Assembly: GCF_054482595.1 (NCBI RefSeq) | Contig: NZ_CM137008.1 | DNA: 64,000 nt | Strand: one strand, 5' to 3' | Shown: in pieces, positions 1-64,000 of the stretch | Numbering within the stretch: position 1 is the first letter of the stretch | How the letters are laid out: each line of letters starts with the position of its first letter | Translations under genes and position numbers: made by a program | Notes under the pieces: generated by a model | What the model saw: only the letters and a program-made list of their open reading frames with translations | Databases searched by the model: none | What the model was told of the DNA's origin: nothing

Positions 1-538
<538 letters not shown>

Positions 539-622
539 TCACTTCCTGCTGAATTGATTCAGGTCAGGCCAAATGGCGGTATTTTATACACAAAATGCGG
601 GTCTGGCTCTCTTTTATACTGA

Positions 623-1525
623 TTATGAAAGCATAGACCGTTTACCCTCCCTGGGTACGACGGAACAGGGGTCCTGATGGATAATTACATCCGATCCCGG
701 AAAACGCCGTAAAATAGCCTGCTCTACCTGATCCGCCACCATATGTGCCTGAACCAAAGGCAGAGAGTCTTCCATTTCCAAATGAATCTGAATAAAGCGG
801 GTCGGCCCTGACTGCCGCGTGCGAAGATCGTGAGCGCCGCTAACACCCGGCCAGGAAGTCACGATATCAATAATTTCTTGCCGTTCCTCATCAGGCAATG
901 CGCGATCCAGTAATGACTGTACCGCCTCATATCCCATGCGTAACGCGCTATATAAAATATAGATGCCGATTCCCAATGCAAACAGAGCATCGGCGCGATG
1001 CCAGCCGTACCAGGACAACCCCAGCGCCAGCAGAATTGCGCCGTTCATCATAACATCAGACTGGTAATGTAGCATATCAGCCCGCACCGCCTGGCTTTGC
1101 GTCCGGCGCACCACCCAACGCTGAAACGAGACAAGGATAATCGTACAAATTAGCGCCACAATTGTCACGATAACCCCGACGCCTGGATCTGTCATCGGTG
1201 TTGGAGATATCAGATGTTGAATACCCGTCAAAAACAGGAATAGTGCCGAACCGGAGATAAACATACTTTGCGCCAGCGCCGCGAGGGACTCTGCTTTACC
1301 GTGACCAAACGAGTGATTATCGTCGGCAGGTTGCAGGGAATATCGCACCACCAGTAAATTCGTCAACGACGCGCCGATATCCACCAGCGAATCCACCAGC
1401 GCGGCGAGAATACTCACCGACCCGGTATACCACCATGCAAAAATTTTAATCAGCAATAGCAACGAAGCCATCGCCGTCGCAGCAATCGCCGCCCGACTGA
1501 CCAGCCGTCCATAAGATTGATTCAT
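623..1525 (-). CDS. fieF: Cation-diffusion-facilitator Fe/Zn efflux transporter
   Basis: ORF 623..1543; internal Met giving 300 aa ([13 protein letters not shown]...) matches FieF/YiiP; multi-TM CDF signature. Confidence 0.9.
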
Positions 1526-1606
1526 AAATACTCCCGCTATCAACTGACGCTAGTATAACGGAAGCAAATCATCTGCAATGCATTAAGCAGCAGGCAAATT
1601 GAGGAT

Positions 1607-1665
1607 AAAAAAAACCCCCACATCATGTGGGGGAAGACAGGGATGGTGTCTATGGCAAGGAAAAC
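1607..1665 (-). ncRNA. cpxQ: cpxP 3'UTR with rho-independent terminator (hairpin 1615..1633 plus U-run on minus strand); position of the 3'UTR-derived sRNA CpxQ
   Basis: Immediately downstream of cpxP stop (TAG at 1676..1674): CCCCCACAT-C-ATGTGGGGG followed by T8 on the minus strand. CpxQ is known to be processed from the cpxP 3' end; exact 5' end not determinable from sequence. Confidence 0.5.
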
Positions 1666-1673
1666 AGGGTTTA

Positions 1674-2174
1674 CTACTGGGAACGTGAGTTGCTACTACT
1701 CAATAGCTTCAACGATGAACTTTTTTGCCATTGCGTCACGTCACGCAACTGCTCCATTCGTTGTTGATGTTTCTCGTTTAAAACCGCTTGCTGCTCCGGC
1801 GTTAACAGGCGATACATTTGGTTGCGGACTTTTGCCATCTCAACCTGACGAGCAATTTGCTCATTCGCCATTTTTTCTGCCTGTGCGCGCACAGCGTTTT
1901 CATCAAAATTTTCTGCGGTGACAAGGCGATGCATTGTCTCCAGTTCGCTAACATTAACAGGAGGCTGTTCGTGCCGGGCCTGTTGCATAAGATCTCGCAT
2001 CTGCTGACGCTGATGTTCGGTTAAACTTATGCCGTCGAACATATGGCTCTGCGTACTGCGCTGCGTAAGTTCTTCACCCGGATGCCAGTTATCGCCTGAA
2101 CCGACTTCAGCAGCGTGGCTTAATGAACTGACTGCCAGCGTTGAGGCCATGACGGCAGCGGTAACTATGCGCAT
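1674..2174 (-). CDS. cpxP: Periplasmic Cpx-pathway inhibitor/chaperone CpxP
   Basis: 166-aa product [15 protein letters not shown]... with signal peptide and LTXXQ-type motifs; divergent from cpxRA. Confidence 0.92.
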
Positions 2175-2252
2175 CATTTGCTCCCAAAATCTTTCTGTCG
2201 CGATTCAACGATAGAGAGTTTACGATTCAGGCTGCAAACATGCGTCAGGGGG

Positions 2253-2267
2253 TGTAAAACAACGTAA
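2253..2267. promoter_or_regulatory. CpxR~P binding box GTAAA-N5-GTAAA in cpxP/cpxRA divergent promoter region
   Basis: Exact GTAAAacaacGTAAA between cpxP start (2174) and cpxR start (2324); matches published CpxR consensus. Confidence 0.7.
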
Positions 2268-2323
2268 AGTCATGGATTAGCGACGTCTGATGACGTAATT
2301 TCTGCCTCGGAGGTATTTAAACA

Positions 2324-3022
2324 ATGAATAAAATCCTGTTAGTTGATGATGACCGAGAGCTGACTTCCCTATTAAAGGAGCTGCTCGAGATGGAAGGCTT
2401 CAACGTGATTGTTGCCCACGATGGGGAACAGGCGCTTGATCTTCTGGACGACAGCATTGATTTACTTTTGCTTGACGTAATGATGCCGAAGAAAAATGGT
2501 ATCGACACATTAAAAGCACTTCGCCAGACACACCAGACGCCTGTCATTATGTTGACGGCGCGCGGCAGTGAACTTGATCGCGTTCTCGGCCTTGAGCTGG
2601 GCGCAGATGACTATCTCCCGAAACCGTTTAATGATCGTGAGCTGGTGGCACGTATTCGCGCGATCCTGCGCCGTTCGCACTGGAGCGAGCAACAGCAAAA
2701 CAACGACAACGGTTCACCGACACTGGAAGTTGATGCCTTAGTGCTGAATCCAGGCCGTCAGGAAGCCAGCTTCGACGGACAAACGCTGGAGTTAACCGGC
2801 ACTGAGTTTACCCTGCTCTATTTGCTGGCACAGCATCTGGGTCAGGTGGTTTCCCGTGAACATTTAAGCCAGGAAGTGCTGGGCAAACGCCTGACGCCTT
2901 TCGACCGCGCTATCGATATGCACATTTCCAACCTGCGTCGTAAACTGCCGGATCGTAAAGATGGTCACCCGTGGTTTAAAACCTTGCGTGGTCGCGGCTA
3001 TCTGATGGTTTCTGCTTCATGA
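2324..3022 (+). CDS. cpxR: Envelope-stress response regulator (OmpR family)
   Basis: 232 aa, MNKILLVDDDRELTSLL...; receiver domain plus winged-helix; 4-bp overlap with cpxA. Confidence 0.95.
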   Translation: MNKILLVDDDRELTSLLKELLEMEGFNVIVAHDGEQALDLLDDSIDLLLLDVMMPKKNGIDTLKALRQTHQTPVIMLTARGSELDRVLGLELGADDYLPKPFNDRELVARIRAILRRSHWSEQQQNNDNGSPTLEVDALVLNPGRQEASFDGQTLELTGTEFTLLYLLAQHLGQVVSREHLSQEVLGKRLTPFDRAIDMHISNLRRKLPDRKDGHPWFKTLRGRGYLMVSAS

Positions 3023-4392
3023 TAGGCAGCTTAACCGCGCGCATCTTCGCCATCTTCTGGCTGACGCTGGCGCTGGTGTTGATGTTGGTTTTGATGTTAC
3101 CCAAGCTCGATTCACGCCAGATGACCGAGCTTCTGGATAGCGAACAGCGTCAGGGGCTGATGATTGAGCAGCATGTCGAAGCGGAGCTGGCGAACGATCC
3201 GCCCAACGATTTAATGTGGTGGCGGCGTCTGTTCCGGGCGATTGATAAGTGGGCACCGCCAGGACAGCGTTTGTTATTGGTGACCACCGAAGGCCGCGTG
3301 ATCGGCGCTGAACGCAGCGAAATGCAGATCATTCGTAACTTTATTGGTCAGGCCGATAACGCCGATCATCCGCAGAAGAAAAAGTATGGCCGCGTGGAAC
3401 TGGTCGGTCCGTTCTCCGTACGTGATGGCGAAGATAATTACCAACTTTATCTGATTCGTCCGGCCAGCAGTTCTCAATCCGATTTCATTAACTTACTGTT
3501 TGACCGCCCGTTATTACTGCTGATTGTCACCATGTTGGTCAGTACGCCGCTGCTGTTGTGGTTGGCCTGGAGTCTGGCAAAACCGGCGCGTAAGCTGAAA
3601 AACGCTGCCGATGAAGTTGCCCAGGGAAACTTACGCCAGCACCCGGAACTGGAAGCGGGGCCACAGGAATTCCTTGCCGCAGGTGCCAGTTTTAACCAGA
3701 TGGTCACCGCGCTGGAGCGCATGATGACCTCTCAGCAGCGTCTGCTTTCTGATATCTCTCACGAGCTGCGCACCCCGCTGACGCGTCTGCAACTGGGTAC
3801 GGCGTTACTGCGCCGTCGTAGTGGTGAGAGCAAGGAACTGGAGCGTATTGAAACCGAAGCGCAACGTCTGGACAGCATGATTAACGACCTGTTGGTGATG
3901 TCACGTAATCAGCAAAAAAACGCGCTGGTTAGCGAGACCATCAAAGCCAATCAGTTGTGGAGTGAAGTGCTGGATAACGCGGCGTTCGAAGCCGAGCAAA
4001 TGGGCAAGTCGTTGACAGTTAACTTCCCGCCTGGGCCGTGGCCGCTGTACGGCAATCCGAACGCCCTGGAAAGTGCGCTGGAAAACATTGTTCGTAATGC
4101 TCTGCGTTATTCCCATACGAAGATTGAAGTGGGCTTTGCGGTAGATAAAGACGGTATCACCATTACGGTGGACGACGATGGTCCTGGCGTTAGCCCGGAA
4201 GATCGCGAACAGATTTTCCGTCCGTTCTATCGGACCGATGAAGCACGCGATCGTGAATCTGGCGGTACAGGTTTGGGGCTGGCGATTGTTGAAACCGCCA
4301 TTCAGCAGCATCGTGGCTGGGTGAAAGCAGAAGACAGCCCGCTGGGCGGTTTACGGCTGGTGATTTGGTTGCCGCTGTATAAGCGGAGTTAA
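3019..4392 (+). CDS. cpxA: Envelope-stress sensor histidine kinase
   Basis: 457 aa; two TM segments, HAMP, H-box (SHELRTPLTRL), ATPase G-boxes. Confidence 0.95.
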   Translation: MIGSLTARIFAIFWLTLALVLMLVLMLPKLDSRQMTELLDSEQRQGLMIEQHVEAELANDPPNDLMWWRRLFRAIDKWAPPGQRLLLVTTEGRVIGAERSEMQIIRNFIGQADNADHPQKKKYGRVELVGPFSVRDGEDNYQLYLIRPASSSQSDFINLLFDRPLLLLIVTMLVSTPLLLWLAWSLAKPARKLKNAADEVAQGNLRQHPELEAGPQEFLAAGASFNQMVTALERMMTSQQRLLSDISHELRTPLTRLQLGTALLRRRSGESKELERIETEAQRLDSMINDLLVMSRNQQKNALVSETIKANQLWSEVLDNAAFEAEQMGKSLTVNFPPGPWPLYGNPNALESALENIVRNALRYSHTKIEVGFAVDKDGITITVDDDGPGVSPEDREQIFRPFYRTDEARDRESGGTGLGLAIVETAIQQHRGWVKAEDSPLGGLRLVIWLPLYKRS

Positions 4393-4402
4393 ACTCCGCA
4401 TT

Positions 4403-4488
4403 TGTAGGCAGGATAAGGCGTTTACGCCGCATCCGGCATTTGAGCAGGATGCCTGATGCGACGCTGATAGCGTCTTATCAGGCCTACA
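4403..4488. repeat. REP/BIME element pair
   Basis: Convergent GCCGGATGCGGCGTAAACGCCTTATCC / GCCTGATAAGACG...CATCAGGC palindromic units between cpxA and yiiM. Confidence 0.8.
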
Positions 4489-4497
4489 CTCCGAGGG

Positions 4498-5172
4498 TTA
4501 TTTTCCCCACAACCGGCGGGAAAAATCTTCGATCTTGCCGCTCAGTCGGCGCTTTTGCATCGTCCGCGTCCAGCTTTTCGATAACCCGGCGGCGGAGAGT
4601 AAACGGTGATACTGATCGTCATCAAACGGCATATGCCATGCGATGGCGGCAGCCTCCTGCACGGTCACATCGCTGACACGGGAAACCAACTCCAGCGGTG
4701 CGTCCGCAGACACTTTCCCTGGCGCTATCACGCTATACAACCATCCCACTTTACCCGTGTTTTGCATCAACTGCGCTATATCGCTGATATCAAAATGGTA
4801 ATTGAGTTTATAGCAAGGCGAGCGCGGCTGGCTGACCTGAATTAATGCCTCTCCCCAGCGGAAAATATCGCCCATATAAACATTACTTTCCGTCAGACCG
4901 TCGGTTGAGAGATTTTCACCAAACGCAGGCGCAACAAACAACTCCGCCTGTTCCGGAAATTCCCGCGCCCAGTAGAGATAGTGCTCACGAGGATAATGAC
5001 ACAGCGCTCTGTCTGGCCCGCCGTGAACCTTTTTCTCCGCCTGCTCGTCACCTTCCAGCCCCAGCTCCGTCAGCATCAACTCACCATCAACCTGGATTTT
5101 GGCAATTGCGCTGGGTTTGCCTTCGGGATAAGCCTGAATCTTGCCTGTGTATACATCAACCGGATATCGCAT
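4498..5172 (-). CDS. yiiM: MOSC-domain protein (6-N-hydroxylaminopurine resistance)
   Basis: ORF 4498..5202; internal Met (MRYPVDVYTGKIQ...) gives the 224-aa YiiM length. Confidence 0.85.
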   Translation of the reverse strand: MRYPVDVYTGKIQAYPEGKPSAIAKIQVDGELMLTELGLEGDEQAEKKVHGGPDRALCHYPREHYLYWAREFPEQAELFVAPAFGENLSTDGLTESNVYMGDIFRWGEALIQVSQPRSPCYKLNYHFDISDIAQLMQNTGKVGWLYSVIAPGKVSADAPLELVSRVSDVTVQEAAAIAWHMPFDDDQYHRLLSAAGLSKSWTRTMQKRRLSGKIEDFSRRLWGK

Positions 5173-5320
5173 CTGTTCCCTCTCCACGAGAAATTTCCCC
5201 ATTAGACCATATTTATTTTATGTCAGGCGTGCTGTTTTCGCGGTAAGTATCCAGGCAGGAACTCAATAGCAAACCGGACGAACGTTAGTTCATCCGGCGG
5301 TGGGGATTAAGGAAGCAGGT

Positions 5321-6304
5321 TTATTTCACCGTACCTAAAATTTCGATTTTCGCCGCTCTGGCTTTGACTTTACGTGACCAGATAGAGGTAAGAATTGGCA
5401 CCAGAATCGAAGTCACAATGACTGCCGTCGCTACCAGCGAAGTTGCTGCCGGAGCCATCGGTTTAAACGCAGGCACCATTTCTGCAATCAGCACAGGTGT
5501 CGCTACCGCGGCCCCTGCGGAACTGGAAGCGGCAATTCCGGCAGTGCCATCGCCACCGCCAATCAATTTATCGGCGATAATCAACGGAATACCGGTCACG
5601 ATAATTACTGCCACACCCAACAGGATCCCCAGCAAACCTGTCTGGGCAATTACAGTCAAATCAATGGTATTGCCCAGTGCGAAGGCAAAGAATGGAATCA
5701 GCGTCTGCACCGCTTTGCTGAAAAATTCTCGTAATTCAGGGTCAAGGTTCCCCAGGGCAAAGCCCACCAGGAACGGTAATACTGCGCCGACGAAAACATG
5801 CGGTTCAAACGAGGCAATCCCGGCAGTGCCCAGAATAATCATCGTCATGAGCGGCCCGGACTCCAACGACATCAACACAAATGCCCCAGCTTCTTCTTTT
5901 GTGCCGTACTGCTGCATGATGGAAGCGTAAAGTCCGCCGTTGGTCATATCCATCGCCGCCACCAGCGCCAGCGTTGAAAGTCCGGCAAAGAATCCAACTT
6001 CAACACCATGTTCCGGAATAATGCGCGAGGCAATTGCCGCAACCACCCACGCGACGGCAATTTTAGTTACCACCAGCGTACCGGATTTACGCAGTACCGT
6101 TCCCGTCGCGCTTAATTTTATTGACGCCCCCATGCAAAAAAACCACACCGCCAGAATGGGCACCGTACCGGTAATCATCCCGTTGGTGAATGATCCAAAA
6201 TATTTCCCCGCCCCCGGCGAGAAGGTGTGGCACAGTGCGCCAAGGAATAGCGGGACGAGCATCATCCCCCCCGGGATTTTCTCAATCGAGCGTTTTATCT
6301 GCAT
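5321..6304 (-). CDS. kdgT: 2-keto-3-deoxygluconate permease
   Basis: 327 aa from [20 protein letters not shown]...; polytopic membrane protein. Confidence 0.9.
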
Positions 6305-6426
6305 TTCCATCACCTGTCGGCATATTTTTAAGGGCTGATGCGTAATTCCTCAATGGAGCATCAGTGTTGATGGAAACGAAGATAGACATTCATTTAATCA
6401 ATAAAAGTGATCAAAACCACATCAAT

Positions 6427-6441
6427 TGAAACGCTGTTTTA
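6427..6441. promoter_or_regulatory. Candidate KdgR-type operator (near-palindrome TGAAACgctGTTTTA) upstream of kdgT
   Basis: Imperfect inverted repeat about 125 bp upstream of kdgT start in an AT-rich promoter region; assignment by analogy only. Confidence 0.3.
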
Positions 6442-6563
6442 TTTTTATCGGATCATTGTTTTTATTTTGAAATTGATCACAAAAAAACCACCGCCATTGG
6501 CGATGGTTCATTTTTTAAGCTGATATGCGGCGTAAACGCCTCATTGCAGCAGACGGCAAATGA

Positions 6564-7184
6564 TTATTTTTTCGCCGCGAAACGTGCCGCTGCTTCGTCC
6601 CAGTTCACCACGTTCCAGAACTCTTTGATGTAGTCCGGACGGCGGTTCTGGAATTTCAGGTAGTAAGCATGTTCCCACACATCCAGGCCCAGAATCGGGA
6701 AGCCGGAAGCGCCAGAAATAGCTTCACCCATCAGCGGGGAGTCCTGGTTAGCAGTAGAAACCACCGCCAGTTTATCGCCTTTCAGCACCAGCCATGCCCA
6801 GCCGGAACCAAAGCGGGAAGCTGCCGCTTTTTCAAATTCTGCTTTGAAGTTATCAACGGAGCCGAAGTCACGTTCGATAGCCGCTTTCAGGTCACCCTGC
6901 AGGGTGGTGCCTTTTTTCAGACCTTTCCAGAACAGGCTGTGGTTAGCGTGACCGCCAGCGTTGTTGCGCAGTACGGTTTTCTTGTCTGCTGGCAGCTGGT
7001 CCAGTTTGGTGATCAGCTCTTCAACCGGCAGGTTGGCAAATTCTGGCAGGCTTTCCAGCGCCGCGTTGGCGTTGTTTACGTAGGTCTGATGGTGTTTGGT
7101 GTGGTGGATTTCCATGGTCTGCTTATCGAAGTGCGGTTCCAGGGCATCGTAAGCATACGGCAGGGATGGCAGGGTATAGCTCAT
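6564..7184 (-). CDS. sodA: Manganese superoxide dismutase
   Basis: 206 aa, [36 protein letters not shown]...; Mn/Fe SOD metal ligands present. Confidence 0.95.
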
Positions 7185-7258
7185 ATTCATCTCCAGTATT
7201 GTCGGGCGGCCGATTGTTAATGCCGCGTAAGCAGTTGGTTCATTATAGTTAATTAAAT

Positions 7259-7277
7259 GATATTGAAAATGATTATC
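7259..7277. promoter_or_regulatory. Fur-box-like site in sodA promoter
   Basis: Minus-strand GATAATCATTTTCAATATC resembles Fur consensus GATAATGATAATCATTATC; sodA is a known Fur target. Confidence 0.5.
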
Positions 7278-7468
7278 AATGCCGTACTTTTCGTAAGGGT
7301 ATGGTTTTGCAGGAAAATGCCCGAGATGTGAAGCAAATCACCCACTTAATGCCGTGATTGCCAGTAAATCGACAACGGCGGCAACAGGCGAAAGGTTAAT
7401 CGACAGCACGATTTTTACACTCATCTCGTCGGAGATGTGAAGCGACGAAAAATGATGAGGATAAGAAG

Positions 7469-8503
7469 ATGAGTAACGCGATTACGATGGGGATATTTTG
7501 GCATTTGATCGGCGCGGCCAGTGCAGCCTGTTTTTACGCTCCGTTCAAAAAAGTAAAAAAATGGTCATGGGAAACCATGTGGTCAGTCGGTGGGATTGTT
7601 TCGTGGATTATTCTGCCGTGGGCCATCAGCGCCCTGTTACTACCGAATTTCTGGGCGTATTACAGCTCGTTTAGTCTCTCTACGCTGCTGCCTGTTTTTC
7701 TGTTCGGCGCTATGTGGGGGATCGGTAATATCAACTACGGCCTGACCATGCGTTATCTCGGCATGTCGATGGGAATTGGCATCGCCATTGGCATTACGTT
7801 GATTGTCGGTACGCTGATGACGCCAATTATCAACGGCAATTTCGATGTGCTGATTAACACCGAAGGCGGACGCATGACGTTGCTCGGCGTTCTGGTGGCG
7901 CTGATTGGCGTAGGGATTGTAACTCGAGCCGGGCAGTTGAAAGAGCGCAAGATGGGCATTAAAGCCGAAGAGTTCAATCTGAAAAAAGGGCTGGTGCTGG
8001 CGGTGATGTGCGGCATTTTCTCTGCCGGGATGTCCTTTGCGATGAACGCCGCAAAACCGATGCATGAAGCCGCTGCCGCACTTGGCGTCGATCCACTGTA
8101 TGTCGCTCTGCCAAGCTATGTTGTCATCATGGGCGGCGGCGCGATCATTAACCTCGGTTTCTGTTTTATTCGTCTGGCAAAAGTGAAGGATTTGTCGCTA
8201 AAAGCCGACTTCTCGCTGGCAAAACCGCTGATCATTCACAATGTGTTACTCTCGGCACTGGGCGGGTTGATGTGGTATCTGCAATTCTTTTTCTATGCCT
8301 GGGGCCACGCCCGCATTCCGGCGCAATATGACTACATCAGTTGGATGCTGCATATGAGCTTCTATGTATTGTGCGGCGGTATCGTCGGGCTGGTGCTGAA
8401 AGAGTGGAACAATGCAGGACGCCGTCCGGTAACGGTGTTGAGCCTCGGTTGTGTGGTGATTATTGTCGCCGCTAACATCGTCGGCATCGGCATGGCGAAT
8501 TAA
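7469..8503 (+). CDS. rhaT: L-rhamnose:H+ symporter
   Basis: 344 aa, [35 protein letters not shown]...; 10-TM DMT-type. Confidence 0.95.
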
Positions 8504-9348
8504 TCTTTCTGCGAATTGAGATGACGCCACTGGCTGGGCGTCATCCCGGTTTCCCGGGTAAACACCACCGAAAAATAGTTACTATCTTCAAAGCCACATT
8601 CGGTCGAAATATCACTGATTAACAGGCGGCTATGCTGGAGAAGATATTGCGCATGACACACTCTGACCTGCCGCAGATATTGATTGATGGTCATTCCAGT
8701 CTGCTGGCGAAATTGCTGACGCAAAACGCGCTCACTGCACGATGCCTCATCACAAAATTTATCCAGCGCAAAGGGACTTTTCAGGCTGGCCGCCAGCCGG
8801 GTAATCAGCTTATCCAGCAACGTTTCGCTGGATGTTGGCGGCAACGAATCACTGGTGTAACGATGGCGATTCAGCAACATCACCAACTGCCCGAACAGCA
8901 ACTCTGCCATTTCGTTAGCAAACGGCACATGCTGACTACTTTCATGCTCAAGCTGACCGATAACCTGCCGCGCCTGTGCCATCCCCATGCTACCTAAGCG
9001 CCAGTGTGGTTGCCCTGCGCTGGCGCTAAATCCCGGAATCGCCCCCTGCCAGTCAAGATTCAGCTTCAGCCGCTCCGGGCAATAAATAATATTCTGCAAA
9101 ACCAGATCGTTAACGGAAGCGTAGGAGTGTTTATCGTCAGCATGAATGTAAAAGAGATCGCCACGGGTAATGCGATAAGGGCGATCGTTGAGTACATGCA
9201 GACCATTACCGCGCCAGACAATCACCAGCTCACAAAAATCATGTGTATGTTCAGCAAAGACATCTTGCGGATAACGGTCAGCCACAGCGACTGCCTGCTG
9301 GTCGCTGGCAAAAAAATCATCTTTGAGAAGTTTTAACTGATGCGCCAC
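8500..9348 (-). CDS. rhaR: AraC-family activator of rhaSR (GTG start)
   Basis: ORF track starts at an upstream ATG (319 aa), but the product aligns to RhaR from (M)[12 protein letters not shown], initiated at GTG (plus-strand CAC 9346..9348), giving 282 aa. Confidence 0.85.
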
Positions 9349-9421
9349 CGTGGCTACCTCGGCCAGAGAACGAAGTTGATTATTCGCAATATGGCGTACA
9401 AATACGTTGAGAAGATTCGCG

Positions 9422-10258
9422 TTATTGCAGAAAACCATCCCGTCCCTGACGAATATCACGCGGTGACCAGTTAAACTCTCGGCGAAAAAGCGTCGAAAAG
9501 TGGTTACTGTCGCTGAATCCGCAGCGATAGGCGATGTCAGTAACGCTGGCCTCGCTGTGGCGTAGCAGATGTCGGGCTTTCATCAGTCGCAGGCGGTTCA
9601 GGTAACGCTGAGGCGTCAGTCCCGTTTGCTGCTTAAGCTGCCGATGTAGCGTACGCAGCGAAAGAGAAAATTGATCCGCCACGGCATCCCAATTCACCTC
9701 ATCGGCAAAATGGTCCTCCAGCCAGGCCAGAAGCAAGTTGAGACTTGATGCGCTGTTTTCCAGGTTCTCCTGCAAACTGCTTTTACGCAGCAAGAGCAAT
9801 AATTGCATAAACAAGATCTCGCGACTGGCGGTCGAGGGTAAATCATTTTCCCCTTCCTGCTGTTCCATCTGTGCAACCAGCTGTCGCACCTGCTGCAATA
9901 CGCTGTGGTTAACGCGCCAGTGAGACGGATACTGCCCATCCAGCTCTTGTGGCAGCAACTGATTCAGCCCGGCGAGAAACTGAAATCGATCCGGCGATCG
10001 ATACAGCACATTGGTCAGACACAGATTATCGGTATGTTCATACAGATGCCGATCATGATCGCGTACGAAACAGACCGTGCCACCGGTGATGGTATAGGGC
10101 TGCCCATTAAACACATGAATACCCGTGCCATGTTCGACAATCACAATTTCATGAAAATCATGATGATGTTCAGGAAAATCCGCCTGCGGGAGCCGGGGTT
10201 CTATCGCCACGGACGCGTTACCAGACGGAAAAAAATCCACACTATGTAATACGGTCAT
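9422..10258 (-). CDS. rhaS: AraC-family activator of rhaBAD and rhaT
   Basis: 278 aa from [22 protein letters not shown]...; C-terminal dual HTH; upstream ATG in track not used. Confidence 0.9.
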
Positions 10259-13271
<3,013 letters not shown>

Positions 13272-13276
13272 ACACT

Positions 13277-13600
13277 GCCGGATGCGGCGCGAGCGCCTTA
13301 TCCGGCCTACAGGTCGGCAACAGTTGTAGGCCTGATAAGACGCGACAGCGTCGCATCAGGCATTGATTGCCGGATACGGCACGAGTGCCTTATCCGGCCT
13401 ACAGGTCGGCAATAGTTGTAGGCCTGATAAGACGCGACAGCGTCGCATCAGGCATTGATTGCCGGATGCGGCACGAGCGCCTTATCCGGCCTACAGGTCG
13501 GCAATAGTTGTAGGCCTGATAAGACGCGACAGCGTCGCATCAGGCATTGATTGCCGGATGCGGCACGAGCGCCTTATCCGGCCTACGGGTCGTGCATCCG
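13277..13600. repeat. Tandem BIME array: about 3.5 copies of a 92-bp unit, each holding a convergent REP pair
   Basis: Unit starts (GCCGGAT(G/A)CGGC...) at 13277, 13369, 13461 and 13553; near-identical copies, few substitutions. Confidence 0.9.
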
Positions 13601-13629
13601 ACAACACCGAATTTACAGGAACACAGAAC

Positions 13630-14454
13630 ATGCAAAATATTACCCAGTCCTGGTTTGTCCAGGGAATGATCAAAGCCACCACCGACGCCTGGCTAAAAGG
13701 CTGGGACGAGCGCAACGGCGGCAACCTGACGCTGCGCCTGGATGACGCCGATATCGCGCTTTATCACGACAACTTCCACCCACAACCGCGCTATATTCCG
13801 CTCAGCCAGCCCATGCCTTTACTGGCAAATACGCCGTTTATTGTCACCGGCTCCGGCAAATTCTTCCGTAACGTCCAGCTTGATCCTGCAGCTAACTTAG
13901 GCGTCGTAAAAGTCGACAGCGACGGCGCGGGCTACCATATTCTCTGGGGGTTAACCAACGAAGCCGTTCCAACTTCTGAACTTCCGGCTCACTTTCTCTC
14001 CCACTGCGAGCGTATTAAAGCCACCAACGGTAAAGATCGGGTGATCATGCACTGCCATGCCACCAACCTGATCGCCCTCACCTATGTACTGGAAAACGAC
14101 ACCGCGGTCTTCACTCGCCAACTGTGGGAAGGCAGCACCGAGTGTCTGGTGGTATTCCCGGATGGCGTTGGCATTCTGCCGTGGATGGTGCCCGGCACGG
14201 ACGAAATCGGCCAGGCAACTGCCCACGAGATGCAAAAACATTCGCTGGTGTTGTGGCCCTTCCACGGTGTGTTCGGTTCCGGACCGACGCTGGATGAAAC
14301 ATTCGGTTTAATCGACACCGCAGAAAAATCAGCGGAAGTGTTAGTGAAGGTGTATTCGATGGGCGGCATGAAACAGACCATCAGCCGTGAAGAGTTGATA
14401 GCGCTCGGCAAGCGCTTCGGCGTTACACCACTAGCCAGTGCGCTGGCGCTGTAA
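13630..14454 (+). CDS. rhaD: Rhamnulose-1-phosphate aldolase
   Basis: 274 aa from [25 protein letters not shown]...; class II aldolase. The track ORF (from 13459) is an artefactual N-extension through the REP array. Confidence 0.95.
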
Positions 14455-14463
14455 GGAGCAAAC

Positions 14464-14778
14464 ATGATCCGCAAAGCCTTTGTCATGCAGGTTAACCCCG
14501 ACGCTCACGAAGAGTATCAGCGTCGGCATAACCCCATCTGGCCGGAACTGGAAGCAGTGTTGAAATCTCACGGTGCGCATAACTACGCCATTTACCTCGA
14601 CAAAGCGCGTAATCTGCTGTTTGCCACGGTAGAGATTGAATCTGAAGAGCGCTGGAATGCGGTTGCCAGTACTGATGTTTGCCAACGTTGGTGGAAATAT
14701 ATGACCGACGTCATGCCCGCGAACCCGGATAACAGCCCGGTGAGTAGCGAACTGCAAGAAGTGTTTTACCTGCCGTAA
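14464..14778 (+). CDS. rhaM: L-rhamnose mutarotase
   Basis: 104 aa, [30 protein letters not shown]... Confidence 0.92.
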
Positions 14779-14787
14779 TTGCCTAAT

Positions 14788-14818
14788 GTGCCGGAGACGC
14801 CTCCGGCACAATATTTTT
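14788..14818 (+). terminator. Rho-independent terminator after rhaM
   Basis: Perfect 9-bp stem GTGCCGGAG-acgc-CTCCGGCAC followed by a T-rich tract. Confidence 0.75.
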
Positions 14819-15090
14819 AATTTCGATTTGAAAAATAAACATATTACACCTTCAGTTAATATATCCCGGTAACTTATATTTCCCCGATGCATTGTGAGTA
14901 AATCACAAAAATAATGAATAACTCATTAATGATTCATGTGGTTTATTTAAATAACCATTATGTGCATTACTCCGCAAATCTGACCTTTCACTCTGTCTCA
15001 AATTGTCATTGTTTACCGACATATCGCCTCTCATCACTTAATCGCTCCACCATTACAATTGATTAAAATATATTTCATGGAGTCCGATTA

Positions 15091-15537
15091 ATGGCAGCTC
15101 TTACTGCAAGCTGTATTGACCTGAATATTCAGGGCAATGGCGCTTATTCCATTCTGAAGCAGTTGGCGACAATGGCGTTACAAAACGGTTTTATCACCGA
15201 CTCACACCAATTCCTGCAAACCCTGCTGCTGCGCGAAAAAATGCACTCTACTGGATTTGGTTCCGGCATCGCCGTGCCGCACGGTAAAAGCGCCTGCGTT
15301 AAACAACCGTTCGTGTTATTCGCCCGCAAAGCGCAGGCTATTGACTGGAAAGCCAGCGATGGCGAAGACGTCAATTGCTGGATCTGCCTCGGCGTGCCGC
15401 AAAGCGGCGAAGAGGATCAGGTCAAAATCATCGGTACACTGTGTCGCAAAATTATCCACCAGGATTTTATTCACCAACTGCGACGAGGCGACGCCGACCA
15501 GGTGTTTGCCTTGTTAAATCAAACCCTCAGCTCATAA
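15091..15537 (+). CDS. frvA: PTS fructose-like EIIA component
   Basis: 148 aa; PTS EIIA-2 fold with conserved His motif (GIAVPHG). Confidence 0.9.
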   Translation: MAALTASCIDLNIQGNGAYSILKQLATMALQNGFITDSHQFLQTLLLREKMHSTGFGSGIAVPHGKSACVKQPFVLFARKAQAIDWKASDGEDVNCWICLGVPQSGEEDQVKIIGTLCRKIIHQDFIHQLRRGDADQVFALLNQTLSS

Positions 15538-15547
15538 GGAAGTGGCG

Positions 15548-16999
15548 ATGGAGTCATCCTTACGTATTGTCGCGATCACCAACTGCCCCGCCGGGATCGC
15601 TCACACCTACATGGTGGCGGAAGCCCTGGAACAGAAAGCCCGTTCTCTCGGCCATACCATAAAAGTGGAAACTCAAGGGTCCAGTGGCGTTGAAAACCGC
15701 TTATCCAGCGAAGAGATTGCCGCTGCCGATTACGTCATTCTCGCTACCGGGCGTGGCCTGAGCGGCGATGACCGGGCGCGGTTTGCCGGGAAGAAGGTTT
15801 ATGAGATTGCCATCTCCCAGGCGTTGAAAAATATCGACCAGATTTTCAGTGAATTACCAACAAACTCGCAGCTTTTTGCCGCAGATAGCGGCGTGAAGCT
15901 CGGCAAACAGGAAGTACAAAGCGGCAGCGTAATGAGCCACCTGATGGCGGGCGTCTCTGCGGCGCTGCCGTTTGTTATCGGTGGCGGTATCCTGGTGGCG
16001 CTTGCCAACATGCTGGTGCAGTTCGGCCTGCCGTATACCGATATGTCGAAAGGCGCGCCGTCGTTTACCTGGGTGGTTGAATCCATCGGTTATCTCGGCT
16101 TCACCTTTATGATCCCCATCATGGGCGCTTATATTGCCTCGTCGATTGCCGATAAACCCGCTTTCGCTCCGGCGTTTCTGGTTTGCTATCTGGCGAATGA
16201 CAAAGCCCTGCTCGGCACCCAGTCAGGTGCGGGATTCCTCGGCGCGGTGGTGCTGGGGCTGGCGATTGGCTATTTCGTCTTCTGGTTCCGTAAAGTGCGC
16301 CTTGGCAAAGCATTACAACCGCTGCTCGGTTCAATGCTGATCCCGTTCGTTACTCTGCTGGTTTTCGGCGTGCTCACTTACTACGTTATCGGACCGGTAA
16401 TGTCCGACCTCATGGGCGGGTTGCTGCACTTCCTGAACACCATTCCTCCATCAATGAAATTTGCGGCAGCGTTTCTGGTCGGTGCGATGCTGGCGTTCGA
16501 TATGGGCGGCCCCATCAATAAAACCGCCTGGTTCTTCTGCTTCTCACTGCTGGAAAAACACATTTATGACTGGTACGCCATCGTCGGCGTTGTCGCGCTG
16601 ATGCCGCCCGTCGCGGCGGGTCTTGCGACGTTCATTGCGCCCAAACTGTTTACCCGACAGGAAAAAGAGGCTGCCAGTAGTGCCATTGTGGTCGGTGCCA
16701 CAGTCGCAACCGAACCTGCTATTCCTTACGCTCTGGCAGCTCCGTTACCGATGATTACCGCCAATACGCTGGCGGGCGGTATTACCGGCGTGCTGGTGAT
16801 CGCTTTCGGAATCAAACGTCTGGCACCTGGTTTGGGTATCTTTGACCCGCTGATCGGCCTGATGTCGCCGGTAGGTTCGTTTTATCTGGTGCTGGCGATT
16901 GGCCTCGCGCTAAACATTTCATTCATTATCGTCCTGAAAGGATTGTGGTTACGCCGCAAAGCGAAAGCCGCGCAACAGGAGCTTGTCCATGAACATTGA
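15548..16999 (+). CDS. frvB: PTS fructose-like EIIBC component
   Basis: N-terminal EIIB Cys motif (ITNCPAGIAHTYM) plus polytopic EIIC domain; start chosen at second Met (483 aa), ORF opens at 15542. Confidence 0.88.
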   Translation: MESSLRIVAITNCPAGIAHTYMVAEALEQKARSLGHTIKVETQGSSGVENRLSSEEIAAADYVILATGRGLSGDDRARFAGKKVYEIAISQALKNIDQIFSELPTNSQLFAADSGVKLGKQEVQSGSVMSHLMAGVSAALPFVIGGGILVALANMLVQFGLPYTDMSKGAPSFTWVVESIGYLGFTFMIPIMGAYIASSIADKPAFAPAFLVCYLANDKALLGTQSGAGFLGAVVLGLAIGYFVFWFRKVRLGKALQPLLGSMLIPFVTLLVFGVLTYYVIGPVMSDLMGGLLHFLNTIPPSMKFAAAFLVGAMLAFDMGGPINKTAWFFCFSLLEKHIYDWYAIVGVVALMPPVAAGLATFIAPKLFTRQEKEAASSAIVVGATVATEPAIPYALAAPLPMITANTLAGGITGVLVIAFGIKRLAPGLGIFDPLIGLMSPVGSFYLVLAIGLALNISFIIVLKGLWLRRKAKAAQQELVHEH

Positions 17000-18059
17000 G
17001 TTACTGCAACAGTTGTGCGAAGCCAGCGCCGTCAGCGGCGATGAACAGGAAGTTCGCGACATCCTGATAAACACGCTGGAACCTTGCGTTAATGAAATCA
17101 CCTTTGATGGTCTGGGCAGCTTTGTTGCCCGTAAGGGGAATAAAGGTCCAAAAGTTGCCGTTGTCGGGCATATGGATGAAGTCGGCTTTATGGTCACCCA
17201 CATCGACGAGAGCGGTTTTCTGCGTTTTACCACCATTGGCGGCTGGTGGAATCAGTCGATGCTCAACCACCGGGTAACCATACGCACACACAAGGGAGTG
17301 AAAATCCCTGGTGTGATTGGTTCCGTCGCGCCTCATGCGTTAACGGAAAAGCAAAAGCAACAACCGCTGTCATTTGATGAGATGTTCATTGATATTGGCG
17401 CGAACAGTCGCGATGAGGTGGAAAAACGCGGTGTGGCGATGGGCGATTTTATTAGCCCGGAAGCCAATTTTGCCTGCTGGGGCGAAGATAAAGTGGTCGG
17501 CAAGGCGCTGGATAACCGCATCGGCTGCGCAATGATGGCTGAACTATTGCAGACGGTGAATAATCCCGAAATTACGCTGTATGGCGTCGGCAGCGTGGAA
17601 GAAGAAGTTGGGCTACGCGGGGCACAAACCTCGGCGGAACACATTAAACCGGATGTGGTGATTGTGCTGGATACCGCTGTCGCAGGTGATGTTCCGGGCA
17701 TTGATAACATTAAATACCCGCTGAAACTGGGCCAGGGGCCGGGGCTGATGCTGTTTGACAAGCGCTACTTCCCCAACCAGAAACTGGTGGCGGCGTTAAA
17801 AAGCTGTGCCGCACATAACGATTTACCGCTGCAATTTTCCACCATGAAAACCGGTGCGACGGATGGCGGGCGCTACAACGTGATGGGCGGCGGGCGTCCG
17901 GTTGTTGCGCTGTGCCTGCCAACCCGCTATCTGCACGCTAACAGCGGCATGATTTCAAAAGCCGATTACGATGCTCTGCTCACGTTGATACGGGATTTTC
18001 TGACCACCTTAACCGCGGAGAAAGTCAACGCGTTTAGCCAGTTCCGTCAGGTGGATTAA
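16989..18059 (+). CDS. frvX: M42-family aminopeptidase/cellulase-like protein
   Basis: 356 aa from MNIELLQQLCEASAVSGDEQ...; overlaps frvB 3' end by 11 nt. Confidence 0.88.
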   Translation: MNIELLQQLCEASAVSGDEQEVRDILINTLEPCVNEITFDGLGSFVARKGNKGPKVAVVGHMDEVGFMVTHIDESGFLRFTTIGGWWNQSMLNHRVTIRTHKGVKIPGVIGSVAPHALTEKQKQQPLSFDEMFIDIGANSRDEVEKRGVAMGDFISPEANFACWGEDKVVGKALDNRIGCAMMAELLQTVNNPEITLYGVGSVEEEVGLRGAQTSAEHIKPDVVIVLDTAVAGDVPGIDNIKYPLKLGQGPGLMLFDKRYFPNQKLVAALKSCAAHNDLPLQFSTMKTGATDGGRYNVMGGGRPVVALCLPTRYLHANSGMISKADYDALLTLIRDFLTTLTAEKVNAFSQFRQVD

Positions 18060-19807
18060 TGCTAAACGAACGCCAGTTAAAGATTGTCGATCTGCTGGAG
18101 CAACAGCCGCGCACGCCTGGTGAGCTGGCGCAACAGACTGGCGTTTCAGGCAGGACCATCCTGCGTGATATTGACTATCTCAACTTTACCCTTAACGGCA
18201 AAGCCCGCATTTCCGCCAGTGGTAGTGCGGGCTATCAGCTGGAAATCTTCGAGCGCCGCAGCTTTTTTCAGTTGCTGCAAAAGCACGATAACGACGATCG
18301 GCTGCTGGCACTGTTATTACTGAATACCTTTACTCCCCGTGCGCAACTCGCCTCGGCGCTTAATTTGCCAGAAACGTGGGTCGCAGAGCGTCTGCCCCGG
18401 TTAAAACAGCGTTATGAACGCGCTTGTTGCCTGGCCAGCCGCCCCGGTTTGGGCCATTTCATTGATGAGACAGAAGAGAAGCGCGTTATCTTGCTGGCGA
18501 ACTTGCTGCGCAAAGATCCGTTTTTAATTCCGCTGGCGGGCGTAACACGAGACAACCTTCAGCATTTATCCACGGCCTGCGACAACCAACACCGCTGGCC
18601 GCTCATGCAGGGTGATTATCTCTCCAGCCTGATTCTGGCGATTTACGCCCTGCGTAATCAACTGACCGATGAGTGGCCGCAATATCCCGGTGACGAGATA
18701 AAACAAATCGTTGAACATAGCGGTCTGTTTCTTGGTGATAACGCTGTAAGAACCCTGACAGGTTTGATAGAGAAACAGCATCAGCAAGCGCAGATAATTT
18801 CTGCCGATAATGTGCAGCGGTTGCTGCAAAGGGTGCCGGGCATCGCGTCATTGAATATTATTGATACGCAGCTGGTTGAGAACATTACCGGGCATTTATT
18901 ACGTTGCCTTGCCGCACCGGTGTGGATTGCTGAGCACCGCCAAAGCAGCATGAATAACCTGAAAGCCGCCTGGCCTGCGGCCTTTGATATGAGTCTGCAC
19001 TTTATTACGCTACTGCGTGAACAGCTCGATATTCCCCTTTTCGACAGCGATCTGATCGGTTTGTATTTTGCCTGTGCGCTGGAGCGGCATCAAAACGAAC
19101 GCCAGCCGATCATTTTGCTCTCGGACCAGAACGCAATTGCCACTATTAATCAGCTCGCCATTGAGCGCGATGTTTTAAATTGTCGGGTAATTATTGCCCG
19201 TAGCTTAAGCGAACTTGTTGCCATTCGCGAAGAGATTGAGCCGTTATTGATCATTAACAATAGCCATTATTTACTGGAAGACGCGGTAAATAATTACATC
19301 ACCGTAAAAAATATCATTACGGCTGCCGGTATCGAACAAATAAAACATTTTCTGGCGACGGCATTTATTCGCCAGCAACCGGAGCGTTTTTTCTCTGCCC
19401 CCGGAAGTTTTCATTATTCGAATGTACGCGGTGAAAGCTGGCAACATATTACCCGGCAAATTTGTGCGCAATTAGTGGCACAACACCATATTACCGCCGA
19501 TGAAGCACAACGCATCATCGCCCGCGAAGGCGAAGGTGAAAACCTGATTGTTAATCGCCTCGCCATCCCACATTGCTGGAGCGAACAGGAGCGACGTTTT
19601 CGTGGATTTTTTATTACCCTCGCCCAATCAGTTGAGGTGAATAAAGAAGTCATTAACCATGTTTTGATCGCCTGCGCCGCCGCCGATGCGCGTCATGAGC
19701 TAAAAATATTCAGCTATCTGGCAAGCGTATTGTGTCAGCATCCGGCGGAGACTATTGTCGGACTAACGGGGTATGAAGGGTTTATGGCGTTACTTCGCCA
19801 GGGGTGA
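18059..19807 (+). CDS. frvR: frv operon regulator
   Basis: 582 aa; N-terminal HTH (GELAQQTGVSGRTILRDI), large C-terminal domain; start overlaps frvX stop. Confidence 0.88.
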   Translation: MLNERQLKIVDLLEQQPRTPGELAQQTGVSGRTILRDIDYLNFTLNGKARISASGSAGYQLEIFERRSFFQLLQKHDNDDRLLALLLLNTFTPRAQLASALNLPETWVAERLPRLKQRYERACCLASRPGLGHFIDETEEKRVILLANLLRKDPFLIPLAGVTRDNLQHLSTACDNQHRWPLMQGDYLSSLILAIYALRNQLTDEWPQYPGDEIKQIVEHSGLFLGDNAVRTLTGLIEKQHQQAQIISADNVQRLLQRVPGIASLNIIDTQLVENITGHLLRCLAAPVWIAEHRQSSMNNLKAAWPAAFDMSLHFITLLREQLDIPLFDSDLIGLYFACALERHQNERQPIILLSDQNAIATINQLAIERDVLNCRVIIARSLSELVAIREEIEPLLIINNSHYLLEDAVNNYITVKNIITAAGIEQIKHFLATAFIRQQPERFFSAPGSFHYSNVRGESWQHITRQICAQLVAQHHITADEAQRIIAREGEGENLIVNRLAIPHCWSEQERRFRGFFITLAQSVEVNKEVINHVLIACAAADARHELKIFSYLASVLCQHPAETIVGLTGYEGFMALLRQG

Positions 19808-19812
19808 ATGAT

Positions 19813-19882
19813 GTCGGATGCACCGCTAACACGGCTTAACGACGTTTAGGTCGGATAAGGCGTTTACGCCGCATCCGACCTT
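19813..19882. repeat. REP element(s)
   Basis: GGTCGGATAAGGCGTTTACGCCGCATCCGACC palindromic unit between convergent frvR and yiiG. Confidence 0.75.
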
Positions 19883-19908
19883 GTATTTCTCAGCAAAAAC
19901 AAAAACGT

Positions 19909-20964
19909 TTAACGCAGGCTATTATAGTCATCAACCATTTCGTTGTACTCGCGTAACGCTCGTGGAAATGAGTCTTCGACCATCCAGCTTGTGTTTGCAT
20001 CCTGAAGATGCTCTTTATCCCAGTCAGAGTACGGGACTTTATCTCTGACGCGGCGAACATATTTTTTAGTCTCGAGTTGATACTGGTCTGCCGAATTAAT
20101 GAACGAGAAATTCATACCGCCTTTATCCGCTTCTTTGGCCTGCGCTACCAGCGTTTCCAGTTCAGAGACTTTCTTCATTGCCGCATCAACATCAAACTTC
20201 TCTTGCGATATCAGGTTATTAATTTGTTTCGCTGAAATCATGACTGCCAGAGAGTAGTAGTGGAATGTTTTCCCTTCTCTTTCTTCAATATTTTTCAGTT
20301 CCGCAAGCTGGCGCTTATCATTAATTTCCTGAATCGCCGCATGATAAGATTCTGCTACAGGTTCAAAGGCTTCCAGATTTTTTAAGAATGTCTGGTGCAG
20401 CGTTTTCCCTTTCGCAAACGCATCGTCTTTATAATTTTCCTGGGTGTAATATTTATCCATTTCGTTAATGGTATTACCCAACGCCACGGCAGCATCGATA
20501 TAACTCACCGCCACGCCATCAATTGGTTGCAGCGCAGGCGTTAACGCCACAGCACTTTTTACGCCTTTTTCACACTCAGCGAGGCTGGATTCACTAATGC
20601 CGTAGATGCCATAAACAGTACGCTCTTCACCGGTAGGCCCCTGTTTAAAATCTTTCAGCCAGTCAGCATAACGCGCCAGACTGCTCTGTACCGGGATCTG
20701 TAACTTGTTGTAGCACTTGATATAGACATCCATTTTTTCGTCGAAAACCGCTTGTTCATCGACCACCGGTTGCGCAGGTGTTTCAGGTTTAGCATCTGCT
20801 TTTGCAACGGGAGCTTCAGTAGGTTTCGCTTCAGGAGCTGGTGCGGCAGGTTGACTATTGGCAGGCGGGGGCGTTTCTGTTTCGGCTTTTTTATCATCAC
20901 AACCCGTCAGACCGAGGGCCATGATGGCGACTATAATAGCGGAAGATAATAAATTCCTTTTCAT
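19909..20964 (-). CDS. yiiG: Lipoprotein of unknown function
   Basis: 351 aa; lipobox LTGC after signal peptide, Pro/Ala-rich linker. Confidence 0.85.
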   Translation of the reverse strand: MKRNLLSSAIIVAIMALGLTGCDDKKAETETPPPANSQPAAPAPEAKPTEAPVAKADAKPETPAQPVVDEQAVFDEKMDVYIKCYNKLQIPVQSSLARYADWLKDFKQGPTGEERTVYGIYGISESSLAECEKGVKSAVALTPALQPIDGVAVSYIDAAVALGNTINEMDKYYTQENYKDDAFAKGKTLHQTFLKNLEAFEPVAESYHAAIQEINDKRQLAELKNIEEREGKTFHYYSLAVMISAKQINNLISQEKFDVDAAMKKVSELETLVAQAKEADKGGMNFSFINSADQYQLETKKYVRRVRDKVPYSDWDKEHLQDANTSWMVEDSFPRALREYNEMVDDYNSLR

Positions 20965-21072
20965 TTAATTGCCTTATAAATATATAGATAAGAGAGTGAA
21001 CATAATAAATGAAAAAAGAAAACGCCACTACACGCATTTTGTTTATAAATAAAATAATAAAATTCACGAAAT

Positions 21073-21113
21073 GAATAAGTCCTGCAATTTAATATATATC
21101 GCAGGACTTATTT
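21073..21113. terminator. Hairpin downstream of fdhD (12-bp perfect inverted repeat)
   Basis: AATAAGTCCTGC-N15-GCAGGACTTATT just 3' of fdhD stop in AT-rich spacer; no clean U-tract, so terminator function is uncertain. Confidence 0.4.
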
Positions 21114-21116
21114 TAA

Positions 21117-21950
21117 TTAATTGCTCAAACGCTGCGGATGGGTATAAACCGTTGCCCGACCCGGTTTACAAAAACCTACCAGTGTCAAATTACAGCGCTC
21201 AGCCACTTCTACAGCAAGCGTGGTCGCGGCAGACACCGCAAACAAAATCTCTACGCCGCACATCGCCGACTTTTGCACCATTTCATAACTGGCACGACTG
21301 GAAACCAGTACCGCACCTTGCTGCCAGCTTTCCCCTTCTTGTGACCGGCGGCCTAACAGTTTGTCCAGCGCCACATGGCGACCCACGTCTTCATGCCCGC
21401 CGACCAGTTCGCCAGATGGCAACATCCAGGCAGCGGCGTGAGTACAACCAGTCAGTTGCCCCACTGGCTGAAAATCGTTGAGATGACGTAATGCATCATC
21501 CAGTTTGTTGAGATCAAACGTCTGGGTGAACGGTAGCGGCTGCACCGGTTTTCCGATGTCATTAAGTTGCTCCACGCCGCATACGCCACAGCCCGTACGT
21601 CCCGCCAGCGCCCGGCGGCGCTCCTTCAACCCCATAAAGCGGCGGCTGGAAAGCTCAATTTGTACTTCAAGACCATTACAGGAAGGAACGACATCCATGC
21701 CGAAGATATCGCGCGGACTTTCTATTATCCCCTCGGAAAGCGAAAAACCGAGCGCAAAGTACTCAAGGTCTTTGGGCGACGCCATCATCACCACATGCGA
21801 AATGCCGTTGTAGACCAGCGCAACGGGAACTTCTTCCGCGACCTCATCCAACCGTGGGTGTTGTAAATCGTCACGCCGCCATAACTCAATTTGACGAACA
21901 CCTGTGATATTCATCACATTTTTGATTTCTTTTTGCTGTGTTTTTTTCAC
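21117..21950 (-). CDS. fdhD: Formate dehydrogenase maturation sulfurtransferase
   Basis: 277 aa, [28 protein letters not shown]...; divergent from fdoG. Confidence 0.92.
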
Positions 21951-22143
21951 TTTCTCTTAACCAGATAAGAACACACACACCAACATTATGGTATTCTGTT
22001 ACAAACCCTTCCTGGATGGAGGGAAATTGAGCCAATTCTGGACCTTTGCGGCCCCTTCCGCAAAGAAAAATAACTCCCACTCCCTGCACACTCAGCAAGC
22101 GAATGTAAATGGGACGTGACAATGTCGAAACAAGGAGCAATCC

Positions 22144-25100
22144 ATGCAGGTCAGCAGAAGGCAGTTCTTTAAGATCTGCGCTGGCGGTATGGCAGGCACC
22201 ACGGCAGCGGCACTGGGTTTTGCACCCAGCGTAGCACTCGCGGAAACCCGGCAGTATAAACTGCTGCGCACCCGCGAAACCCGTAATACCTGCACCTATT
22301 GTTCCGTAGGCTGTGGGCTGTTGATGTACAGCCTCGGTGACGGAGCAAAAAACGCCAAAGCATCTATCTTCCATATCGAAGGCGATCCGGATCACCCGGT
22401 CAACCGCGGTGCACTTTGTCCGAAAGGCGCTGGCCTGGTGGATTTCATCCACTCCGAAAGCCGTCTGAAGTTCCCGGAATACCGTGCCCCTGGTTCTGAT
22501 AAATGGCAGCAAATCAGTTGGGAAGAGGCGTTTGATCGCATCGCCAAACTGATGAAAGAAGACCGCGATGCTAACTACATTGCGCAAAACGCCGAAGGCG
22601 TGACCGTTAACCGCTGGCTCTCCACCGGGATGCTGTGTGCTTCCGCGTCGAGTAACGAAACCGGCTATTTAACGCAAAAATTCTCCCGCGCGCTGGGTAT
22701 GCTCGCGGTCGACAACCAGGCGCGTGTCTGACACGGACCAACGGTAGCAAGTCTTGCTCCAACATTTGGTCGCGGTGCGATGACCAACCACTGGGTCGAC
22801 ATCAAGAACGCCAACCTCGTCGTGGTGATGGGCGGTAACGCCGCTGAAGCTCACCCGGTCGGATTCCGCTGGGCGATGGAAGCCAAAATTCACAACGGCG
22901 CGAAGCTGATTGTGCTCGATCCTCGCTTTACGCGTACGGCGGCAGTGGCTGACTACTATGCCCCTATTCGTTCCGGTACTGACATTGCTTTCCTGTCAGG
23001 CGTATTGCTGTACCTGCTGAACAATGAAAAATTCAACCGCGAATACACCGAAGCCTATACCAACGCCAGCCTGATCGTGCGTGAGGATTACGGCTTTGAA
23101 GATGGCCTGTTCACCGGCTACGACGCAGAAAAACGCAAGTACGATAAATCCTCCTGGACTTACGAACTGGACGAAAACGGCTTCGCCAAACGCGATACCA
23201 CGCTGCAACATCCGCGCTGCGTGTGGAACTTGCTGAAACAGCACGTTTCCCGCTACACGCCAGATGTGGTTGAAAACATCTGTGGTACGCCAAAAGACGC
23301 GTTCCTGAAAGTCTGCGAATACATCGCAGAAACCAGTGCTCACGATAAAACTGCCTCGTTCCTGTATGCCCTCGGCTGGACGCAACACTCCGTTGGTGCG
23401 CAAAACATTCGTACGATGGCGATGATCCAGCTGCTGCTCGGCAACATGGGGATGGCAGGCGGCGGCGTTAACGCCCTGCGCGGTCACTCCAATATTCAGG
23501 GGCTGACGGACCTGGGCCTTCTGTCGCAGAGCCTGCCAGGTTACATGACGCTGCCAAGCGAGAAGCAGACCGATCTGCAAACCTACCTTACCGCCAACAC
23601 GCCAAAACCGCTGCTGGAAGGCCAGGTAAACTACTGGGGCAACTACCCGAAATTCTTCGTCTCCATGATGAAGGCTTTCTTTGGTGATAAAGCAACGGCG
23701 GAAAATAGCTGGGGCTTTGACTGGTTGCCGAAGTGGGATAAAGGCTACGACGTCCTGCAATACTTCGAGATGATGAAAGAGGGCAAGGTCAATGGCTATA
23801 TCTGCCAGGGCTTTAACCCTGTTGCCTCATTCCCGAACAAAAACAAAGTGATCGGTTGTCTGTCGAAACTGAAGTTCCTCGTCACCATCGACCCGCTGAA
23901 CACTGAAACCTCTAACTTCTGGCAGAACCACGGTGAGCTGAACGAAGTTGACTCGTCGAAGATCCAGACCGAAGTGTTCCGTCTGCCATCGACCTGCTTC
24001 GCGGAAGAGAACGGTTCTATCGTAAACTCAGGTCGCTGGTTGCAGTGGCACTGGAAAGGTGCGGACGCCCCAGGGATTGCGCTGACTGATGGCGAGATCC
24101 TCTCCGGTATCTTCCTGCGCTTGCGCAAGATGTATGCCGAACAGGGTGGCGCGAACCCGGACCAGGTGCTGAACATGACCTGGAACTACGCCATTCCGCA
24201 TGAGCCGAAGTCGGAAGAAGTAGCGATGGAGAGCAACGGTAAGGCGCTGGCCGATATTACCGATCCGGCAACCGGTGCGGTTATCGTCAAGAAAGGCCAA
24301 CAACTTAGCTCGTTTGCCCAACTTCGCGATGACGGTACAACTTCCTGTGGTTGCTGGATTTTCGCCGGTAGCTGGACGCCGGAAGGCAACCAGATGGCAC
24401 GCCGTGATAACGCCGATCCGTCTGGCCTCGGTAACACGCTGGGCTGGGCATGGGCATGGCCGCTTAACCGCCGCATTCTGTATAACCGCGCCTCCGCAGA
24501 TCCGCAGGGTAACCCGTGGGATCCGAAGCGTCAGTTGCTGAAATGGGACGGCACTAAGTGGACCGGCTGGGATATTCCGGACTACAGCGCAGCGCCTCCG
24601 GGTAGCGGCGTCGGGCCGTTTATCATGCAGCAGGAAGGCATGGGGCGTCTGTTTGCCCTCGATAAGATGGCGGAAGGTCCGTTCCCGGAACACTACGAGC
24701 CGTTTGAAACGCCGCTGGGAACTAACCCGCTGCATCCAAACGTTATCTCGAACCCGGCTGCACGTATCTTTAAAGACGACGCCGAAGCATTGGGTAAAGC
24801 CGATAAGTTCCCGTATGTCGGAACCACCTATCGTCTGACCGAGCACTTCCACTACTGGACCAAACACGCGCTGTTGAACGCGATTTTGCAACCAGAGCAG
24901 TTTGTGGAAATCGGGGAGTCGCTGGCGAATAAACTTGGCATTGCCCAGGGCGATACCGTGAAAGTCTCCTCCAACCGTGGCTATATCAAAGCCAAAGCGG
25001 TGGTGACCAAACGTATTCGTACGCTGAAAGCGAACGGCAAAGATATCGATACCATCGGTATTCCGATTCACTGGGGTTATGAAGGCGTAGCTAAAAAAGG

Positions 25101-25194
25101 CTTTATTGCCAATACGTTAACGCCATTCGTTGGTGATGCGAACACGCAGACGCCGGAGTTTAAGTCCTTCCTTGTGAATGTGGAAAAGGTGTAA
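22144..25194 (+). CDS. fdoG: Formate dehydrogenase-O catalytic subunit, selenoprotein; in-frame TGA at 22729..22731 read as selenocysteine
   Basis: Track ORFs 22144..22731 and 22780..25194 are in the same frame; reading through TGA gives a continuous ...AVDNQARV-U-HGPTVASLAPTFGRGAMTNHW... molybdopterin-oxidoreductase protein; Tat signal RRQFFK and Cys cluster at N-terminus. Confidence 0.93.
22732..22775 (+). other. Putative SECIS stem-loop directly 3' of the UGA-Sec codon
   Basis: Immediately downstream of TGA: local inverted repeat (GCAAG-tc-CTTGC within GGTAGCAAGTCTTGCTCC), in the position required for bacterial SECIS elements. Confidence 0.55.
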
Positions 25195-25206
25195 CGGAGA
25201 CGACAT

Positions 25207-26109
25207 ATGGCTTATCAATCTCAAGATATCATTCGTCGTTCCGCGACTAACGGTCTGACCCCCGCGCCTCAGGCGCGGGACTTCCAGGAAGAAGTGGCGA
25301 AACTCATCGACGTCACCACCTGTATCGGCTGTAAAGCCTGTCAGGTGGCGTGTTCAGAGTGGAACGACATTCGCGATACCGTCGGCAATAACATTGGGGT
25401 GTACGACAACCCCAATGATTTAAGCGCCAAATCGTGGACGGTAATGCGCTTCTCGGAAGTGGAGCAGAACGACAAACTGGAATGGCTGATCCGCAAAGAC
25501 GGCTGTATGCACTGTTCCGATCCAGGCTGCCTGAAAGCGTGCCCGGCGGAAGGTGCAATTATTCAGTATGCCAACGGTATCGTCGACTTCCAGTCCGAGC
25601 AGTGCATTGGCTGCGGTTATTGCATTGCGGGCTGTCCGTTCGACATTCCGCGCCTCAACCCGGAAGACAACCGCGTCTACAAATGTACGCTGTGCGTTGA
25701 CCGCGTGGTGGTTGGGCAAGAACCAGCCTGCGTGAAGACCTGCCCAACGGGCGCGATTCACTTCGGTACGAAAGAGTCGATGAAAACGCTGGCGAGCGAG
25801 CGCGTTGCTGAGCTGAAAACCCGCGGTTACGACAATGCGGGTCTGTACGATCCGGCAGGCGTCGGTGGTACACACGTCATGTACGTGCTGCACCATGCTG
25901 ACAAGCCAAATCTGTATCATGGCTTGCCGGAGAACCCGGAAATCAGCGAAACCGTGAAATTCTGGAAAGGCATCTGGAAACCGCTCGCGGCTGTTGGCTT
26001 TGCGGCTACCTTTGCGGCCAGTATCTTCCACTACGTGGGTGTCGGTCCGAACCGTGCGGATGAGGAAGAGAATAATCTGCACGAAGAGAAAGACGAGGAG
26101 CGCAAATGA
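25207..26109 (+). CDS. fdoH: Formate dehydrogenase-O iron-sulfur subunit
   Basis: 300 aa; four CxxCxxCxxxCP ferredoxin motifs, C-terminal TM anchor. Confidence 0.95.
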
Positions 26110-26741
26110 AACGACGTGACACCATCGTGCGCTACACCGCGCCGGAACGTATCAACCACTGGATCACCGCCTTCTGCTTCATCCTGGCGGCGGTGAGCGG
26201 GCTGGGCTTTTTGTTCCCGTCCTTCAACTGGTTGATGCAAATCATGGGCACACCGCAGCTGGCGCGAATTCTGCACCCGTTTGTCGGCGTGGTTATGTTT
26301 GCCTCGTTCATCATCATGTTTTTCCGTTACTGGCATCACAACCTAATCAATCGGGATGATATCTTTTGGGCGAAGAATATTCGTAAGATCGTCGTCAACG
26401 AGGAAGTAGGTGACACCGGGCGTTATAACTTCGGTCAGAAATGCGTTTTCTGGGCGGCGATTATTTTCCTGGTTCTGCTGCTGGTGAGCGGCGTGATTAT
26501 CTGGCGTCCTTATTTTGCGCCTGCTTTCTCAATCCCGGTGATCCGATTCGCGTTAATGCTGCATTCATTTGCCGCAGTGGCGTTAATTGTGGTTATCATG
26601 GTGCATATCTACGCCGCCCTTTGGGTGAAAGGCACGATTACCGCCATGGTGGAAGGATGGGTTACCAGCGCCTGGGCGAAGAAACATCACCCGCGCTGGT
26701 ACCGTGAGGTCCGCAAGACAACGGAAAAGAAAGCTGAATGA
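26106..26741 (+). CDS. fdoI: Formate dehydrogenase-O cytochrome b556 subunit
   Basis: 211 aa; four TM helices with heme-ligand His; 4-bp overlaps on both sides. Confidence 0.95.
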
Positions 26742-27667
26742 GTATTCGCATAATCCCGCAAGATGAGCTGGGTTCGAGCGAGAAACGTACGGCGGATATG
26801 ATTCCGCCGTTATTGTTCCCTCGGCTCAAGAATTTATACAACCGCCGCGCCGAGCGTCTGCGCGAGCTGGCAGAAAATAATCCGCTGGGTGATTACCTGC
26901 GCTTTGCTGCGCTTATCGCCCACGCCCAGGAAGTGGTGCTGTACGACCATCCGCTGGAGATGGATCTGACCGCGCGCATTAAAGAAGCCAGCGCACAGGG
27001 CAAGCCCCCGCTGGATATTCACGTTCTGCCGCGTGATAAGCACTGGCAAAAGCTGCTGATGGCGCTGATTGCTGAGCTGAAACCTGAAATGAGCGGCCCG
27101 GCGCTGGCAGTGATTGAGAATCTGGAGAAGGCATCAACTCAGGAGCTGGAAGATATGGCCAGCGCACTGTTTGCCTCTGATTTCTCATCCGTCAGCAGCG
27201 ATAAAGCGCCGTTTATCTGGGCTGCACTGTCGCTCTACTGGGCGCAGATGGCCAATCTGATCCCCGGCAAAGCCCGCGCTGAATACGGCGAGCAACGTCA
27301 ATATTGCCCGGTTTGTGGTTCTATGCCGGTGTCCAGCATGGTGCAAATTGGCACCACTCAGGGTCTGCGTTACCTGCACTGCAACCTGTGTGAAACCGAA
27401 TGGCACGTAGTGCGCGTAAAATGCAGCAACTGCGAGCAGAGCGGCAAACTGCATTACTGGTCGCTGGATGACGAACAGGCCGCGATTAAAGCCGAAAGCT
27501 GCGATGACTGTGGCACTTACCTGAAGATTCTTTATCAGGAAAAAGAACCGAAAGTTGAAGCCGTGGCAGATGACCTCGCTTCTCTGGTACTGGACGCGCG
27601 AATGGAGCAAGAAGGCTATGCCCGCAGTTCCATCAACCCGTTCCTGTTTCCGGGTGAAGGGGAGTAA
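26738..27667 (+). CDS. fdhE: Formate dehydrogenase accessory protein
   Basis: 309 aa; paired CxxC motifs ([27 protein letters not shown]). Confidence 0.93.
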
Positions 27668-27848
27668 TCTCTGACGTTTTCCGGGTGGCGCTGGTCGCCC
27701 GGATTACAGCTCATAGGGTGTGACGACACCATCTCTCGTATTCCGCGTTACCCATTCAAGATCATGCCGCAATTGTCTGTTTGCCTCGTTCTTCCCTCCA
27801 ACACATCGATAAGGTTATGGGTATGTCACTGATGACAAGCGTATGATT

Positions 27849-27947
27849 GCCTGATGCGCTGCGCTTATCAGCCCTACCAATAAACTTCAATATATTGAAT
27901 TTGCATGACTTTGTAGGCCGGATAAGGCGTTCACGCCGCATCCGGCA
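27849..27947. repeat. REP/BIME pair
   Basis: GCCTGATGCGCTGCGCTTATCAGCCCTAC and TGTAGGCCGGATAAGGCGTTCACGCCGCATCCGGCA after fdhE. Confidence 0.8.
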
Positions 27948-27996
27948 TGAACAACGCGCACGTTGTCAGCAATCTGATTGACATCATTTTTTCCCA

Positions 27997-28215
27997 TTAC
28001 CATTCCTCGCGCAGCTTACGCTGATATTCGACACCATCTTCCTCACACCCTTGCCAGATGCCAGGAACACTGGTTCTTGCTGTTTGCGATTGATTTATCA
28101 GGTATTGATCTACCGCTTCCCTTAATAGGTCCGCACGAGGAAGATTACGCTGCACCTCGAGATCATCAAGTTGCTTAATCACCTCATTCGATAAATCGAG
28201 TAAAATTCTGCCCAT
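27997..28215 (-). CDS. yiiF: Small ribbon-helix-helix (CopG/Arc-like) protein
   Basis: 72 aa from [39 protein letters not shown]...; RHH signature; paralogous to yiiE. Confidence 0.8.
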
Positions 28216-28332
28216 ATCTATACCTACCAGAGAGTTCATAAATATCTCGCCAATATCATTTTTGAATCTATGGAGAGAAAAGTACCCTTGTCGAATCTTT
28301 AAAGAAAGCTCATTTACGAATCATTTTTTATT

Positions 28333-28352
28333 TTTGCGAGGCGTTTTCCAGA
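28333..28352 (-). promoter_or_regulatory. Copy 1 of conserved 20-bp motif TTTGCGAGG(C/T)G(T/C)TTTCCAGA, about 120-135 bp upstream of yiiF
   Basis: tttgcgaggcgttttccaga; extended similarity to copy 2 continues through ...GTTGCAGTT. Confidence 0.5.
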
Positions 28353-28458
28353 TATGATGTAACAGTTGCAGTTATTATAAGTTCAAGTAAAACAACCTTG
28401 TATTAATACCAGAATAAGGGCATCTGGTTTTTTATATTCAAGAATAAAAAAATTTTTG

Positions 28459-28677
28459 TCATTCCTTATGATCCTTACACTGATCATAAACACCTACTGT
28501 CTCACCCCTTTGCCTGCCTCTCTTTGCTTTACGCACCGGAAATTGCTGCCGCTCCAGATATTGCTCAACCGCTTCGCGTAAAATTGCAGATCGTGAAACC
28601 TTACGCCAGCCCCGAAGCTTGTTCAGCCGTTTAATTGCCTCTTCTGATAAATGAAGAAAAACCGTATTCATCGCCAT
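28459..28677 (-). CDS. yiiE: Small ribbon-helix-helix (CopG-like) protein
   Basis: 72 aa from MAMNTVFLHLSEEAIKRLNKLRGWRKVSRSAILREAVEQYL...; GGTGG RBS; shares L.LS.E.IK.L...R..LREAV.QYL with yiiF. Confidence 0.8.
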   Translation of the reverse strand: MAMNTVFLHLSEEAIKRLNKLRGWRKVSRSAILREAVEQYLERQQFPVRKAKRGRQRGETVGVYDQCKDHKE

Positions 28678-28772
28678 TACCACCACCTTACATATATTAC
28701 TCATTAATGTATGTGCGAAAATTACGCCGGAAAATCATTTAAAAAAAGCGGATTTTTGCATGTTGTTTTGTT

Positions 28773-28792
28773 TTTGCGAGGTGTTTTCCAGA
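28773..28792 (-). promoter_or_regulatory. Copy 2 of conserved 20-bp motif, about 100-115 bp upstream of yiiE
   Basis: tttgcgaggtgttttccaga followed by ...GTGTTGCAGTTG as in copy 1. Confidence 0.5.
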
Positions 28793-29084
28793 AATAATAA
28801 GAGTGTTGCAGTTGTTTCATTTATTACTCAAAAATGGTTTAGTTATCGCCCAGGATGAGTTATGGATGCTATGAATATATTATATTCAGAGATATTTATT
28901 TGCATAATCTGAATGGTGTAGCCGAAAAACGTCAGCATCCTAACAGCACCAGGATTTAAGGTGAAATTAATCATCCATCACAGACCGGTCAGTACTGCCA
29001 CCAACCGGTCTTTACTTGTTCATCGTTATAATTTTGTTGGTAACAGTTCGGGAAACAAGGAATTCCTTCCGGAACCCCCCGGTA

Positions 29085-29177
29085 TCATCCGATAGCATTG
29101 ACGTCAATCATCAGCGCGACGATGAGTTTTTTTAATCGCATCATAGGGTGGCGACGTTCAGCACGATTACGGGTCAT
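29085..29177 (-). CDS. Candidate 30-codon small ORF downstream of the antitoxin gene
   Basis: AGGAG 7 nt upstream of ATG; product MTRNRAERRHPMMRLKKLIVALMIDVNAIG (basic N-terminus, hydrophobic C-terminus); below the size cutoff of the ORF track; no homolog recognised. Confidence 0.3.
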   Translation of the reverse strand: MTRNRAERRHPMMRLKKLIVALMIDVNAIG

Positions 29178-29262
29178 AGCAAAACTCCTGGGCAGGCGAC
29201 CACTATGCCGCTTTCACAGGAGTTCTGAATGCTAGTGCTTTCTGTATGGCATAACCATGCCT

Positions 29263-29553
29263 CTAACGGTTAAGTGCTTGCAGCACATGTTGCGGATCAT
29301 TGGCAATCGCTCGCAGCAAAGCCTTTGCAGGCCCGGTCGGTGAACGTCGCCCCTGCTCCCAGTTACGCAACGTGTCTACGCTTACAGAAATAAGATCGGC
29401 AAATTTAGATTGTGACAACCCTGAAGCGCGGCGTATTTCTTTGATTTTCATAGCATCAACTTCAAAAGTCCGCGAAGGCTGTCGCGTTCCTTCAATAATT
29501 TCATTCATCTGGGCCATGCTGTGAGTCAACCGCTCAAAAAGTGCCTTATCCAT
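29263..29553 (-). CDS. HTH-XRE family DNA-binding protein, putative HigA-like antitoxin
   Basis: 96 aa; C-terminal HTH (IKEIRRASGLSQSKFADLISVSVDTLRNWEQGRR); GAGGTGG RBS inside the upstream toxin gene; ATG directly abuts the toxin stop (TGG-TAA-ATG). Confidence 0.7.
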   Translation of the reverse strand: MDKALFERLTHSMAQMNEIIEGTRQPSRTFEVDAMKIKEIRRASGLSQSKFADLISVSVDTLRNWEQGRRSPTGPAKALLRAIANDPQHVLQALNR

Positions 29554-29865
29554 TTACCACCTCGTATTTAACAACCGGAGCATTGCTTTTTCCTGGGGAG
29601 ACAGATCATCTTTAATACCCTTACGATAAATAAGCAGTAATCTGATCTCATAATGTTTAACCTGATGAAAGTAAATAACCCTGACACCAGCACGTTTCCC
29701 CTTTCCTCCTGAAACCCATCGAACCTTTCTTAACCCACCAGTTTCAGGTATTACCTCACCATAGTCAGGATTCAAGGCCAGGAAAAACTGAAAACGACTG
29801 AATTCATCGTCGGTCAGCAGTTTTTGAACATCTTCAGTAAAAATTTCCGTTTCGATGAAGAGCAT
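29554..29865 (-). CDS. RelE/ParE-superfamily toxin, HigB-like (toxin encoded upstream of its antitoxin)
   Basis: 103 aa; pattern ...GGLRKVRW...GKGKRAGVRVIYF.....IRLLLIYRKGIKDDLSPQE... typical of HigB-type addiction-module killer proteins; gene order toxin then HTH antitoxin with zero spacing. Confidence 0.65.
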   Translation of the reverse strand: MLFIETEIFTEDVQKLLTDDEFSRFQFFLALNPDYGEVIPETGGLRKVRWVSGGKGKRAGVRVIYFHQVKHYEIRLLLIYRKGIKDDLSPQEKAMLRLLNTRW

Positions 29866-29902
29866 AATTATACGCCATTGGCTTAGAGTAACAATCCTTT
29901 TT

Positions 29903-29919
29903 GTACGTCATTGACGTAC
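29903..29919. promoter_or_regulatory. Perfect 17-bp palindrome GTACGTCA-t-TGACGTAC upstream of the toxin gene: candidate operator
   Basis: Located about 40-55 bp upstream of the toxin ATG, adjacent to TTGTTA-N16-TATAAT-like hexamers on the minus strand. Confidence 0.4.
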
Positions 29920-29986
29920 CCTTGAAACCACTAGCTTACTGATAGTGCTCCAGCAAAACCACGTCTCTGCCGGGTTTGTCTTTAGA

Positions 29987-30006
29987 TTTGCGAGGCGCTT
30001 TCCAGA
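29987..30006 (-). promoter_or_regulatory. Copy 3 of conserved 20-bp motif, about 120-140 bp upstream of the toxin-antitoxin operon
   Basis: tttgcgaggcgctttccaga; 18-19/20 identity to copies 1 and 2. Confidence 0.5.
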
Positions 30007-30093
30007 TTTTTCACGCCCGTGAATTTCCCTGTATCCATCCAGCAAAAACGGGTGTATAAGACTGTGCATTCATACAGCAAAATAAGTTCTACT

Positions 30094-31002
30094 ATGGCAC
30101 TGGAAAAAGGAATTGCAGAGTTAGTCGAAAAGTTTATCGCTGCGGGTCGCCCCTCATCGCGTCAACAAAGTATTGCGCAGCGCAGGGAGGGCTATATCGC
30201 CAGCGCTGTCCTTGCGGGTGAGACAGAAACGCGGGTAGATATTCAGACTATCGAACTTGAAGGGATGACCTTACGAATAGTGTCGCCGCTGAATGCCCCG
30301 ACATTACTCCCGACGATAATTTATTACTACGGTGGCTGTTTTGTTAGCGGCGGGTTCGCAACTCACGACAACCAGCTGCGCCAGTTAGCCTATTACGGGC
30401 AATGTCGGGTTATTGCCGTCCAGTATCGGCTGGCACCGGAACATACTTTCCCCGCCGCCCATGATGATGCGCAACGAGGTGCAGAAATAGTCTGGCAACA
30501 CGCCGAACGACTCGGCGTTGATAAACAACGTATAACTCTTGCCGGTGACAGTGCGGGCGGACATCTGGCGCTGGTAACTGCTTTGCGATTAAAGCGTGCT
30601 GGCGAGTGGCAACCGGCACAACTCATCTTAATTTATCCTATGCTTGATGCGACTGCGCATTTCGAAAGCTACATACGCAATGGTCACGATTACATCATCA
30701 CACGCGACACTTTACTGAGCGGCTTTGAGATGTATCTGCCAGGCATTGAACGCAGGCATCCTGAAGCCAGCCCTCTTTGGCGCGATGATTTCAATGGCTT
30801 GCCACCTGTACATATCATTACCGCTGAATACGACCCACTTTGCGATGAAGGTGAAGCGTTGTATCACCGCATGACAGGGCAAGGAGTGCAATGCACCTGC
30901 CAACGCTACCTTGGCGTTATCCACGGATTTTTTCAGTTAGGTGGTATCAGCGAGGCCGCGCGATCGGCACTACGGGATGTTGCCTGGAGAGCGGGAAGGT
31001 AA
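30094..31002 (+). CDS. Alpha/beta-hydrolase esterase/lipase, hormone-sensitive-lipase family
   Basis: Oxyanion-hole motif YYYGGCFVSGG, nucleophile elbow GDSAGG, downstream Asp/His (VIHGFF); start uncertain (ATG 30094 chosen; ORF opens at GTG 30019). Confidence 0.75.
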   Translation: MALEKGIAELVEKFIAAGRPSSRQQSIAQRREGYIASAVLAGETETRVDIQTIELEGMTLRIVSPLNAPTLLPTIIYYYGGCFVSGGFATHDNQLRQLAYYGQCRVIAVQYRLAPEHTFPAAHDDAQRGAEIVWQHAERLGVDKQRITLAGDSAGGHLALVTALRLKRAGEWQPAQLILIYPMLDATAHFESYIRNGHDYIITRDTLLSGFEMYLPGIERRHPEASPLWRDDFNGLPPVHIITAEYDPLCDEGEALYHRMTGQGVQCTCQRYLGVIHGFFQLGGISEAARSALRDVAWRAGR

Positions 31003-31019
31003 CTTCGGACCTGGGCCCT

Positions 31020-31048
31020 GAAAAGGTTTTCAGATTGAAAACCTTTTC
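31020..31048. terminator. Hairpin between convergent esterase and yiiD genes
   Basis: Perfect 13-bp stem GAAAAGGTTTTCA-gat-TGAAAACCTTTTC; symmetric, could terminate both converging transcripts. Confidence 0.6.
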
Positions 31049-31065
31049 AGTCAAGTAAAACGCCC

Positions 31066-32055
31066 CTACTCTTCTTCGTTCCCGCCCTCTTCATACGGGC
31101 CAAATGGCTTCGCGGGCAGAACGATATACGTGCCTTCAAACACTGCACCCGGCGTCTCGTCGCCAAAGATTTCAACTTGCATCTGCACCCGTGCTTTTCG
31201 TCCGCGCGCCAGACGGTCGAGATCGCCGCTTAAGGCACCAAGGTCGGCTACCGCATGAGGTTTACCGCTAATCGGCTTGCTGTAGCGGATATGCGCATCC
31301 GCCAGAATAATCGTTCCGCCGAGATGGCGTTCGCGCAGCATCAGCCAGATAAGCCCCCAACCGGTGAGCGTCGCCAGCGAGAATAAACTCCCGGCAAACA
31401 GCGTATGGTGCGGATTCTGATTGCCGGTTTCCGGCATGGTGGTGATAAATTTTTGCCCGGTATATTGTTGAATACGCACGCCCATTTTTTCACTAAGCGG
31501 GATATGTTCGTACCACGCCTGTTGCAGCTGCGCGCACCAGTCGCCGCGATGCAAAATATCATCCAGAGTGGCGACGGGCTTAATCATCAAAAAATGGCGA
31601 ATCGGCGTGGTGGTTGGCGTGGTGATTTCTCCCTGATTAACAAACCCCAGCTTGGCGAAAAACTCCACCGCGTCTTCACGGGCGCTACAGGTCACGCGCT
31701 TAACGCCTTCCTGACGCGCCACCGACTCCAGGGTCATCGCCATCAGCGTTCCTAACCCTTTGTCCTGCACGTCCGGGTGAACGGCCATAAAGCGAATGGA
31801 CGCTTCATTGTCGGCATTAATATACAGTCGGCCTACCGCCACCAGATTACCCTGCTCGTCGACGACCATCTGGTGATGCGCCATCGCATCCCACGCGTCG
31901 CGTTCCGAACCTTTTGGTTGATGCAGGGGCTTACGCAACATTTCCCAGCGAAACTGATAGTAACGCTCTAATTCTTCTTCTGTTTGTGGAACCCGAAGGT
32001 GATACATAGCGATACTCTCTCTTGTTTCCCGTGACAACCCTGGAAGCTGGCTCAT
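31066..32055 (-). CDS. yiiD: GNAT acetyltransferase fused to hotdog-fold thioesterase domain
   Basis: 329 aa, [44 protein letters not shown]...; I recall this gene having been renamed fabY, but that is from memory. Confidence 0.85.
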
Positions 32056-32489
32056 ACCTGCAACCAGAATGTCACGGGGCCATCATTGACCAGCGATACC
32101 TGCATATCGGCAGCGAAGCGTCCTGTTTGCGTGTTCATCTCTTGCTGGCGGCAGCGTTCGACGAAATAGTCATATAACGCCTCTGCGCGATCCGGTGATG
32201 CACCTTTGGAGAAACTTGGGCGCATCCCCCGTTCGGTATCTGCGGCGAGGGTAAACTGGGAAACCACCAGCACACTGCCGCCCGCCTGTTGCACGTTGAG
32301 GTTCATCTTGCCTTCGGCATCGCTAAAGATGCGGTAGCCGAGCACACGCTCGCACAGACGGTTTGCTTTCTGTTCGTCGTCATCCTTTTCGACACCCAAT
32401 AACACCAAAAGTCCCGCGCCAATTTCGCCCGTCACTTCTCCCTCCACGGTGACGCTGGCACGGGTTACGCGTTGAATTAATGCAATCAT
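32052..32489 (-). CDS. dtd: D-aminoacyl-tRNA deacylase
   Basis: 145 aa, [37 protein letters not shown]...; 4-bp overlaps with both neighbours. Confidence 0.95.
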
Positions 32490-33358
32490 GGTTCGTCGTC
32501 TTCTTCTTGTTCAGCTGCTTGTTTTAGTTTGCGGTATTCCCCGAGAGTGACAGTAATTTCCGCGCCAAGCAAGACGATACACCATGTCCAGTAGACCCAA
32601 ACAAAGAGAATGGGGATCACCGCCAACACGCCGTAAATGAGCTGATATGACGGAAACATGGTGATATAAAGCGCGAAACCTTTCTTTCCTGCTTCGAACA
32701 GGAGCGCGGCGACAAACGCGCCGACAATCGCGTCGCGGTTAGGTACGCGGATGGTAGGAACAATGCTGTACAGCAACCAGAAGGAGATCCACGACAACAG
32801 CAGCGGAAAAATACGCAGCACGTTATCGATGACAGTATTGAGATCGCTCGCCCAGCGCAGGGAGAGCAAATAGGAACTGATCGCCAGACTGGCCCCTGCC
32901 AGCAGCGGCCCCAGCGTTAAAATCATCCAGTACACGGCGAACGAGTAAATTTTTGGTCGCGCTCGTTTACTGCGCCAGATGGTATTCAACGCGCTATCGA
33001 TGGAGTACATCAGCAATAACGCGGTGACGATCAGCCCGCACGCCCCAACGGCGGTCATCTTGTTGGAATTGGCAACAAATTGTTCGATATACCGCTGAAT
33101 AACATCGCCAGTAGCAGGCAGAAAGTTGGCAAAAATAAAGTGACGTAACTGAATGCTGACGTCGGAAAACATGGGAAAAGCGGCGAAAAGCGCAAAAACA
33201 ACGGCAACCAGCGGCACTAATGAGAGCAACGACACATAGGCAAGGTTACCTGCCAGGGTTGTCATGTTGTCCTCATCAATGCGTTGCCAGAGTAGTTTTA
33301 GCCAGGCCCATAGTGGACGGGTACGGTGCCTGGCTTTGTCCTGAATGGTTTTTAGCAT
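32486..33358 (-). CDS. yihY: YihY/BrkB-family inner membrane protein
   Basis: 290 aa, six predicted TM helices. Confidence 0.88.
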
Positions 33359-33951
33359 AACACCTTCGCGAAATAGTCCGGGATGGTGGTTTTATCTTTC
33401 ACCAGAATACTGGTAATGCCCAGCTGATTGGCTCCTTCTATATTATCGGCGTTATCGTCGAAAAAGACCGTATCGCTGGGTGAAAAACCTTCCGCCTGCA
33501 AAACATGCTGGTAAATTCGTGCTTCAGGTTTGCGCATCCCCAGATCTTGCGACAGATAGATATGGTCAGCAGCATCACGAATTTCCGGGTATTCTTCCGG
33601 CCAGAAGGTGGTATGCAGGCGGTTGGTATTGGAAAGCACCACCACGCGATGCCCCTGCTCACGCAGTTTATGCATGATGGCGATCACTTCCGGGCGCAGC
33701 GCAACAAACACCGCCTGCCAGCCGTGAGAGAACTGCTCGTAGCTTAGCGGTAGAGCCATCTCATGACACAGCGCCTCTGCGAACGCTTCGTCGCTAATTT
33801 CCCCACGCTCATGCTGATGAAACGCCTCCCCCATATGAAAACTCTTCTTAAGCGATGCCAGCGGAATACGCGTTAAATCGCTCCAGGCTCCCAGCACACG
33901 GTTAAAGTCGATATCGACAATCACATTACCTAAATCAAAGATATAGAGCAT
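33352..33951 (-). CDS. yihX: HAD-family alpha-D-glucose-1-phosphate phosphatase
   Basis: 199 aa from [16 protein letters not shown]... (HAD motif I DxGxV); ORF opens 7 codons upstream. Confidence 0.88.
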
Positions 33952-34049
33952 TTTTGCCTCCTTTCGCGCCACAAGAAATTAACTGTAGCGGGAAAGGATG
34001 GGTTTGGCTATGTGGCAAGGTATGAAGCCAGGTTAACGGTCACAAAAAT

Positions 34050-34835
34050 CTACGCGTCTTCCTGGGGAAGAATGATTTCAATTTGGCTGTCTTGTAAGCG
34101 TGATTTTAGCGCAGCGGGCGGCAGCTCGTCGGTAAAGAGCGCAGTGACCTGTGCCACGTTACCAATTTCAACCGCCGCCGAAGCATGATACTTAGTGTGA
34201 TCGGCGACCAGCAGAATATTTCTCGCGTGCGCCATCATCGTTTTCACCACGTTAGCTTCGTTTACATCAAACTCCATCAACGCGCCATCGCTCTCAATCG
34301 CCCCAACGCTTGTTACCAGATAATCAGCACGAAAATCAGCCACAAAGGACGCCGCTGAAGGGCCAATGATCCCGCTATTATGAGAGCGCAACGTACCGCC
34401 GGGCACCATCACTTCAAAGCGCGGGTTGTGGTAAAGAATATGCGCCACACGCAGGCTGTTGGTGATTATCCGCAAATGATTATGGTTAAGTAACGCCCGG
34501 GCAACATGCTCAACAGTCGTACCAATGGTGATAAATATTGTTGAACCATCAGGAATATAGTCTGCCACCGCTTCGGCAATCGCTTTTTTTTCCTCGGTTT
34601 GCGAAACCTCACGCTGCTCGAACGCCGTATTAACGACGCTGGAAGCCCGACCCGCGCCACCGTGATGGCGCGTAATCAGGCCTTGCTCGCTTAATTTACG
34701 AATATCCCGGCGGACCGTCTGCGTGGAGACATCCAGCAGATTTGCCAGCTCATCAATATTCATATACCCACGCTCGGCGATCAGCATGAGGAGTTGGTCG
34801 TGCCGCGGGTTACCGGTTAGTTCGGTAAGGCTCAT
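34050..34835 (-). CDS. yihW: DeoR-family repressor of sulfoquinovose catabolism
   Basis: 261 aa from MSLTELTGNPRHDQLLMLIAERGYMNIDELANLLDVSTQTVRRDIRKL...; HTH plus sugar-phosphate-binding domain. Confidence 0.88.
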   Translation of the reverse strand: MSLTELTGNPRHDQLLMLIAERGYMNIDELANLLDVSTQTVRRDIRKLSEQGLITRHHGGAGRASSVVNTAFEQREVSQTEEKKAIAEAVADYIPDGSTIFITIGTTVEHVARALLNHNHLRIITNSLRVAHILYHNPRFEVMVPGGTLRSHNSGIIGPSAASFVADFRADYLVTSVGAIESDGALMEFDVNEANVVKTMMAHARNILLVADHTKYHASAAVEIGNVAQVTALFTDELPPAALKSRLQDSQIEIILPQEDA

Positions 34836-34868
34836 GAAAATTCCTCGAAAAACCATCACCCTGGCATT

Positions 34869-35765
34869 TTATACAAAAAGTGACAAAAAAGATCGGGTTT
34901 GATCACAGTCAGGGATCCCGGCTCGTCCACCGGGACGTGTGCATTTTAACGCCGCTACACCGCTGGCGAAGCGGACTGACTCCGCTAAATCCCCACTTGT
35001 TGCCAGCGCCACCGCCAAAGCGCCGTGAAAAACATCACCCGCACCTGTGGTATCTACCACATCAACTTTGAAGGCCGGTTGATGCTGACGCCCACCATTT
35101 TCCAGCCAGTCGCAGCCTGCGCTACCCTGGGTCACATAGACATGACCATTTGTGAGCGTTTGTGCCTGTTTTAGCGCACTGGCCATCTCTTTCACGCCCG
35201 TTAAGCGCGCCAGACCCGGTTCTGAAAAGGCCGCGTGATCGCTTAATGCCACCAGCTCACTGATATCCTGCGGCGTAATGTCCCCGTCCAGAACGGTCAT
35301 CACACCCGCCTGACGGGCCAGGGTGAAGGCTTTTTTAGCGCCGTCGTGCCAGCGTACATCTGCCAGCACAACATCCCACTGAGAGAAATCAATTTCCTCC
35401 AACCACTCTGCGTCAGGCAGCAGATCCGGGCTGGGGTAGTTAATGATTATCCGCTCGCCTTTGGTATCCACCATGATGGCGGATTGCGAAGATTTCGCCT
35501 GGTTATACCGTTTGGTGTAACGGGTGTTAACGCCCCAGGATTCCAGCTCTGCCAGCAGGCTGTTGCCCGTGTCGTCATCACCTACGCGACCAATAAAATC
35601 GACCTGCGCCCCCAGCCTTGCCGCCGCAACCGCTGCCGTCGCCGCTGGCCCGCCACCAACTTCCGTATAATTTCTCGCCACGTATTTACCGCTCTCCGTC
35701 GGTAACCCTTCCACGTAATAGATGCGATCCATCACGGTTATACCTACACAAGCAACACGAATCAT
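34869..35765 (-). CDS. yihV: Sulfofructose kinase (PfkB/ribokinase family)
   Basis: 298 aa from MIRVACVGITVMDRIYYVEGLP...; GAGD anion-hole motif. Confidence 0.9.
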   Translation of the reverse strand: MIRVACVGITVMDRIYYVEGLPTESGKYVARNYTEVGGGPAATAAVAAARLGAQVDFIGRVGDDDTGNSLLAELESWGVNTRYTKRYNQAKSSQSAIMVDTKGERIIINYPSPDLLPDAEWLEEIDFSQWDVVLADVRWHDGAKKAFTLARQAGVMTVLDGDITPQDISELVALSDHAAFSEPGLARLTGVKEMASALKQAQTLTNGHVYVTQGSAGCDWLENGGRQHQPAFKVDVVDTTGAGDVFHGALAVALATSGDLAESVRFASGVAALKCTRPGGRAGIPDCDQTRSFLSLFV

Positions 35766-35932
35766 GGTCATTCCTTAAACATTTTGGGATGCGTTCATTT
35801 TAATTTCACCAATTGTTTAAAAAGTGACGGCTGTCAATTTTTTGACGATAAATTACAAATACGATCAAAAACAGACAAGCAAAGCATGTCATAAATGACA
35901 AAAAGTGACATCACTGTATTCAGGAGAGGGTT
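35766..35932. promoter_or_regulatory. Divergent yihV / yihUTS promoter region with repeated AAAAGTGAC motifs
   Basis: AAAAGTGAC at 35820..35830 and 35901..35910 (third copy at 34876..34884 upstream of yihW); consistent with operators of the DeoR-type regulator. Confidence 0.5.
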
Positions 35933-36829
35933 ATGGCAGCAATCGCGTTTATCGGTTTAGGACAAATGGGTTCGCCAATGGCGAGCAATTTATTGCAGCA
36001 AGGGCATCAACTTCGCGTCTTTGATGTGAACGCCGAAGCTGTGCGGCATCTGGTAGACAAAGGTGCGACTCCCGCCGCCAACCCGGCGCAGGCCGCTAAA
36101 GATGCCGAATTTATCATTACCATGTTGCCGAATGGCGATCTGGTGCGCAACGTGTTGTTCGGTGAAAACGGCGTTTGCGAAGGCTTATCTACCGATGCGC
36201 TGGTCATTGATATGTCCACCATCCATCCGCTGCAAACCGATAAATTGATTGCCGATATGCAAGCCAAAGGCTTCAGCATGATGGATGTTCCGGTAGGCCG
36301 TACTTCTGCAAATGCCATTACCGGTACTCTGTTACTGCTGGCTGGCGGCACCGCTGAACAAGTTGAACGTGCCACACCGATCCTGATGGCGATGGGCAGT
36401 GAGTTGATCAACTCTGGCGGTCCGGGCATGGGGATCCGCGTTAAGCTCATCAACAACTACATGAGCATCGCGCTCAATGCGCTTTCGGCAGAAGCCGCCG
36501 TTTTGTGCGAAGCCCTGAATCTTCCCTTCGATGTTGCCGTCAAAGTGATGAGCGGTACCGCCGCCGGTAAAGGTCACTTCACCACTTCCTGGCCAAACAA
36601 AGTCCTCAGCGGAGATCTTTCTCCCGCCTTCATGATCGATCTTGCCCATAAGGATCTTGGCATCGCCCTTGATGTCGCCAACCAGCTGCATGTGCCAATG
36701 CCGCTGGGGGCCGCCTCACGGGAGGTTTATAGCCAGGCGCGCGCAGCGGGTCGCGGTCGCCAGGACTGGTCCGCCATTCTGGAACAGGTCCGTGTCAGTG
36801 CCGGGATGACTGCCAAAGTAAAAATGTAA
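35933..36829 (+). CDS. yihU: 3-sulfolactaldehyde reductase (beta-hydroxyacid dehydrogenase family)
   Basis: 298 aa; N-terminal Rossmann motif [14 protein letters not shown]. Confidence 0.92.
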
Positions 36830-36852
36830 CGACTGGATAAAGGAATAAATGA

Positions 36853-37731
36853 ATGAATAAGTACACCATCAACGACATTACGCGCGCATCGGGCGGTTTT
36901 GCCATGCTGGCGGTCGATCAGCGCGAAGCCATGCGCATGATGTTTGCCGCGGCTGGGGCACCCGCTCCGGTAGCCGATAGCGTTTTAACTGATTTCAAAG
37001 TTAACGCTGCAAAGGCCCTCTCGCCTTATGCCTCGGCGATTCTGGTAGATCAACAATTCTGCTACCGCCAGGTGGTTGAGCAAAACGCGATTGCCAAAAG
37101 TTGCGCCATGATTGTCGCCGCCGATGAGTTCATTCCTGGCAACGGTATTCCGGTCGATAGCGTGGTTATTGACCGCAAAATCAATCCGCTACAGATCAAA
37201 CAAGACGGTGGCAAAGCCTTAAAACTGCTGGTGCTGTGGCGTAGTGATGAAGATGCGCAGCAACGTCTGGATATGGTGAAAGAGTTCAACGAACTGTGCC
37301 ACTCACACGGTCTGGTAAGCATCATTGAGCCAGTCGTCCGCCCACCGCGTCGTGGCGATAAATTCGATCGCGAACAAGCGATCATCGATGCCGCCAAAGA
37401 GCTGGGCGACAGTGGCGCTGACCTCTACAAAGTTGAAATGCCGCTTTATGGCAAAGGTCCGCAACAAGAGCTTCTCTGTGCTTCACAACGTCTGAATGAC
37501 CATATCAATATGCCATGGGTGATCCTCTCTTCCGGTGTCGACGAAAAACTGTTCCCGCGTGCCGTACGCGTGGCAATGACGGCGGGCGCATCGGGATTCC
37601 TGGCAGGCCGTGCAGTCTGGGCATCGGTCGTCGGTTTACCAGACAACGAGCTGATGCTGCGTGACGTTTGCGCACCGAAATTACAACAACTTGGCGATAT
37701 CGTCGACGAAATGATGGCTAAACGCCGCTAA
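36853..37731 (+). CDS. yihT: 6-deoxy-6-sulfofructose-1-phosphate aldolase
   Basis: 292 aa; class I aldolase family. Confidence 0.9.
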
Positions 37732-37747
37732 GATGAGGATAAAAGGA

Positions 37748-38989
37748 ATGAAATGGTTTAACACCCTAAGCCACAACCGTTGGCTGGAACAGGAAACCGA
37801 CCGCATCTTTGATTTTGGTAAAAATTCAGTAGTGCCGACTGGTTTTGGCTGGTTAGGCAATAAAGGGCAAATCAAAGAAGAGATGGGCACCCATCTGTGG
37901 ATCACCGCTCGTATGTTACACGTTTATTCCGTTGCTGCGGCGATGGGTCGACCTGGCGCTTACTCGTTGGTTGATCACGGTATCAAAGCCATGAACGGCG
38001 CACTGCGTGATAAAAAATATGGCGGCTGGTATGCCTGCGTGAATGACGAGGGCGTGGTGGATGCCTCCAAACAGGGCTATCAACACTTCTTTGCTCTGCT
38101 GGGTGCCGCCAGCGCCGTCACAACGGGTCACCCGGAAGCGCGCAAGCTGCTCGATTACACCATTGAAATTATCGAGAAATATTTCTGGAGCGAAGAAGAG
38201 CAGATGTGCCTGGAATCCTGGGACGAAGCCTTCAGCAAAACCGAAGAGTACCGCGGCGGCAATGCCAATATGCACGCGGTGGAAGCTTTCTTGATTGTTT
38301 ATGACGTCACTCACGACAAAAAATGGCTGGATCGCGCGATTCGCGTGGCTTCCGTGATTATCCACGACGTCGCCAGAAATAATCATTATCGCGTTAACGA
38401 ACACTTCGATACCCAGTGGAATCCGCTGCCGGATTACAACAAAGATAACCCGGCGCATCGCTTCCGCGCGTTCGGAGGTACACCAGGCCACTGGATCGAA
38501 TGGGGCCGTTTAATGCTGCACATCCATGCTGCCCTGGAAGCCCGTTGCGAACAACCACCAGCATGGCTGCTAGAAGATGCCAAAGGTCTGTTTAACGCCA
38601 CCGTGCGCGATGCCTGGGCACCCGATGGCGCGGACGGGATTGTTTATACCGTTGACTGGGAAGGAAAACCGGTGGTCCGCGAACGTGTACGTTGGCCTAT
38701 CGTCGAAGCAATGGGTACGGCCTACGCGCTCTACACCGTCACTGGCGATCGCCAGTATGAAACCTGGTATCAAACATGGTGGGAGTACTGCATTAAGTAC
38801 CTGATGGACTATGAAAATGGTTCCTGGTGGCAGGAGCTGGATGCGGACAATAAGGTCACCACCAAAGTCTGGGACGGCAAACAGGATATTTATCACCTGC
38901 TGCATTGCCTGGTGATCCCGCGTATCCCGTTAGCGCCCGGCATGGCTCCAGCGGTTGCAGCGGGTCTGCTGGATATTAATGCGAAATAA
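37748..38989 (+). CDS. yihS: Sulfoquinovose isomerase (AGE family)
   Basis: 413 aa from [24 protein letters not shown]... Confidence 0.9.
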
Positions 38990-39003
38990 CTGATCTGAAA
39001 ATA

Positions 39004-39070
39004 GGGTGCGGGTTTTCCCCTCACCCTAACCCTCTCCCCAAAGGGGCGAGGGGACCGTCCGGTGCAGTTT
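39004..39070. repeat. GC-rich imperfect-palindrome intergenic repeat
   Basis: TGCGGGTTTTCCCCTCACCCTAACCCTCTCCCCAAAGGGGCGAGGGGACCGTCCGGTGCA; resembles a short E. coli intergenic repeat family; exact family not verifiable here. Confidence 0.4.
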
Positions 39071-39102
39071 TTGGGTTTGACATCAGCCTCACGGGAGGCT
39101 GT

Positions 39103-40029
39103 ATGTCGTTAATTAAGGTGCCTTGTATGCAAATCACCAATATGCATTGCAGTGGACAGACCGTTTCACTTGCCGCGGGGGATTATCACGCGACCATTGT
39201 GACCGTCGGTGCTGGTCTGGCTGAATTAACCTTTCAGGGTTGTCATTTAGTCATCCCGCACAAACCCGAAGAGATGCCGCTGGCGCATCTGGGTAAAGTG
39301 CTTATTCCGTGGCCGAACCGGATCGCCAACGGCTGTTACCGCTATCAGGGGCAGGAATATCAGTTACCCATTAATGAACATAGTTCAAAAGCCGCTATTC
39401 ACGGGCTGCTTGCCTGGCGAGACTGGCAAATTAGTGAATTAACCGCCACCAGCGTTACCCTGACAGCTTTTCTGCCGCCCAGTTACGGCTATCCGTTTAT
39501 GCTGGCTTCACAAGTTGTTTATTCGCTCAACGCACACACGGGTCTTTCCGTTGAGATCGCAAGCCAGAATATCGGCACTGTCGCAGCGCCTTATGGCGTG
39601 GGTATTCATCCTTATTTAACCTGCAACTTAACATCTGTTGATGAATATCTGTTCCAGCTTCCGGCAAACCAGGTTTATGCCGTTGATGAACACGTAAATC
39701 CGACAACGCTTCACCACGTTGATGAGCTGGATTTAAATTTCACGCAGGCGAAAACAATAGCCGCGACAAAAATCGACCACACCTTTAAAACCGCTAATGA
39801 TCTGTGGGAAATAACCATTACCCATCCACAACAGGCGCTTTCGGTTAGCCTTTGTTGCGATCAACCCTGGGTACAAATTTATAGCGGTGAAAAATTACAG
39901 CGTCAGGGACTGGCAGTTGAACCTATGAGTTGCCCGCCTAACGCCTTTAATTCAGGTATCGACTTATTATTACTGGAACCAGGAAAACCGCACCGCCTGT
40001 TTTTTAACATTTACGGACAGAGAAAATAA
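39103..40029 (+). CDS. yihR: Aldose-1-epimerase family protein (sulfoquinovose mutarotase)
   Basis: 308 aa; GGGAGG RBS 5 nt upstream of ATG. Confidence 0.88.
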   Translation: MSLIKVPCMQITNMHCSGQTVSLAAGDYHATIVTVGAGLAELTFQGCHLVIPHKPEEMPLAHLGKVLIPWPNRIANGCYRYQGQEYQLPINEHSSKAAIHGLLAWRDWQISELTATSVTLTAFLPPSYGYPFMLASQVVYSLNAHTGLSVEIASQNIGTVAAPYGVGIHPYLTCNLTSVDEYLFQLPANQVYAVDEHVNPTTLHHVDELDLNFTQAKTIAATKIDHTFKTANDLWEITITHPQQALSVSLCCDQPWVQIYSGEKLQRQGLAVEPMSCPPNAFNSGIDLLLLEPGKPHRLFFNIYGQRK

Positions 40030-40227
40030 CTTGTATTGATTAGCAGTCAAAATCATTGAAGAACATTTCACTCGCTAAAGGCAACATTATGTATCTTCAA
40101 TTTATTAAGTTAAAAACAGCTCAGCTTCTGTAAAGTTTTTATATATCAGTTTTATGAGAATCATTTTACATAAGCCTGTAATAACAGGAAGGCAACAATC
40201 TCGTTCTCAACTCTATGGAGATTAGTT

Positions 40228-42264
40228 ATGGATACGCCACGTCCACAGTTATTAGATTTTCAATTTCATCAGAATAACGACAGTTTTACCCTACATTTTC
40301 AACAACGTCTTATTTTAACCCATAGCAAAGATAATCCTTGTTTATGGATTGGCTCAGGTATAGCGGATATCGATATGTTCCGCGGTAATTTCAGCATTAA
40401 AGATAAACTACAGGAGAAAATTGCGCTTACCGACGCCATCGTCAGCCAGTCACCGGATGGTTGGTTAATTCATTTCAGCCGTGGTTCTGACATTAGCGCC
40501 ACGCTGAATATCTCTGCCGACGATCAGGGCCGTTTATTGCTGGAACTACAAAACGACAACCTTAACCACAACCGTATCTGGCTGCGCCTTGCCGCTCAAC
40601 CAGAGGACCATATCTACGGCTGCGGCGAACAGTTTTCCTACTTCGATCTGCGTGGCAAACCGTTCCCGCTATGGACCAGTGAACAAGGCGTTGGTCGCAA
40701 CAAACAAACCTATGTCACCTGGCAGGCCGACTGCAAAGAAAATGCGGGCGGCGACTATTACTGGACTTTCTTCCCACAGCCTACGTTTGTCAGCACGCAG
40801 AAGTATTACTGCCATGTTGATAACAGTTGCTATATGAACTTCGACTTTAGTGCCCCGGAATACCATGAACTGGCGCTGTGGGAAGACAAAGCAACGCTGC
40901 GTTTTGAATGTGCTGACACATACATTTCCCTGCTGGAAAAATTAACCGCCCTGCTGGGACGCCAGCCAGAACTGCCCGACTGGATTTATGACGGAGTAAC
41001 GCTCGGCATTCAGGGCGGGACGGAAGTGTGCCAGAAGAAACTGGACACCATGCGTAACGCGGGCGTGAAGGTCAACGGCATCTGGGCGCAGGACTGGTCC
41101 GGTATTCGTATGACCTCTTTTGGCAAACGCGTGATGTGGAACTGGAAGTGGAACAGCGAAAACTACCCGCAACTGGATTCACGCATTAAGCAGTGGAATC
41201 AGGAGGGCGTGCAGTTCCTGGCCTATATCAACCCGTATGTTGCCAGCGATAAAGATCTCTGCGAAGAAGCGGCACAACACGGCTATCTGGCAAAAGATGC
41301 CTCTGGCGGTGACTATCTGGTGGAGTTTGGCGAGTTTTACGGCGGCGTTGTCGATCTCACTAATCCAGAAGCCTACGCCTGGTTCAAGGAAGTGATCAAA
41401 AAGAACATGATTGAACTCGGCTGCGGCGGCTGGATGGCTGACTTCGGCGAGTATCTGCCCACCGACACGTACCTGCATAACGGCGTCAGTGCCGAAATTA
41501 TGCATAACGCCTGGCCTGCGCTGTGGGCGAAGTGTAACTACGAAGCCCTTGAAGAAACGGGCAAGCTCGGCGAGATCCTTTTCTTTATGCGCGCCGGTTC
41601 TACCGGTAGCCAGAAATACTCCACCATGATGTGGGCGGGCGACCAGAACGTCGACTGGAGTCTCGACGATGGCCTGGCGTCGGTTGTCCCGGCGGCGCTG
41701 TCGCTGGCAATGACCGGACATGGCCTGCACCACAGCGACATTGGCGGTTACACCACCCTGTTTGAGATGAAGCGCAGCAAAGAGCTGCTGCTGCGCTGGT
41801 GCGATTTCAGCGCCTTCACGCCGATGATGCGCACCCACGAAGGTAACCGTCCTGGCGACAACTGGCAGTTTGACGGCGACGCAGAAACTATCGCCCATTT
41901 TGCCCGTATGACCTCCGTCTTCACCACCCTGAAACCTTACCTGAAAGAGGCTGTCGCGCTGAATGCGAAGTCCGGCCTGCCGGTTATGCGCCCGCTGTTC
42001 CTGCATTACGAAGACGATGCGCACACTTACACCCTGAAATATCAGTACCTGTTAGGTCGCGACATTCTGGTCGCTCCGGTGCATGAAGAAGGCCGTAGCG
42101 ACTGGACGCTCTATCTGCCGGAGGATAACTGGGTCCACGCCTGGACGGGTGAAGCGTTCCGGGGCGGGGAAGTTACCGTTAATGCGCCCATCGGCAAGCC
42201 GCCGGTCTTTTATCGCGCCGATAGCGAATGGGCGGCACTGTTCGCGTCGTTAAAAAGCATCTAA
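40228..42264 (+). CDS. yihQ: Sulfoquinovosidase (GH31 alpha-glucosidase family)
   Basis: 678 aa; GH31 catalytic region (WADFGEY, GGYTT). Confidence 0.92.
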   Translation: MDTPRPQLLDFQFHQNNDSFTLHFQQRLILTHSKDNPCLWIGSGIADIDMFRGNFSIKDKLQEKIALTDAIVSQSPDGWLIHFSRGSDISATLNISADDQGRLLLELQNDNLNHNRIWLRLAAQPEDHIYGCGEQFSYFDLRGKPFPLWTSEQGVGRNKQTYVTWQADCKENAGGDYYWTFFPQPTFVSTQKYYCHVDNSCYMNFDFSAPEYHELALWEDKATLRFECADTYISLLEKLTALLGRQPELPDWIYDGVTLGIQGGTEVCQKKLDTMRNAGVKVNGIWAQDWSGIRMTSFGKRVMWNWKWNSENYPQLDSRIKQWNQEGVQFLAYINPYVASDKDLCEEAAQHGYLAKDASGGDYLVEFGEFYGGVVDLTNPEAYAWFKEVIKKNMIELGCGGWMADFGEYLPTDTYLHNGVSAEIMHNAWPALWAKCNYEALEETGKLGEILFFMRAGSTGSQKYSTMMWAGDQNVDWSLDDGLASVVPAALSLAMTGHGLHHSDIGGYTTLFEMKRSKELLLRWCDFSAFTPMMRTHEGNRPGDNWQFDGDAETIAHFARMTSVFTTLKPYLKEAVALNAKSGLPVMRPLFLHYEDDAHTYTLKYQYLLGRDILVAPVHEEGRSDWTLYLPEDNWVHAWTGEAFRGGEVTVNAPIGKPPVFYRADSEWAALFASLKSI

Positions 42265-42309
42265 TCACATCCGCCCGTGGGGAAACTCATGGGCAAAGGG
42301 AGAACATCG

Positions 42310-43695
42310 ATGAGTCACATCACAACGGAAGATCCAGCAACTTTACGCCTGCCCTTTAAAGAGAAACTCTCTTACGGTATTGGCGACCTGGCCTCTAACA
42401 TCCTGCTGGATATCGGTACGCTTTATCTTTTGAAGTTTTATACCGACGTTCTGGGGCTGCCAGGCACCTATGGCGGCATTATCTTTTTGATTTCAAAATT
42501 CTTTACTGCGTTTACCGATATGGGTACCGGCATTATGTTGGATTCCCGACGCAAGATCGGTCCAAAAGGTAAGTTCCGTCCTTTTATTCTGTATGCGTCA
42601 TTCCCGGTCACCTTACTGGCGATCGCCAACTTTGTCGGCACACCGTTTGATGTCACCGGTAAAACGGTGATGGCCACTATTCTGTTTATGCTTTACGGAC
42701 TGTTTTTCAGCATGATGAACTGCTCCTACGGCGCAATGGTTCCCGCTATCACCAAAAACCCCAACGAACGCGCCTCACTGGCGGCATGGCGTCAGGGCGG
42801 CGCTACGCTGGGCCTGCTGCTGTGCACGGTGGGATTCGTGCCAGTGATGAATCTTATCGAGGGTAATCAGCAACTTGGCTATATCTTCGCCGCCACGCTG
42901 TTTTCACTGTTCGGCCTGCTGTTTATGTGGATCTGCTACTCAGGCGTGAAAGAGCGTTATGTCGAAACCCAACCAACCAATCCGGCGCAAAAGCCTGGCC
43001 TATTGCAATCTTTCCGCGCAATTGCCGGTAACCGCCCACTGTTCATTCTGTGTATTGCCAACCTCTGCACCTTAGGGGCGTTTAACGTCAAGCTCGCCAT
43101 TCAGGTCTATTACACCCAGTACGTACTTAACGATCCCATCCTGTTGTCGTATATGGGATTTTTCAGCATGGGCTGTATTTTCATCGGCGTGTTCCTGATG
43201 CCTGGCGCAGTCAGACGTTTTGGTAAGAAGAAGGTCTATATCGGCGGCCTGCTGATTTGGGTGCTGGGCGATCTGCTCAACTATTTCTTCGGCGGCGGCT
43301 CGGTCAGCTTTGTGGCGTTCTCCTGCCTGGCGTTCTTCGGCTCAGCGTTTGTTAACAGCCTGAACTGGGCGCTGGTTTCCGACACCGTCGAGTACGGCGA
43401 GTGGCGCACCGGCGTGCGTTCGGAAGGCACGGTCTACACCGGCTTCACCTTCTTTCGCAAAGTGTCTCAGGCGCTGGCTGGTTTCTTCCCCGGCTGGATG
43501 CTGACGCAAATTGGCTATGTGCCGAACGTCGCACAGGCTGACCACACCATTGAAGGGTTACGCCAGTTGATCTTCATCTACCCAAGCGCACTGGCGGTAG
43601 TCACCATTGTGGCGATGGGTTGCTTCTACAGCCTGAACGAGAAGATGTATGTCCGCATTGTGGAAGAGATAGAAGCCCGTAAACGCACGGCGTAA
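42310..43695 (+). CDS. yihP: GPH-family sugar:cation symporter
   Basis: Start set at MSHITTEDPATLRL... (ORF opens at 42277); about 45 percent identical to adjacent yihO, so tandem paralogs. Confidence 0.85.
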   Translation: MSHITTEDPATLRLPFKEKLSYGIGDLASNILLDIGTLYLLKFYTDVLGLPGTYGGIIFLISKFFTAFTDMGTGIMLDSRRKIGPKGKFRPFILYASFPVTLLAIANFVGTPFDVTGKTVMATILFMLYGLFFSMMNCSYGAMVPAITKNPNERASLAAWRQGGATLGLLLCTVGFVPVMNLIEGNQQLGYIFAATLFSLFGLLFMWICYSGVKERYVETQPTNPAQKPGLLQSFRAIAGNRPLFILCIANLCTLGAFNVKLAIQVYYTQYVLNDPILLSYMGFFSMGCIFIGVFLMPGAVRRFGKKKVYIGGLLIWVLGDLLNYFFGGGSVSFVAFSCLAFFGSAFVNSLNWALVSDTVEYGEWRTGVRSEGTVYTGFTFFRKVSQALAGFFPGWMLTQIGYVPNVAQADHTIEGLRQLIFIYPSALAVVTIVAMGCFYSLNEKMYVRIVEEIEARKRTA

Positions 43696-43737
43696 TAATA
43701 ATAAACGACGCCCTGCGGGGCGTTATAAGGAGTGATT

Positions 43738-45141
43738 ATGTCTGACCATAATCCACTGACATTAAAACTGAATCTGCGGGAAAAAATCGCCTATGGTATG
43801 GGCGACGTCGGTTCGAATTTAATGCTCTGCATCGGTACTCTGTATCTCCTCAAATTTTATACCGATGAATTAGGGATGCCTGCTTACTATGGCGGGATTA
43901 TCTTTCTGGTGGCGAAGTTTTTTACCGCGTTTACCGATATGCTCACCGGATTTTTACTCGACTCGCGGAAAAATATTGGGCCTAAAGGCAAATTTCGTCC
44001 CTTTATTTTATATGCAGCAGTTCCGGCGGCGTTAATTGCAACGCTCCAGTTTATCGCCACCACCTTTTGTTTGCCGGTTAAAACGACGATTGCCACCGCG
44101 CTGTTTATGATGTTTGGACTTTCATACAGTCTGATGAACTGCTCGTATGGTGCGATGATCCCGGCAATTATCAAAAACCCGAATGAGCGCGCGCAGCTCG
44201 CGGCTTACCGCCAGGGTGGTGCAACCATAGGGCTATTGATTTGTACCGTGGCGTTTATTCCGTTGCAGTCGCTTTTTTCTGACTCAACCGTCGGTTATGC
44301 CTGTGCGGCACTTATGTTCTCCATTGGCGGCTTTATTTTTATGATGCTGTGCTACAGAGGCGTCAAAGAGCATTATGTGGACACAGCGCCAACCGGACAT
44401 AAAGCCAGTATTCTCAAATCTTTTTGCGCGATATTTCGTAATCCACCATTGCTGGTTTTATGCATTGCTAACCTGTGTACTCTGGCGGCATTTAATATCA
44501 AACTGGCGATTCAGGTCTATTACACCCAGTATGTGCTGAATGATATTAATTTATTGTCGTGGATGGGATTCTTCAGTATGGGATGCATCCTCGTCGGCGT
44601 ATTACTGGTGCCAGTAACTGTAAAATGTTTTGGTAAAAAACAGGTTTATTTAGCTGGCATGGTGCTGTGGGCGGTGGGTGATATACTGAATTATTTCTGG
44701 GGAAGTAACTCTTTCACTTTCGTCATGTTCTCTTGTGTCGCCTTTTTTGGCACGGCCTTTGTAAACAGCCTGAACTGGGCACTGGTACCAGATACCGTAG
44801 ATTACGGTGAATGGAAAACCGGTATTCGTGCCGAAGGTTCTGTTTATACCGGTTATACCTTCTTTCGTAAAATTTCTGCCGCACTTGCTGGCTTCTTGCC
44901 AGGCATTATGCTGACGCAAATTGGTTATGTTCCCAACATCGCGCAAAGCGATGCGACATTACAGGGTTTGCGTCAGCTCATTTTTATCTGGCCTTGTGCA
45001 CTGGCAATTATTGCTGCATTGACGATGGGATTCTTTTACACACTCAATGAAAAACGGTTTGCATTGATTATTGAGGAAATCAACCAACGCAAAAATAAAG
45101 AGATGGCGACAGAGGAAAAAACGGCTTCCGTAACGTTATAA
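43738..45141 (+). CDS. yihO: GPH-family sulfoquinovose transporter
   Basis: 467 aa from MSDHNPLTLKLNLREKIAYGMGDVGSN... Confidence 0.88.
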   Translation: MSDHNPLTLKLNLREKIAYGMGDVGSNLMLCIGTLYLLKFYTDELGMPAYYGGIIFLVAKFFTAFTDMLTGFLLDSRKNIGPKGKFRPFILYAAVPAALIATLQFIATTFCLPVKTTIATALFMMFGLSYSLMNCSYGAMIPAIIKNPNERAQLAAYRQGGATIGLLICTVAFIPLQSLFSDSTVGYACAALMFSIGGFIFMMLCYRGVKEHYVDTAPTGHKASILKSFCAIFRNPPLLVLCIANLCTLAAFNIKLAIQVYYTQYVLNDINLLSWMGFFSMGCILVGVLLVPVTVKCFGKKQVYLAGMVLWAVGDILNYFWGSNSFTFVMFSCVAFFGTAFVNSLNWALVPDTVDYGEWKTGIRAEGSVYTGYTFFRKISAALAGFLPGIMLTQIGYVPNIAQSDATLQGLRQLIFIWPCALAIIAALTMGFFYTLNEKRFALIIEEINQRKNKEMATEEKTASVTL

Positions 45142-45208
45142 ATGTCAATAGCCGCTATTTCCATCCTGGTGGGTGGCGGCCTCCCTACGTTTAAAAAATG
45201 GACTTATT

Positions 45209-45901
45209 ATGAAAAAGATTAATGCAATAATTTTATTATCTTCTCTGACCTCTGCCTCGGTATTTGCTGGCGCATACGTCGAAAACAGGGAGGCATATAA
45301 TCTTGCCTCCGATCAGGGCGAGGTTATGCTACGTGTGGGTTATAACTTCGATATGGGCGCGGGTATTATGTTAACCAATACCTACACCTTTCAGCGAGAA
45401 GATGAACTAAAACATGGCTATAATGAAATTGAAGGTTGGTATCCTTTATTCAAACCAACCGATAAATTAACCATCCAGCCCGGTGGCTTAATTAATGATA
45501 AGAGTATCGGTTCGGGTGGTGCAGTGTATCTGGACGTCAACTATAAATTTGTACCATGGTTTAATCTGACAGTACGAAATCGCTATAACCATAATAACTA
45601 TAGTTCAACAGATTTGAGCGGGGAACTGGATAATAATGACACCTATGAAATTGGCACCTACTGGAATTTTAAAATCACCGATAAATTTTCCTATACATTT
45701 GAGCCACATTATTTCATACGCGTAAATGACTTTAATAGCAGCAATGGAAAAGATCATCACTGGGAAATCACTAATACCTTCCGTTATCGCATTAATGAAC
45801 ACTGGCTGCCTTATTTCGAATTACGTTGGTTAGATCGTAATGTCGAACCGTACCACCGCGAGCAAAACCAGATTCGTATCGGGACGAAGTATTTCTTCTG
45901 A
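45209..45901 (+). CDS. ompL: Outer membrane porin L
   Basis: 230 aa from MKKINAIILLSSLTSASVFA (signal peptide); beta-barrel with terminal YFF. Confidence 0.88.
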   Translation: MKKINAIILLSSLTSASVFAGAYVENREAYNLASDQGEVMLRVGYNFDMGAGIMLTNTYTFQREDELKHGYNEIEGWYPLFKPTDKLTIQPGGLINDKSIGSGGAVYLDVNYKFVPWFNLTVRNRYNHNNYSSTDLSGELDNNDTYEIGTYWNFKITDKFSYTFEPHYFIRVNDFNSSNGKDHHWEITNTFRYRINEHWLPYFELRWLDRNVEPYHREQNQIRIGTKYFF

Positions 45902-45910
45902 TGTGAAACT

Positions 45911-45986
<76 letters not shown>

Positions 45987-45991
45987 ATTAA

Positions 45992-47257
45992 TCAAGCTTC
46001 AGCCGCCAGCATCTCTTTCTTACGTTGGCTAATTCGCTTAACCAGCATTACGGAAACCACCGCACCACAGAATGCGAAGCAGGCCATAATGCCAAACACG
46101 ATTTTGTAGCCAATAATCCCCGGATTTAAATCCAGAATGTAGCCATACAGACTGAAGCAGAACATCGCCGGAGCGTAACCAATAAAGCTACCCAACGCCA
46201 TCGCCGCGCCTGTTTTATTTTCAGCAATTTTTGCTTCGCCGATAGGTGCAAAAAATACGGCTCGCTGTGTAAAGACTATCGCGCCAAAGCCCAGCGTACA
46301 TGCCATCCCTAAATAGACCGGCATACTTTCGTGCGGCAGCATAATCAACAGTACGAGCGCAGCGGTACTGATGATAAAGGTGTAGCATAGATATTTACTC
46401 GGCGATTTCAGGATCTTATCTGAAATCATGCCACCAATCGGTCCACCAATCATTTTCAGACAGTATTGGTTAATGATGCCGTAAGCCCCCACCAGCGCAA
46501 CGGGCAATAGATAGATGTTTTTCAGGAATGGAATGAAGAATGTCAGGCCACAGTAAACCGCGTAAACGAAGAAGACGTTAAAAGCGATAAGCCAGATGGT
46601 TTTGTCTCTCAGCACCGAGGTCATACTGGTGTTTTGCGATGCTCCGTCTTCTTTTTTCACCTCAACGGACGGTGCCTCTTCTTTGTCATTCAGGACAAAG
46701 AAAATAATAATGCCTACGGCAATCACAATAAGGGAATAGAACCAGATGCCTGCTTTAAAACCCAATAAGCCACTGCCAAACCAGGTAAATACTGCCAACG
46801 CAGAAAATGCCACCACGGTATCGACAATGCCACGCCCTGTTTCGAAGAAGCCAAACAACCGACCTTGTTGTTCGCTATTGCCCAATCGACTTACCGACTT
46901 GAGCAAGACCGGCCAGTTCATCATGTCGCAAGTAACGCCAAATAGCGCCCAGACAAAGAGGATGCCCCAATACCCCGGCATTGTCGTCAAATAAACACCC
47001 AGTAATCCTGTCGCAATGAGTGAGAATGACATGGTGTATCTGCGCGGTAGTTTATCGGCAAAATAAATAGACAGAAAAAAACCCACTGTCGTGACAAATG
47101 AGTTTACCGACATAGCATTACCAATTTGACCATTGGTCAAATGGAAATATTCCTGCATCGGGATATAAAACGCATCTTTCAGCGACGGTAATTTATAAAT
47201 TGTACCGCCACACAATGTTAATAGACTAAATAACGCCCATTTCTTTTTCGTGAGCAT
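45992..47257 (-). CDS. yihN: MFS transporter
   Basis: 421 aa, 12 TM pattern. Confidence 0.88.
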   Translation of the reverse strand: MLTKKKWALFSLLTLCGGTIYKLPSLKDAFYIPMQEYFHLTNGQIGNAMSVNSFVTTVGFFLSIYFADKLPRRYTMSFSLIATGLLGVYLTTMPGYWGILFVWALFGVTCDMMNWPVLLKSVSRLGNSEQQGRLFGFFETGRGIVDTVVAFSALAVFTWFGSGLLGFKAGIWFYSLIVIAVGIIIFFVLNDKEEAPSVEVKKEDGASQNTSMTSVLRDKTIWLIAFNVFFVYAVYCGLTFFIPFLKNIYLLPVALVGAYGIINQYCLKMIGGPIGGMISDKILKSPSKYLCYTFIISTAALVLLIMLPHESMPVYLGMACTLGFGAIVFTQRAVFFAPIGEAKIAENKTGAAMALGSFIGYAPAMFCFSLYGYILDLNPGIIGYKIVFGIMACFAFCGAVVSVMLVKRISQRKKEMLAAEA

Positions 47258-47358
47258 AACATCCCCTAAGCGATTTTTAAAATCACTGTTTTAAAGGCAA
47301 TAAGATACCGACCATTCATATGGAATGGTTTTATTAACTGCGTATGAGTTAAAACTTA

Positions 47359-48339
47359 TTAGTGGTTCAGAAGATGGTTTGCCTCTTGTTTGATTTGTTG
47401 TAGTACGTTACGCACATGATTTATCTGATTAATTGCATCTTCTTTTTCTTTACGTAACCGCGCATCCAGTAAATGATTTTCTGGCAATGGTGTTTCACTC
47501 ATCTGGCGATAAGGGATCCACGGATTATCATCTTCGTCTTCAAAGCGGAACGCCGGCGCATAGTAATCAACCTCTTCTTCCAGGCCATATGCCGTCACCT
47601 GCGGCTCATCATCACCCAGGCATATAAGGTGCGTTAATAACGCTTTGAACGGCATATCACCCTGACCTGAAATACAGGCTTTATGACCCAGGCCACCCGG
47701 TTCTTTAACGATCAAGGCATCTTTGATATGGACCTGGGTAATATGCGGCGCCATCGTTTTTAAAGCGTCGATGGGATGCTCATTTGCATTGATCATGTTC
47801 GCAAAATCAAACAGTAAGGAAAGAGATTCCATCTCACTTTCTTTGACCAGCGACACCAGCTCATGGCTTTTTAAATCTTCATGCTGTTCGATCGTAAAAG
47901 TCAGGCCGCTGTCCTGATACGTTTCCCGTACATAGGCAATGTCGTTAGAGATGATCGATAATACGTCGCGCAAATTACCTTCATAACGTGGATAAAAACG
48001 TACGGACGATGCCCCAGTTTTCAACGCAATGGCGACGGCTTCGTCAATAGATGCCTTATCTGAGGCGCTGGTTTCAATATGAATATCAAGGTTCAGACGG
48101 CGGGCTTTATCCCCAAAGGCAGAGAGTTCTTTATCGTCCATATTACCAAGAGAAAAACGCTCGCCATCCAGAACATGGATTTTGACGCCACGTAGATTAT
48201 TTTCACTTGCGATATCAAGTAAATCAGCAGGCAACACTCTTTCCAGCCGCATATTTAAATGAAAGGCATAAGCATGTAAATAAAGAGGAAGAGTGTCGAC
48301 ACGTTGTAGAATCTTTCTTGCGTTATTTATTGTCACCAT
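47359..48339 (-). CDS. yihM: Sugar-phosphate isomerase/epimerase (TIM-barrel, xylose-isomerase-like)
   Basis: 326 aa. Confidence 0.85.
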   Translation of the reverse strand: MVTINNARKILQRVDTLPLYLHAYAFHLNMRLERVLPADLLDIASENNLRGVKIHVLDGERFSLGNMDDKELSAFGDKARRLNLDIHIETSASDKASIDEAVAIALKTGASSVRFYPRYEGNLRDVLSIISNDIAYVRETYQDSGLTFTIEQHEDLKSHELVSLVKESEMESLSLLFDFANMINANEHPIDALKTMAPHITQVHIKDALIVKEPGGLGHKACISGQGDMPFKALLTHLICLGDDEPQVTAYGLEEEVDYYAPAFRFEDEDDNPWIPYRQMSETPLPENHLLDARLRKEKEDAINQINHVRNVLQQIKQEANHLLNH

Positions 48340-48346
48340 AAAACAC

Positions 48347-49057
48347 CTACAGATTAATGATGAGGTCTACGGCCTCAAATCGCCAATATTCAATATCTAT
48401 CTGGACAATATTGCCTTGCTGGTCGGCGCGATGCTTTTCAATTAAGATCGCTGGCATACCCGCAGAACCGCCAAGATACTTGCTGATATCGCCCGGCATT
48501 CTGACGGGTTTGAAAATCAATTTTTTTACTACCGTCTCTTTTTGGTAGCACTTTTCCCAGACTGCAGAAAATGAGTGGTTTTCAAGTTGTTCAATAAAAC
48601 CTGGGGCAACTTCAGGATTAATATATGTTTCATGATAGAAAACTTTATGTCCTTCCAGCGCCCCCCAGCCGGTAATACGATAGAGTTCGGTTGATGGCGT
48701 CACTGCAATCAGTGGCGCAAGCGTCTGGGGAATGTCGCTGGTACGGCTTTTCTCGGTAAACCCCCAGGAAGGTTCCCGCCCTTGCTCAATTGCGGCCCGC
48801 TGAAAGCTCGCCGACAGCTCCGGGCTGTAATTAAATCGCGGCTGAGTCACGAACCACCCTTTACGATCCTTACGGAAGATTTTGGATTCTGCCTCGAGGT
48901 TCAGCAACGCCTGGCGCAGCGTCATACGTTTAATGCCCAGCAGCTCTCCCAGCTCTCTTTCTGAAGGGAGTTTTCCACCCGGCGTGGTGATGCCATCTTT
49001 CAACCACCGATCCAGTTTCTCTTTTGCATTTTCTACGGTGGATTGATTCTCCGCCAT
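48347..49057 (-). CDS. yihL: GntR-family transcriptional regulator (UTRA effector domain)
   Basis: 236 aa; N-terminal winged HTH (PSERELGELLGIKRMTLRQAL). Confidence 0.85.
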   Translation of the reverse strand: MAENQSTVENAKEKLDRWLKDGITTPGGKLPSERELGELLGIKRMTLRQALLNLEAESKIFRKDRKGWFVTQPRFNYSPELSASFQRAAIEQGREPSWGFTEKSRTSDIPQTLAPLIAVTPSTELYRITGWGALEGHKVFYHETYINPEVAPGFIEQLENHSFSAVWEKCYQKETVVKKLIFKPVRMPGDISKYLGGSAGMPAILIEKHRADQQGNIVQIDIEYWRFEAVDLIINL

Positions 49058-49273
49058 TGTTTAATCCTTTTGGTTTAAACCAGATGAAGCATCTTACGCT
49101 TACGCCAAAAAAGAAAGCAATTAACGGCGTATGACTTTGCAGATAATTGTGACAAAGCTCTCTATTGACGTAATCCCAGACTTATAAGGGAGATACTCGC
49201 ATTGGTGTGCGCTCACGACAGGTAAAAAAAAACCTGCCAGCGCTGGCAGGTTTTTTATGACTAAAAAACGAAA

Positions 49274-51097
49274 TTAATCGTCTTTCGGTGCGCGGTTGGC
49301 GCGACGACGATCGTTTTCCGTCAGGTGACGTTTACGAATACGGATAGAGGTCGGGGTCACTTCTACCAGTTCGTCATCATCGATGAACTCCAGAGCTTGT
49401 TCCAGAGTCATGCGGATAGGCGGAACCAGAACAACGGCTTCGTCAGTACCGGAAGCACGCATGTTGGTCAGTTTCTTACCGGTCAGGCAGTTTACAGTCA
49501 GGTCGTTAGAGCGGCTATGAATACCGATAATCTGACCTTCGTAAACTTCTGCACCGTGACCGAGGAACAGCTTACCGCGATCCTGCAGACCGAACAGCGC
49601 GAACGCGACCGCTTTACCCTGACCGTTAGAGATCAGTACGCCGTTCTGACGCTGACCCACTTCACCCGGACGTACGTCGTCGTAGTGGCTGAAGGTGGAG
49701 TACAGCAGACCCGTACCGGAAGTCATGGTCATGAACTCAGAACGGAAGCCAATCAGACCACGGCTTGGGATCACGTAGTCGAGACGTACGCGGCCTTTAC
49801 CGTCTGGATTCATGTTTTTCAGGTCGCCTTTACGTTCGCCCAGCGCCTGCATCACAGAACCCTGATGCTGTTCTTCAACGTCCAGCGTCACGTTTTCATA
49901 CGGCTCTTGTTTACGACCGTCGATTTCACGGAAGATAACTTTCGGACGGGATACCGCCAGTTCGAAACCTTCACGACGCATGTTTTCGATCAGAACAGAC
50001 AGGTGCAGTTCGCCACGACCAGAAACGCGGAACGCATCGGCGTCTTCGGTTTCTTCTACGCGCAGCGCAACGTTGTGTACCAGTTCTTTGTTCAGACGAT
50101 CCAGGATCTGACGAGACGTTACGAACTTACCTTCTTTACCGCAGAACGGCGAGGTGTTAACGCAGAAGAACATAGAAACGGTCGGCTCATCAACGGAGAG
50201 TGCCGGCAGCGCTTCAACGTTTTGCGTGTCGCAAACGGTGTCAGAAATGTTCAGTTCGCCAAGGCCCGTGATCGCAACGATATCGCCAGCTTCCGCCAGA
50301 TCGGTTTCGATACGTTCCAGACCGAGGTGGCCCAGCACTTTACCGACTTTCGCGTTGCGGGTTTTGCCTTCGCTATCGATGATAGTGACCTGCTGGTTCG
50401 GCTTCACTTTACCGCGCTTGATGCGGCCAATGCCGATAACGCCAACATAGCTGTTGTAATCGAGCTGAGAAATCTGCATCTGGAACGGACCGTCAAGGTC
50501 AACGTCCGGCGCAGGAACGTGATCAACAATCGCCTGATACAGCGGGGTCATGTCTTCCGCCATATCTTCGTGGTCCAGACCCGCGATACCGTTCAGCGCA
50601 GAAGCGTAAACGATCGGGAAGTCCAGCTGCTCGTCGGTCGCGTCGAGGTTAACGAACAGATCGAATACCTGATCCACAACCCAATCAGGACGCGCGCCAG
50701 GGCGGTCAACTTTGTTGATAACAACAATCGGCTTCAGGCCGTAAGCAAACGCTTTTTTGGTTACGAAGCGCGTTTGCGGCATCGGGCCGTCAAATGCGTC
50801 AACCACCAGCAGCACTGAGTCTACCATGGACATTACACGTTCAACTTCACCACCGAAGTCGGCGTGCCCCGGGGTATCAACGATGTTGATACGGTAATCA
50901 TTCCATTTGATAGCGGTGTTTTTCGCGAGGATGGTAATCCCACGCTCTTTCTCCAAATCGTTGGAGTCCATCACGCGCTCTTGGGTTTCGGCACGAGAGT
51001 CGAACGTACCGGATTGTTGGAGCAGCTTGTCTACCAGGGTGGTTTTACCATGGTCTACGTGCGCGATGATGGCGATATTACGCAATTTTTCGATCAC
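49274..51097 (-). CDS. typA: Ribosome-associated translational GTPase BipA/TypA
   Basis: 607 aa, [26 protein letters not shown]...; EF-G-like G-domain. Confidence 0.95.
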
Positions 51098-51248
51098 AAC
51101 TTTGCCTCAGGCATTAGAAATAGCGCGTTATTGTACACGGATTAATCGCACTACAAAACAGGATCACAAACATCCTCCGCAAACAAGTATTGCAGAGTCC
51201 CTTTGTGATCGCTTTCACGGAGCATAAAAAGGGTTATCCAAAGGTCAT

Positions 51249-51297
51249 TGCACCAATATGGTGCTTAATGTTTCCATTGAAGCACTATATTGGTGCA
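51249..51297. promoter_or_regulatory. Tandem NtrC-binding sites (TGCACC-N5-GGTGCA type) upstream of glnA
   Basis: TGCACCAATATGGTGCT (51249..51265) and GCACTATATTGGTGCA (51282..51297). Confidence 0.75.
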
Positions 51298-51370
51298 ACA
51301 TTCACATCATGGTGCAGCCCTTTTGCACGATGTTAAGCATGATAACGCCTTTTAGGGGCAATTTAAAAGT

Positions 51371-51386
51371 TGGCACAGATTTCGCT
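51371..51386 (+). promoter_or_regulatory. Sigma-54 promoter glnAp2 (-24 TGGCAC / -12 TCGC)
   Basis: TGGCACagattTCGCT with canonical GG-N10-GC spacing, about 85 bp upstream of glnA ATG. Confidence 0.8.
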
Positions 51387-51469
51387 TTATCTTTTTTACG
51401 GCGACACGGCCAAAATAATTGCAGATTTCGTTACCACGACGACAATGACCAATCCAGGAGAGTTAAAGT

Positions 51470-52879
51470 ATGTCCGCTGAACACGTACTGACGATGCTGA
51501 ACGAGCACGAAGTGAAGTTTGTTGATTTGCGCTTCACCGATACCAAAGGTAAAGAACAGCACGTCACTATCCCTGCTCATCAGGTGAATGCTGAATTCTT
51601 CGAAGAAGGCAAAATGTTTGACGGCTCCTCGATTGGCGGCTGGAAAGGCATTAACGAATCCGACATGGTGCTGATGCCAGACGCATCCACCGCAGTGATT
51701 GACCCGTTCTTCGCCGACTCCACCCTGATTATCCGTTGCGACATCCTTGAACCTGGCACCCTGCAAGGCTATGACCGTGACCCGCGCTCTATTGCGAAGC
51801 GCGCCGAAGATTACCTGCGTTCCACTGGCATTGCCGACACCGTACTGTTCGGGCCAGAACCTGAATTCTTCCTGTTCGATGACATCCGTTTCGGATCATC
51901 TATCTCTGGTTCCCACGTTGCTATCGACGATATCGAAGGCGCATGGAACTCCTCCACCCAATACGAAGGTGGTAACAAAGGTCACCGTCCGGCAGTGAAA
52001 GGCGGTTACTTCCCGGTTCCGCCGGTAGACTCTGCTCAGGATATTCGTTCTGAAATGTGTCTGGTGATGGAACAGATGGGTCTGGTGGTTGAAGCCCATC
52101 ACCACGAAGTAGCGACTGCTGGTCAGAACGAAGTGGCTACCCGCTTCAATACCATGACCAAAAAAGCTGACGAAATTCAGATCTACAAATATGTTGTGCA
52201 CAACGTAGCGCACCGCTTCGGTAAAACCGCGACCTTTATGCCAAAACCGATGTTCGGTGATAACGGCTCCGGTATGCACTGCCACATGTCTCTGTCTAAA
52301 AACGGCGTTAACCTGTTCGCAGGCGACAAATACGCAGGTCTGTCTGAGCAGGCGCTGTACTACATTGGCGGCGTAATCAAACACGCTAAAGCGATTAACG
52401 CCCTGGCAAACCCGACCACCAACTCTTATAAGCGTCTGGTCCCGGGCTACGAAGCACCGGTAATGCTGGCTTACTCTGCGCGTAACCGTTCTGCGTCTAT
52501 CCGTATTCCGGTGGTTTCTTCTCCGAAAGCACGTCGTATCGAAGTACGTTTCCCGGACCCGGCGGCTAACCCGTACCTGTGCTTTGCTGCCCTGCTGATG
52601 GCCGGTCTTGATGGTATCAAGAACAAGATCCATCCGGGCGAAGCCATGGACAAAAACCTGTATGACCTGCCGCCAGAAGAAGCGAAAGAGATCCCACAGG
52701 TTGCAGGCTCTCTGGAAGAAGCACTGAACGAACTGGATCTGGACCGCGAGTTCCTGAAAGCCGGTGGCGTGTTCACTGACGAAGCAATTGATGCGTACAT
52801 CGCTCTGCGTCGCGAAGAAGATGACCGCGTGCGTATGACTCCGCATCCGGTAGAGTTTGAGCTGTACTACAGCGTCTAA
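51470..52879 (+). CDS. glnA: Glutamine synthetase
   Basis: 469 aa, [31 protein letters not shown]...; adenylylation-site Tyr region present. Confidence 0.97.
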
Positions 52880-52939
52880 TAGTTGAAGTTGTACTACCCG
52901 GCGCAACAACGCCGGGATTTAGTTGCCGTGGAAACTTTC

Positions 52940-52966
52940 AGCCCATCTCTGCATGGGCTTTTTTCT
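52940..52966 (+). terminator. Rho-independent terminator after glnA
   Basis: AGCCCAT-ctctgc-ATGGGCT followed by TTTTTTCT; a second weaker hairpin (CCCGGCG-caacaa-CGCCGGG) lies at about 52898..52917. Confidence 0.75.
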
Positions 52967-53014
52967 CCGTCAATTCTCTGATGCTTCGCGCTTTTTATCC
53001 GTAAAAAGCTATAA

Positions 53015-53031
53015 TGCACTAAAATGGTGCA
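53015..53031. promoter_or_regulatory. NtrC-type palindrome at the glnL promoter
   Basis: TGCACTAAAATGGTGCA overlapping a TATAAT-like hexamer (GCTATAATGCAC). Confidence 0.65.
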
Positions 53032-53052
53032 ACCTGTTCAGGAGACTGCTTT

Positions 53053-54102
53053 ATGGCAACAGGCACGCAGCCCGATGCTGGGCAGATCCTCAACTCGCTG
53101 ATTAACAGTATTTTGTTAATCGATGACAACCTGGCGATCCATTACGCCAACCCCGCCGCGCAACAACTGCTCGCCCAAAGCTCCCGCAAATTGTTTGGTA
53201 CACCGTTACCGGAACTGTTGAGCTACTTCTCATTAAATATCGAGCTGATGCAAGAAAGTCTGGAGGCGGGGCAAGGTTTTACCGATAACGAAGTGACGCT
53301 GGTCATCGACGGGCGCTCGCATATCCTTTCTGTGACGGCCCAGCGTATGCCGGACGGCATGATCCTGCTGGAGATGGCTCCGATGGATAACCAGCGCCGC
53401 TTAAGTCAGGAACAGCTACAGCACGCCCAGCAGGTTGCTGCCCGTGATTTAGTGCGCGGCCTGGCACATGAGATTAAAAATCCGCTTGGCGGTTTACGTG
53501 GCGCGGCGCAGCTGCTCAGCAAAGCGTTACCTGACCCATCACTACTCGAATATACCAAAGTGATTATCGAACAGGCGGACCGGCTGCGAAATCTGGTCGA
53601 CCGTCTGTTGGGGCCGCAGCTGCCCGGTACGCGCGTTACCGAAAGTATTCACAAAGTAGCTGAACGCGTGGTAACGCTGGTGTCGATGGAACTGCCGGAC
53701 AACGTGCGGTTGATTCGTGATTACGATCCCAGCCTGCCGGAACTGGCGCACGACCCGGATCAAATTGAACAGGTCTTGCTGAATATTGTGCGCAATGCGC
53801 TACAGGCGCTGGGGCCGGAAGGCGGTGAAATCATTCTGCGTACCCGCACCGCGTTTCAACTGACCTTACACGGCGAACGCTACCGGCTGGCGGCGCGGAT
53901 TGATGTGGAAGATAACGGGCCAGGCATTCCGCCTCATTTGCAGGATACGCTGTTTTACCCGATGGTCAGCGGCCGCGAAGGTGGCACCGGGCTTGGCTTA
54001 TCCATCGCTCGTAATTTGATTGATCAGCATTCAGGCAAAATTGAATTTACCAGTTGGCCAGGGCATACCGAGTTCTCGGTTTACCTGCCTATCAGGAAAT
54101 AA
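53053..54102 (+). CDS. glnL: Nitrogen sensor histidine kinase NtrB
   Basis: 349 aa; PAS domain, H-box ([14 protein letters not shown]), ATPase domain. Confidence 0.95.
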
Positions 54103-54113
54103 AGGTGACGTTT

Positions 54114-55523
54114 ATGCAACGAGGGATAGTCTGGGTAGTCGATGACGATAGTTCCATCCGTTGGGTGCTTGAACGTGCGCTCGCTGGAGCGGGTTTAACC
54201 TGTACGACATTTGAGAACGGCGCGGAGGTACTGGAGGCGCTGGCGAGCAAAACGCCGGATGTGCTGCTTTCAGATATCCGTATGCCGGGAATGGACGGGC
54301 TGGCACTGCTCAAGCAGATTAAACAGCGCCATCCGATGCTTCCGGTCATCATTATGACCGCACATTCCGATCTGGATGCTGCCGTCAGCGCCTATCAACA
54401 AGGGGCGTTTGATTATCTGCCCAAACCGTTTGATATCGACGAAGCCGTGGCGCTGGTTGAGCGCGCCATCAGCCATTATCAGGAACAGCAGCAGCCGCGT
54501 AATATTCAGCTTAACGGCCCAACGACCGATATCATCGGCGAAGCGCCAGCCATGCAGGACGTGTTCCGTATTATCGGTCGGCTTTCGCGTTCTTCTATTA
54601 GCGTGCTGATTAACGGCGAATCCGGCACCGGTAAAGAACTGGTCGCTCATGCCCTGCATCGCCACAGTCCGCGCGCCAAAGCGCCGTTTATCGCGCTGAA
54701 TATGGCAGCTATCCCAAAAGATTTGATCGAATCAGAACTGTTTGGCCACGAGAAAGGCGCGTTTACTGGCGCGAATACCATTCGTCAGGGGCGTTTTGAA
54801 CAGGCCGATGGCGGTACATTATTCCTCGACGAAATTGGTGATATGCCGCTGGATGTGCAGACGCGTTTGCTGCGCGTGCTGGCAGACGGTCAGTTTTACC
54901 GCGTTGGCGGCTATGCGCCGGTGAAAGTGGATGTGCGGATTATCGCTGCCACTCACCAGAATCTCGAACAGCGAGTGCAGGAAGGTAAGTTCCGTGAGGA
55001 TCTGTTCCACCGCCTGAACGTTATCCGCGTTCATCTGCCGCCGCTGCGCGAACGTCGGGAAGATATTCCCCGTCTGGCGCGCCATTTTTTACAGGTTGCC
55101 GCGCGCGAACTGGGCGTAGAAGCGAAGTTACTGCATCCGGAAACCGAAGCTGCTCTGACGCGTCTGGCGTGGCCAGGCAACGTGCGCCAGCTGGAAAACA
55201 CCTGCCGCTGGCTAACGGTGATGGCCGCCGGGCAGGAAGTGTTGATTCAGGATTTGCCCGGCGAACTGTTTGAATCAACGGTTGCGGAGAGTACTTCGCA
55301 AATGCAACCGGACAGTTGGGCGACGCTTCTTGCGCAGTGGGCAGACAGAGCGCTGCGTTCCGGTCATCAAAATCTGCTTTCCGAAGCGCAGCCAGAGCTG
55401 GAGCGGACGTTACTGACGACCGCGTTGCGACATACGCAGGGGCATAAACAGGAAGCGGCGCGGCTACTCGGCTGGGGCCGCAACACTCTGACGCGTAAGT
55501 TAAAAGAGCTGGGGATGGAGTGA
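54114..55523 (+). CDS. glnG: Nitrogen regulator NtrC (sigma-54 enhancer-binding protein)
   Basis: 469 aa from [19 protein letters not shown]...; receiver, AAA+ ([14 protein letters not shown]) and C-terminal HTH; ORF opens 20 codons upstream. Confidence 0.95.
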
Positions 55524-55634
55524 TTCACGGCGTGTGTGTAAAGATTGATTATTGAGCGCAAATTGCTGGTATTTTGCGCTTTACTGTTCCGATAAGTTCA
55601 GTATGATCTTGCCCGGAAAACGGGGAGAGTCATT

Positions 55635-55745
55635 ATGCTGGAATCAATAATTAATCTGGTATCGAGTGGCGCAGTTGACAGCCACACACCGCAAACTGCC
55701 GTTGCTGCCGTGCTGTGTGCCGCAATGATTGGGCTGTTTAGTTGA
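55635..55745 (+). CDS. yshB: Small membrane protein (36 aa)
   Basis: GGGGAGAG RBS then ATG; product MLESIINLVSSGAVDSHTPQTAVAAVLCAAMIGLFS; below ORF-track size cutoff. Confidence 0.7.
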   Translation: MLESIINLVSSGAVDSHTPQTAVAAVLCAAMIGLFS

Positions 55746-55779
55746 GTTTCAGATTGCTGATGAAGTGCTCTTTGTTCAT

Positions 55780-55868
55780 GCCGGATGCGGCGTGAACGCC
55801 TTATCCGGCCTACAAAAGCAATATTTTCAACAGGTTTTGTAGGCCTGATAAGCGTAGCGCATCAGGCA
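55780..55868. repeat. REP/BIME pair
   Basis: GCCGGATGCGGCGTGAACGCCTTATCCGGCCTACA and TGTAGGCCTGATAAGCGTAGCGCATCAGGCA. Confidence 0.8.
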
Positions 55869-55934
55869 ATCTTGTTCTCAGCACATTGATGGCGCTTTCG
55901 TTTTCTACTTTGTAAACGAAGCGCCATTCACTAT

Positions 55935-57308
55935 TTAAATCACCCGTGAGAACTGCTGCATCCGCGCTTTCTGGCGCAGATAGGTATCAAAGCACATGCA
56001 AATGTTGCGGATCAGCAAGCGACCTTTCGCCGTCACCTGTATTCCCTTCTCATCCACATCCACCAGCCCATCTTTTGCTAACGGGGCGAGCAGCTTGAGA
56101 TCTTCCGCAAAGTAATCAGCGAAGTGCAAATCCCACTGTTTCTCAATAGGGGCGTAATCCAGACGGAAGTTGCAGATGAGCGACTTAATCACATCGCGGC
56201 GAATACAGTCATCACGCGTTAGCGCAATACCACGCCACAGCGCATTGCCTTGTTCATCCACTTGCTGATAGTACTGCTTCAACTCTTTCTGGTTCTGCGC
56301 GTAGCAGTCGCCAATCATGCTGATGGCGGAAACGCCCATCCCCAGCAGATCGGTATCGCCCTGAGTGGTGTAGCCCTGGAAGTTACGATGCAGCACGCCT
56401 TCACGCTGGGCCACCGCCAGCTCGTCATCCGGACGGGCAAAGTGATCCATACCGATAAACTGATAGCCCGATTGCGTCAGGAAGGCGATGGTTTCCTGCA
56501 GGATATCGAGTTTTTGCTGCGGACTCGGCAGGTCAGCATCTTTGATTTTGCGCTGAGCAGCAAAAATGGTCGGCAGATGCGCGTAGTTAAAGACACTCAG
56601 ACGATCGGGGTTCAGCTCCGCCACACGTTTCAGGGTAAAGGCGAAACTCTCCGGCGTCTGTTTCGGCAGGCCGTAAATCAGGTCGATGTTGGTGGAGGTA
56701 AAACCAATCTCACGCGCATGGTTAAGCAGTGCAAAGATGAACTCTTCATCCTGCTCGCGGTTAACCAGACGTTGCACTTCTTTGTTGAAGTCCTGCACGC
56801 CCATGCTCAGGCGATTAAAGCCTTCGGCGCGTAAATGATCGAGTACATCCAGTTCGATTTCCCGCGGATCGACTTCGATCGAAATCTCCGCATCGGCATT
56901 GAACTGGAAGTTTTCGCGCAGCAGCTTCATCAGGCGGCTGATTTGCGCTTTATTCAGATACGTCGGCGTTCCGCCGCCCCAGTGCAATTGGCTGACGTGA
57001 CGCCCGGCGAACAGCGGTGCACGATGGACGATTTCTTGCTCCAGCGCGTCCAGATACTGATCGGCCTTGTGCTGCTGGCGAGTAACAATCTTATTGCAAC
57101 CGCAGAAGTAACAAAGCTTATGGCAGAACGGGATATGTACGTAGAGAGATAATGGACGCTCAGGATAGCGCGCCACGGCTTGTAAAAACGCCTGTTCGCC
57201 GAAGTCTTCTGAAAACTCCAGCGCGGTCGGGTACGAGGTGTATCGTGGCCCGGAATAGTTATATTTCTGGATCAGGGCCAGATCCCAGTCGATTTGCTGT
57301 ACAGACAT
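55935..57308 (-). CDS. hemN: Oxygen-independent coproporphyrinogen III oxidase (radical SAM)
   Basis: 457 aa from MSVQQIDWDLALIQKYNYSGPRYTSYPTA...; CxxxCxxC motif (CHKLCYFCGC). Confidence 0.95.
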   Translation of the reverse strand: MSVQQIDWDLALIQKYNYSGPRYTSYPTALEFSEDFGEQAFLQAVARYPERPLSLYVHIPFCHKLCYFCGCNKIVTRQQHKADQYLDALEQEIVHRAPLFAGRHVSQLHWGGGTPTYLNKAQISRLMKLLRENFQFNADAEISIEVDPREIELDVLDHLRAEGFNRLSMGVQDFNKEVQRLVNREQDEEFIFALLNHAREIGFTSTNIDLIYGLPKQTPESFAFTLKRVAELNPDRLSVFNYAHLPTIFAAQRKIKDADLPSPQQKLDILQETIAFLTQSGYQFIGMDHFARPDDELAVAQREGVLHRNFQGYTTQGDTDLLGMGVSAISMIGDCYAQNQKELKQYYQQVDEQGNALWRGIALTRDDCIRRDVIKSLICNFRLDYAPIEKQWDLHFADYFAEDLKLLAPLAKDGLVDVDEKGIQVTAKGRLLIRNICMCFDTYLRQKARMQQFSRVI

Positions 57309-57496
57309 GCTCACTCCTTCCGATGGCGTCTCTGGCGGCTACGGCGTACCGGCGGATGCCCGTTTCGGGTCATCAGCCGGTTGCGCAGCCACTTTTGTCG
57401 CCGCGACAACCGCTGTAGTTTAACGAATAACCACACCAGATAACATATAACCGGAAGGGTTATCAGCAGAACGGGAAGGCCCACGGCGGCAATCCG

Positions 57497-58006
57497 TTAG
57501 TTGCCCCGCAGCAGACGCATCATGTCTTCTTGCTTCTCGTCTTCTTCCTCTTCTTCGTCATCGTCATAAGAGAGGCCGAGTTTCTGCATCAACTCATCAA
57601 TACGATCCAGTTTAGCATCCACCCAGGATTGCTCTTCGGCGCTCAGGGTTTCGCCTGCTTCCAGACGTTCCAGCAGCGCATCCAGACGCTCATCCGTTTC
57701 CAGTAATTCCAACTCCGCCTGCGGTGAAAGCATAGGTTTCTCACTCTTCGGTTTGTGCTGTTTGGTGACTTTTTCAGTCACGCCCAATGGAATAGGGGTT
57801 TTACTGCCAATACGTGGATCTTTTGGTGCGTTCTGGCCTTTGCTGCCTGACGTGGTGTTTCCGCCCGCTGCGCGGCTGCCCGGCGCATGACCACGACGTT
57901 TTTTCTGACGCTTGCGATCACGAGCTTCCTGATCCAGCTCCTCGCGTGTTTTTCGACGCGCTTTTGCATGACCTTTGCTGCGTGAGTTTGAAGATGATGG
58001 TTTCAT
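57497..58006 (-). CDS. yihI: Der GTPase-activating protein
   Basis: 169 aa from [26 protein letters not shown]...; highly basic N-terminus, acidic C-terminus; ORF opens 21 codons upstream. Confidence 0.88.
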
Positions 58007-58075
58007 AATGGTTCGTCTTTTAGCCGTTTTATTCAGTATAGATTTGCGGCGGAATCTAACAGAAAGCAAGCAAAG

Positions 58076-58320
58076 AAAAAAGGCGACAGATTACTCTGTC
58101 GCCTTTTTTCCTGACTCATAACCCTTAACGGGTCTTACAATCCTTGCAGGCCGCCAACACACCCTGTTTTTCCTTTAGCCGGAACAATCCGTGTTGATTC
58201 CATTTCCGTTTAATTACGTCTCCGGACGTTTGTCTTCCTGACAATCCTCTGTCTTCGCCTCCTGGCGCTCCTGACCCTCATCCTGAGTCATTGTTCCTGT
58301 TAGCGTCCTCGCTCTATGGG
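58076..58320 (-). ncRNA. csrC: CsrC small RNA (CsrA-sequestering)
   Basis: Minus strand reads AUAGAGCGAGGACGCUAACAGGAACAAUGACUCAGGAUGAGGGUCAGGAGCGCCAGGAGG...; more than ten GGA motifs; ends in hairpin AAGGCGACAGAGUAAUCUGUCGCCUUUUUU; no ORF. Confidence 0.85.
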
Positions 58321-58587
58321 TGCTACTTTACGCCTTTGCTTTAAACAAACAATCAACCGCCATCAGTATTTGCACATTTTCAGAGTTTTATATAAAAGCA
58401 ATTCACTGATTTATATAGCTTATTTGACATGCATCGCAGAATTTTCTCTGCTATTTCGCATAAAGACTATCGGCAATGTCTCACAAAGCGTATGGCTTTT
58501 ACTTACAACGCTCACGCCGAAAAATCCGCCTTTTATTATGGTTCAGGTATAATCGCCACAAAGCTTTGACTGACGGAGACGACCGCT

Positions 58588-59220
58588 TTGACTAATTTGA
58601 ATTATCAACAGACGCATTTTGTGATGAGTGCGCCTGATATTCGCCACCTACCTTCCGATACCGGAATTGAAGTGGCTTTTGCAGGCCGTTCCAACGCAGG
58701 TAAATCCAGCGCGCTGAACACGCTGACTAACCAGAAAAGCCTGGCTCGTACCTCAAAAACCCCAGGGCGCACCCAGCTTATCAACCTGTTTGAAGTGGCT
58801 GACGGCAAGCGTCTGGTTGACTTGCCTGGGTACGGTTATGCGGAAGTCCCGGAAGAGATGAAGCGCAAATGGCAGCGTGCGCTCGGCGAATACCTCGAAA
58901 AACGTCAGAGCCTGCAAGGTCTGGTGGTGCTAATGGATATTCGCCATCCGCTGAAAGATTTGGATCAGCAGATGATTGAGTGGGCGGTAGACAGCAATAT
59001 CGCCGTTCTGGTGCTGCTGACCAAAGCGGACAAACTGGCAAGCGGCGCACGTAAAGCGCAATTGAATATGGTGCGTGAAGCTGTACTGGCGTTTAACGGT
59101 GATGTGCAGGTTGAAACGTTTTCTTCGTTGAAGAAACAAGGCGTGGACAAGCTGCGGCAGAAACTGGATACCTGGTTTAGCGAGATGCAGCCTGTAGAAG
59201 AAACGCAGGACGGCGAATAA
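58588..59220 (+). CDS. engB: Ribosome-biogenesis GTPase EngB/YsxC (TTG start)
   Basis: 210 aa (M)[21 protein letters not shown]...; G1 motif GRSNAGKSS; ORF initiates at TTG with GGAG RBS; TATAAT-like -10 (GGTATAATCG) about 40 bp upstream. Confidence 0.9.
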
Positions 59221-59239
59221 TTTTCTTGCCTTAATGCTT

Positions 59240-59321
59240 GTGCCGGATGTGGCGTATCCGGCCCGTAAATTCAATAGATTACAATTCTACCGTTGGCCTG
59301 ATAAACATAGCGCATCAGGCA
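59240..59321. repeat. REP/BIME pair
   Basis: GTGCCGGATGTGGCGTATCCGGCCC and TTGGCCTGATAAACATAGCGCATCAGGCA. Confidence 0.75.
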
Positions 59322-59345
59322 TTACGGATCTTTTCTTTCGCCCAA

Positions 59346-59454
59346 TAAAAAACGCCCCAGTCATTACTGACTGGGGCGGCTAAAATATTCAGCCAAATCC
59401 GATTACGTGAAGTAAAAGGTCTGAAAGATAGAACATCTTACCTCTGTACCCTAC
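59346..59454 (-). ncRNA. spf: Spot 42 small RNA
   Basis: Minus strand reads GUAGGGUACAGAGGUAAGAUGUUCUAUCUUUCAGACCUUUUACUUCACGUAAUCGGAUUUGGCUGAAUAUUUUAGCCGCCCCAGUCAGUAAUGACUGGGGCGUUUUUUA with terminal hairpin plus U-tract. Confidence 0.9.
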
Positions 59455-59601
59455 GCGACTAACTTTACTCTTTTTTGTTCAGTTCAGAAAGCACTTTTTG
59501 TAATTTTTTTTCAGTTGTTGCATAGGAATTTCTAATAGCCATCACAAAACGTGACAGCTTATGTTGCTTACTTACGAAAAAAGGGCATGTTCAGGCGAAT
59601 C

Positions 59602-62388
59602 TTAGTGCGCCTGATCCCAGTTTTCGCCACTCCCCACTTCCACCAGCAACGGCACATCCAGACGGGTACAGTTTTCCATCAGTTGATGAATCTGCTTCGC
59701 GACGGCATCAACATCATCTTTATGAACTTCAAATACCAGTTCATCGTGTACCTGCATGATCATACGTACACGCGGTTGCTCAGCCTGTAACCACGCATCA
59801 ACGGCAATCATCGCCCGTTTGATAATGTCGGCGGCGGTTCCCTGCATTGGCGCGTTAATGGCTGCACGTTCAGCCGCTGCACGACGAGCACCATTGCTGG
59901 ATTTGATATCCGGCAGATACAGACGGCGTCCGTCCAGCGTTTCAACGTAGCCCTGCTCTTTCGCCTGAGCACGGGTGCGTTCCATATACTCCAGCACGCC
60001 AGGGTAGCGTTCGAAGTAAAGGTCCATGTACTTCTGCGCTTCTTTACGTGGAATGTTCAATTGCCGCGCCAGACCGAAAGCACTCATGCCATAAATCAGA
60101 CCAAAGTTGATCGCTTTCGCGCTACGGCGTTGCTCGCTGGTGACGGTTTCCAGTGGCAAACCAAACACTTCTGCCGCCGTTGCCCGGTGGATATCTTTTC
60201 CTTCCGCGAATGCGGTCAGCAAGCCTTTGTCACGCGAAAGATGCGCCATAATGCGCAGTTCAATCTGCGAGTAGTCCGCTGAGACAATCACATAATCCTC
60301 TGGCGCAATAAACGCCTGGCGGATACGACGACCTTCTTCGTTACGCACCGGAATGTTTTGCAGGTTAGGATCGGTTGACGATAAACGTCCCGTTGCAGTT
60401 ACTGCCTGGTGATAAGAGGTATGCACACGCCCGGTTTTCGGGTTGATCATCAGCGGCAGCTTGTCGGTGTAGGTCGATTTCAGCTTCGCCAGACCACGAT
60501 ACTCCAGAATCACTTTTGGCAACGGATAGTCCAGCGCCAGTTCTTCCAGTACCTCTTCCGACGTTGACGGCGCGCCACCCGGCGTTTTCTTCAGCGGTTT
60601 AATACCCTGTTTTTCAAAGAGAATGGTTTGTAACTGCTTGGTGGAAGAAAGGTTAAATTCTTCACCTGCAATTTCATGCGCTTTCTTTTCCAGCTCAGCC
60701 AGACGCAAGGTGAGCTCTTCAGAATGATTGTGCAGCACTTTCGGATCGATCTTCACACCGTTACGTTCAATGCGTGAAAGCACCGGCACCAGCGGCATTT
60801 CGATATTCTCGAAGACGTTCAACGGCCCTTTGTGTTTTTGCAGATCTGGCCACATTTTCAGATGCAACTGCAAGGTGACATCAGCATCTTCGGCGGCGTA
60901 ACGTCCGGCCTCTTCGAGGGCAATCTGGTTAAAGGTCAGTTGATTTTTGCCTTTACCCGCAATCTCTTCAAAAGTGATGGTTTTGTGCTTCAACCAACGT
61001 TCCGCGAGGCTGTCCATATCGTGACGCCCGGCAACGCTATTGAGAATGTAGGACTCCAGCATGGTATCAAACGCAATCCCACGCAGCTCAATGCCGTAAT
61101 TCGCCAGAATACCGCGATCGTATTTCAGGTTTTGCCCGACCTTCAGCGCCTTTTCATCTTCCAGCAGCGGTTTTAGCAACTCGAGTGCACGCTCGCGAGA
61201 GATTTGATCGGGCGCATCAAGATAATCATGAGCAACCGGAATATATGCCGCTACACCTGGCTCGATAGCAAAAGAAAGCCCGACCAGGTTAGCAGAGATG
61301 TTATCAAGGCTGTCGGTTTCGGTATCAAATGCAAATACCGGCGCTTTTTCCAGCTTCGCAATCCACGCTTTCAGTGTTTCTTCATCAAGGATGGTGACGT
61401 AGTTGTCATAAGAAATCACCGTTGCCGTCACTTCTGGCGCTTCGTCTGCAACACTGGTTTCCTGTGGCTTCGCGGCTGGTTTTGCCCCTTTGGCCTGTAA
61501 CCATTTGCCCGCTTCGACATCAGCAGTCCAGCGTTTGAACTCATACTTTTTGAACAGCCCCAACAACTCTTCCGCTGCCGGTTGCTGCACTTCCAGTTGT
61601 TCACAGGTCAGCTCCAGTTCAACGTCGGTTTTAATCGTCGCCAGCTGGTATGAGAGATAAGCAACTTCTTTGTTTTGCTCGAGCTTCGCTGCCATTGTTT
61701 TCGCGCCACGGAAGCTCAACCCAGCAATTTTTTCTGGCTCGGCATACAGCGTATCCAGTCCGCCAAGACCTTGCAGCAATGCCTGCGCGGTTTTTTCACC
61801 GACGCCCGGTACGCCAGGAATGTTATCAGAGGAGTCACCCATCAGCGCCAGGAAATCGATGATCAGTTCTGGCGGCACGCCGTACTTATTCACCACCTCT
61901 TCCGGTCCGAGGATGGTATTCGTCATGGTATTGATAAGCGTAATATTTGGCGTCACCAGCTGCGCCATATCTTTATCGCCAGTGCTGATCAGCACCGGAC
62001 GCCCGGCTTTTTCGGCTTCGCGCGCCAGAGTACCGATAACGTCGTCCGCTTCTACGCCAGAAACCGCCAGCAGCGGCAGTCCCATCGCTTTAACCATCGC
62101 GTGCAAGGGTTCGATTTGTGCACGCAGATCGTCCGGCATTGGCGGGCGATGTGATTTGTAATGTTCAAACAGTTCATCACGAAAGGTTTTTCCCTTGGCG
62201 TCAAAGACCACCGCTGCATGCGTCGGTTTATATTGCATGATCAGACTGCGCAGCATGTTGAGGACACCATACATCGCACCGGTCGGCTCGCCTGCGCTGT
62301 TAGTCAGCGGGGGAAACGCGTGATATGCGCGATAAAGATAAGATGAACCATCTACAAGGATAAGTGGATTTTGGGGGATCTGAACCAT
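59602..62388 (-). CDS. polA: DNA polymerase I
   Basis: 928 aa, [28 protein letters not shown]...; 5'-3' exonuclease, 3'-5' exonuclease and polymerase domains. Confidence 0.97.
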
Positions 62389-62511
62389 AATGTCCGTGCC
62401 TGTTTATCAGATTATGGGTAAAGGATGCCACAGACAGGATGAAAACATGAGTTTTTCACCGCTTTTCGTGAAAATCTTTTGTAGATCTTCTGGATCGCTC
62501 GCAAATCGTCA

Positions 62512-62520
62512 TGTGGATAA
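62512..62520. promoter_or_regulatory. DnaA box (TGTGGATAA) in polA upstream region
   Basis: Exact consensus 9-mer about 125 bp upstream of polA ATG; a second near-consensus TGTGGATAG at 62653..62661. Confidence 0.6.
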
Positions 62521-62751
62521 CTTTGTGCATAAATTATTTACATCGCTTTTAATTTATTATCATGCTTTTTACAGCATGATGTTTGTCTTTGTTTTTCATG
62601 CAGTTAAAAATAAATCCATCCCTAATAATTGAGATAATGGGATTTTTTCTAATGTGGATAGATATGAATTATTTTTCTCCTTAAGGATCATCCGTTATTT
62701 GGGTCGTTTTCTGCTAAAATCTGCGCCTTGCGCTTCTTTAGCGCACTGTCT

Positions 62752-63684
62752 ATGGCTAACCTTTTGAATCAATTCATTATGACGAGAATACTCGCTGCGA
62801 TAACCCTTTTGCTGAGTATCGTATTGACCATTTTGGTCACTATTTTTTGTTCCGTCCCGATCATCATTGCCGGGATTGTAAAACTATTGCTACCTGTGCC
62901 AGTCATTTGGCGAAAGGTTTCGCGTTTTTGTGATTTTATGATGTATTGCTGGTGTGAAGGTCTGGCGGTATTACTGCATCTGAACCCACACCTGCAATGG
63001 GAAGTTCACGGGCTGGAAGGGTTAAGTAAGAAGAACTGGTATCTGCTTATTTGTAACCACCGTAGTTGGGCAGATATTGTCGTACTGTGCGTGCTGTTTC
63101 GTAAGCACATTCCGATGAATAAATATTTCCTCAAGCAACAGCTGGCCTGGGTGCCATTTCTTGGCCTGGCGTGCTGGTCGCTGGATATGCCGTTTATGAA
63201 GCGTTATTCCCGCGCTTATTTATTACGTCATCCGGAGCGACGTGGTAAAGATGTTGAAACCACTCGGCGTTCTTGTGAAAAGTTTCGCCTGCATCCCACC
63301 ACCATTGTCAATTTCGTTGAAGGCTCCCGTTTCACGCAAGAAAAACATCAGCAAACCCACTCCACTTTTCAAAACTTGTTGCCACCAAAGGCGGCAGGCA
63401 TTGCGATGGCGCTAAATGTACTGGGTAAACAATTCGATAAACTGCTTAATGTTACGCTGTGTTATCCGGACAATAACCGTCAGCCGTTCTTCGATATGTT
63501 AAGCGGTAAACTGACGCGGATTGTCGTACATGTGGATTTACAGCCTATTGCCGATGAGTTACATGGCGACTACATCAATGACAAAAGCTTTAAGCGCCAT
63601 TTTCAGCAATGGCTGAACTCATTGTGGCAGGAAAAAGACCGGCTTCTGACGTCTCTCATGTCATCACAGCGTCAGAATAAGTAA
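62752..63684 (+). CDS. yihG: PlsC-family acyltransferase
   Basis: 310 aa from [21 protein letters not shown]...; acyltransferase HX4D-like motif (CNHRSWAD). Confidence 0.88.
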
Positions 63685-63724
63685 GTTTTACTCGCCTCTG
63701 AATGAGCAGAGGCGAGTGAGTATT

Positions 63725-64000
63725 TTAATGAACAAAACGTCCGGCACGAGACATAAATTCTTCTTCGCTCATCTCCTGTCCGTTAAAAACAACTTTACCC
63801 GGTGTATAACGCAGCTGCAGCGAGGCGGTATTGTTGTCAATCGTGATTAACTGAAACATCTGACCTAATGTCATCATCCCGCTGATTTGTTTATCAGCCT
63901 GCTTTTGCGCTTTTTCCGCATCCATTCCTTCAGATAAATTAAGCTGTTTTGCGGTTTCTGTGACGACATTAAGCGGTAACTTCACATCAAAATTGAGCGA
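63725..64000 (-). CDS. yihF: C-terminal fragment of a larger minus-strand gene running off the window; probably yihF by gene order
   Basis: Reading frame open to window edge; the track Met at 63985 is most likely internal; identity inferred from K-12 gene order, not from recognised sequence. Confidence 0.45.
   Translation of the reverse strand, partial: SLNFDVKLPLNVVTETAKQLNLSEGMDAEKAQKQADKQISGMMTLGQMFQLITIDNNTASLQLRYTPGKVVFNGQEMSEEEFMSRAGRFVH

Follow-up and report, generated by a model that had tools for sequence, protein, structure and literature searches.

The small RNA CpxQ in the 3' untranslated region of Escherichia coli cpxP and its overlap with a Wphi-type phage attachment site

The short stretch of DNA that follows cpxP, reading towards fieF, raises a simple question: does it only end the cpxP transcript, or does it also encode an RNA with a function of its own? 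The question was posed by a first-pass annotation, made from the sequence alone, of a 64,000-nucleotide stretch of E. coli DNA (contig NZ_CM137008.1 of assembly GCF_054482595.1; hereafter the window). CpxQ is a textbook example of a small RNA (sRNA) derived from a 3' untranslated region (3'UTR), through which the Cpx response to envelope stress has a non-coding arm. We conclude that positions 1664-1607 of the window (minus strand) almost certainly encode CpxQ, a 58-nt Hfq-dependent sRNA that would be released from the cpxP mRNA by RNase E.

The cpxP 3' tract and its identity with K-12 cpxQ

The tract lies in the cpxA-cpxR/cpxP-fieF region of E. coli, where cpxRA is adjacent to and divergent from cpxP. 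The product of the parental gene is 99% identical to proteins named CpxP and carries the Pfam domain LTXXQ, and its start in the K-12 annotation corresponds to the second ATG, at position 2174. The TAG stop codon (1676-1674, minus strand) is followed directly by a second in-frame stop, TAA (1673-1671). As the first-pass annotation had claimed, the 3'UTR is 67 nt long and ends in a GC-rich hairpin and eight uridines on the minus strand. The same annotation had placed the functional RNA in this interval; CpxQ is indeed encoded within it, and the mature RNA comprises the 58 nt from 1664 to 1607 and not the whole UTR. The features of the locus are as follows.

2254..2268, no strand assigned: GTAAA-N5-GTAAA, a CpxR-type box in the intergenic region between the divergent cpxR and cpxP genes, upstream of cpxP
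1674..2177, minus strand: cpxP coding sequence (from the list of open reading frames), whose mRNA is the parent of CpxQ
1673..1607, minus strand: cpxP 3'UTR, 67 nt, UAAACCCUGUUUUCCUUGCCAUAGACACCAUCCCUGUCUUCCCCCACAUGAUGUGGGGGUUUUUUUU
1665..1673, minus strand: linker from the cpxP stop to the CpxQ 5' end, UAAACCCUG, which makes up the 5' half of the RNase E processing site CCCUG↓UUUU
1607..1664, minus strand: mature CpxQ sRNA, 58 nt, matching K-12 b4716; mean conservation 0.959 in an 81-sequence alignment
1654..1661, minus strand: 5' seed (CpxQ nt 4-11), UCCUUGCC, invariant in the 81-sequence alignment
1635..1651, minus strand: weak 5-bp hairpin AGACA/UGUCU with loop CCAUCCC, predicted from the minimum free energy fold and overlapping the second conserved region (nt 17-34)
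1615..1633, minus strand: terminator hairpin, CCCCCACA/UGUGGGGG, 8 pairs (6 of them G-C), loop UGA
1607..1614, minus strand: U8 tail and transcript 3' end, conservation 0.99, the expected Hfq-binding 3' end (Hfq binding: PMC9438474)

The curated record of K-12 MG1655 lists an ncRNA gene cpxQ (b4716, 'small regulatory RNA CpxQ', 58 nt, 4106330-4106387) ten bases past the end of cpxP. The window is identical to it at 57 of 58 nt, and the sole difference from the K-12 RNA lies in the terminator loop, where position 1623 is A in the window and C in K-12; most other genera have the A as well. Locus, strand, length, seed, terminator type and processing-site context are shared with CpxQ of both K-12 and Salmonella enterica, and all features that define CpxQ at the level of sequence are present. 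The element is not new: the reference strain already has it annotated, and the window carries an ordinary copy of it. The tract was found in 5,425 of 5,426 complete E. coli genomes, in 4,100 of them at no less than 99% identity across a query of 86 nt. In E. coli genomes annotated by PGAP, cpxP alone is listed over this tract, and cpxQ (b4716) appears only in the curated K-12 record, probably because Rfam holds no CpxQ family.

Folding of the 67-nt tract gave a predicted free energy of -17.4 kcal/mol (z = -2.35), and 5 of 200 shuffled sequences were as stable. A scan for terminator patterns was by itself at chance level (2 sites against 1.2 expected in 1.2 kb), and the terminator gains its significance because it stands directly after the cpxP stop codon and is present in all 89 related loci that we collected. 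Candidate coding sequences around the tract were rejected: a small open reading frame that begins at the terminator-loop AUG was discarded because neither the loop nor the DNA beyond it is conserved, and the plus-strand frames at 1625-1921 and 1627-1767 are antisense artefacts within cpxP.

Conservation across cpxP loci

Loci were gathered through the CpxP protein, without using the UTR as bait. An initial homologue search retrieved almost exclusively Escherichia CpxP, and representatives clustered at 50% identity were used instead. A scan with a CpxP protein profile provided loci from 80 species of Enterobacteriaceae (CpxP 62-98% identical), and searches with individual CpxP representatives provided nine further, more distant loci (CpxP 43-59% identical). 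Conservation was scored as the mean fraction identical to E. coli in an alignment of 81 sequences, that is, the 80 species loci and the window. The CpxQ element was present, in the same arrangement, in 89 of the 89 cpxP loci from other species, spanning CpxP proteins 43-98% identical. Within the alignment, conservation was distributed along the locus as follows.

cpxP, last 150 nt: 0.746
cpxP, third codon positions: 0.625
1676-1665, stop codon and linker: 0.789
1664-1634, CpxQ upstream of the terminator: 1.000 (30 of 31 positions invariant; 1636 at 0.99)
1633-1615, terminator stem-loop: 0.879
1614-1607, U tail: 0.991
1606-1547, the 60 nt past the terminator: 0.379

These values bear directly on the simplest alternative, namely that the tract is the intrinsic terminator of cpxP and nothing else, the RNA fragment being functionless. 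A hairpin followed by U8 is sufficient for termination, and such sites turn up in a simple scan roughly as often as chance predicts. However, the 31 nt that precede the hairpin have no role in termination and are nearly invariant while synonymous sites in cpxP and the downstream spacer drift, and the stem itself varies freely. Together with functional data from E. coli and Salmonella (PMC4817254; PMC9438474; PMC10250213; 10.1101/271551), this makes a terminator devoid of any RNA function extremely improbable.

The two parts of CpxQ are conserved in different ways. The terminator occurs in 34 distinct variants, all of which fold to a stem of 6-9 bp followed by a U tail, and across these variants stem positions 4-7 exchange CG, GC, AU and UA pairs, that is, they undergo compensatory changes. 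Terminators of differing loop length were misaligned by MAFFT; for this reason no pairs were counted on the alignment, and each variant was folded separately. The arms of the upstream AGACA/UGUCU hairpin are invariant, which leaves covariation uninformative there, and in two distant loci (L094 and L085) the loop is altered while the arms are kept. A 5' part conserved in sequence joined to a hairpin conserved in structure is what would be expected of a base-pairing sRNA of the Hfq type, and the comparative evidence, even taken apart from the literature, leads to the conclusion that the tract encodes a functional RNA. Our analysis establishes the anatomy of the tract, its identity with K-12 cpxQ, the extreme conservation of the seed part and the covariation of the terminator.

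In the distant loci the core is nearly unchanged, yet it lies anywhere between roughly 10 and roughly 90 nt from the cpxP stop codon. Since the core is kept at varying distance from the stop codon, the conserved unit is the RNA rather than the 3' end of cpxP. Immediately 5' of the mature RNA, the heptamer AACCCUG (1671-1665) is conserved at 0.90-0.98 in the 81-sequence alignment although it is non-coding and lies outside CpxQ, a pattern that fits a constrained processing site. The proposal in the first-pass annotation that this is CpxQ, a functional RNA beyond a terminator, is therefore borne out by the near identity to b4716, the occurrence in every locus collected and the near-invariance of 1664-1634.

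Rare variants of CpxQ were also seen. In Trabulsiella guamensis (L071, 2014-2081) the 3' half is altered and extended; in L094 (2041-2100), where fieF is absent, the second conserved region is changed (CAUAUAUCUUGUCU); and in L095 (641-699) the 5' seed is partly changed (GAUUCCUUGUCUU).

Release from the cpxP mRNA and target pairing

The exact sequence GTAAA-N5-GTAAA occurs only once in the 64-kb window, at 2254-2268, against 0.07 occurrences expected by chance. We take this motif to be the CpxR box consensus and the site to be the likely point from which phosphorylated CpxR drives the cpxP-CpxQ transcript. On the route that we propose, envelope stress would lead CpxR-P to activate the cpxP promoter, CpxQ having none of its own, and the cpxP mRNA would terminate at the hairpin and U8. 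RNase E would then cleave nine nt past the cpxP stop codon (CCCUG↓UUUU), and the 3' fragment so freed would be bound and protected by Hfq. Its invariant, single-stranded 5' part would pair with target mRNAs, leading either to a block of translation at the ribosome-binding site or to decay by RNase E; the targets would be nhaB, skp and cfa and, in Salmonella, also agp, ydjN and fimA.

Much of this route has been documented for CpxQ elsewhere. The Cpx-induced cpxP mRNA is cut by RNase E near its stop codon, with Hfq sharpening the cut and protecting the product, and the resulting RNA of about 60 nt represses nhaB, skp, agp, ydjN, fimA and cfa (PMC9438474; 10.1101/271551). [quoted passage not shown] Deletion of cpxQ in E. 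coli alters CpxP levels, and the same paper reports Skp to be negatively regulated by CpxQ (PMC4817254). Cleavage, Hfq binding and target repression may be carried over to the window from this literature, which concerns the near-identical K-12 RNA and CpxQ of other strains. The first-pass annotation had spoken of a stable, Hfq-dependent fragment of the cpxP mRNA, and published Hfq dependence and RNase E processing agree with it (PMC9438474). It had also named the case that would count against CpxQ, the lack of a stable species of about 60 nt; northern blots in E. coli detect endogenous CpxQ, both 5' variants of which have half-lives of >16 min and lower nhaB mRNA (PMC10250213). That the RNA represses mRNAs of inner-membrane proteins, as had been claimed, holds according to PMC9438474 but is too narrow, the targets also including the periplasmic chaperone skp and the lipid-modifying enzyme cfa.

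Some sRNAs of this kind, such as MicL or DapZ, are not processed but transcribed from a promoter of their own inside the 3' end of the gene, a mode known for some 3'UTR sRNAs (10.1101/341578), and the same might be supposed here. Yet a scan of the minus strand from 2177 to 1664 turned up no sigma-70-like promoter, and the CCCUG↓UUUU context is kept even though its distance from the stop codon changes. Published work further reports processing by RNase E, a natural 5' monophosphate and loss of the RNA when the cleavage site is mutated (PMC9438474; PMC10250213; 10.1101/341578), and we consider an internal promoter very unlikely. Release by RNase E is thus the preferred reading; for a putative cut between G1665 and U1664, however, the base at -2 is U and not the R of the consensus RN↓WUU (quoted in 10.1101/271551). 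In their mode of origin, SroC (from gltI), SdhX (from sdh-suc), NarS and MalH resemble CpxQ, each being an mRNA 3' end freed near the stop codon that carries a 5' monophosphate and the parental terminator, whereas their sequences, parental genes and targets are unrelated to those of CpxQ.

Target pairing was searched with CpxQ nt 1-16 against K-12 target regions in a short-window scan. The best site in the cfa leader, at -135..-128, forms the pairs C5:G-129, C6:G-130 and U7:A-131. These are exactly the bases mutated by Bianco et al.; C5, C6 and U7 are required for repression of cfa. The window has the seed intact, these three bases included (UUUUCCUUGCC), and our analysis shows its complementarity to this validated cfa site. 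Because the published numbering of C5, C6 and U7 matches the predicted duplex, the 5' end of CpxQ can be placed at window position 1664. Plausible pairing sites for the seed also exist at the Shine-Dalgarno sequences of skp (-18..-5) and nhaB (-16..-4); given the number of windows scanned they are no better than expected, and we regard them as no more than consistent with targeting by CpxQ. Duplex prediction over the whole regions did not discriminate at nhaB or skp, where shuffled seeds did equally well (fractions of 0.49 and 0.50, respectively).

Hrs1 and the Wphi attachment site

Rfam 15 has no CpxQ family, and a scan of the whole window at gathering thresholds matched no family at 1607-1673. 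Elsewhere in the window, CsrC (58064-58317, minus strand), Spot 42 (59346-59464, minus strand) and ES222 (51179-51286, minus strand) scored above their Rfam thresholds. A selenocysteine insertion element (SECIS_3) was matched at 22726-22784 (plus strand), and naRNA4 (CssrE) was matched four times, once singly (4407-4484, plus strand) and three times in tandem (13329-13399, 13421-13491 and 13513-13583, minus strand).

When the scan was made permissive, one family, RF02628 ('Hrs1'), aligned over the entire element (1607-1679), but on the strand opposite to cpxP (plus), with 44.5 bits against a gathering threshold of 56.4 (E = 1.2e-7); permissive matches to NsiR1, RyhB and OmrA-B were set aside as chance-level terminator look-alikes. 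Taken at face value, the RF02628 match would place a functional RNA on the plus strand, antisense to cpxP. Such an RNA, however, would begin with A8 and, having no U tail, could not terminate, and hrs1 itself has been listed in the orientation of cpxP and fieF with a Rho-independent terminator (PMC4070566). When 16 loci were each turned so that cpxP reads on the plus strand, RF02628 matched directly 3' of cpxP in 14, always on the minus strand, as would result from a seed entered in Rfam on the wrong strand. The chance that the plus strand encodes the functional RNA is practically nil, and we retain CpxQ on the minus strand.

The hrs1 RNA of Erwinia amylovora is a 74-nt, Hfq-dependent sRNA detected by northern blot, which lies between cpxP and fieF in the orientation of both and was classed as Erwinia-specific (Zeng & Sundin, 2014; PMC4070566). 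In Hfq dependence, position in the cpxP-fieF interval and orientation it is like CpxQ of the window; against the Rfam model, the window differs in scoring below the threshold and in matching only on the opposite strand. Three matches to RF02628 exceeded the gathering threshold, all directly after cpxP in distant loci and antisense to it (L085, 2029-2101; L096, 2011-2084; L086, 2005-2078), and the model opens with A7, the complement of a U tail. From the antisense placement in 14 of 16 loci and this A7 start it follows that the Rfam model is strand-reversed, and the sub-threshold score of the window is explained by divergence from an Erwinia-type seed together with the reversed model, not by a different type of element. 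Hrs1 therefore appears to be the Erwinia orthologue of CpxQ, with RF02628 as its reverse complement, and the present alignment contradicts its Erwinia-specific status. No paper in the literature searched names both CpxQ and Hrs1, and RF02628 seems worth correcting and merging as CpxQ.

A search of E. coli genomes for the tract returned about 670 more places than records. A perfect copy of 45 nt (window 1648-1604) was found on a 32-kb circular replicon, the genome of a P2-like phage, with the integrase gene roughly 100 bp away. These 45 nt are shared by 62 phage records, of which 55 reach no less than 99% identity; all 45 positions are identical in Wphi and 54 others. In Wphi the core sits between ogr and int, an interval that we take to be the attP position of P2-like phages. 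The corresponding feature of the window is:

1604..1648, no strand assigned: 45-bp attB core of Wphi-type P2-like phages, comprising CpxQ nt 17-58 and AUC, identical to the attP core

In the lysogen E. coli EcPF16 (NZ_CP054224.1), a prophage of about 31 kb, flanked by attL and attR, is inserted precisely between fieF and cpxP. Its attL (L099, 38238-38282) consists of a complete, intact CpxQ followed by the int side of the phage, and its attR (L099, about 7153-7197) of the ogr side, the core (44 of 45 nt) and the fieF side; the 45-nt core is also located at L097 6001-6045 and L098 2501-2545. The window has a single copy of the core, and the site is thus unoccupied here. A Wphi-type integrase gene was found in 790 of 5,426 complete E. 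coli genomes (about 14%). The 3' two-thirds of cpxQ is therefore the attB of Wphi-type phages, and integration rebuilds the sRNA. In this it resembles other attachment sites in genes of the sRNA or tRNA type, such as the rybB ncRNA and cyaR RNA loci used by P2-type prophages and ssrA used by a CP4-type element, in all of which the 3' part of a small-RNA gene, terminator included, is duplicated in attP and the gene is rebuilt intact. The Wphi site has been published as 'cpxP-fieF', that is, between the two genes (2011; PMC3032704), and as the older MG1655 coordinate 4104392 (2011; PMC3448106), and both papers predate every CpxQ paper that we found. No paper in the literature searched names CpxQ as the integration target of Wphi, and the link between cpxQ and attB, which concerns a common group of P2-like phages, seems to be unstated there.

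Since 1648-1604 is a phage attachment core and the element lies upstream of fieF, its conservation might instead reflect a constraint on the DNA, either for attachment or as a regulatory site of fieF, and not a function of the RNA. Nevertheless, a host gains nothing by keeping attB, phages being the ones to follow conserved host sequence, and CpxQ nt 1-16, which lie outside the core, are equally invariant. As for fieF, the spacer expected to hold its promoter is the least conserved segment (0.38), and CpxQ remains beside cpxP where fieF is absent (L093 and L094). Constraint on the DNA is thus exceedingly improbable as the source of the conservation, which we attribute to the function of CpxQ as an RNA. 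In one of these loci (L093, 2065-3233; GCA_036016195.1, CpxP about 47% identical to that of E. coli), a phage-type integrase gene stands directly after CpxQ in place of fieF, suggesting that integration of this kind also takes place outside Escherichia.

The phage copy of CpxQ nt 17-58, which comprises the second conserved region and the Hfq-binding terminator, lies directly 3' of ogr on the same strand. It is conceivable, if improbable and at the RNA level pure speculation, that the ogr transcript or the attR of a lysogen might yield a truncated, CpxQ-like, Hfq-binding RNA that mimics or competes with host CpxQ. If so, such an RNA could tie the expression of phage late genes to the control of envelope stress.

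In itself the CpxQ copy of the window matters little, and the two side results, on RF02628 and on the attachment site, are modest points of database content and annotation, not discoveries about CpxQ function. A practical point is that routine annotation overlooks CpxQ.

Follow-up and report, generated by a model that had tools for sequence, protein, structure and literature searches.

The tandem repeats between rhaA and rhaD in the window, a 64-kb stretch of Escherichia coli chromosome, are a seven-REP allele, Y(Z2 Y)3 with a period of 92 bp, of the known BIME-2 element REP299. Since it is already recorded as REP299 in EcoCyc and in the BIME-2 table of Sutormin 2018, the element itself is a known, genuine, well-described and hypervariable repeat. 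Comparison of strains indicates that its copy number changes faster than point substitutions accumulate, in whole 92-bp steps, as judged from alignments in which identical flanks enclose 1, 3, 7 or 9 REPs. By analogy with a characterized REP array elsewhere in the genome, the rha array may act as a dual stabiliser and attenuator of the rhaBADM mRNA, a reading that we consider about evenly balanced, and any such effect would probably grow with REP number.

The test stretch was 100% identical to strain XH990, which has a finished chromosome. Around the array, rhaR and rhaS are encoded on the minus strand, while rhaB (10546-12015), rhaA (L-rhamnose isomerase, 12012-13271), rhaD (rhamnulose-1-phosphate aldolase, 274 aa, 13630-14454) and rhaM (L-rhamnose mutarotase, 14464-14778) follow one another on the plus strand, placing rhaA upstream of the array and both rhaD and rhaM 3' of it. 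The rha genes matched NCBIfam equivalog models far above the cut-offs, with TIGR01748 scoring 826 bits for rhaA, NF002963 474 bits for rhaD and TIGR02625 192 bits for rhaM. RefSeq annotation agreed, including the rhaD start and an rhaA of 1260 nt in XH990. The rhaA stop is the TAA at 13269-13271, and the 358-bp rhaA-rhaD spacer is exactly 13272-13629.

A scan for GC-rich hairpins with a directly adjoining U-tract found no intrinsic terminator in 13272-13629, and a scan of the spacer for promoter-like sites found none above chance; an intrinsic terminator and an internal promoter in the spacer were both rejected on these grounds. The sole terminator-like site that was detected in 12800-15200 was a hairpin followed by a T-run on the plus strand just after rhaM (14787-14820; 14787-14810 in the terminator scan), which is likely the operon end. 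Because the spacer carries neither a terminator nor a promoter above chance and the terminator-like site follows rhaM, the array should be transcribed within the rhaBADM message.

Tandem Repeats Finder (TRF) reported a period of 92 with 3.4 copies, 96% matches, no indels and a score of 599 at 13276-13592, and a separate repeat search returned three in-register 133-nt copies at a spacing of 92 with 95-96% identity. A sequence-only reading of this DNA had described a tandem array of 92-bp BIME units inside the rhaBAD operon, with each unit containing two convergent REPs, and TRF together with REP pattern matching bore out both the array (in an operon that extends to rhaM) and the inverted arrangement. 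The same reading had counted 3.5 near-identical copies across 13272-13629. The tandem, near-identical nature of the copies stood, as did the limits of the spacer, but the count is about 3.4 and the repeat proper begins at 13276 rather than 13272. On realignment the full 92-bp units differed at just 2-4 of 92 positions (pairwise identity 95.7-97.8%), in line with their description as near-identical. Whereas 100 shuffles gave an expectation of 0.00 matches to the REP motif pattern, the window itself contained 10, six of them inside the array. Six more REPs lie elsewhere in the 64-kb window, and in E. coli genomes the test stretch used as a query had a median of 9 matching sites each.

Seven REPs make up the array, four of Y type on the plus strand alternating with three of Z2 type on the minus strand, all wholly extragenic between the rhaA stop and the rhaD start. 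A 5-nt gap, ACACT (13272-13276), leads from the rhaA stop to the stem of the first REP, Y1 (34 nt, 13277-13310), which matched the motif pattern with 0 mismatches; the gap is invariant, and together with the first Y REP it is common to all E. coli alleles examined. The 15-nt linker AGGTCGGCAACAGTT (13311-13325), on the CTAC/GTAG side of the REPs, then joins Y1 to Z-a (36 nt, 13326-13361), and the 7-nt linker ATTGATT (13362-13368), on the side opposite CTAC/GTAG, joins Z-a to Y2 (13369-13402). Y2 is a variant of the Y type (GATACGG...GTGCC) whose inner stem contains a compensatory A-T pair. The pattern continues with the 15-nt linker AGGTCGGCAATAGTT (13403-13417), Z-b (13418-13453), a 7-nt linker that carries a TTG at 13459 (13454-13460), Y3 (13461-13494), a 15-nt linker (13495-13509), Z-c (13510-13545), a 7-nt linker (13546-13552) and the terminal Y4 (13553-13586), which is present in every allele including the single-REP one. 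Across the array the 15-nt linker reads AGGTCGGCAAYAGTT and the 7-nt linker ATTGATT. A unique 43-nt rhaD leader (13587-13629, plus strand) completes the spacer; its AGGA at 13617-13620 resembles a Shine-Dalgarno motif and precedes the rhaD ATG by 9 nt, and its final ~15 nt are invariant in the E. coli alleles examined.

All seven REPs are imperfect palindromes, 34 or 36 nt long, whose stems are interrupted by a bulge or mismatch, and all of them end in GGCCTAC (complement GTAGGCC), which places the GTAG/CTAC tetranucleotide at the foot of the stem. Folded singly as RNA in the mRNA sense, the REPs gave predicted energies of -19.5 to -21.3 kcal/mol each (Y1 -21.3 and Z-a -20.5 kcal/mol), and the whole spacer folded at -200 kcal/mol with z = -10.9.

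Two BIME classes have been distinguished: BIME-1 pairs Y with Z1 around a long conserved L linker that often has an IHF site and occurs as a single copy, whereas BIME-2 pairs Y with Z2 through a short linker in tandem copies that vary in number among strains (Ton-Hoang 2012). In the rha array, Y units (GCCGGATGCGGC...CGCCTTATCCGGCCTAC), of which there are four, alternate in inverted orientation with three Z units of 36 nt (GCCTGATGCGACGCTGTCGCGTCTTATCAGGCCTAC); the linkers measure 15 and 7 nt, none is an L linker, and the tandem repeat amounts to 3.4 units in the window, with strains ranging from 1 to 11 REPs. The Z units were assigned to Z2 by what we take to be the Z1 and Z2 consensus sequences. 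The 36-nt Z pattern of the array also matches the units of REP325, an array whose Z units have been published as Z2, with 2-4 mismatches each. By every feature that can be read from sequence, the array is almost certainly BIME-2. It resembles BIME-1 (RIB/RIP) in being built of extragenic inverted REP pairs, but has Z2-type units rather than Z1, 7/15-nt linkers rather than a long L linker with an IHF site, and tandem rather than single-copy organization.

This classification bears on the proposal that such arrays bind IHF, a statement that conflates BIME-1 with BIME-2 and is unsupported here. A search of the array for the strict IHF consensus WATCAANNNNTTR found no match. Relaxing the search to one mismatch gave a 13-mer near-site, AATCAATGCCTGA, at all three tail-to-tail junctions, where it is the minus strand of the 7-nt linker plus adjoining REP bases. 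This recurrence speaks for an array of IHF sites, but one-mismatch matches occur at a background of ~1.1 per kb across the window, the three in the array are copies of a single sequence, and the documented IHF site lies in the BIME-1 L linker (Ton-Hoang 2012), which the array lacks. We therefore rejected IHF binding as a supported feature and regard an IHF-binding site array as highly improbable.

The orthologous element in strain K-12 occupies a 450-bp spacer with nine REPs and has the same linkers and anchors. It shares with the window array its locus, the ACACT and 43-nt leader anchors, the Y/Z2 REPs, the 15/7-nt linkers and the 92-bp period, whereas the window has seven REPs within a 358-bp spacer, other core variants of the Y REP, and flank differences from the K-12 locus at 34 of 658 compared positions. 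EcoCyc names the K-12 element REP299a-i, and in a survey of stress-responsive REP regions REP299 was the sole one of eight inside an operon (rhaBAD); it lies no more than 15 nt from the upstream gene and is a predicted RAYT-associated REPIN (Nielsen & Hansen 2024). The K-12 element is also listed as the 401-bp BIME-2 'rhaA>-rhaD>' in Table DS3 of Sutormin 2018, where Topo-seq assigned it 4 gyrase cleavage sites with ciprofloxacin, 2 with rifampicin plus ciprofloxacin, 1 with microcin B17 and 0 with oxolinic acid. The same study found that BIME-2 elements as a class are enriched for gyrase cleavage sites with a preference for Y REPs, that the signal is independent of transcription and rises with rifampicin, and that only a subset of BIME-2 elements is cleaved (Sutormin 2018). 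Gyrase action, which the sequence-only reading had also attributed to such arrays, thus has published support from four Topo-seq conditions in the nine-REP orthologue; cleavage in vivo was shown there by others, and may extend to the seven-REP allele.

To sample allele diversity, a query made only of the flanks (400 bp of rhaA and 400 bp of rhaD) was matched to 5,362 of 5,426 complete E. coli genomes, and spacer lengths were counted in two systematic samples of the match ranking comprising 109 genomes, from a database biased towards clinical and laboratory strains. Spacers of 82 or 92 bp were found in 33 of the 109 genomes, 174 or 176 bp in 20, 241 bp in 15, 266 or 276 bp in 15, 358 bp in two, 450 or 460 bp in 23 and 542 bp in one. 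Parsing of representatives gave an allele series Y(Z2 Y)n with n = 0 to 5, corresponding to 1, 3, 5, 7, 9 or 11 REPs, in which the anchors on both sides of the array are fixed and the rhaD leader occurs in 43-nt and 53-nt variants. Single-REP alleles were the commonest class (~30% of the sample), while the seven-REP allele was uncommon, at ~2% of the sample and up to ~5-7% judged from the ranking of matches to the test stretch. The expectation that copy number would vary among strains was therefore confirmed over a range of 1 to 11 REPs. An assembly artefact was rejected: many complete genomes assembled independently show these discrete sizes, and over the test stretch the window matches a finished chromosome at 100% identity.

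Among six strains whose 380 + 380 bp of flanking sequence showed 0 differences, the REP counts were 1, 3, 7, 7, 9 and 9. The two seven-REP alleles on this shared haplotype differ in linker and internal unit order, so they arose by independent deletions from a nine-REP form. The window allele represents a third independent origin of the seven-REP state, because its haplotype differs at 37 of 760 positions from the four strains with K-12-identical flanks and its Y cores are different. Other alleles have been disrupted or replaced. In strain IAI39 the loop of the lone Y REP is the exact insertion point of IS1397, an element with known specificity for REPs. In the 241-bp allele a different GC-rich inverted repeat stands in place of everything beyond the first Y REP; this element is itself dispersed, with a median of 16 sites per genome, and an Rfam search assigned it to no family.

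One genome per species with RhaD gave 80 Enterobacteriaceae loci; both ends of the rhaA-rhaD spacer could be placed in 76, where its length had a median of 114.5 nt and a range of 15 to 466. Defining a strong local hairpin as one at or below -12 kcal/mol in 50 nt, we found one in the spacers of 72 of the 76 species, and 56 had a hairpin at or below -20 kcal/mol; the first stable stem lay no more than 15 nt from the rhaA stop in 56 of the 72 (median 7 nt). Four of the 76 species had hairpin-free short spacers of 15-47 nt. The elements at this junction belong to different families, among them genus-specific REPs of Citrobacter, Kluyvera, Enterobacter and Klebsiella/Raoultella types and box-type elements of the form 'CCCTCTCCC...GGGAGAGGG'. 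Superficieibacter electus resembles E. coli in having amplified a REP unit at the junction, in a 466-nt spacer, but its unit is of another REP family with a 49-nt period and 8.2 copies all in the same direct orientation, which marks it as a separate, differently built amplification. In other genera the spacer that follows rhaD had a hairpin at or below -12 kcal/mol in 63 of 79 cases and at or below -20 kcal/mol in 18 of 79, and is not a clean intra-operon control because it probably contains the operon-end terminator and the next genes differ.

This cross-genus pattern fits either selection for a hairpin at the junction or a tolerant landing site for palindromic repeats. The exact structure of the array seems to be under no strong constraint, given the alleles of 1 to 11 REPs, the IS1397 insertion and the four hairpin-free species. 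A more far-reaching possibility is that the junction is a selected 'decoupling' point in the rhamnose operon of Enterobacteriaceae at which unrelated palindromes were independently recruited, with the E. coli BIME-2 acting as a fast-mutating, contingency-style dial that tunes RhaD/RhaM against RhaB/RhaA in 92-bp steps, over the range of 1 to 11 REPs and among haplotypes that are otherwise identical; we consider this quite unlikely. The families that would have been recruited include genus-specific REPs, box-type inverted repeats and both direct and alternating tandem arrays.

How the array might affect expression is suggested by REP325, a 12-REP Y/Z2 array between yjdM and yjdN in E. coli K-12, whose deletion changed the yjdM/yjdN mRNA ratio from ~35 to ~1 (Harris 2026). 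REP325 stabilises the upstream mRNA, limits read-through and yields a ladder of hairpin-ended species; termination is partly Rho-dependent, for the full array only, and fragments with 2-4 hairpins are insensitive to bicyclomycin (Harris 2026). Genome-wide, tandem gene pairs separated by REPs are biased to upstream expression, with REP effects that depend on context (Harris 2026). Both REP325 (the naRNA1-6 array) and the rha array consist of tandem alternating Y and Z2 REPs inside an operon. They differ in period (100 versus 92), REP number (12 versus 7) and linkers (13 nt plus a C-rich 17 nt in REP325 versus 7 nt plus 15 nt in rha), and the orientation of REP325 to transcription is opposite to that of the rha array, so that rha mRNA carries the anti-naRNA4 sense. 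The C-rich 17-nt linker of REP325 could be a Rho loading site; the rha linkers are G/A-rich, and the array has no region with C above G (maximum C-G excess 0.04) and hence no C-rich, G-poor segment.

Applied to rha, the stabiliser/attenuator model, with which the position and hairpins of the array agree, would have the array co-transcribed with rhaBADM from the rhaB promoter, and the untranslated spacer of 358 nt would form seven hairpins, each worth about -20 kcal/mol. On the upstream side the hairpins would shield the rhaBA segment by stopping 3'->5' exonucleases. They would also cause some termination or decay ahead of rhaD-rhaM, an effect that is probably weak and varies with REP number, and the two actions together would bias expression to rhaB/rhaA at the expense of rhaD/rhaM. 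With only 5 nt between the rhaA stop and the first stem, terminating rhaA ribosomes would have to melt that stem, which may also damp RhaA synthesis. Units of 92 bp (Z2+Y) would be gained and lost by slippage, unequal recombination or the activity of TnpA-REP (RAYT). REP hairpins between cistrons are a classic case of differential expression in sugar operons: intercistronic REP stabilisers such as that of malE-malF are reportedly known from work by Higgins in 1982, Newbury in 1987 and Khemici and Carpousis in 2004. Elements of the malE-malF type have one or two REPs and a demonstrated effect, whereas rha has a seven-REP tandem array and an effect proposed by analogy. A strong drop in RhaD relative to RhaB would risk build-up of rhamnulose-1-phosphate, so any attenuation is expected to be modest. 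Our even weighting of the model reflects the mismatch with REP325 in orientation and linkers, the context dependence of REP effects, the wide range of alleles, and a literature search that found nothing usable on the rhaA:rhaD transcript or protein ratio or on a REP effect at rha; the text matches to 'REP' in PMC2254391 were words such as 'repressor'.

The main rival to the stabiliser/attenuator model treats the array as a selfish or neutral REPIN/BIME, propagated by RAYT (TnpA-REP) and slippage at a tolerant site, with copy number drifting neutrally for rha expression. The spread from 1 to 11 REPs, with 1, 3, 7 and 9 on identical flanks, the origin of the seven-REP state at least three separate times, the tolerated IS1397 insertion in IAI39, the replacement of the array by an unrelated dispersed repeat in ~14% of sampled strains and the four species without any hairpin are all consistent with such drift, as are the general variability of tandem copy number in BIME-2 (Ton-Hoang 2012) and the prediction of REP299 as a RAYT-associated REPIN (Nielsen & Hansen 2024). 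Drift accounts less readily for a strong palindrome kept in 72 of 76 species despite differing element families, for a first stem usually no more than 15 nt from the rhaA stop, or for the genome-wide upstream bias of REP-separated tandem gene pairs (Harris 2026), and we regard neutrality as a serious but somewhat doubtful explanation. The placement of the first stem could instead point to translational damping of RhaA, in which the stop-proximal Y REP stalls ribosomes independently of copy number by the Liang-Rudd-Deutscher mechanism. REPs no more than 15 nt from a stop codon are reported to stall ribosomes (Liang 2015, as cited in later work), and REP299 is said to fall within this limit (Nielsen & Hansen 2024). 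The stem begins 5 nt past the rhaA TAA, the gap and first Y REP occur in every E. coli allele examined, and the 56 of 72 species with a stem within 15 nt of the stop extend the pattern; closeness to stop codons is nevertheless general to REP placement and may reflect insertion preference, which leaves damping an unlikely though credible account.

At the DNA level, the array could serve as a strong, transcription-independent gyrase site, providing a point of topological relief or an insulator in a strongly inducible operon, a role that is compatible with either the RNA-level model or the neutral view. The cleavage sites in the K-12 orthologue under ciprofloxacin (4), rifampicin plus ciprofloxacin (2) and microcin (1), together with the class enrichment, Y REP preference and rifampicin-raised signal of BIME-2, argue for it (Sutormin 2018). 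Those data concern binding rather than any consequence for rha or for chromosome topology, cleavage affects only a subset of BIME-2 elements (Sutormin 2018), and single-REP alleles, at ~30% of the sample, are the commonest class, so we rate a functional gyrase site as tentative and on the whole unlikely. Far less probable still is a role for the array in supplying naRNA4-like nucleoid-associated RNA that works with HU in chromosome condensation. The Rfam family RF02564 (naRNA4) matched the minus strand three times, once per Z2-Y pair, at 72.8-73.3 bits against a gathering threshold of 59.5, and the complement of naRNA4 is reported to be active too (Qian 2015). The best-scoring sense is, however, antisense to the operon, with no promoter found for it, and the plus (mRNA) strand scored 50.8-53 bits, below the gathering threshold. 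These antisense matches merely mirror shared Y/Z2 REP sequence, and REP325 gave no measurable nucleoid compaction and no REP-REP contacts attributable to REP325/naRNA4, contradicting the nucleoid role (Harris 2026); the naRNA4 reading was therefore rejected.

As an element the array is ordinary: descriptions of REP/BIME-2 arrays go back to the 1980s-90s, and genome-wide surveys of gyrase and of REPs already include it. What makes it useful above all is that nature supplies alleles with 1, 3, 5, 7, 9 and 11 REPs, in several cases between the same flanks, within a cleanly inducible operon where the effects of REP number and orientation on mRNA stability and read-through, which are still debated, are directly testable. 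The rhaBAD promoter and locus are also widely used in expression systems and strain engineering, and host strains differ at the array.

The repeats are an annotation hazard as well. The longest ORF ending at the rhaD stop (13459-14454) starts at the TTG in a 7-nt linker and encodes 331 aa rather than 274 aa, so that longest-ORF callers add a spurious in-frame extension of 57 codons (13459-13629, plus strand) to the N-terminus of rhaD, just as the sequence-only reading had warned, whereas RefSeq/PGAP starts rhaD at the ATG at 13630. PGAP does occasionally call pseudogenes inside the repeats, as in strain FG92-1, where a frameshifted pseudo 'hypothetical protein' CDS was called inside the BIME.

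Within the array of the window (13277-13586), the Y REPs show a compensatory change in their inner stem. The first Y unit carries GGCG...CGCC and the second carries GGCA...TGCC, with A-T in place of G-C, while the third and fourth share a half-changed form, GGCA...CGCC, that leaves an A.C mismatch. The motif GGCA..AGTGCC is common to all internal Y units of alleles with the K-12 haplotype, and this suggests that a single variant gave rise to the internal units by amplification. The units can also differ in type, as the 176-bp allele of E. coli WCHEC115106 (421-596 of locus L006) has the order Y> <Z Z>: its terminal position, where a Y REP is normal, has instead a plus-strand, Z-like REP that departs from the Z pattern at 2 positions. 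This arrangement indicates REP-type conversion or recombination inside the array.

The rhaA and rhaD flanks of the window (12872-14029) belong to an uncommon haplotype, with at least 99% identity found in only 16-17 of 5,426 complete E. coli genomes. Compared with the K-12 flank haplotype, 37 of 760 positions are changed (about 4.9%), a high divergence for core genes of this species; against the K-12 locus itself the count is 34 of 658. Of the same 5,426 genomes, 64 went unmatched when queried with the rhaA/rhaD flanks, and 21 others gave split or partial matches; in these genomes the rha locus may have been lost or disrupted, or may carry further IS insertions.

A 241-bp spacer occurs in ~14% of sampled E. 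coli and consists of one Y REP followed by a GC-rich inverted-repeat element of ~175 nt (CCCTCACCCCGGCCCTCTCCC...GGGAGAGGGTTAGGGTGA), located at about 466-640 of the E. coli 2011C-4251 locus (spacer 421-661). This element is a dispersed repeat found at a median of 16 places per genome; an Rfam search with it matched no family, and it may be boxC-like. The same type of element fills the rhaA-rhaD spacer of Enterobacter, Pseudocitrobacter, Leclercia and others. At the Superficieibacter electus junction (1077-1481 of L039), 8.2 copies of a 49-nt REP unit (92% matches) form a tandem amplification independent of the one in E. coli and of a different architecture: units there are direct and in the same orientation, whereas those of the E. 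coli array alternate. In E. coli IAI39, the rhaA-rhaD spacer has a single Y REP, and an IS1397-family IS3 element lies precisely in its loop (1484-3000 of L012; IS CDS 1558-2906). The insertion splits the REP into GCCGGATGCGGCGCGAG and CGCCTTATCCGGCCTAC and extends the rhaA-to-rhaD distance to 1.5 kb.

A frameshifted, incomplete pseudo 'hypothetical protein' called by PGAP in E. coli FG92-1 (423-556 of L095) lies wholly within a 3-REP BIME and is an artefact caused by the repeat. Downstream of rhaD, most other Enterobacteriaceae (L014-L092) have an additional ORF (329 or 383 aa) that starts ~60-220 nt 3' of the gene, and rhaM, where present, lies ~1.2 kb downstream. E. coli lacks this intervening gene, since its rhaM follows rhaD after only 9 nt.

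Outside the rha array, the window contains one inverted pair, a Y REP on the minus strand (4404-4437) and a Z REP on the plus strand (4451-4487) that form a small BIME (4404-4487), as well as four single Y-type REPs at 19846-19879 (degenerate, 3 mismatches), 27913-27946, 45911-45944 and 55780-55813.

What the first reader, a model, noticed from the sequence alone, without database searches (positions are those of the whole stretch)
15091..19807. frv operon couples PTS components to an M42 peptidase-like protein and a large atypical regulator
frvABXR encodes EIIA, EIIBC, an M42-family aminopeptidase/cellulase-like protein and a 582-aa HTH regulator with a long uncharacterised C-terminal domain. 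The presence of a peptidase-family enzyme in a sugar PTS operon is unusual and the substrate is, to my knowledge, unknown. The upstream region 14820..15090 is strongly AT-rich.
Basis: partly seen in the sequence, partly recalled or inferred. Interest (0 to 1): 0.35.

Follow-up and report, generated by a model that had tools for sequence, protein, structure and literature searches.

The report
E. coli frvABXR sugar-transport operon
This is the long-annotated but still unexplained E. coli frvABXR operon: a fructose-type sugar importer always found with a metal-dependent peptidase-family enzyme and a transport-controlled regulator. It is real, intact and conserved as far as Listeria, but it is not a new discovery.

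Summary
Window 15091-19807 is E. coli frvA-frvB-frvX-frvR, 100% identical to sequenced strains.

The interpretation needs two corrections.
- FrvR's C-terminal part is not uncharacterised. FrvR is a trimmed MtlR/LicR-class regulator: two winged HTH domains, two degenerate PRDs, an EIIB-like domain without its Cys, and an EIIA-like domain with its His.
- A peptidase gene in a PTS operon is not a one-off. All three E. coli K-12 M42 genes (frvX, ypdE, sgcX) lie in PTS operons.

What the analysis adds:
- The gene order EIIA-EIIBC-M42-FrvR is kept in about 41 of 45 FrvR-family loci, from Enterobacteriaceae, Hafnia and Rahnella to environmental Listeria. Listeria adds a PatB-type C-S lyase.
- All four genes are under purifying selection (dN/dS 0-0.15), and every catalytic and phospho-acceptor residue is intact.
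- The palindrome TGTCA-N8/9-TGACA lies upstream of the EIIA gene in 54 of 55 loci. It is the likely FrvR operator.
- The AT-rich upstream stretch is the remnant of a divergent intergenic region. A RafY-type porin gene has been deleted from it.

The substrate remains unknown. The verdict is a known operon of modest interest.

The parts
14787..14810 (+). Intrinsic terminator hairpin of the upstream rhaM gene (10-bp stem followed by a T-run)
   Evidence: Terminator scan. rhaM ends at 14778.
14780..14902 (.). 123-bp segment that stands in place of a 1,723-bp stretch carrying a divergent RafY-family porin gene in other E. coli lineages (a deletion scar)
   Evidence: blastn against the O157:H7 locus L001: window 14400-14779 matches L001 1201-1580 and window 14903-15200 matches L001 3304-3601 at 82% identity, with nothing matching in between. 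The porin is Porin_8/RafY, 4.5e-152.
14961..14978 (+). CRP-like site TGTG-N8-C(A/G)CAAA. In this allele the distal half is CGCA instead of CACA.
   Evidence: Phylogenetic footprint across 7 enterobacterial genera: invariant GTG and C.CAAA columns (alignment A2). The assignment to CRP is an inference from the consensus TGTGA-N6-TCACA.
15004..15024 (+). Palindrome TGTCA-N8-(C)GACATAT, the predicted FrvR operator. It has one mismatch to TGTCA-N8-TGACA in this allele.
   Evidence: Invariant columns in A2. It is the only match to the extended pattern in the 64-kb window at up to 1 mismatch. It is present ~87-124 bp upstream of the EIIA gene in 54 of 55 loci, including Listeria, Rahnella and Hafnia.
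15054..15059 (+). Predicted -10 hexamer TACAAT. The conserved 'CTCAT' at 15030-15034 sits where a poor -35 would lie.
   Evidence: T, A, A, A, T are invariant across genera in A2. The generic sigma-70 scan finds no full promoter here, which fits an activator-dependent promoter. The transcription start site has not been determined.
15079..15082 (+). Shine-Dalgarno sequence GGAG, 8 nt before the frvA ATG
   Evidence: Invariant GGA columns in A2; sequence read.
15091..15537 (+). frvA: PTS EIIA (Fru/Mtl type), phospho-acceptor His64 in GIAVPHGK
   Evidence: equivalog 289.8 vs 151 bits. His64 is invariant, Listeria included.
15548..16999 (+). frvB: PTS EIIB-EIIC (Fru family), phospho-acceptor Cys13 in ITNCPAGIAHTY
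   Evidence: Cys13 is invariant. 78% identical to the Listeria orthologue. dN/dS 0-0.08.
16989..18059 (+). frvX: M42 (MH-clan) dinuclear metallohydrolase. It overlaps frvB by 11 nt.
   Evidence: H61, D63, D175, E205, E206, D228 and H316 align to PhTET2 H68, D70, D182, E212, E213, D235 and H323 and are invariant in 10 orthologues. dN/dS 0.04-0.14.
18059..19807 (+). frvR: Mga/MtlR-class regulator. wHTH 1-63, wHTH 94-135, helical PRD-like region 139-343, EIIB-like 349-440, EIIA-like 450-582. It overlaps the frvX stop codon by 1 nt.
19849..19889 (+). REP-type palindromic element between frvR and the convergent yiiG gene
   Evidence: Sub-threshold naRNA4 (REP-derived) match, 36.9 bits against a gathering score of 59.5; sequence.

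Best explanation
frvABXR is a self-contained, autoregulated PTS module for one specific, still unidentified substrate. The most likely substrate is a fructose-like sugar carrying an amide-linked amino-acyl or peptidyl group.

Proposed mechanism:
- Phosphoryl groups pass from HPr to FrvA His64, then to FrvB Cys13, then to the incoming substrate.
- FrvX, a catalytically intact dinuclear M42 metallohydrolase, cleaves an amide bond in the phosphorylated product. This releases a sugar phosphate and an amino acid or peptide.
- In Listeria, a PatB C-S lyase encoded in the operon processes the amino-acid part further.
- FrvR is an MtlR/LicR-class activator. It binds the palindrome TGTCA-N8-TGACA just upstream of a weak -35 and switches the operon, including its own gene, on or off according to the phosphorylation state of its EIIA-like His505 and PRD2 His279.
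- A CRP-like site adds catabolite control in enterobacteria.

Shown here: gene identities, intact active sites, purifying selection, conserved gene order across phyla, the FrvR fold and residue map, and the conserved DNA sites.

Inferred: the chemistry of the substrate, FrvX acting on the PTS product, FrvR being an activator that binds the palindrome, and which PTS protein phosphorylates which FrvR residue.
For: Identity and domains.

Active sites: all M42 metal ligands and the catalytic Glu are invariant. FrvA His64 and FrvB Cys13 are invariant.

Selection: dN/dS is 0-0.15 for all four genes, within E. coli and across genera.

Coupling: EIIA-EIIBC-M42-FrvR keeps the same order in Escherichia, Citrobacter, Klebsiella, Kluyvera, Salmonella, Trabulsiella, Enterobacter, Lelliottia, Buttiauxella, Hafnia, Rahnella and about 11 Listeria species, while the flanking genes differ. 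M42 is the only enzyme present in every lineage with an undamaged locus.

Substrate specificity: FrvB is 78% and FrvX 60% identical between E. coli and Listeria, against 32% for FrvR. This argues for one conserved substrate. The Listeria operons add a PatB-family C-S lyase, a second enzyme that acts on amino acids.

FrvR class: AlphaFold model with pLDDT 85. Foldseek matches to AtxA, MgaSpn and Mga-family proteins at about 1e-10, plus EIIA-Ntr/EIIA-Mtl. Remote homologues carry PRD, PTS_IIB and EIIA_2 domains. H279 and P504-H505 are invariant down to 20% identity.

Operator: the palindrome is present in 54 of 55 loci, exactly one copy per frvA promoter, against a background of about 3.8 matches per 64 kb of shuffled sequence. 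No sigma-70 consensus promoter is found there, as expected for an activator-dependent promoter.
Against: No substrate, phenotype or enzyme assay for Frv was found.

The characterised M42 enzymes discussed in the paper read here act as aminopeptidases, and that paper cites YpdE's activity as characterised (PMC3511314). That YpdE acts on ordinary peptides is from my own knowledge. No M42 enzyme is known to cleave a sugar conjugate.

The operon is dispensable. It is missing from about 23% of complete E. coli genomes and interrupted by IS1 in some.

In this allele both the CRP-like site and the palindrome carry one substitution in a half-site, which may mean weak expression.

FrvR lacks the second PRD2 His (Tyr336 instead) and the EIIB Cys (Ser355 instead). 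These are the key switches in B. subtilis MtlR (my own knowledge), so its control logic cannot simply be copied from that model.
Confidence: 0.5

Rival explanations
1. FrvX is a general-purpose aminopeptidase that is only co-expressed with the transporter, for example to scavenge nitrogen alongside carbon. It has no chemical link to the PTS substrate, which would be a simple ketose or hexitol.
For: The characterised M42 enzymes discussed in PMC3511314 are aminopeptidases, and that paper cites YpdE's activity as characterised. That YpdE has broad peptide specificity is from my own knowledge. FrvX keeps the canonical aminopeptidase active site. FrvB is about equally close to the fructose (FruA) and mannosylglycerate (MngA) permease models.
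Against: Loose co-expression would not predict strict retention of the M42 gene between EIIBC and the regulator across phyla and across different chromosomal sites, with translational coupling through overlapping stop and start codons. The module encodes no other enzyme to process a phosphorylated sugar. Listeria adds a second enzyme that acts on amino acids.
Confidence: 0.25
2. In E. coli the operon is a cryptic relic. It is intact in sequence but effectively silent and without a present function in this lineage.
For: It is absent from about 23% of complete genomes, including CFT073, and carries IS1 insertions in some. The neighbouring porin has been deleted in this lineage. There is a one-base degeneration in both the CRP-like site and the palindrome. 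No phenotype was found in the literature.
Against: dN/dS is 0-0.15 even between E. coli alleles, whose dS is 0.11-0.48. That cannot be sustained without selection on the proteins. All active-site residues are kept.
Confidence: 0.15
3. FrvX acts mainly as a regulatory partner that modulates FrvR by protein-protein contact, in the way MalY restrains MalT. Its enzymatic role would be secondary.
For: frvX and frvR are translationally coupled (1-nt overlap) and always adjacent, or separated only by the PatB gene in Listeria. PatB/MalY-type lyases are known to moonlight as regulators in E. coli (my own knowledge of MalY-MalT).
Against: Complete conservation of seven catalytic and metal-binding residues across about 40% sequence divergence points to catalysis as the selected function. 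No interaction data exist.
Confidence: 0.07

Closest known systems
Bacillus subtilis MtlR / LicR / ManR (PRD-containing PTS-controlled transcriptional activators)
   Same: The domain order is the same: HTH, Mga-like HTH, PRD, PRD, EIIB(Gat)-like, EIIA(Mtl)-like. The EIIA-like His (AIPHC, H505) and the first His of PRD2 (H279) are conserved. The gene lies in the operon it presumably controls. The palindromic site sits just upstream of a weak -35.
   Different: FrvR is about 60-100 residues shorter and Pfam does not detect its PRDs. The second PRD2 His is an invariant Tyr336, and the EIIB-like Cys is replaced by Ser355. The family is small (174 cluster representatives out of 1.84 billion) and mostly enterobacterial, where this class is uncommon (the last point is from my own knowledge).
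Mga / AtxA / MgaSpn virulence regulators (PDB 4r6i, 5way, 3sqn)
   Same: These are the best structural matches over residues ~1-480: two HTH domains, two PRD-like domains and an EIIB-like domain without the phospho-Cys.
   Different: The solved chains are about 100 residues shorter than FrvR, consistent with their lacking a C-terminal EIIA-like domain (my own knowledge), which FrvR has. They control virulence regulons rather than a PTS operon (my own knowledge).
E. coli fryBC-ypdFE-fryA and sgcXBCQAER operons
   Same: Both are orphan PTS operons that also embed an M42 gene (ypdE, sgcX). YpdE's aminopeptidase activity is cited as characterised in PMC3511314.
   Different: The paralogues are distant (FrvX is 35% identical to YpdE and 30% to SgcX). 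The PTS families, the accessory enzymes (an M24 peptidase; an epimerase and SgcQ) and the regulators (SgcR is listed under DeoR in PMC4797297; the fry operon encodes no FrvR-type regulator) all differ.
TET / M42 aminopeptidases (PhTET2 1y0r, B. subtilis YsdC 1vhe, TmPep1050 4p6y)
   Same: Same family, with identical metal ligands and catalytic Glu. FrvX is 42% identical to YsdC and 36% to PhTET2.
   Different: These enzymes are discussed as general peptide-degrading complexes (PMC3511314). As far as I know they are not embedded in sugar-transport operons. FrvX's substrate and oligomeric state are untested.
FruBKA fructose PTS and the MngA mannosylglycerate PTS
   Same: FrvA and FrvB belong to the same Fru family. 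FrvB scores 271 bits against the FruA model and 255.5 bits against the MngA model.
   Different: frv has no 1-phosphofructokinase, no FPr and no glycoside hydrolase. The only enzyme in the module is the M42 hydrolase.
E. coli malXY (a PTS permease with the MalY C-S lyase)
   Same: A PTS EIIBC gene is paired with a PatB/MalY-type PLP enzyme, as in the Listeria form of the frv module (malXY itself is from my own knowledge).
   Different: malXY has no M42 gene and no FrvR-type regulator, and its permease belongs to the Glc family.

Membership tests
PTS EIIA, Fru/Mtl type (PF00359) | EIIA_2 domain with the phosphorylatable His in a G-x-A-x-P-H motif | tested here: met
   FrvA matches PF00359 at 3.2e-34 and the equivalog at 289.8 vs 151 bits. 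His64 in GIAVPHGK is invariant.
PTS EIIBC, Fru family | IIB domain with the active-site Cys, plus an EIIC membrane domain | tested here: met
   PF02302 and PF02378 both match, and the FrvB equivalog scores 1034 vs 806 bits. Cys13 in NCPAGIAHTY is invariant.
PTS EIIBC, Fru family | PEP-dependent transport and phosphorylation of a defined sugar | not testable with these tools
   No substrate is known. The review PMC10305011 lists frvA and frvB only as putative, fructose-like.
Peptidase M42 (MH clan, TET aminopeptidases) | M42 domain with five metal ligands (H, D, E, D, H), the catalytic Glu and the conserved Asp of the HxD motif | tested here: met
   PF05343 matches at 7.6e-102. H61, D63, D175, E205, E206, D228 and H316 align to PhTET2 H68, D70, D182, E212, E213, D235 and H323 and are invariant in 10 orthologues.
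Peptidase M42 (MH clan, TET aminopeptidases) | Aminopeptidase activity and a dodecameric tetrahedral assembly | not testable with these tools
   This needs purified protein. Only monomer-level sequence homology to solved TET structures was obtained.
MtlR/LicR-class PRD-containing activators | N-terminal HTH followed by an Mga-like HTH | tested here: met
   HTH_11 matches at 2.7e-10. The model shows two winged-helix units at 1-63 and 94-135. The fold matches AtxA and Mga.
MtlR/LicR-class PRD-containing activators | Two PRDs, each with conserved phosphorylatable His residues | tested here: inconclusive
   Pfam finds no PRD in FrvR itself. There are weak PRD hits in the 29-40% identical relatives P0123 and P0135 and strong ones in more distant relatives. 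The helical region 139-343 superposes on the AtxA/Mga PRDs. Only the first His of PRD2 (H279) is kept; the second is Tyr336, and no conserved His was seen in PRD1.
MtlR/LicR-class PRD-containing activators | EIIB(Gat)-like domain with a phosphorylatable Cys | tested here: not met
   An alpha/beta domain is present at 349-440, but the Cys position is Ser355 (LLSDQNA against I-C-x-x-G-x-G-T) throughout the FrvR family.
MtlR/LicR-class PRD-containing activators | C-terminal EIIA(Mtl)-like domain with a phosphorylatable His | tested here: met
   PF00359 matches at 7.8e-12 over 455-558. Structural matches to EIIA-Ntr and EIIA-Mtl have target-normalised TM-scores of about 0.7. P504-H505 is invariant down to 20% identity.
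AraC family (as FrvR is listed in PMC4797297, Table 1) | C-terminal AraC-type double HTH (HTH_18 / HTH_AraC) | tested here: not met
   There is no AraC-type hit in Pfam or NCBIfam, and the fold is Mga/AtxA plus EIIA. The listing was read.
Plain fructose PTS (fruBKA type) | A 1-phosphofructokinase and an FPr-type phosphocarrier in the operon | tested here: not met
   The module has only EIIA, EIIBC, M42 and the regulator.
Endoglucanase / cellulase (CelM-type annotation of M42 proteins) | Glycoside-hydrolase activity | not testable with these tools
   PMC3511314 reports that M42 proteins annotated as cellulases are aminopeptidases. No glycoside-hydrolase domain is detected in FrvX.

The most novel reading that the evidence does not exclude
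The Frv module is a dedicated uptake and breakdown system for a sugar-amino acid or sugar-peptide conjugate, for example an aminoacyl-aminosugar or a cysteine-linked sugar from plant or microbial material. In it an M42 'aminopeptidase' cleaves the phosphorylated PTS product. That would give the M42 family a new physiological role and explain why all three E. coli M42 genes sit in orphan PTS operons. FrvR would define a distinct subfamily of PRD regulators run by only two phospho-sites (PRD2 His279 and EIIA His505) acting at a TGTCA-N8/9-TGACA operator.
Probability: 0.3. Interest if true: 0.6.

Novelty: already known. Interest (0 to 1): 0.3.

Why it matters
E. coli still carries several orphan PTS systems, and all three of its M42 peptidase-family genes are embedded in them. 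Nobody has explained why. This analysis shows the frv version is not an accident of E. coli gene order. It is a tightly conserved, selected, horizontally mobile four-gene unit found from Listeria to E. coli, with a very conserved permease and a predicted operator. That makes the question tractable, because the report supplies specific targets: residues to mutate (FrvX E205, FrvR H279 and H505), a DNA site to test (15004-15024), and better host strains that carry the complete locus. Finding the substrate would fill a gap in E. coli's metabolic map and could reveal a new class of nutrient, a sugar-amino acid conjugate, taken up through the PTS. The finding as submitted, however, restates existing annotation.

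Tried and rejected
- Plain fructose PTS with a dead FrvX: rejected. There is no fruK or FPr, FrvX's active site is intact, and frvX is under purifying selection.
- Decaying pseudogene cluster: rejected for this allele. All ORFs are intact and dN/dS is at most 0.15. Real decay is seen in Salmonella arizonae L057, and two Listeria loci (L049, L051) also look damaged.
- FrvR as an AraC-family protein, as listed in PMC4797297: rejected.
- RafY-type porin as an obligatory part of the system: not supported. It lies upstream of frvA in 13 enterobacterial loci and occurs in 47% of E. coli genomes, but it is lost independently of frv. K-12 and this window keep frv only, while CFT073 keeps the porin only. 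It has no palindrome copy, and Enterobacter and Lelliottia carry a raf-like cluster nearby that could explain its origin.
- Divergent operon (PfkA-type kinase, gat-type PTS, class II aldolase) as part of the FrvR regulon: unproven. It is present only in some Citrobacter, Klebsiella, Superficieibacter, Buttiauxella and unnamed enterobacterial loci, and it has no operator copy. The one recurrent match lies ~690 bp inside the kinase coding sequence.
- Riboswitch or sRNA in the AT-rich leader: none found. Rfam gives only REP-type naRNA4 matches outside the operon.
- Generic sigma-70 promoter scan: it found no promoter upstream of frvA. The -10 box was found only by phylogenetic footprinting.
- Genome scan with the 24-sequence alignment A3: failed because no conserved stretch was available. 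It was repeated with the 9-sequence alignment A4.
- PDB sequence search with FrvR: gave nothing useful. Structure prediction plus fold search was needed.


Full report
**1. Observation**

ORF listing finds four co-directional genes at 15091-19807 on the + strand. The segment is 100% identical to several E. coli chromosomes that annotate it as frvA, frvB, frvX and frvR, flanked by rhaM and yiiG. It is 96.8% identical to K-12.

- FrvA is an EIIA_2 protein.
- FrvB is IIB plus EIIC of the fructose family (equivalog 1034 vs 806 bits).
- FrvX is Peptidase_M42 (7.6e-102).
- FrvR has an N-terminal HTH_11 domain.

The annotated starts of frvB (ATG 15548) and frvX (ATG 16989) lie two codons inside the mechanical ORFs.

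The genes are tightly packed: a 10-nt gap between frvA and frvB, an 11-nt overlap between frvB and frvX, and a 1-nt overlap between frvX and frvR. This packing suggests translational coupling.

The upstream stretch 14820-15090 has 31.7% GC against a window mean of 50.9%. That puts it in the lowest 0.4% of 271-bp windows, but it is one of six such troughs in the window.

**2. The AT-rich leader**

In O157:H7 and many other E. coli strains, a divergently transcribed 464-aa 'carbohydrate porin' lies between rhaM and frvA. It belongs to the RafY glycoporin family (Porin_8, 4.5e-152).

In this window, as in K-12, 1,723 bp carrying that gene are replaced by 123 bp (14780-14902). The last ~190 bp before frvA are homologous to the porin-bearing form but only 82% identical.

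CFT073 shows the opposite outcome: the porin is kept, while frvABXR and part of yiiG are lost. Across 5,426 complete E. coli genomes, frv is present at ≥80% coverage in 4,184 and the porin in 2,557.

Phylogenetic footprinting of the leader across seven enterobacterial genera (alignment A2) shows four conserved islands in otherwise free-drifting sequence:
- a CRP-like TGTG-N8-CACAAA site (14961-14978; here the distal half is CGCA);
- a palindrome TGTCA-N8-TGACATAT (15004-15024; here CGACA);
- a 'CTCAT' where a poor -35 would lie;
- an invariant TA(C/A)AAT -10 box (15054-15059), followed by GGAG (15079-15082).

The generic promoter scan sees no sigma-70 consensus promoter here. That fits an activator-dependent promoter.

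**3. FrvX**

FrvX has close relatives with solved structures: B. subtilis YsdC (1vhe, 1.7e-87) and PhTET2 (1y0r, 1.5e-66).

The PhTET2 metal ligands and catalytic residues H68, D70, D182, E212, E213, D235 and H323 (their roles are from my own knowledge of the TET literature) align to FrvX H61, D63, D175, E205, E206, D228 and H316. All seven are invariant in ten orthologues. dN/dS for frvX is 0.04-0.14. FrvX is therefore very unlikely to be inactive.

The 'cellulase' label attached to M42 proteins is regarded as erroneous in PMC3511314.

**4. FrvR**

Its C-terminal part is not a blank.
- Pfam detects EIIA_2 at residues 455-558.
- An exhaustive HMMER search of 1.84 billion cluster representatives finds only 174 relatives. 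The distant ones, 610-680 aa long, are classical HTH_11-Mga-PRD-PRD-PTS_IIB-EIIA_2 regulators.
- An AlphaFold model built on 30 orthologues (pLDDT 85) matches AtxA, MgaSpn and an Enterococcus Mga-family protein over about 480 residues (E about 1e-10). Its last ~150 residues match EIIA-Ntr and EIIA-Mtl.

Aligning FrvR-family members with classical regulators (invariants) gives this phospho-site map:
- The first His of PRD2 is kept (H279, with R282).
- The second PRD2 His is an invariant Tyr336.
- The EIIB-like Cys is replaced by Ser355.
- The EIIA-like His is kept (AIPHC, H505).

FrvR is thus a reduced, divergent member of the MtlR/LicR class. A genome-wide TF catalogue lists it under AraC (PMC4797297), which the data here contradict.

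**5. Is the PTS-peptidase coupling real?**

Neighbourhoods of FrvR orthologues in Citrobacter, Salmonella houtenae, Klebsiella, Trabulsiella, Enterobacter, Lelliottia and an unnamed lineage all show frvA-frvB-frvX-frvR. Hafnia has the module at a different chromosomal site. A Listeria-type genome has EIIA-EIIBC-M42-aminotransferase-FrvR.

A scan of one genome per species returned 43 loci. They cover many enterobacterial genera, Rahnella, and ten environmental Listeria species, with L015 adding an eleventh Listeria-type locus. A tblastn census of 45 loci shows the same gene order in about 41. The exceptions look degraded or fragmented.

The Listeria extra gene is a PatB-family C-S lyase (364.5 vs 340 bits). 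Between E. coli and Listeria, FrvB is 78% identical, FrvX 60%, FrvA 38% and FrvR 32%. Such a conserved permease implies one specific substrate and horizontal spread of the module.

All four genes are under purifying selection (dN/dS 0-0.15).

In K-12, the other two M42 genes also lie in PTS operons: ypdE in fryBC-ypdFE-fryA and sgcX in sgcXBCQAER. They are only 35% and 30% identical to FrvX. The pairing is therefore recurrent and visible in existing annotation, though still unexplained.

**6. Operator**

The palindrome TGTCA-N8/9-TGACA lies 87-124 bp upstream of the EIIA start codon in 54 of 55 loci. It is exact in all ten Listeria loci examined, in Rahnella and in the two Buttiauxella loci examined, and has one mismatch in Hafnia. 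The surrounding promoter DNA in these lineages is unrelated to that of E. coli.

The background is about 3.8 matches per 64 kb of shuffled sequence. Other matches in the loci occur at or below that rate, and none precedes the porin or the kinase/aldolase operon.

Co-retention of the site with the regulator across phyla is the best available evidence that this is the FrvR operator. Because frvR is the last gene of the operon, the circuit would be autoregulatory. Binding itself has not been shown.

**7. Mechanism (shown and inferred)**

Shown: intact phospho-acceptors FrvA His64 and FrvB Cys13, an intact FrvX active site, the FrvR fold and residue map, and the conserved DNA sites.

Inferred from what is known of PTS operons and MtlR/LicR-type regulators:
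- HPr phosphorylates FrvA, which phosphorylates FrvB, which phosphorylates the incoming substrate.
- FrvX processes the phosphorylated product, because it is the only enzyme always present in undamaged loci.
- FrvR activates from a site near -53 when PTS phosphoryl flux signals that substrate is present.
- CRP adds catabolite control in enterobacteria.

The presence of two amino-acid or peptide enzymes (M42 everywhere, PatB in Listeria) and no sugar-phosphate enzyme suggests a sugar-amino acid or sugar-peptide conjugate as substrate. An aminopeptidase would naturally cleave an L-aminoacyl group amide-linked to an amino sugar. The sequential action of an MH-clan peptidase and PatB on Cys-Gly S-conjugates in Staphylococcus hominis (PMC11742315) is an analogy only.

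The rivals are a merely co-expressed general aminopeptidase, a cryptic relic in E. coli, and a regulatory role for FrvX.

**8. Comparison and novelty**

The operon and its odd composition have been in the E. coli annotation for decades. From memory, the name dates from the early genome-analysis papers on PTS genes. The paper library yielded no functional study.

The finding as submitted is therefore already known.

What appears not to be documented in the papers searched:
- the domain and phospho-site map of FrvR;
- the cross-phylum conservation of the four-gene unit, including the PatB-bearing Listeria form;
- the predicted operator;
- the porin-deletion origin of the AT-rich leader.

These are incremental, but they make an old open question experimentally approachable.

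**9. Verdict**

Interest is modest (0.3). The most novel reading not excluded is a PTS for sugar-amino acid conjugates with an M42 hydrolase acting on the phosphorylated product. Its probability is about 0.3 and its interest about 0.6 if true.

Noticed in passing
window 13329-13583 (rhaA-rhaD intergenic region): There are three tandem REP-type elements 92 bp apart (13329-13399, 13421-13491, 13513-13583), each matching Rfam naRNA4 above the gathering score (about 73 vs 59.5 bits). This looks like a BIME-like array.
   Followed up: no
window 14780-14902, compared with L001 1581-3303: A RafY-family glycoporin gene is present between rhaM and frvA in about 47% of E. coli genomes but deleted in this lineage and in K-12. 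CFT073 keeps the porin and has lost frvABXR and the start of yiiG. The locus therefore exists in three alternative states within the species.
   Followed up: yes
window 15091-19807, compared with L001 and L003: Synonymous divergence between E. coli frv alleles is high (dS 0.11-0.48, highest for frvR against strain DETEC-S566). About 1,550 genomes are only 90-95% identical over this region. This suggests old allelic lineages or recombination from outside the species.
   Followed up: partly
L004 704-5555, L006 548-5396, L007 587-5554; also L021, L028, L035, L040: In some Citrobacter, Klebsiella, Superficieibacter, Buttiauxella and unnamed enterobacterial loci, a divergent seven-gene operon abuts frvA. 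It encodes a PfkA-family kinase, IIB, a gat/ascorbate-type IIC, a class II ketose-bisphosphate aldolase, an 89-aa protein, an EIIA and a ~185-aa protein. It has no regulator gene of its own and no copy of the frv palindrome. Remnants are present in Salmonella houtenae (L005).
   Followed up: partly
L053 (Rahnella perminowiae) 5008-9653: Rahnella's frv module is closer to the Listeria version than to the E. coli one (EIIBC 72% and M42 63% identical to Listeria). Like Listeria, it has the N9 form of the palindrome, but it lacks the PatB gene. This points to horizontal transfer between Firmicutes and Enterobacterales.
   Followed up: partly
FrvR (window 18059-19807); literature: The TF catalogue in PMC4797297 (Table 1) lists FrvR as a characterised AraC-family factor. 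The domain and fold data here show an Mga/PRD/EIIA-type protein, and PMC6055005 lists it as a hypothetical TF.
   Followed up: yes
L009 and L010 978-4201: Enterobacter and Lelliottia carry a raf-like cluster (LacI regulator, GH36 alpha-galactosidase, LacY-type permease) about 2 kb upstream of frvA, beyond azlCD. The RafY-type porin next to frv in other genera may be a remnant of such a cluster rather than a part of the frv system.
   Followed up: no
window 19813-19889: A REP-like palindrome lies between the convergent genes frvR and yiiG (sub-threshold naRNA4 match, 36.9 bits). No canonical intrinsic terminator was found immediately after frvR.
   Followed up: no
E. coli genomes H16 and H26: Some E. 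coli strains carry an IS1 insertion that splits frvA. This shows the operon is inactivated sporadically.
   Followed up: no

Follow-up and report, generated by a model that had tools for sequence, protein, structure and literature searches.

Positions 22144..25194 (plus strand) of the window, by which we mean the whole stretch of 64,000 nucleotides analysed here, almost certainly hold Escherichia coli fdoG as one gene, which codes for a molybdo-selenoprotein of 1016 residues with UGA codon 196 recoded as selenocysteine. The selenoprotein identity of Fdh-O is already known and is textbook biology; the three selenoprotein formate dehydrogenases of E. coli, the SECIS element and SelB-dependent recoding were all established decades ago. 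The continuity of the frame, the homology of its product, the position of the U residue, the match to a SECIS model and the covariation are direct observations of the present analysis. An in-frame TGA that is taken as a stop leads to fdoG being wrongly split or 'pseudogenised', and the value of these observations is that of an annotation sanity check.

The fdo locus

Many E. coli chromosomes carry the fdoG DNA of the window at 100% identity, and 5425 of 5426 complete genomes contain it. RefSeq/PGAP annotates it as a single CDS of 3051 nt with no pseudogene flag. The gene and its neighbours are arranged as follows.

21117..21950, minus strand: fdhD, accessory sulfurtransferase, divergent from fdoG (TIGR00129, 340 bits; RefSeq annotation)
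22144..25194, plus strand: fdoG, alpha (catalytic) subunit of formate dehydrogenase O, 1016 codons plus stop, codon 196 UGA
25207..26109, plus strand: fdoH, iron-sulfur beta subunit (TIGR01582, 478.7 bits; RefSeq annotation)
26106..26741, plus strand: fdoI, cytochrome b556 gamma subunit (NF007924, 453 bits; FdnI model NF007558, 244 bits)
26738..27667, plus strand: fdhE, formate dehydrogenase accessory protein (NF002925, 604 bits)

The higher score of the gamma subunit on NF007924 than on the FdnI model identifies the locus as fdo, not fdn. The synteny, with fdhD facing away from fdoG-fdoH-fdoI-fdhE, matches the K-12 order b3891-b3895. The K-12 fdoG gene itself (b3894, NP_418330.1) has the same length of 3051 nt, the same TGA at codon 196 and the same neighbours; the 38 nucleotide and two amino acid differences (L258I and K689S relative to K-12) are ordinary strain-level variation. 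PGAP gives the name 'fdnG' to both paralogues, fdoG and fdnG. A passage in PMC5714196 dates the first report of the fdo sequence to 1993.

Reading frame and the internal TGA

A mechanical list of open reading frames divides the gene into an ORF of 195 aa that stops at the TGA (22144..22731) and one of 804 aa (22780..25194); both are on the plus strand. Their starts lie 636 nt apart (22780-22144, or 212x3), so that both ORFs share one frame. When 22144..25194 is translated, its 1017 codons contain an internal stop at codon 196 only, plus the terminal stop, which agrees with the description in the earlier note of two ORFs in the same frame parted only by TGA 22729..22731.

22729..22731, plus strand: UGA codon 196, selenocysteine, active-site Mo ligand (read directly; opposite X196 of 1kqf_A; Sec-196 by mass spectrometry, PMC3636253)

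With codon 196 as the sole internal stop, the frame is open from 22732, and the ATG at 22780 is merely where the ORF lister restarts. Codons 197-212 (HGPTVASLAPTFGRGA), which separate the TGA from this ATG, rank with the most highly conserved of the family; a pattern built on them retrieved 121 loci.

REPARATION, which works without recoding logic, has also split fdoG into two ORFs (PMC5714196). The expectation that automated callers would truncate or flag the gene therefore holds for this tool and for the raw ORF list, but not for RefSeq/PGAP, whose single non-pseudo CDS indicates that only naive ORF callers split fdoG. The locus can serve as a positive control for gene callers that take selenoproteins into account.

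The joined product and its domains

Protein searches were made with residue 196 entered as X. The joined product scores 1570.4 bits on TIGR01553 (cut-off 814.2), with residues 2-1015 on profile positions 1-1009, and can be aligned with FdnG over its whole length (1kqf_A, E = 0). Within this alignment X196-H197 of the query stands opposite X196-H197 of 1kqf_A, inside an identical block of 22 residues (ARV-U-HGPTVASLAPTFGRGAMTNHW). The joined translation is thus a continuous formate-dehydrogenase subunit, as had been proposed, and the alignment that the earlier note suggested for the U position puts the TGA at residue 196. Its assignment of the TGA to the active-site selenocysteine is borne out by this alignment, by the SECIS match described below and by the published mass spectrometry of Sec-196 (PMC3636253). 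Failure of the frame 3' of the TGA to align to formate dehydrogenases had been named as an observation that would overturn the reading; the 820 codons downstream are intact and show homology along their entire length. The following parts of the product can be delimited.

22144..22242, plus strand: probable Tat signal peptide, residues 1-33, MQVSRRQFFKICAGGMAGTTAAALGFAPSVALA (SRRQFFK motif read directly)
22273..22452, plus strand: molybdopterin-oxidoreductase Fe4S4 domain, residues 44-103, with Cys50, Cys53, Cys57 and Cys92 (Pfam PF04879, E = 5.4e-16)
22462..23910, plus strand: molybdopterin oxidoreductase domain, residues 107-589, spanning the UGA (Pfam PF00384, E = 2.5e-27)
24823..25170, plus strand: molybdopterin dinucleotide-binding domain, residues 894-1009 (Pfam PF01568, E = 9.8e-16)

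The domain order of Fe4S4, molybdopterin and MGD-binding is that of FdnG/FdoG-type alpha subunits, and the four cysteines have been named as the [4Fe-4S] ligands (PMC3636253).

A twin-arginine motif, SRRQFFK, and an AxA site are visible in the translated leader, whose 33 residues match, letter for letter, the Tat signal peptide that PMC7549933 tabulates for FdoG. A Pfam search of FdoG returned no TAT_signal match, and TIGR01409 gave 7.6 bits on the leader, under its cut-off of 16.7. The Tat signal claimed earlier is probable, an assignment that rests on the motif seen in the translation and on the match to the published leader, the profile models having stayed below threshold.

Architecture of the SECIS element

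A hairpin is present directly downstream of the TGA, where the earlier note had placed a local stem-loop, and it matches Rfam SECIS_3 at 84.3 bits, above the gathering score of 63 (E = 8e-20). The match extends over the whole model (positions 1-59 of 59), in which positions 4-6 hold the UGA.

22726..22784, plus strand: bacterial SECIS element, within the CDS (Rfam RF01989 SECIS_3)
22743..22760, plus strand: apical SECIS stem-loop GGUAGCAAGUCUUGCUCC, putative SelB-binding part, with bulged U 22745 and loop GUC 22751..22753
22732..22774, plus strand: lower SECIS helix, outer limits, 22732..22741 paired with 22766..22774

A spacer of 11 nt (22732..22742) leads from the UGA to the apical stem-loop, in which the stem is formed by 22746..22750 and 22754..22758 and the loop G-U lies at 22751-22752. 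The 11-nt spacing, the bulged U and the loop G-U are features that SelB requires. The register of the lower helix depends in part on the method, as RNAalifold shifts some of it by one relative to Rfam.

The experimentally dissected SECIS of E. coli fdhF (Rfam SECIS_2) has the same 11-nt distance between its UGA and the apical hairpin. This fdhF hairpin, GGUUGCAGGUCUGCACC, and that of fdoG both start with GGU, end with CC, and carry a bulged U as well as a G-U in the loop. However, the fdoG element belongs to another Rfam family than that of fdhF: on SECIS_2 it reaches just 28.1 bits (gathering score 70), as against 84.3 bits on SECIS_3. The drawn loop has 3 nt in fdoG but 4 in fdhF, and the lower stems differ in sequence.

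Conservation and covariation

Covariation was assessed in 58 distinct homologous sequences from many genera; the pattern search that gave the 121 loci was anchored on the TGA and could return TGA-bearing sequences only. In this set, 100% of cells in the apical helix are paired, and two of its pairs covary at synonymous sites. Pair 21/33 is GC in 32 sequences, AU in 19, GU in 6 and CG in 1, and pair 24/30 is AU in 26, CG in 24 and GC in 8; all of these changes fall at third codon positions. The apical helix also holds 52 of the 64 cells in which both sides have changed. In the lower helix 83% of cells are paired, and covariation is weaker. For the structure as a whole, pairing reaches 90.5%, compared with 26-48% in controls with slid partners, and the covariation score was reached by none of 500 shuffles.

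Codon choice is restricted as well. Thr200, which is four-fold degenerate, is ACG and Ser203, which is six-fold degenerate, is AGT in all 116 of 116 sequences. These choices fix the closing G-C pair and also the G-U of the loop, which the Ser203 codon supplies. The exact SECIS 59-mer occurs in 49 of the 121 loci, across many Enterobacterales genera. At a threshold of 99% identity, 5432 of 5433 E. coli records, corresponding to 5425 of 5426 E. coli genomes, contain a 71-mer that includes the TGA (22726..22796).

The same segment stands out in a comparison with E. coli fdnG (b1474; 1KQF), a paralogue at another locus (the nitrate-inducible fdnGHI) that has Sec at 196 and the same domain order. 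The two genes share 77% amino acid identity and, despite a DNA identity of 74.9% overall, have a longest identical run of 71 nt that is exactly 22726..22796. The SECIS 59-mer of K-12 fdnG is identical to that of the window, and the identity extends 12 nt past the Rfam model.

Folding energy of the hairpin

The fold of 22729..22780 suggested as a check in the earlier note does yield a hairpin, with an MFE of -14.6 kcal/mol, but its stability is not above that of dinucleotide shuffles (z = -0.61); three windows around the TGA, this one included, gave z-scores of -0.61, +0.02 and +0.33. Resampling of synonymous codons gave a mean of -18.7 kcal/mol, and 1818 of 2000 resamples folded at least as well as the native sequence. 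The complete apical helix arises in 1.7% of such resamples because five of its seven pairs are set by the protein sequence. We therefore discount free energy as evidence for the SECIS, the native fold being weaker than the average synonymous recoding and the z-score not significant. It follows that 'absence of any stable hairpin', the other ground for refutation that had been named, is a weak test, since stability here matches that of shuffled sequence. With a hairpin of such unexceptional stability, conserved shape and covariation become the discriminating evidence, and SECIS detection is best based on these and not on hairpin free energy.

A candidate Rfam FdoG1_thermometer in the 5' UTR scored 31.9 against a gathering score of 50, with an unremarkable fold (z = -0.33), and is not claimed.

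Decoding of UGA 196 and alternative readings

In the E. coli sel system, the elongation factor SelB with Sec-tRNA(Sec) binds the SECIS and delivers selenocysteine to the ribosomal A site, where it competes with release factor 2. We infer that SelB binds the fdoG hairpin at 22743..22760. In this mechanism, UGA codon 196 is recoded as selenocysteine during translation, and the mRNA hairpin directly 3' of it, with its apical stem-loop, is the SECIS. Full-length FdoG binds a [4Fe-4S] cluster and the bis-MGD molybdenum cofactor, with Sec196 as a Mo ligand; it would be exported by the Tat pathway via its N-terminal SRRQFFK signal, and acts together with FdoH and FdoI, the products of the next two genes downstream.

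Ribo-seq data show a ribosome density about 100-fold lower after the UGA than before it, whereas RNA-seq shows a difference of about 3-fold (PMC5714196). Such a drop implies that recoding can be inefficient, with many ribosomes terminating at the UGA. Taken together with the shared 59-mer and the identity of fdoG and fdnG up to 22796, it could mean that the region around UGA 196 is constrained beyond a minimal SelB-binding hairpin, either as a tuned translational gate that involves a further interaction, so far undescribed, or through a role of its own for an abundant 195-aa Tat-signal/Fe-S fragment. We regard this extension as improbable, and gene conversion may instead account for the identity of the paralogues around the UGA.

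A different decoding is conceivable for any leaky UGA codon: a standard near-cognate tRNA, for Trp or Cys, could read it in place of Sec-tRNA(Sec), with the hairpin doing no more than delaying termination. The window itself adds nothing in favour of such read-through. It is very unlikely here, as full-length FdoG has been purified and sequenced by mass spectrometry, which identified the UGA-encoded Sec-196 and never found Cys at that position, and translation of fdoG without Sec-tRNA(Sec) was reported to end at UGA 196 (PMC3636253). A selC mutant was likewise without Fdh-N/O activity (PMC3160892). Furthermore, the hairpin has the specific conserved features of a SECIS and is not just any stable structure.

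The output of the mechanical caller and of REPARATION corresponds to two genes, one for a 195-aa Tat-signal/Fe-S protein (22144..22731) and one for an 804-aa protein starting at ATG 22780. This arrangement is scarcely credible, given the strong conservation of codons 197-212, which would lie between the two genes, and direct reading of the bases upstream of ATG 22780 (GGTCGCGGTGCG) revealed no Shine-Dalgarno-like sequence. A single PF00384 match runs across codon 196, which argues against separate genes, and FdnG is one chain of 1015 residues in the crystal structure. That codon 196 is instead an inactivating nonsense mutation and fdoG a pseudogene, as the frame-splitting stop of a naive ORF scan and the fall in Ribo-seq density might suggest, can be dismissed with near certainty: the TGA is kept in the 71-mer of nearly all E. 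coli genomes, in the paralogue fdnG and in the 121 loci from many genera (by a search limited to TGA-bearing sequences), the downstream codons are intact, RefSeq sets no pseudogene flag, and the published full-length FdoG with Sec-196 refutes it (PMC3636253).

Relation to periplasmic formate dehydrogenases

Formate dehydrogenases of the Desulfovibrio type, FdhAB, are in part tungsten enzymes, and are not known to be anchored in the membrane by a cytochrome b subunit. The alpha subunits of these periplasmic enzymes (for example PDB 8cm4, 6sdr and 1h0h) are more distant from FdoG, but are full-length homologues of it (E about 1e-279) and contain selenocysteine according to their depositors.

Reading frame and gene identity

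The fdoG gene, encoding the alpha subunit of E. coli formate dehydrogenase O, appears in a mechanical ORF list as two entries: 22144..22731 (+), of 195 amino acids and ending in TGA, and 22780..25194 (+), of 804 amino acids. Their starts lie 636 nt (212 codons) apart and they therefore share a frame; because no further stop lies between the TGA and the ATG at 22780, where the sequence reads HGPTVASLAPTFGRGA, nothing but the TGA, read in the raw sequence at 22729..22731, divides them. Translation of 22144..25194 agrees with this claim of the earlier note, giving 1016 sense positions, a sole internal stop at codon 196 and a terminal stop. The joined product matches TIGR01553 over its whole length (1570 bits, cut-off 814), and Pfam places its Fe4S4, molybdopterin and MGD-binding domains in the order expected. 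It is thus a continuous molybdopterin formate dehydrogenase subunit, as had been proposed.

Genes around fdoG, all far over their respective NCBIfam cut-offs
21117..21950, divergent, fdhD
25207..26109, neighbour of fdoG, fdoH
26106..26741, neighbour of fdoG, fdoI (gamma subunit)
26738..27667, neighbour of fdoG, fdhE

The gene order is the same in K-12. The gamma subunit is much closer to the FdoI than to the FdnI model (453 versus 244 bits), which identifies the locus as fdo, not fdn. The gene differs from fdoG of K-12 MG1655 (b3894) by 38 nucleotides and two amino acids; many E. coli chromosomes are 100% identical over the 3.3-kb fdoG region, and 5425 of 5426 complete E. coli genomes match it over 80% or more of the query.

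Reading of codon 196

The best match in a PDB sequence search was FdnG, the paralogous alpha subunit of E. coli Fdh-N (1kqf_A; E = 0; residues 1-1015 against 1-1014), so that the frame downstream of the TGA is homologous end to end. Query residue 196 lies opposite non-standard residue 196 of the crystallised FdnG chain in the identical block DNQARV-X-HGPTVASLAPTFGRGAMTNHWVDIKNAN, placing the TGA at the expected active-site selenocysteine (Sec) position. Further top matches bear the depositors' title 'Formate dehydrogenase, alpha subunit, selenocysteine-containing'.

Three other readings of the TGA are excluded. Read-through without Sec is contradicted by published mass spectrometry and selC data: in purified Fdh-O, UGA-specified Sec was found at FdoG position 196 and cysteine never there, and without Sec-tRNA(Sec) fdoG mRNA is stated to be translated only as far as UGA 196 (PMC3636253); the Fdh-N/O activity band is missing from a selC mutant, with fdoG deletion and complementation behaving as expected (PMC3160892). 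Two separate genes split at the TGA are at odds with the high conservation of codons 197-212, the missing ribosome-binding site ahead of 22780 and the single Pfam domain, molybdopterin, that runs across the junction. A pseudogene is incompatible with the conservation across E. coli of a 71-mer containing the TGA, the same TGA in fdnG, the 820 intact and homologous codons downstream, and the full-length selenoprotein already purified (PMC3636253). The proposal of one selenoprotein gene was therefore correct in both observation and interpretation; fdoG is a textbook E. coli selenoprotein gene, and as such already known.

From what is established for the E. coli sel system, SelB·GTP·Sec-tRNA(Sec) would bind the apical stem-loop 3' of the UGA and deliver Sec to it, in competition with RF2. 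In ribosome profiling, ribosome density falls ~100-fold across the Sec codon (RNA-seq, ~3-fold; PMC5714196), and most ribosomes thus apparently terminate at codon 196 under those conditions.

The SECIS element

The predicted local stem-loop does form downstream of the TGA (-14.6 kcal/mol for 22729..22780), but its stability is not discriminating. It is no different from that of dinucleotide shuffles in three windows (z = -0.61, +0.02 and +0.33) and weaker than the mean for synonymous codings of this peptide (-18.7 ± 3.1 kcal/mol), so free energy alone neither supports nor refutes the claim.

The discriminating evidence lies in model match, likeness to known elements, sequence identity, covariation and invariant codons. 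The SECIS_3 covariance model (RF01989) aligns over its full length to 22726..22784 with 84.3 bits (gathering score 63; E = 8e-20 locally, 1.4e-18 in the whole window), and K-12 fdnG has the identical 59-mer and an equal score. The gene fdhF scores 87.1 bits with the sister model SECIS_2; fdhF and fdoG alike have exactly 11 nt from the UGA to an apical hairpin that starts with GGU and ends with CC (GGUUGCAGGUCUGCACC in fdhF, GGUAGCAAGUCUUGCUCC in fdoG). Although fdnG and fdoG share only 74.9% DNA identity, and use identical codons for only 57% of shared amino acids, their longest identical run is 71 nt, exactly 22726..22796 (next longest, 36 nt). Of 5433 E. coli records, 5432 contain this 71-mer at >=99% identity, usually in two copies per genome.

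Covariation was examined in one genome per species using back-translated U-H-G-P-T-V-A-S-L-A-P-T-F-G with free third positions, which yielded 121 loci and 58 distinct 59-mers. Under the Rfam structure, 100% of cells in the apical helix (22743..22750 with 22754..22760) are paired across these 59-mers. Two of its pairs vary, jointly and with no unpaired case: Val201-third/Ala205-third (GC 32, AU 19, GU 6, CG 1) and Ala202-third/Leu204-third (AU 26, CG 24, GC 8). For the whole structure, the observed covariation score was reached by none of 500 column shuffles, and shifting the 3' partners one to three columns along lowered pairing from 90.5% to 26-48%. Despite four-fold codon degeneracy at Thr200 and six-fold at Ser203, 116/116 sequences use ACG for the former, the source of the G that closes the apical helix, and AGT for the latter, the source of the loop G-U. 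The gene thus bears a SECIS of the enterobacterial fdnG/fdoG type, whose apical hairpin has evolutionary support. Support is weaker for the lower helix (22732..22741 with 22766..22774), in which 83% of cells are paired and for which RNAalifold favours a slightly different register.

Synonymous-site conservation

The sole by-product of note, mildly notable, is how fully the SECIS freezes synonymous sites. The two paralogues share one 59-mer, which recurs at 49 of the 121 sampled loci, in genera including Photorhabdus, Yersinia, Providencia, Morganella, Serratia, Citrobacter, Enterobacter and Klebsiella. Identity between fdoG and fdnG extends 12 nt past the 3' end of the Rfam model, to 22796, and codons 210-217 likewise show unusual synonymous-site conservation across 116 sequences; extra constraint or gene conversion between the paralogues could be the cause.

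Among ~10,830 fdoG/fdnG-region matches in the E. coli collection, seven are on plasmids; one of 5426 complete genomes has no match, and NZ_CP061758.1 has a single copy only, 98.6% identical over the 71-mer. One contig of an uncultured Enterobacterales MAG (L020) carries two SECIS-bearing formate dehydrogenase alpha genes ~6 kb apart, with slightly different SECIS sequences (2247-2305 and 8161-8219).

Annotation, leader and other features

The expectation that automated callers would truncate or flag fdoG holds for a raw ORF list without recoding logic and for REPARATION, whose own authors noted the split (PMC5714196), but not for RefSeq/PGAP, where fdoG of the identical strain and of K-12 is a single 3051-nt CDS without a pseudogene flag; modern pipelines therefore cope with it. 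PGAP gives this fdo-locus gene the name 'fdnG: formate dehydrogenase-N subunit alpha' (e.g. NZ_CP019359.1, L001:4145-7195), while its neighbours are correctly named fdoH and fdoI. The label is a mislabel, a naming quirk; the equivalog model TIGR01553 spans both paralogues.

The first 33 residues (MQVSRRQFFKICAGGMAGTTAAALGFAPSVALA), the putative Tat signal, agree residue for residue with the FdoG Tat signal peptide listed in PMC7549933; generic profile models stayed below threshold on this N-terminus. The 5' UTR and first codons (21975..22173 (+)) gave a sub-threshold match to RF02778, 'FdoG-1 5' UTR thermometer' (31.9 bits, gathering score 50, E ~1e-5), aligning well only at the Shine-Dalgarno/start-codon end; the fold of this region is unremarkable (z = -0.33).

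Elsewhere in the window, three small RNAs expected of this E. coli chromosomal neighbourhood exceed their Rfam gathering scores, and four copies of the naRNA4 (CssrE) family, three in tandem, look like REP/BIME-type intergenic repeats.

Small RNA and naRNA4 matches in the window
4407..4484 (+) and 13329..13583 (-), naRNA4 (CssrE) copies
51179..51286 (-), ES222, 133 bits
58064..58317 (-), CsrC, 278.7 bits
59346..59464 (-), Spot 42, 122.8 bits

Follow-up and report, generated by a model that had tools for sequence, protein, structure and literature searches.

The fdhE-fabY interval of Escherichia coli is probably an old enterobacterial locus, partly deleted in K-12, with an esterase and variable toxin-antitoxin genes

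Genes, limits and composition of the interval

The interval between fdhE and fabY (yiiD) occupies positions 27668-31065 of the window, by which we mean the whole stretch of 64,000 nucleotides that was analysed, and extends from the first base past the fdhE stop to the last base ahead of the fabY stop. It carries yiiF, yiiE, a toxin-antitoxin pair and then a divergent esterase gene, and all five gene calls agree with those in RefSeq for a strain that is 100% identical. We refer to the space between fdhE and the esterase as slot 1 and to that between the esterase and fabY as slot 2. The features are listed below with the evidence used for each (a point stands for no strand).

27681..27702, +, fdhE terminator hairpin (read from sequence)
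27704..27785, -, decayed 3' remnant of a vapC (PIN toxin) gene (DNA local alignment)
27845..27952,., REP/BIME repeat cluster (multi-copy matches, Rfam)
27997..28239, -, yiiF, predicted orphan VapB-type RHH antitoxin (synteny, homology)
28277..28420,., relic copy A of the slot-gene/esterase intergenic region (repeat and motif search)
28459..28677, -, yiiE, second orphan RHH paralogue (synteny)
28717..28816,., relic copy B of the intergenic region (repeat and motif search)
28817..29262,., decayed DNA with no intact ORF (comparison with other strains)
29263..29553, -, higA2-type antitoxin, annotated as NadS family (NCBIfam, PDB, UniRef)
29554..29865, -, higB2-type RelE-fold toxin (PDB, UniRef)
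29874..29919, -, putative higBA2 promoter and operators (read from sequence)
29987..30006,., copy C of the 20-nt motif, TTTGCGAGGCGCTTTCCAGA (motif search)
30055..30079, +, predicted esterase promoter, -10 TATAAG (30055-30060) and LexA/SOS box GACTGTGCATTCATACAGCA (30060-30079) (motif, matrix)
30094..31002, +, predicted alpha/beta hydrolase of the hormone-sensitive-lipase family, the esterase (NCBIfam, motifs, synteny)
31018..31050,., perfect 15-bp inverted repeat in the convergent esterase/fabY gap (repeat search)

The GC content of the interval was 45.6%, compared with 50.9% for the window, and fell to 29% in intergenic stretches, while GC3 was 0.39-0.49 in its genes and 0.57-0.68 in the flanking genes. 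A lowered GC3 in the small genes and the esterase is also expected of imported DNA, and as such counts against reading the locus as old. Neither the list of open reading frames nor an NCBIfam scan of the five genes revealed an integrase or transposase in the interval, and no flanking target duplications were found there. Atypical composition was the sole hallmark of a genomic island that we found, with no mobility genes and a locus that is syntenic across genera. An earlier note on this DNA had described an interval unlike its flanks, with small AT-rich genes, two orphan RHH paralogues, a toxin-antitoxin pair, an esterase and no classical mobile element, and this description was confirmed throughout.

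The fdhE terminator hairpin is the common left boundary of the variable slot, and in other genera it directly abuts the vapC or higA2 stop. At the opposite end, the inverted repeat at 31018..31050 is likely a bidirectional terminator between the esterase and fabY. Slot 2 is empty in the window strain, and the comparable gap spans roughly 40-95 bp in many other genera.

The locus across Enterobacteriaceae

An orthologous esterase, with 70-83% amino-acid identity, was present between fdhE and fabY in 56 of 80 other Enterobacteriaceae species loci, a set that does not include E. fergusonii and E. albertii. Distances between esterases track those of FdhE and FabY (Pearson 0.69, Mantel 0/999), and within E. 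coli the esterase (0.045) and fdhE (0.068) have similar levels of synonymous divergence. By synteny and co-divergence with its flanks, the esterase is ancestral at this locus. Slot 1 contains vapBC, higBA2, both or neither, depending on the genus; slot 2 contains a K-12-type higBA pair, parDE, other small genes or nothing, and SehAB-type HigB/HigA pairs occupy it in several genera. E. whittamii lacks the esterase, and one further Escherichia locus (L009) lacks both the esterase and the toxin-antitoxin pair. In one Salmonella enterica lineage the order is fabY, an esterase pseudogene, the LexA box, the 20-nt motif described below, higB2-higA2 and fdhE.

Distribution in E. coli and deletion scars

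Of 5426 complete E. coli genomes mapped for presence and absence, 2212 carry 80% or more of the entire interval and 2599 (48%) carry the part with the toxin-antitoxin pair and the esterase; K-12, B and O157 lack this part. The interval of K-12 MG1655 contains yiiF, yiiE, a pseudogene scrap and nothing more. Strain variability and a K-12 interval with only yiiE and yiiF had both been anticipated in the earlier note, and both are borne out: the interval is not universal, its toxin-antitoxin and esterase part is absent from K-12, and its composition is unlike that of the flanks.

Comparison of E. coli strain types located the deletion junctions. The decayed DNA at 28817..29262 holds what is left of two small hypothetical genes, both of which other strains keep intact, and the K-12 breakpoint lies within this DNA, at 29055/29056. 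A 474-bp segment of K-12 corresponds to the fabY-proximal end (bases 1817-2291 of 2291) of a two-gene module present in O157. One copy of a repeat of ~105 bp lies at 29183-29288. The O157 type may have lost higBA2 and the esterase through recombination between two such direct repeats, the sequences being compatible with either deletion or insertion. In the K-12/B type, the same genes and most of the neighbouring two-gene module would have gone in one larger illegitimate deletion, and B2 strains probably lost yiiF via a short microhomology. Differences between E. coli strains would stem mainly from deletion. Some strains carry IS621 between fdhE and yiiF, somewhere in a stretch that includes the REP/BIME cluster, and this is a secondary insertion. 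The cluster itself matches many places per genome (median 35) and gave sub-threshold Rfam matches to the REP-derived naRNA4 and ES036.

Two orphan RHH genes and a vapC remnant

The yiiF gene was found in 4722 of the 5426 E. coli genomes, with a dN/dS of 0.63 within the species. In every other species locus with a yiiF-like gene, a PIN-domain vapC gene or a partial copy of one follows it, and the RHH antitoxin is paired with an adjacent PIN toxin in about 35 other species loci. In the window this partner is reduced to the decayed remnant of ~80 bp at 27704..27785, whose DNA local alignments to Citrobacter vapC loci scored 66-73, against a maximum of 36 for shuffled sequences. A tblastn search for VapC in the window gave no significant match; B2 strains keep a 19-codon VapC C-terminus (E 1e-4). 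Because E. coli has no vapC apart from this short remnant, YiiF is predicted, from synteny and homology, to be a former VapBC member and now an orphan VapB antitoxin. Only two Escherichia loci, L008 and L010, gave true matches to yiiE (dN/dS 0.24); the remaining hits are cross-matches to the yiiF-like gene.

The higB2-higA2 pair

A phmmer search of the PDB aligned residues 2-99 of the toxin with Vibrio cholerae HigB-2 (E about 1e-19 to 1e-18); its Pfam match, to PF06296, was weak (E 0.006), and no NCBIfam model matched it. The antitoxin matched HigA-2 in the PDB (E 1.8e-8) and scored 60.7 bits with the NCBIfam model NadS (cut-off 60). The two adjacent genes stand in reversed order, the toxin directly upstream of the antitoxin, whose HTH lies in its C-terminal part (match over residues 31-90). 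Judged by homology, the pair is a HigB2/HigA2 homologue, a name already in public databases (in UniRef, Toxin HigB-2 and Antitoxin HigA-2). We would expect HigB2 to cleave mRNA in a ribosome-dependent manner, and HigA2 to provide both neutralisation and auto-repression. The putative promoter contains a -10-like TCTAAG (29882-29887) and two palindromes, GCCATTGGC (29874-29882) and GTACGTCATTGACGTAC (29903-29919). Both palindromes are kept in hig-type loci of other genera and in Salmonella, and we infer that they are higBA2 operators.

The esterase and its LexA box

All NCBIfam matches of the esterase fell under the curated cut-offs, LipP1 at 239 bits (cut-off 350) and Aes at 139 bits among them. 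Since it scores below the cut-offs for LipP1, Aes and chloramphenicol hydrolase, the esterase is assigned to a distinct subfamily. Its GDSAGG motif (151-156), Asp247 and His277 are invariant in 52 sequences, and its dN/dS within E. coli is 0.16. At the histidine of the HGG motif, all 6 E. coli alleles checked have Tyr79 and all 51 other species have His; the H79Y substitution is specific to E. coli.

A CTG-N10-CAG element lies 31-36 nt upstream of the esterase ATG in the window and in 55 of the 56 species with the gene. With a LexA matrix that we built from known sites, the box GACTGTGCATTCATACAGCA scored 16.6 bits, the best site in the window and inside the range of known boxes (13.2-27.1). 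In other genera the core of the box is CTGTATATCCATACAG, one base away from the sulA core. LexA would be expected to repress the esterase through this box. Outside a retracted paper (see below) we found, in the literature searched, no report on the presumed Salmonella counterpart of this gene, STM4032, and none linking STM4032 to LexA. The predicted LexA (SOS) box at the esterase promoter appears to be new.

A 20-nt motif and relic intergenic regions

A 20-nt motif, TTTGCGAG-N4-TTTCCAGA, occurs three times in the window, where 0.06 copies are expected. It is conserved across genera and appears to be new. Copy C (29987..30006) lies between the putative higBA2 promoter and the esterase. Relic copy A has the motif at 28333-28352 and a decayed LexA box at 28397-28412 (2.2 bits with the LexA matrix); relic copy B, a 100-nt direct repeat with 71% identity to copy A, has it at 28773-28792.

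Origin of the locus and alternative explanations

We propose, with a probability of about 0.8, that the interval is an old Enterobacteriaceae locus made of an SOS-box esterase and two toxin-antitoxin slots, and that the differences within E. coli are mainly deletions. The core would be the esterase gene with its SOS-box promoter, flanked by two short slots in which toxin-antitoxin modules come and go, probably through homologous recombination in the flanking conserved DNA. Slot 1 of E. coli may be read as a stack of three units, each keeping a piece of the original intergenic region: the vapC remnant with the orphan antitoxin yiiF, the orphan RHH gene yiiE, and the intact higB2-higA2 pair facing the esterase. 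The earlier note had raised the possibility that an originally K-12-like interval gained the toxin-antitoxin pair and the esterase horizontally, as accessory cargo. Their patchy distribution would fit this, as would a GC and GC3 below those of the flanks, but the esterase and a slot-1 toxin-antitoxin module sit at the same position in most enterobacterial genera and the esterase has diverged in step with its flanks. Moreover, K-12 and O157 show recognisable deletion scars instead of clean empty sites, and the interval has neither mobility genes nor flanking target duplications. Plasmids often carry members of the HigB2 family (893 records), yet 882 of these homologues are <60% identical, and the 100% match that was inspected lies on a 1-Mb record. 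Acquisition is largely refuted by the synteny, and we regard it as very improbable.

The 20-nt motif raises another alternative, in which it is a dedicated cis site, serving either for the recombination or docking of toxin-antitoxin cassettes or as a regulator's operator, and would take an active part in organising the exchange of modules or in coupling them to the esterase. The interval would then be no passive hotspot but a dedicated family-wide exchange locus tied to the DNA-damage response, with the motif as its functional site, kept wherever a toxin-antitoxin module adjoins the SOS-box esterase. Among species loci that have a slot-1 module, 44 of 47 keep the motif intact, compared with only 11 of 20 that have the esterase and an empty slot 1, although the species counted are phylogenetically non-independent. 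Going rightwards out of the swapped module, copy C is the first block that is conserved, but ordinary homologous replacement would likewise place boundaries at conserved blocks, and microhomology with the 3' end of vapC accounts for at least one of the breakpoints at the motif. Retention of the motif where the esterase is deleted, and its presence in each stacked E. coli unit, favour a function; on the other hand, there is no recombinase gene nearby and the modules have no second site on their left. Both the dedicated site and the dedicated exchange locus seem to us unlikely. We also considered whether the minus strand of the motif (CTGGAAA-N-CTCGCA) could be a sigma-54 promoter driving the slot-1 genes, as might be suggested by its GG-N10-GC spacing, its variable centre and the distance of one helical turn between its conserved blocks. 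With a matrix from 50 ChIP-bound sites, however, it scored 3.1-5.2 bits, compared with at least 7.9 (median 16.1) for bound sites, and >300 window positions reach at least 4 bits. K-12 has two perfect copies, yet ChIP-seq of K-12 sigma-54 lists no site at yiiE or yiiF (PMC4591121). On these two grounds, the sub-range score and the missing site, the sigma-54 reading was rejected as hardly credible.

The reading as an old, partly deleted locus corrects a K-12-centred view: the supposed accessory cargo would represent the ancestral state, and the reference strain, like about half of E. coli, carries a partly deleted form. It also offers an origin for two uncharacterised K-12 genes, yiiF and yiiE, as orphan antitoxins, YiiF being a stranded VapB, and nominates a conserved esterase as a candidate SOS-regulated gene that K-12-based SOS studies could not see because K-12 lacks it. 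Nothing here is surprising in kind, since hotspots for toxin-antitoxin genes, antitoxins left without a partner and gene loss in particular lineages are all familiar; this is an ordinary variable locus whose evolutionary direction has been corrected.

Comparison with known systems

YiiF resembles the antitoxins of VapBC modules in its RHH N-terminus and typical VapB C-terminal tail, and in other genera its orthologue overlaps the PIN-domain vapC gene; E. coli yiiF differs in having lost its partner and in its relaxed constraint. The toxin-antitoxin pair shares with V. cholerae HigB2/HigA2 (PDB 5JA8, 5JAA) a RelE-fold toxin of ~100 aa, an antitoxin of ~100 aa with a C-terminal HTH and palindromes in the promoter region. 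Unlike the V. cholerae pair it lies in a conserved core locus and not in a superintegron cassette, its predicted toxin is clearly diverged, and its antitoxin is named NadS by the NCBI family model. The esterase has the GDSAG nucleophile motif and the triad Asp and His of family IV esterases such as E. coli Aes, and its orthologues have the HGG-type oxyanion motif, in which the E. coli alleles carry Tyr for His. As in genes of the LexA (SOS) regulon, a CTGT-N8-ACAG palindrome directly follows the -10 hexamer, and orthologues keep it as CTG-N10-CAG; unlike the regulon described in E. coli, this gene is missing from K-12, so that K-12 datasets could not show any control by LexA.

A further parallel is found in Salmonella, where we take STM4032 to be the esterase and STM4034 to be fdhE, by analogy. 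The fdhE-fabY interval of S. enterica contigs holds a 68%-identical toxin, and SehC has been reported to share 72% identity with an E. coli HigB. In Salmonella Typhimurium the seh locus consists of sehCD, STM4032 and sehAB, that is, two Hig-like modules on opposite strands with a single gene between them (PMC3868539, retracted). Experimental data on Salmonella SehCD come from that paper, and because it has been retracted we use only its gene order and names. SehA, which a 2026 study showed to be an inhibitor of RNase III (PMC12817084), is a member of the other Hig family and is not the window toxin. Slot 2, empty in the window strain, sets the two loci apart, but the seh layout fits the arrangement of slot 1, esterase and slot 2, and ties the pair found in E. 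coli to a Salmonella locus that has been studied.

Gene content and strain variation of the fdhE-fabY interval

The window is E. coli DNA. The interval between fdhE and fabY (yiiD) extends from the first base past the fdhE stop codon to the last base ahead of that of fabY (27668-31065), and a search of complete E. coli genomes showed it to be 100% identical to that of strain XH990. The following features were located in it:

~27845-27952: REP/BIME cluster
27997-28239, minus strand: yiiF
28459-28677, minus strand: yiiE
29263-29553, minus strand: 96-aa HTH protein (antitoxin)
29554-29865, minus strand: 103-aa protein (toxin)
30094-31002, plus strand: divergent 302-aa alpha/beta hydrolase (esterase)

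The GC content of the interval is 45.6%, compared to 50.9% for the window, and falls to 29% in intergenic parts; GC3 is 0.39-0.45 in the four small genes, 0.49 in the esterase gene and 0.57-0.68 in the flanking genes. No integrase or transposase was found in the ORF list or by an NCBIfam scan of the five genes, and an Rfam scan of the interval returned only sub-threshold matches to REP-derived families. The earlier note had described five genes, AT-rich tracts and no integrase or transposase, and this description is accurate. At 29088-29177 on the minus strand there is also a 29-codon ORF that follows a good Shine-Dalgarno sequence (MTRNRAERRHPMM...); it corresponds to the truncated N-terminus of a hypothetical gene whose intact 73-aa form occurs in E. 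coli 097H6 and K. spallanzanii.

Pieces of the interval were used to search 5426 complete E. coli genomes, with presence defined as at least 80% of a segment.

Presence of segments among 5426 complete E. coli genomes
Whole interval, 27668-31065: 2212
Toxin-antitoxin pair and esterase, 29289-31065: 2599 (48%)
yiiF segment, 27960-28331: 4722 (87%)
Full O157 two-gene module: 1062
474-bp scrap of the O157 two-gene module: 3056

In K-12 MG1655 and B REL606 the match to the window ends at 29055 and is followed by a 474-bp segment and then fabY, while in O157 it ends at 29288 and gives way to two uncharacterised genes (304 and 297 aa). The 474 bp of K-12 are the fabY-proximal end of this O157 module, and strain 097H6 combines the module with the toxin-antitoxin and esterase segment. 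In B2 strains, F11 and NC101 among them, yiiF is missing, and strain LS4 carries two extra genes between the RHH genes. Because the K-12, O157 and other arrangements differ, the interval is variable, and the strain variability proposed in the earlier note is real: E. coli strains, K-12 included, do not all share an identical interval.

In about 20% of E. coli, the space between esterase and fabY, hereafter slot 2, is filled by the O157 module (5701-7515 of the O157 locus L003, outside the window). The extra genes of LS4 (3042-4655 of its locus, L004), which occur in some strains, encode a DUF6708 protein and a 246-aa hypothetical protein, and this pair is a further cargo variant of the same locus. 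Neither the O157 slot-2 genes nor the LS4 extra genes had a match in Pfam, NCBIfam, PADLOC, PHROGs or PDB, and the 'transposase' label given to the 304-aa O157 protein in some genomes is without support. This protein contains CKSAKDRT, a CX5R motif that recalls the SopB/IpgD phosphoinositide phosphatases. In several strains an IS621 element (IS110 family) is found between fdhE and yiiF within the BIME-containing stretch, for example at 699-1679 of the strain C7 locus (L089), the counterpart of window ~27850-27950; IS621 is known to prefer REP sequences.

A probably ancestral esterase and toxin-antitoxin pair

With an FdhE scan, the locus was retrieved from 80 species of Enterobacteriaceae. In 56 of the 80 loci, fdhE and fabY have an orthologue of the esterase between them (amino-acid identity 70-83%), in genera that include Citrobacter, Salmonella (diarizonae), Kluyvera, Klebsiella, Raoultella, Enterobacter, Lelliottia, Kosakonia and Phytobacter. 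Pairwise esterase distances tracked those of the flanking FdhE and FabY (Pearson 0.69, reached in 0 of 999 permutations), the esterase evolving at about three times their rate. Within E. coli, synonymous divergence was similar for the two genes, 0.045 for the esterase and 0.068 for fdhE, and esterase dN/dS was 0.16, with few alleles available. In the fullest arrangement (locus L007), two direct repeats of ~105 bp (4338-4441 and 6154-6256; window counterpart 29183-29288) bracket higA2-higB2, the antitoxin and toxin genes, together with the esterase. The O157 state is best explained as a deletion by recombination between these repeats, and that of K-12 as a larger deletion of 4257 bp (L007 3816-8072), whose ends show no evident microhomology. 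Since the esterase is syntenic and diverges with its flanks, and O157 and K-12 carry deletions, the ancestral state most probably included both the esterase and the toxin-antitoxin pair next to it, with K-12, B and O157 as deleted forms. The earlier note had regarded pair and esterase as possibly acquired cargo of a small accessory islet; this reading is reversed. Decay of the esterase has also occurred independently outside E. coli: the gene is missing in Trabulsiella, C. sedlakii, E. hormaechei and others, and is a truncated pseudogene in one Salmonella enterica lineage.

Toxin-antitoxin modules on both sides of the esterase

Across genera, the space between fdhE and the esterase (slot 1) contains vapBC, higBA2, both or nothing, and slot 2 contains K-12-type HigB/HigA, ParD/ParE, other small genes or roughly 40-95 bp. 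Slot 1 of E. coli is a stack: yiiF and yiiE each have, on their upstream side, a degenerate copy of the entire intergenic region between slot gene and esterase (a 100-nt repeat with 71% identity), and the copy next to yiiF contains a decayed LexA box. In other species, a yiiF-like gene is always followed by a PIN-domain vapC or a partial copy of it (~35 loci). Of vapC, E. coli has no more than a remnant: B2 strains retain 19 codons (E 1e-4), and ~80 decayed bases persist at window 27704-27785, with alignment scores of 66-73 (maximum after shuffling, 36), a remnant detectable at the DNA level only, tblastn for VapC in the window being not significant. YiiF, with a dN/dS of 0.63 within E. coli, is a stranded VapB. 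YiiE is a paralogue specific to Escherichia. In the literature, both genes figured only as entries in lists, apart from a weak RpoS SELEX peak located between yiiD and yiiE.

The 103-aa protein aligned with V. cholerae HigB-2 over residues 2-99 (E about 1e-19) and the 96-aa protein with HigA-2 (E 1.8e-8), the latter barely passing the NCBI NadS model; in UniRef the two already bear the names Toxin HigB-2 and Antitoxin HigA-2. As in hig systems, the toxin gene comes first. Two palindromes upstream of the pair, GCCATTGGC (29874-29882) and GTACGTCATTGACGTAC (29903-29919), are both kept in hig-type loci of other genera and Salmonella and are likely to be HigA2 operators. The best sigma-70 match for higB2, TTGTTA-16-TATAAT, was rejected as the operon promoter because the start would fall inside the ORF and TATAAT is missing in other genera; a conserved alternative -10, TCTAAG/TATAAG, lies upstream of the small palindrome.

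A conserved 20-nt motif and a predicted SOS box

The interval contains three copies of the motif TTTGCGAG-N4-TTTCCAGA (28333-28352, 28773-28792 and 29987-30006), with 0.06 copies expected by chance, and the motif is nearly invariant across Enterobacteriaceae genera. It forms the right-hand boundary of the module-specific DNA, ~50 nt upstream of the -10 hexamer of the esterase, and is retained even where the esterase is deleted. Its presence goes with that of a slot-1 module: among species loci, which are phylogenetically non-independent, the motif was intact in 44 of 47 that have such a module and in 11 of 20 that have an esterase but nothing in slot 1. In B2, E. whittamii and K. michiganensis, the loss of yiiF or vapBC ends at the motif, owing to microhomology between it and the vapC 3′ end. 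No convincing match was found to the known-regulator consensuses compared (marbox, Ada box, DnaA box, RcsB and others). Read on the minus strand, the motif has spacing that fits a sigma-54 promoter, a reading rejected on its scores of 3.1-5.2 bits against a minimum of 7.9 for bound sites (matrix from 50 ChIP-bound sites). Published ChIP-seq also speaks against it: K-12 carries two perfect copies, and no sigma-54 peak is seen there (PMC4591121). The same study lists for K-12 an intragenic fdoI site, IS47 (CTGGCGCGAATTCTGCA), 468 bp upstream of fdhE; the corresponding window position would be about 26200.

Directly after the esterase -10 hexamer TATAAG (30055-30060) we found a candidate LexA box, GACTGTGCATTCATACAGCA (30060-30079). 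In 55 of the 56 esterase-bearing species, the start codon is preceded at 31-36 nt by CTG-N10-CAG. On a LexA matrix of 22 known E. coli boxes (range 13.2-27.1 bits), the window box scored 16.6 bits, the top site of the 64 kb, and corresponding boxes in other genera 18-22 bits. The abutting -10, the conservation and the score make the esterase a candidate SOS gene, one that K-12 studies would not see. In E. coli, both this box and the ribosome-binding site look weaker than their counterparts in other genera, and at codon 79 Tyr replaces the HGG oxyanion-hole His in 6 of 6 alleles (His in 51 of 51 other species). Judged from these sequence features, the E. coli alleles show signs of relaxation.

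Comparison with known loci

Salmonella STM4032 we take to be this esterase. The only mention of STM4032 in the literature searched was in PMC3868539, and none of that literature ties it to LexA. PMC3868539 is retracted, and only gene layout and names are drawn from it: it shows STM4032 between two Hig-like modules, sehCD and sehAB; it also reported 72% identity between SehC and an E. coli HigB. Like the window, Salmonella enterica contigs carry a toxin gene between fdhE and fabY, its product 68% identical to the window toxin, and sehCD is the counterpart of the window pair. Equating the pair with SehAB was rejected, as SehB is a 142-aa protein of the K-12 HigA type and SehAB belongs to the other Hig family. 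All in all, the components of this locus had been annotated before, and toxin-antitoxin hotspots that hold orphan antitoxins and undergo lineage-specific loss are a familiar kind of locus; the predicted SOS box of the esterase and the conserved motif add to this modestly and can be tested.
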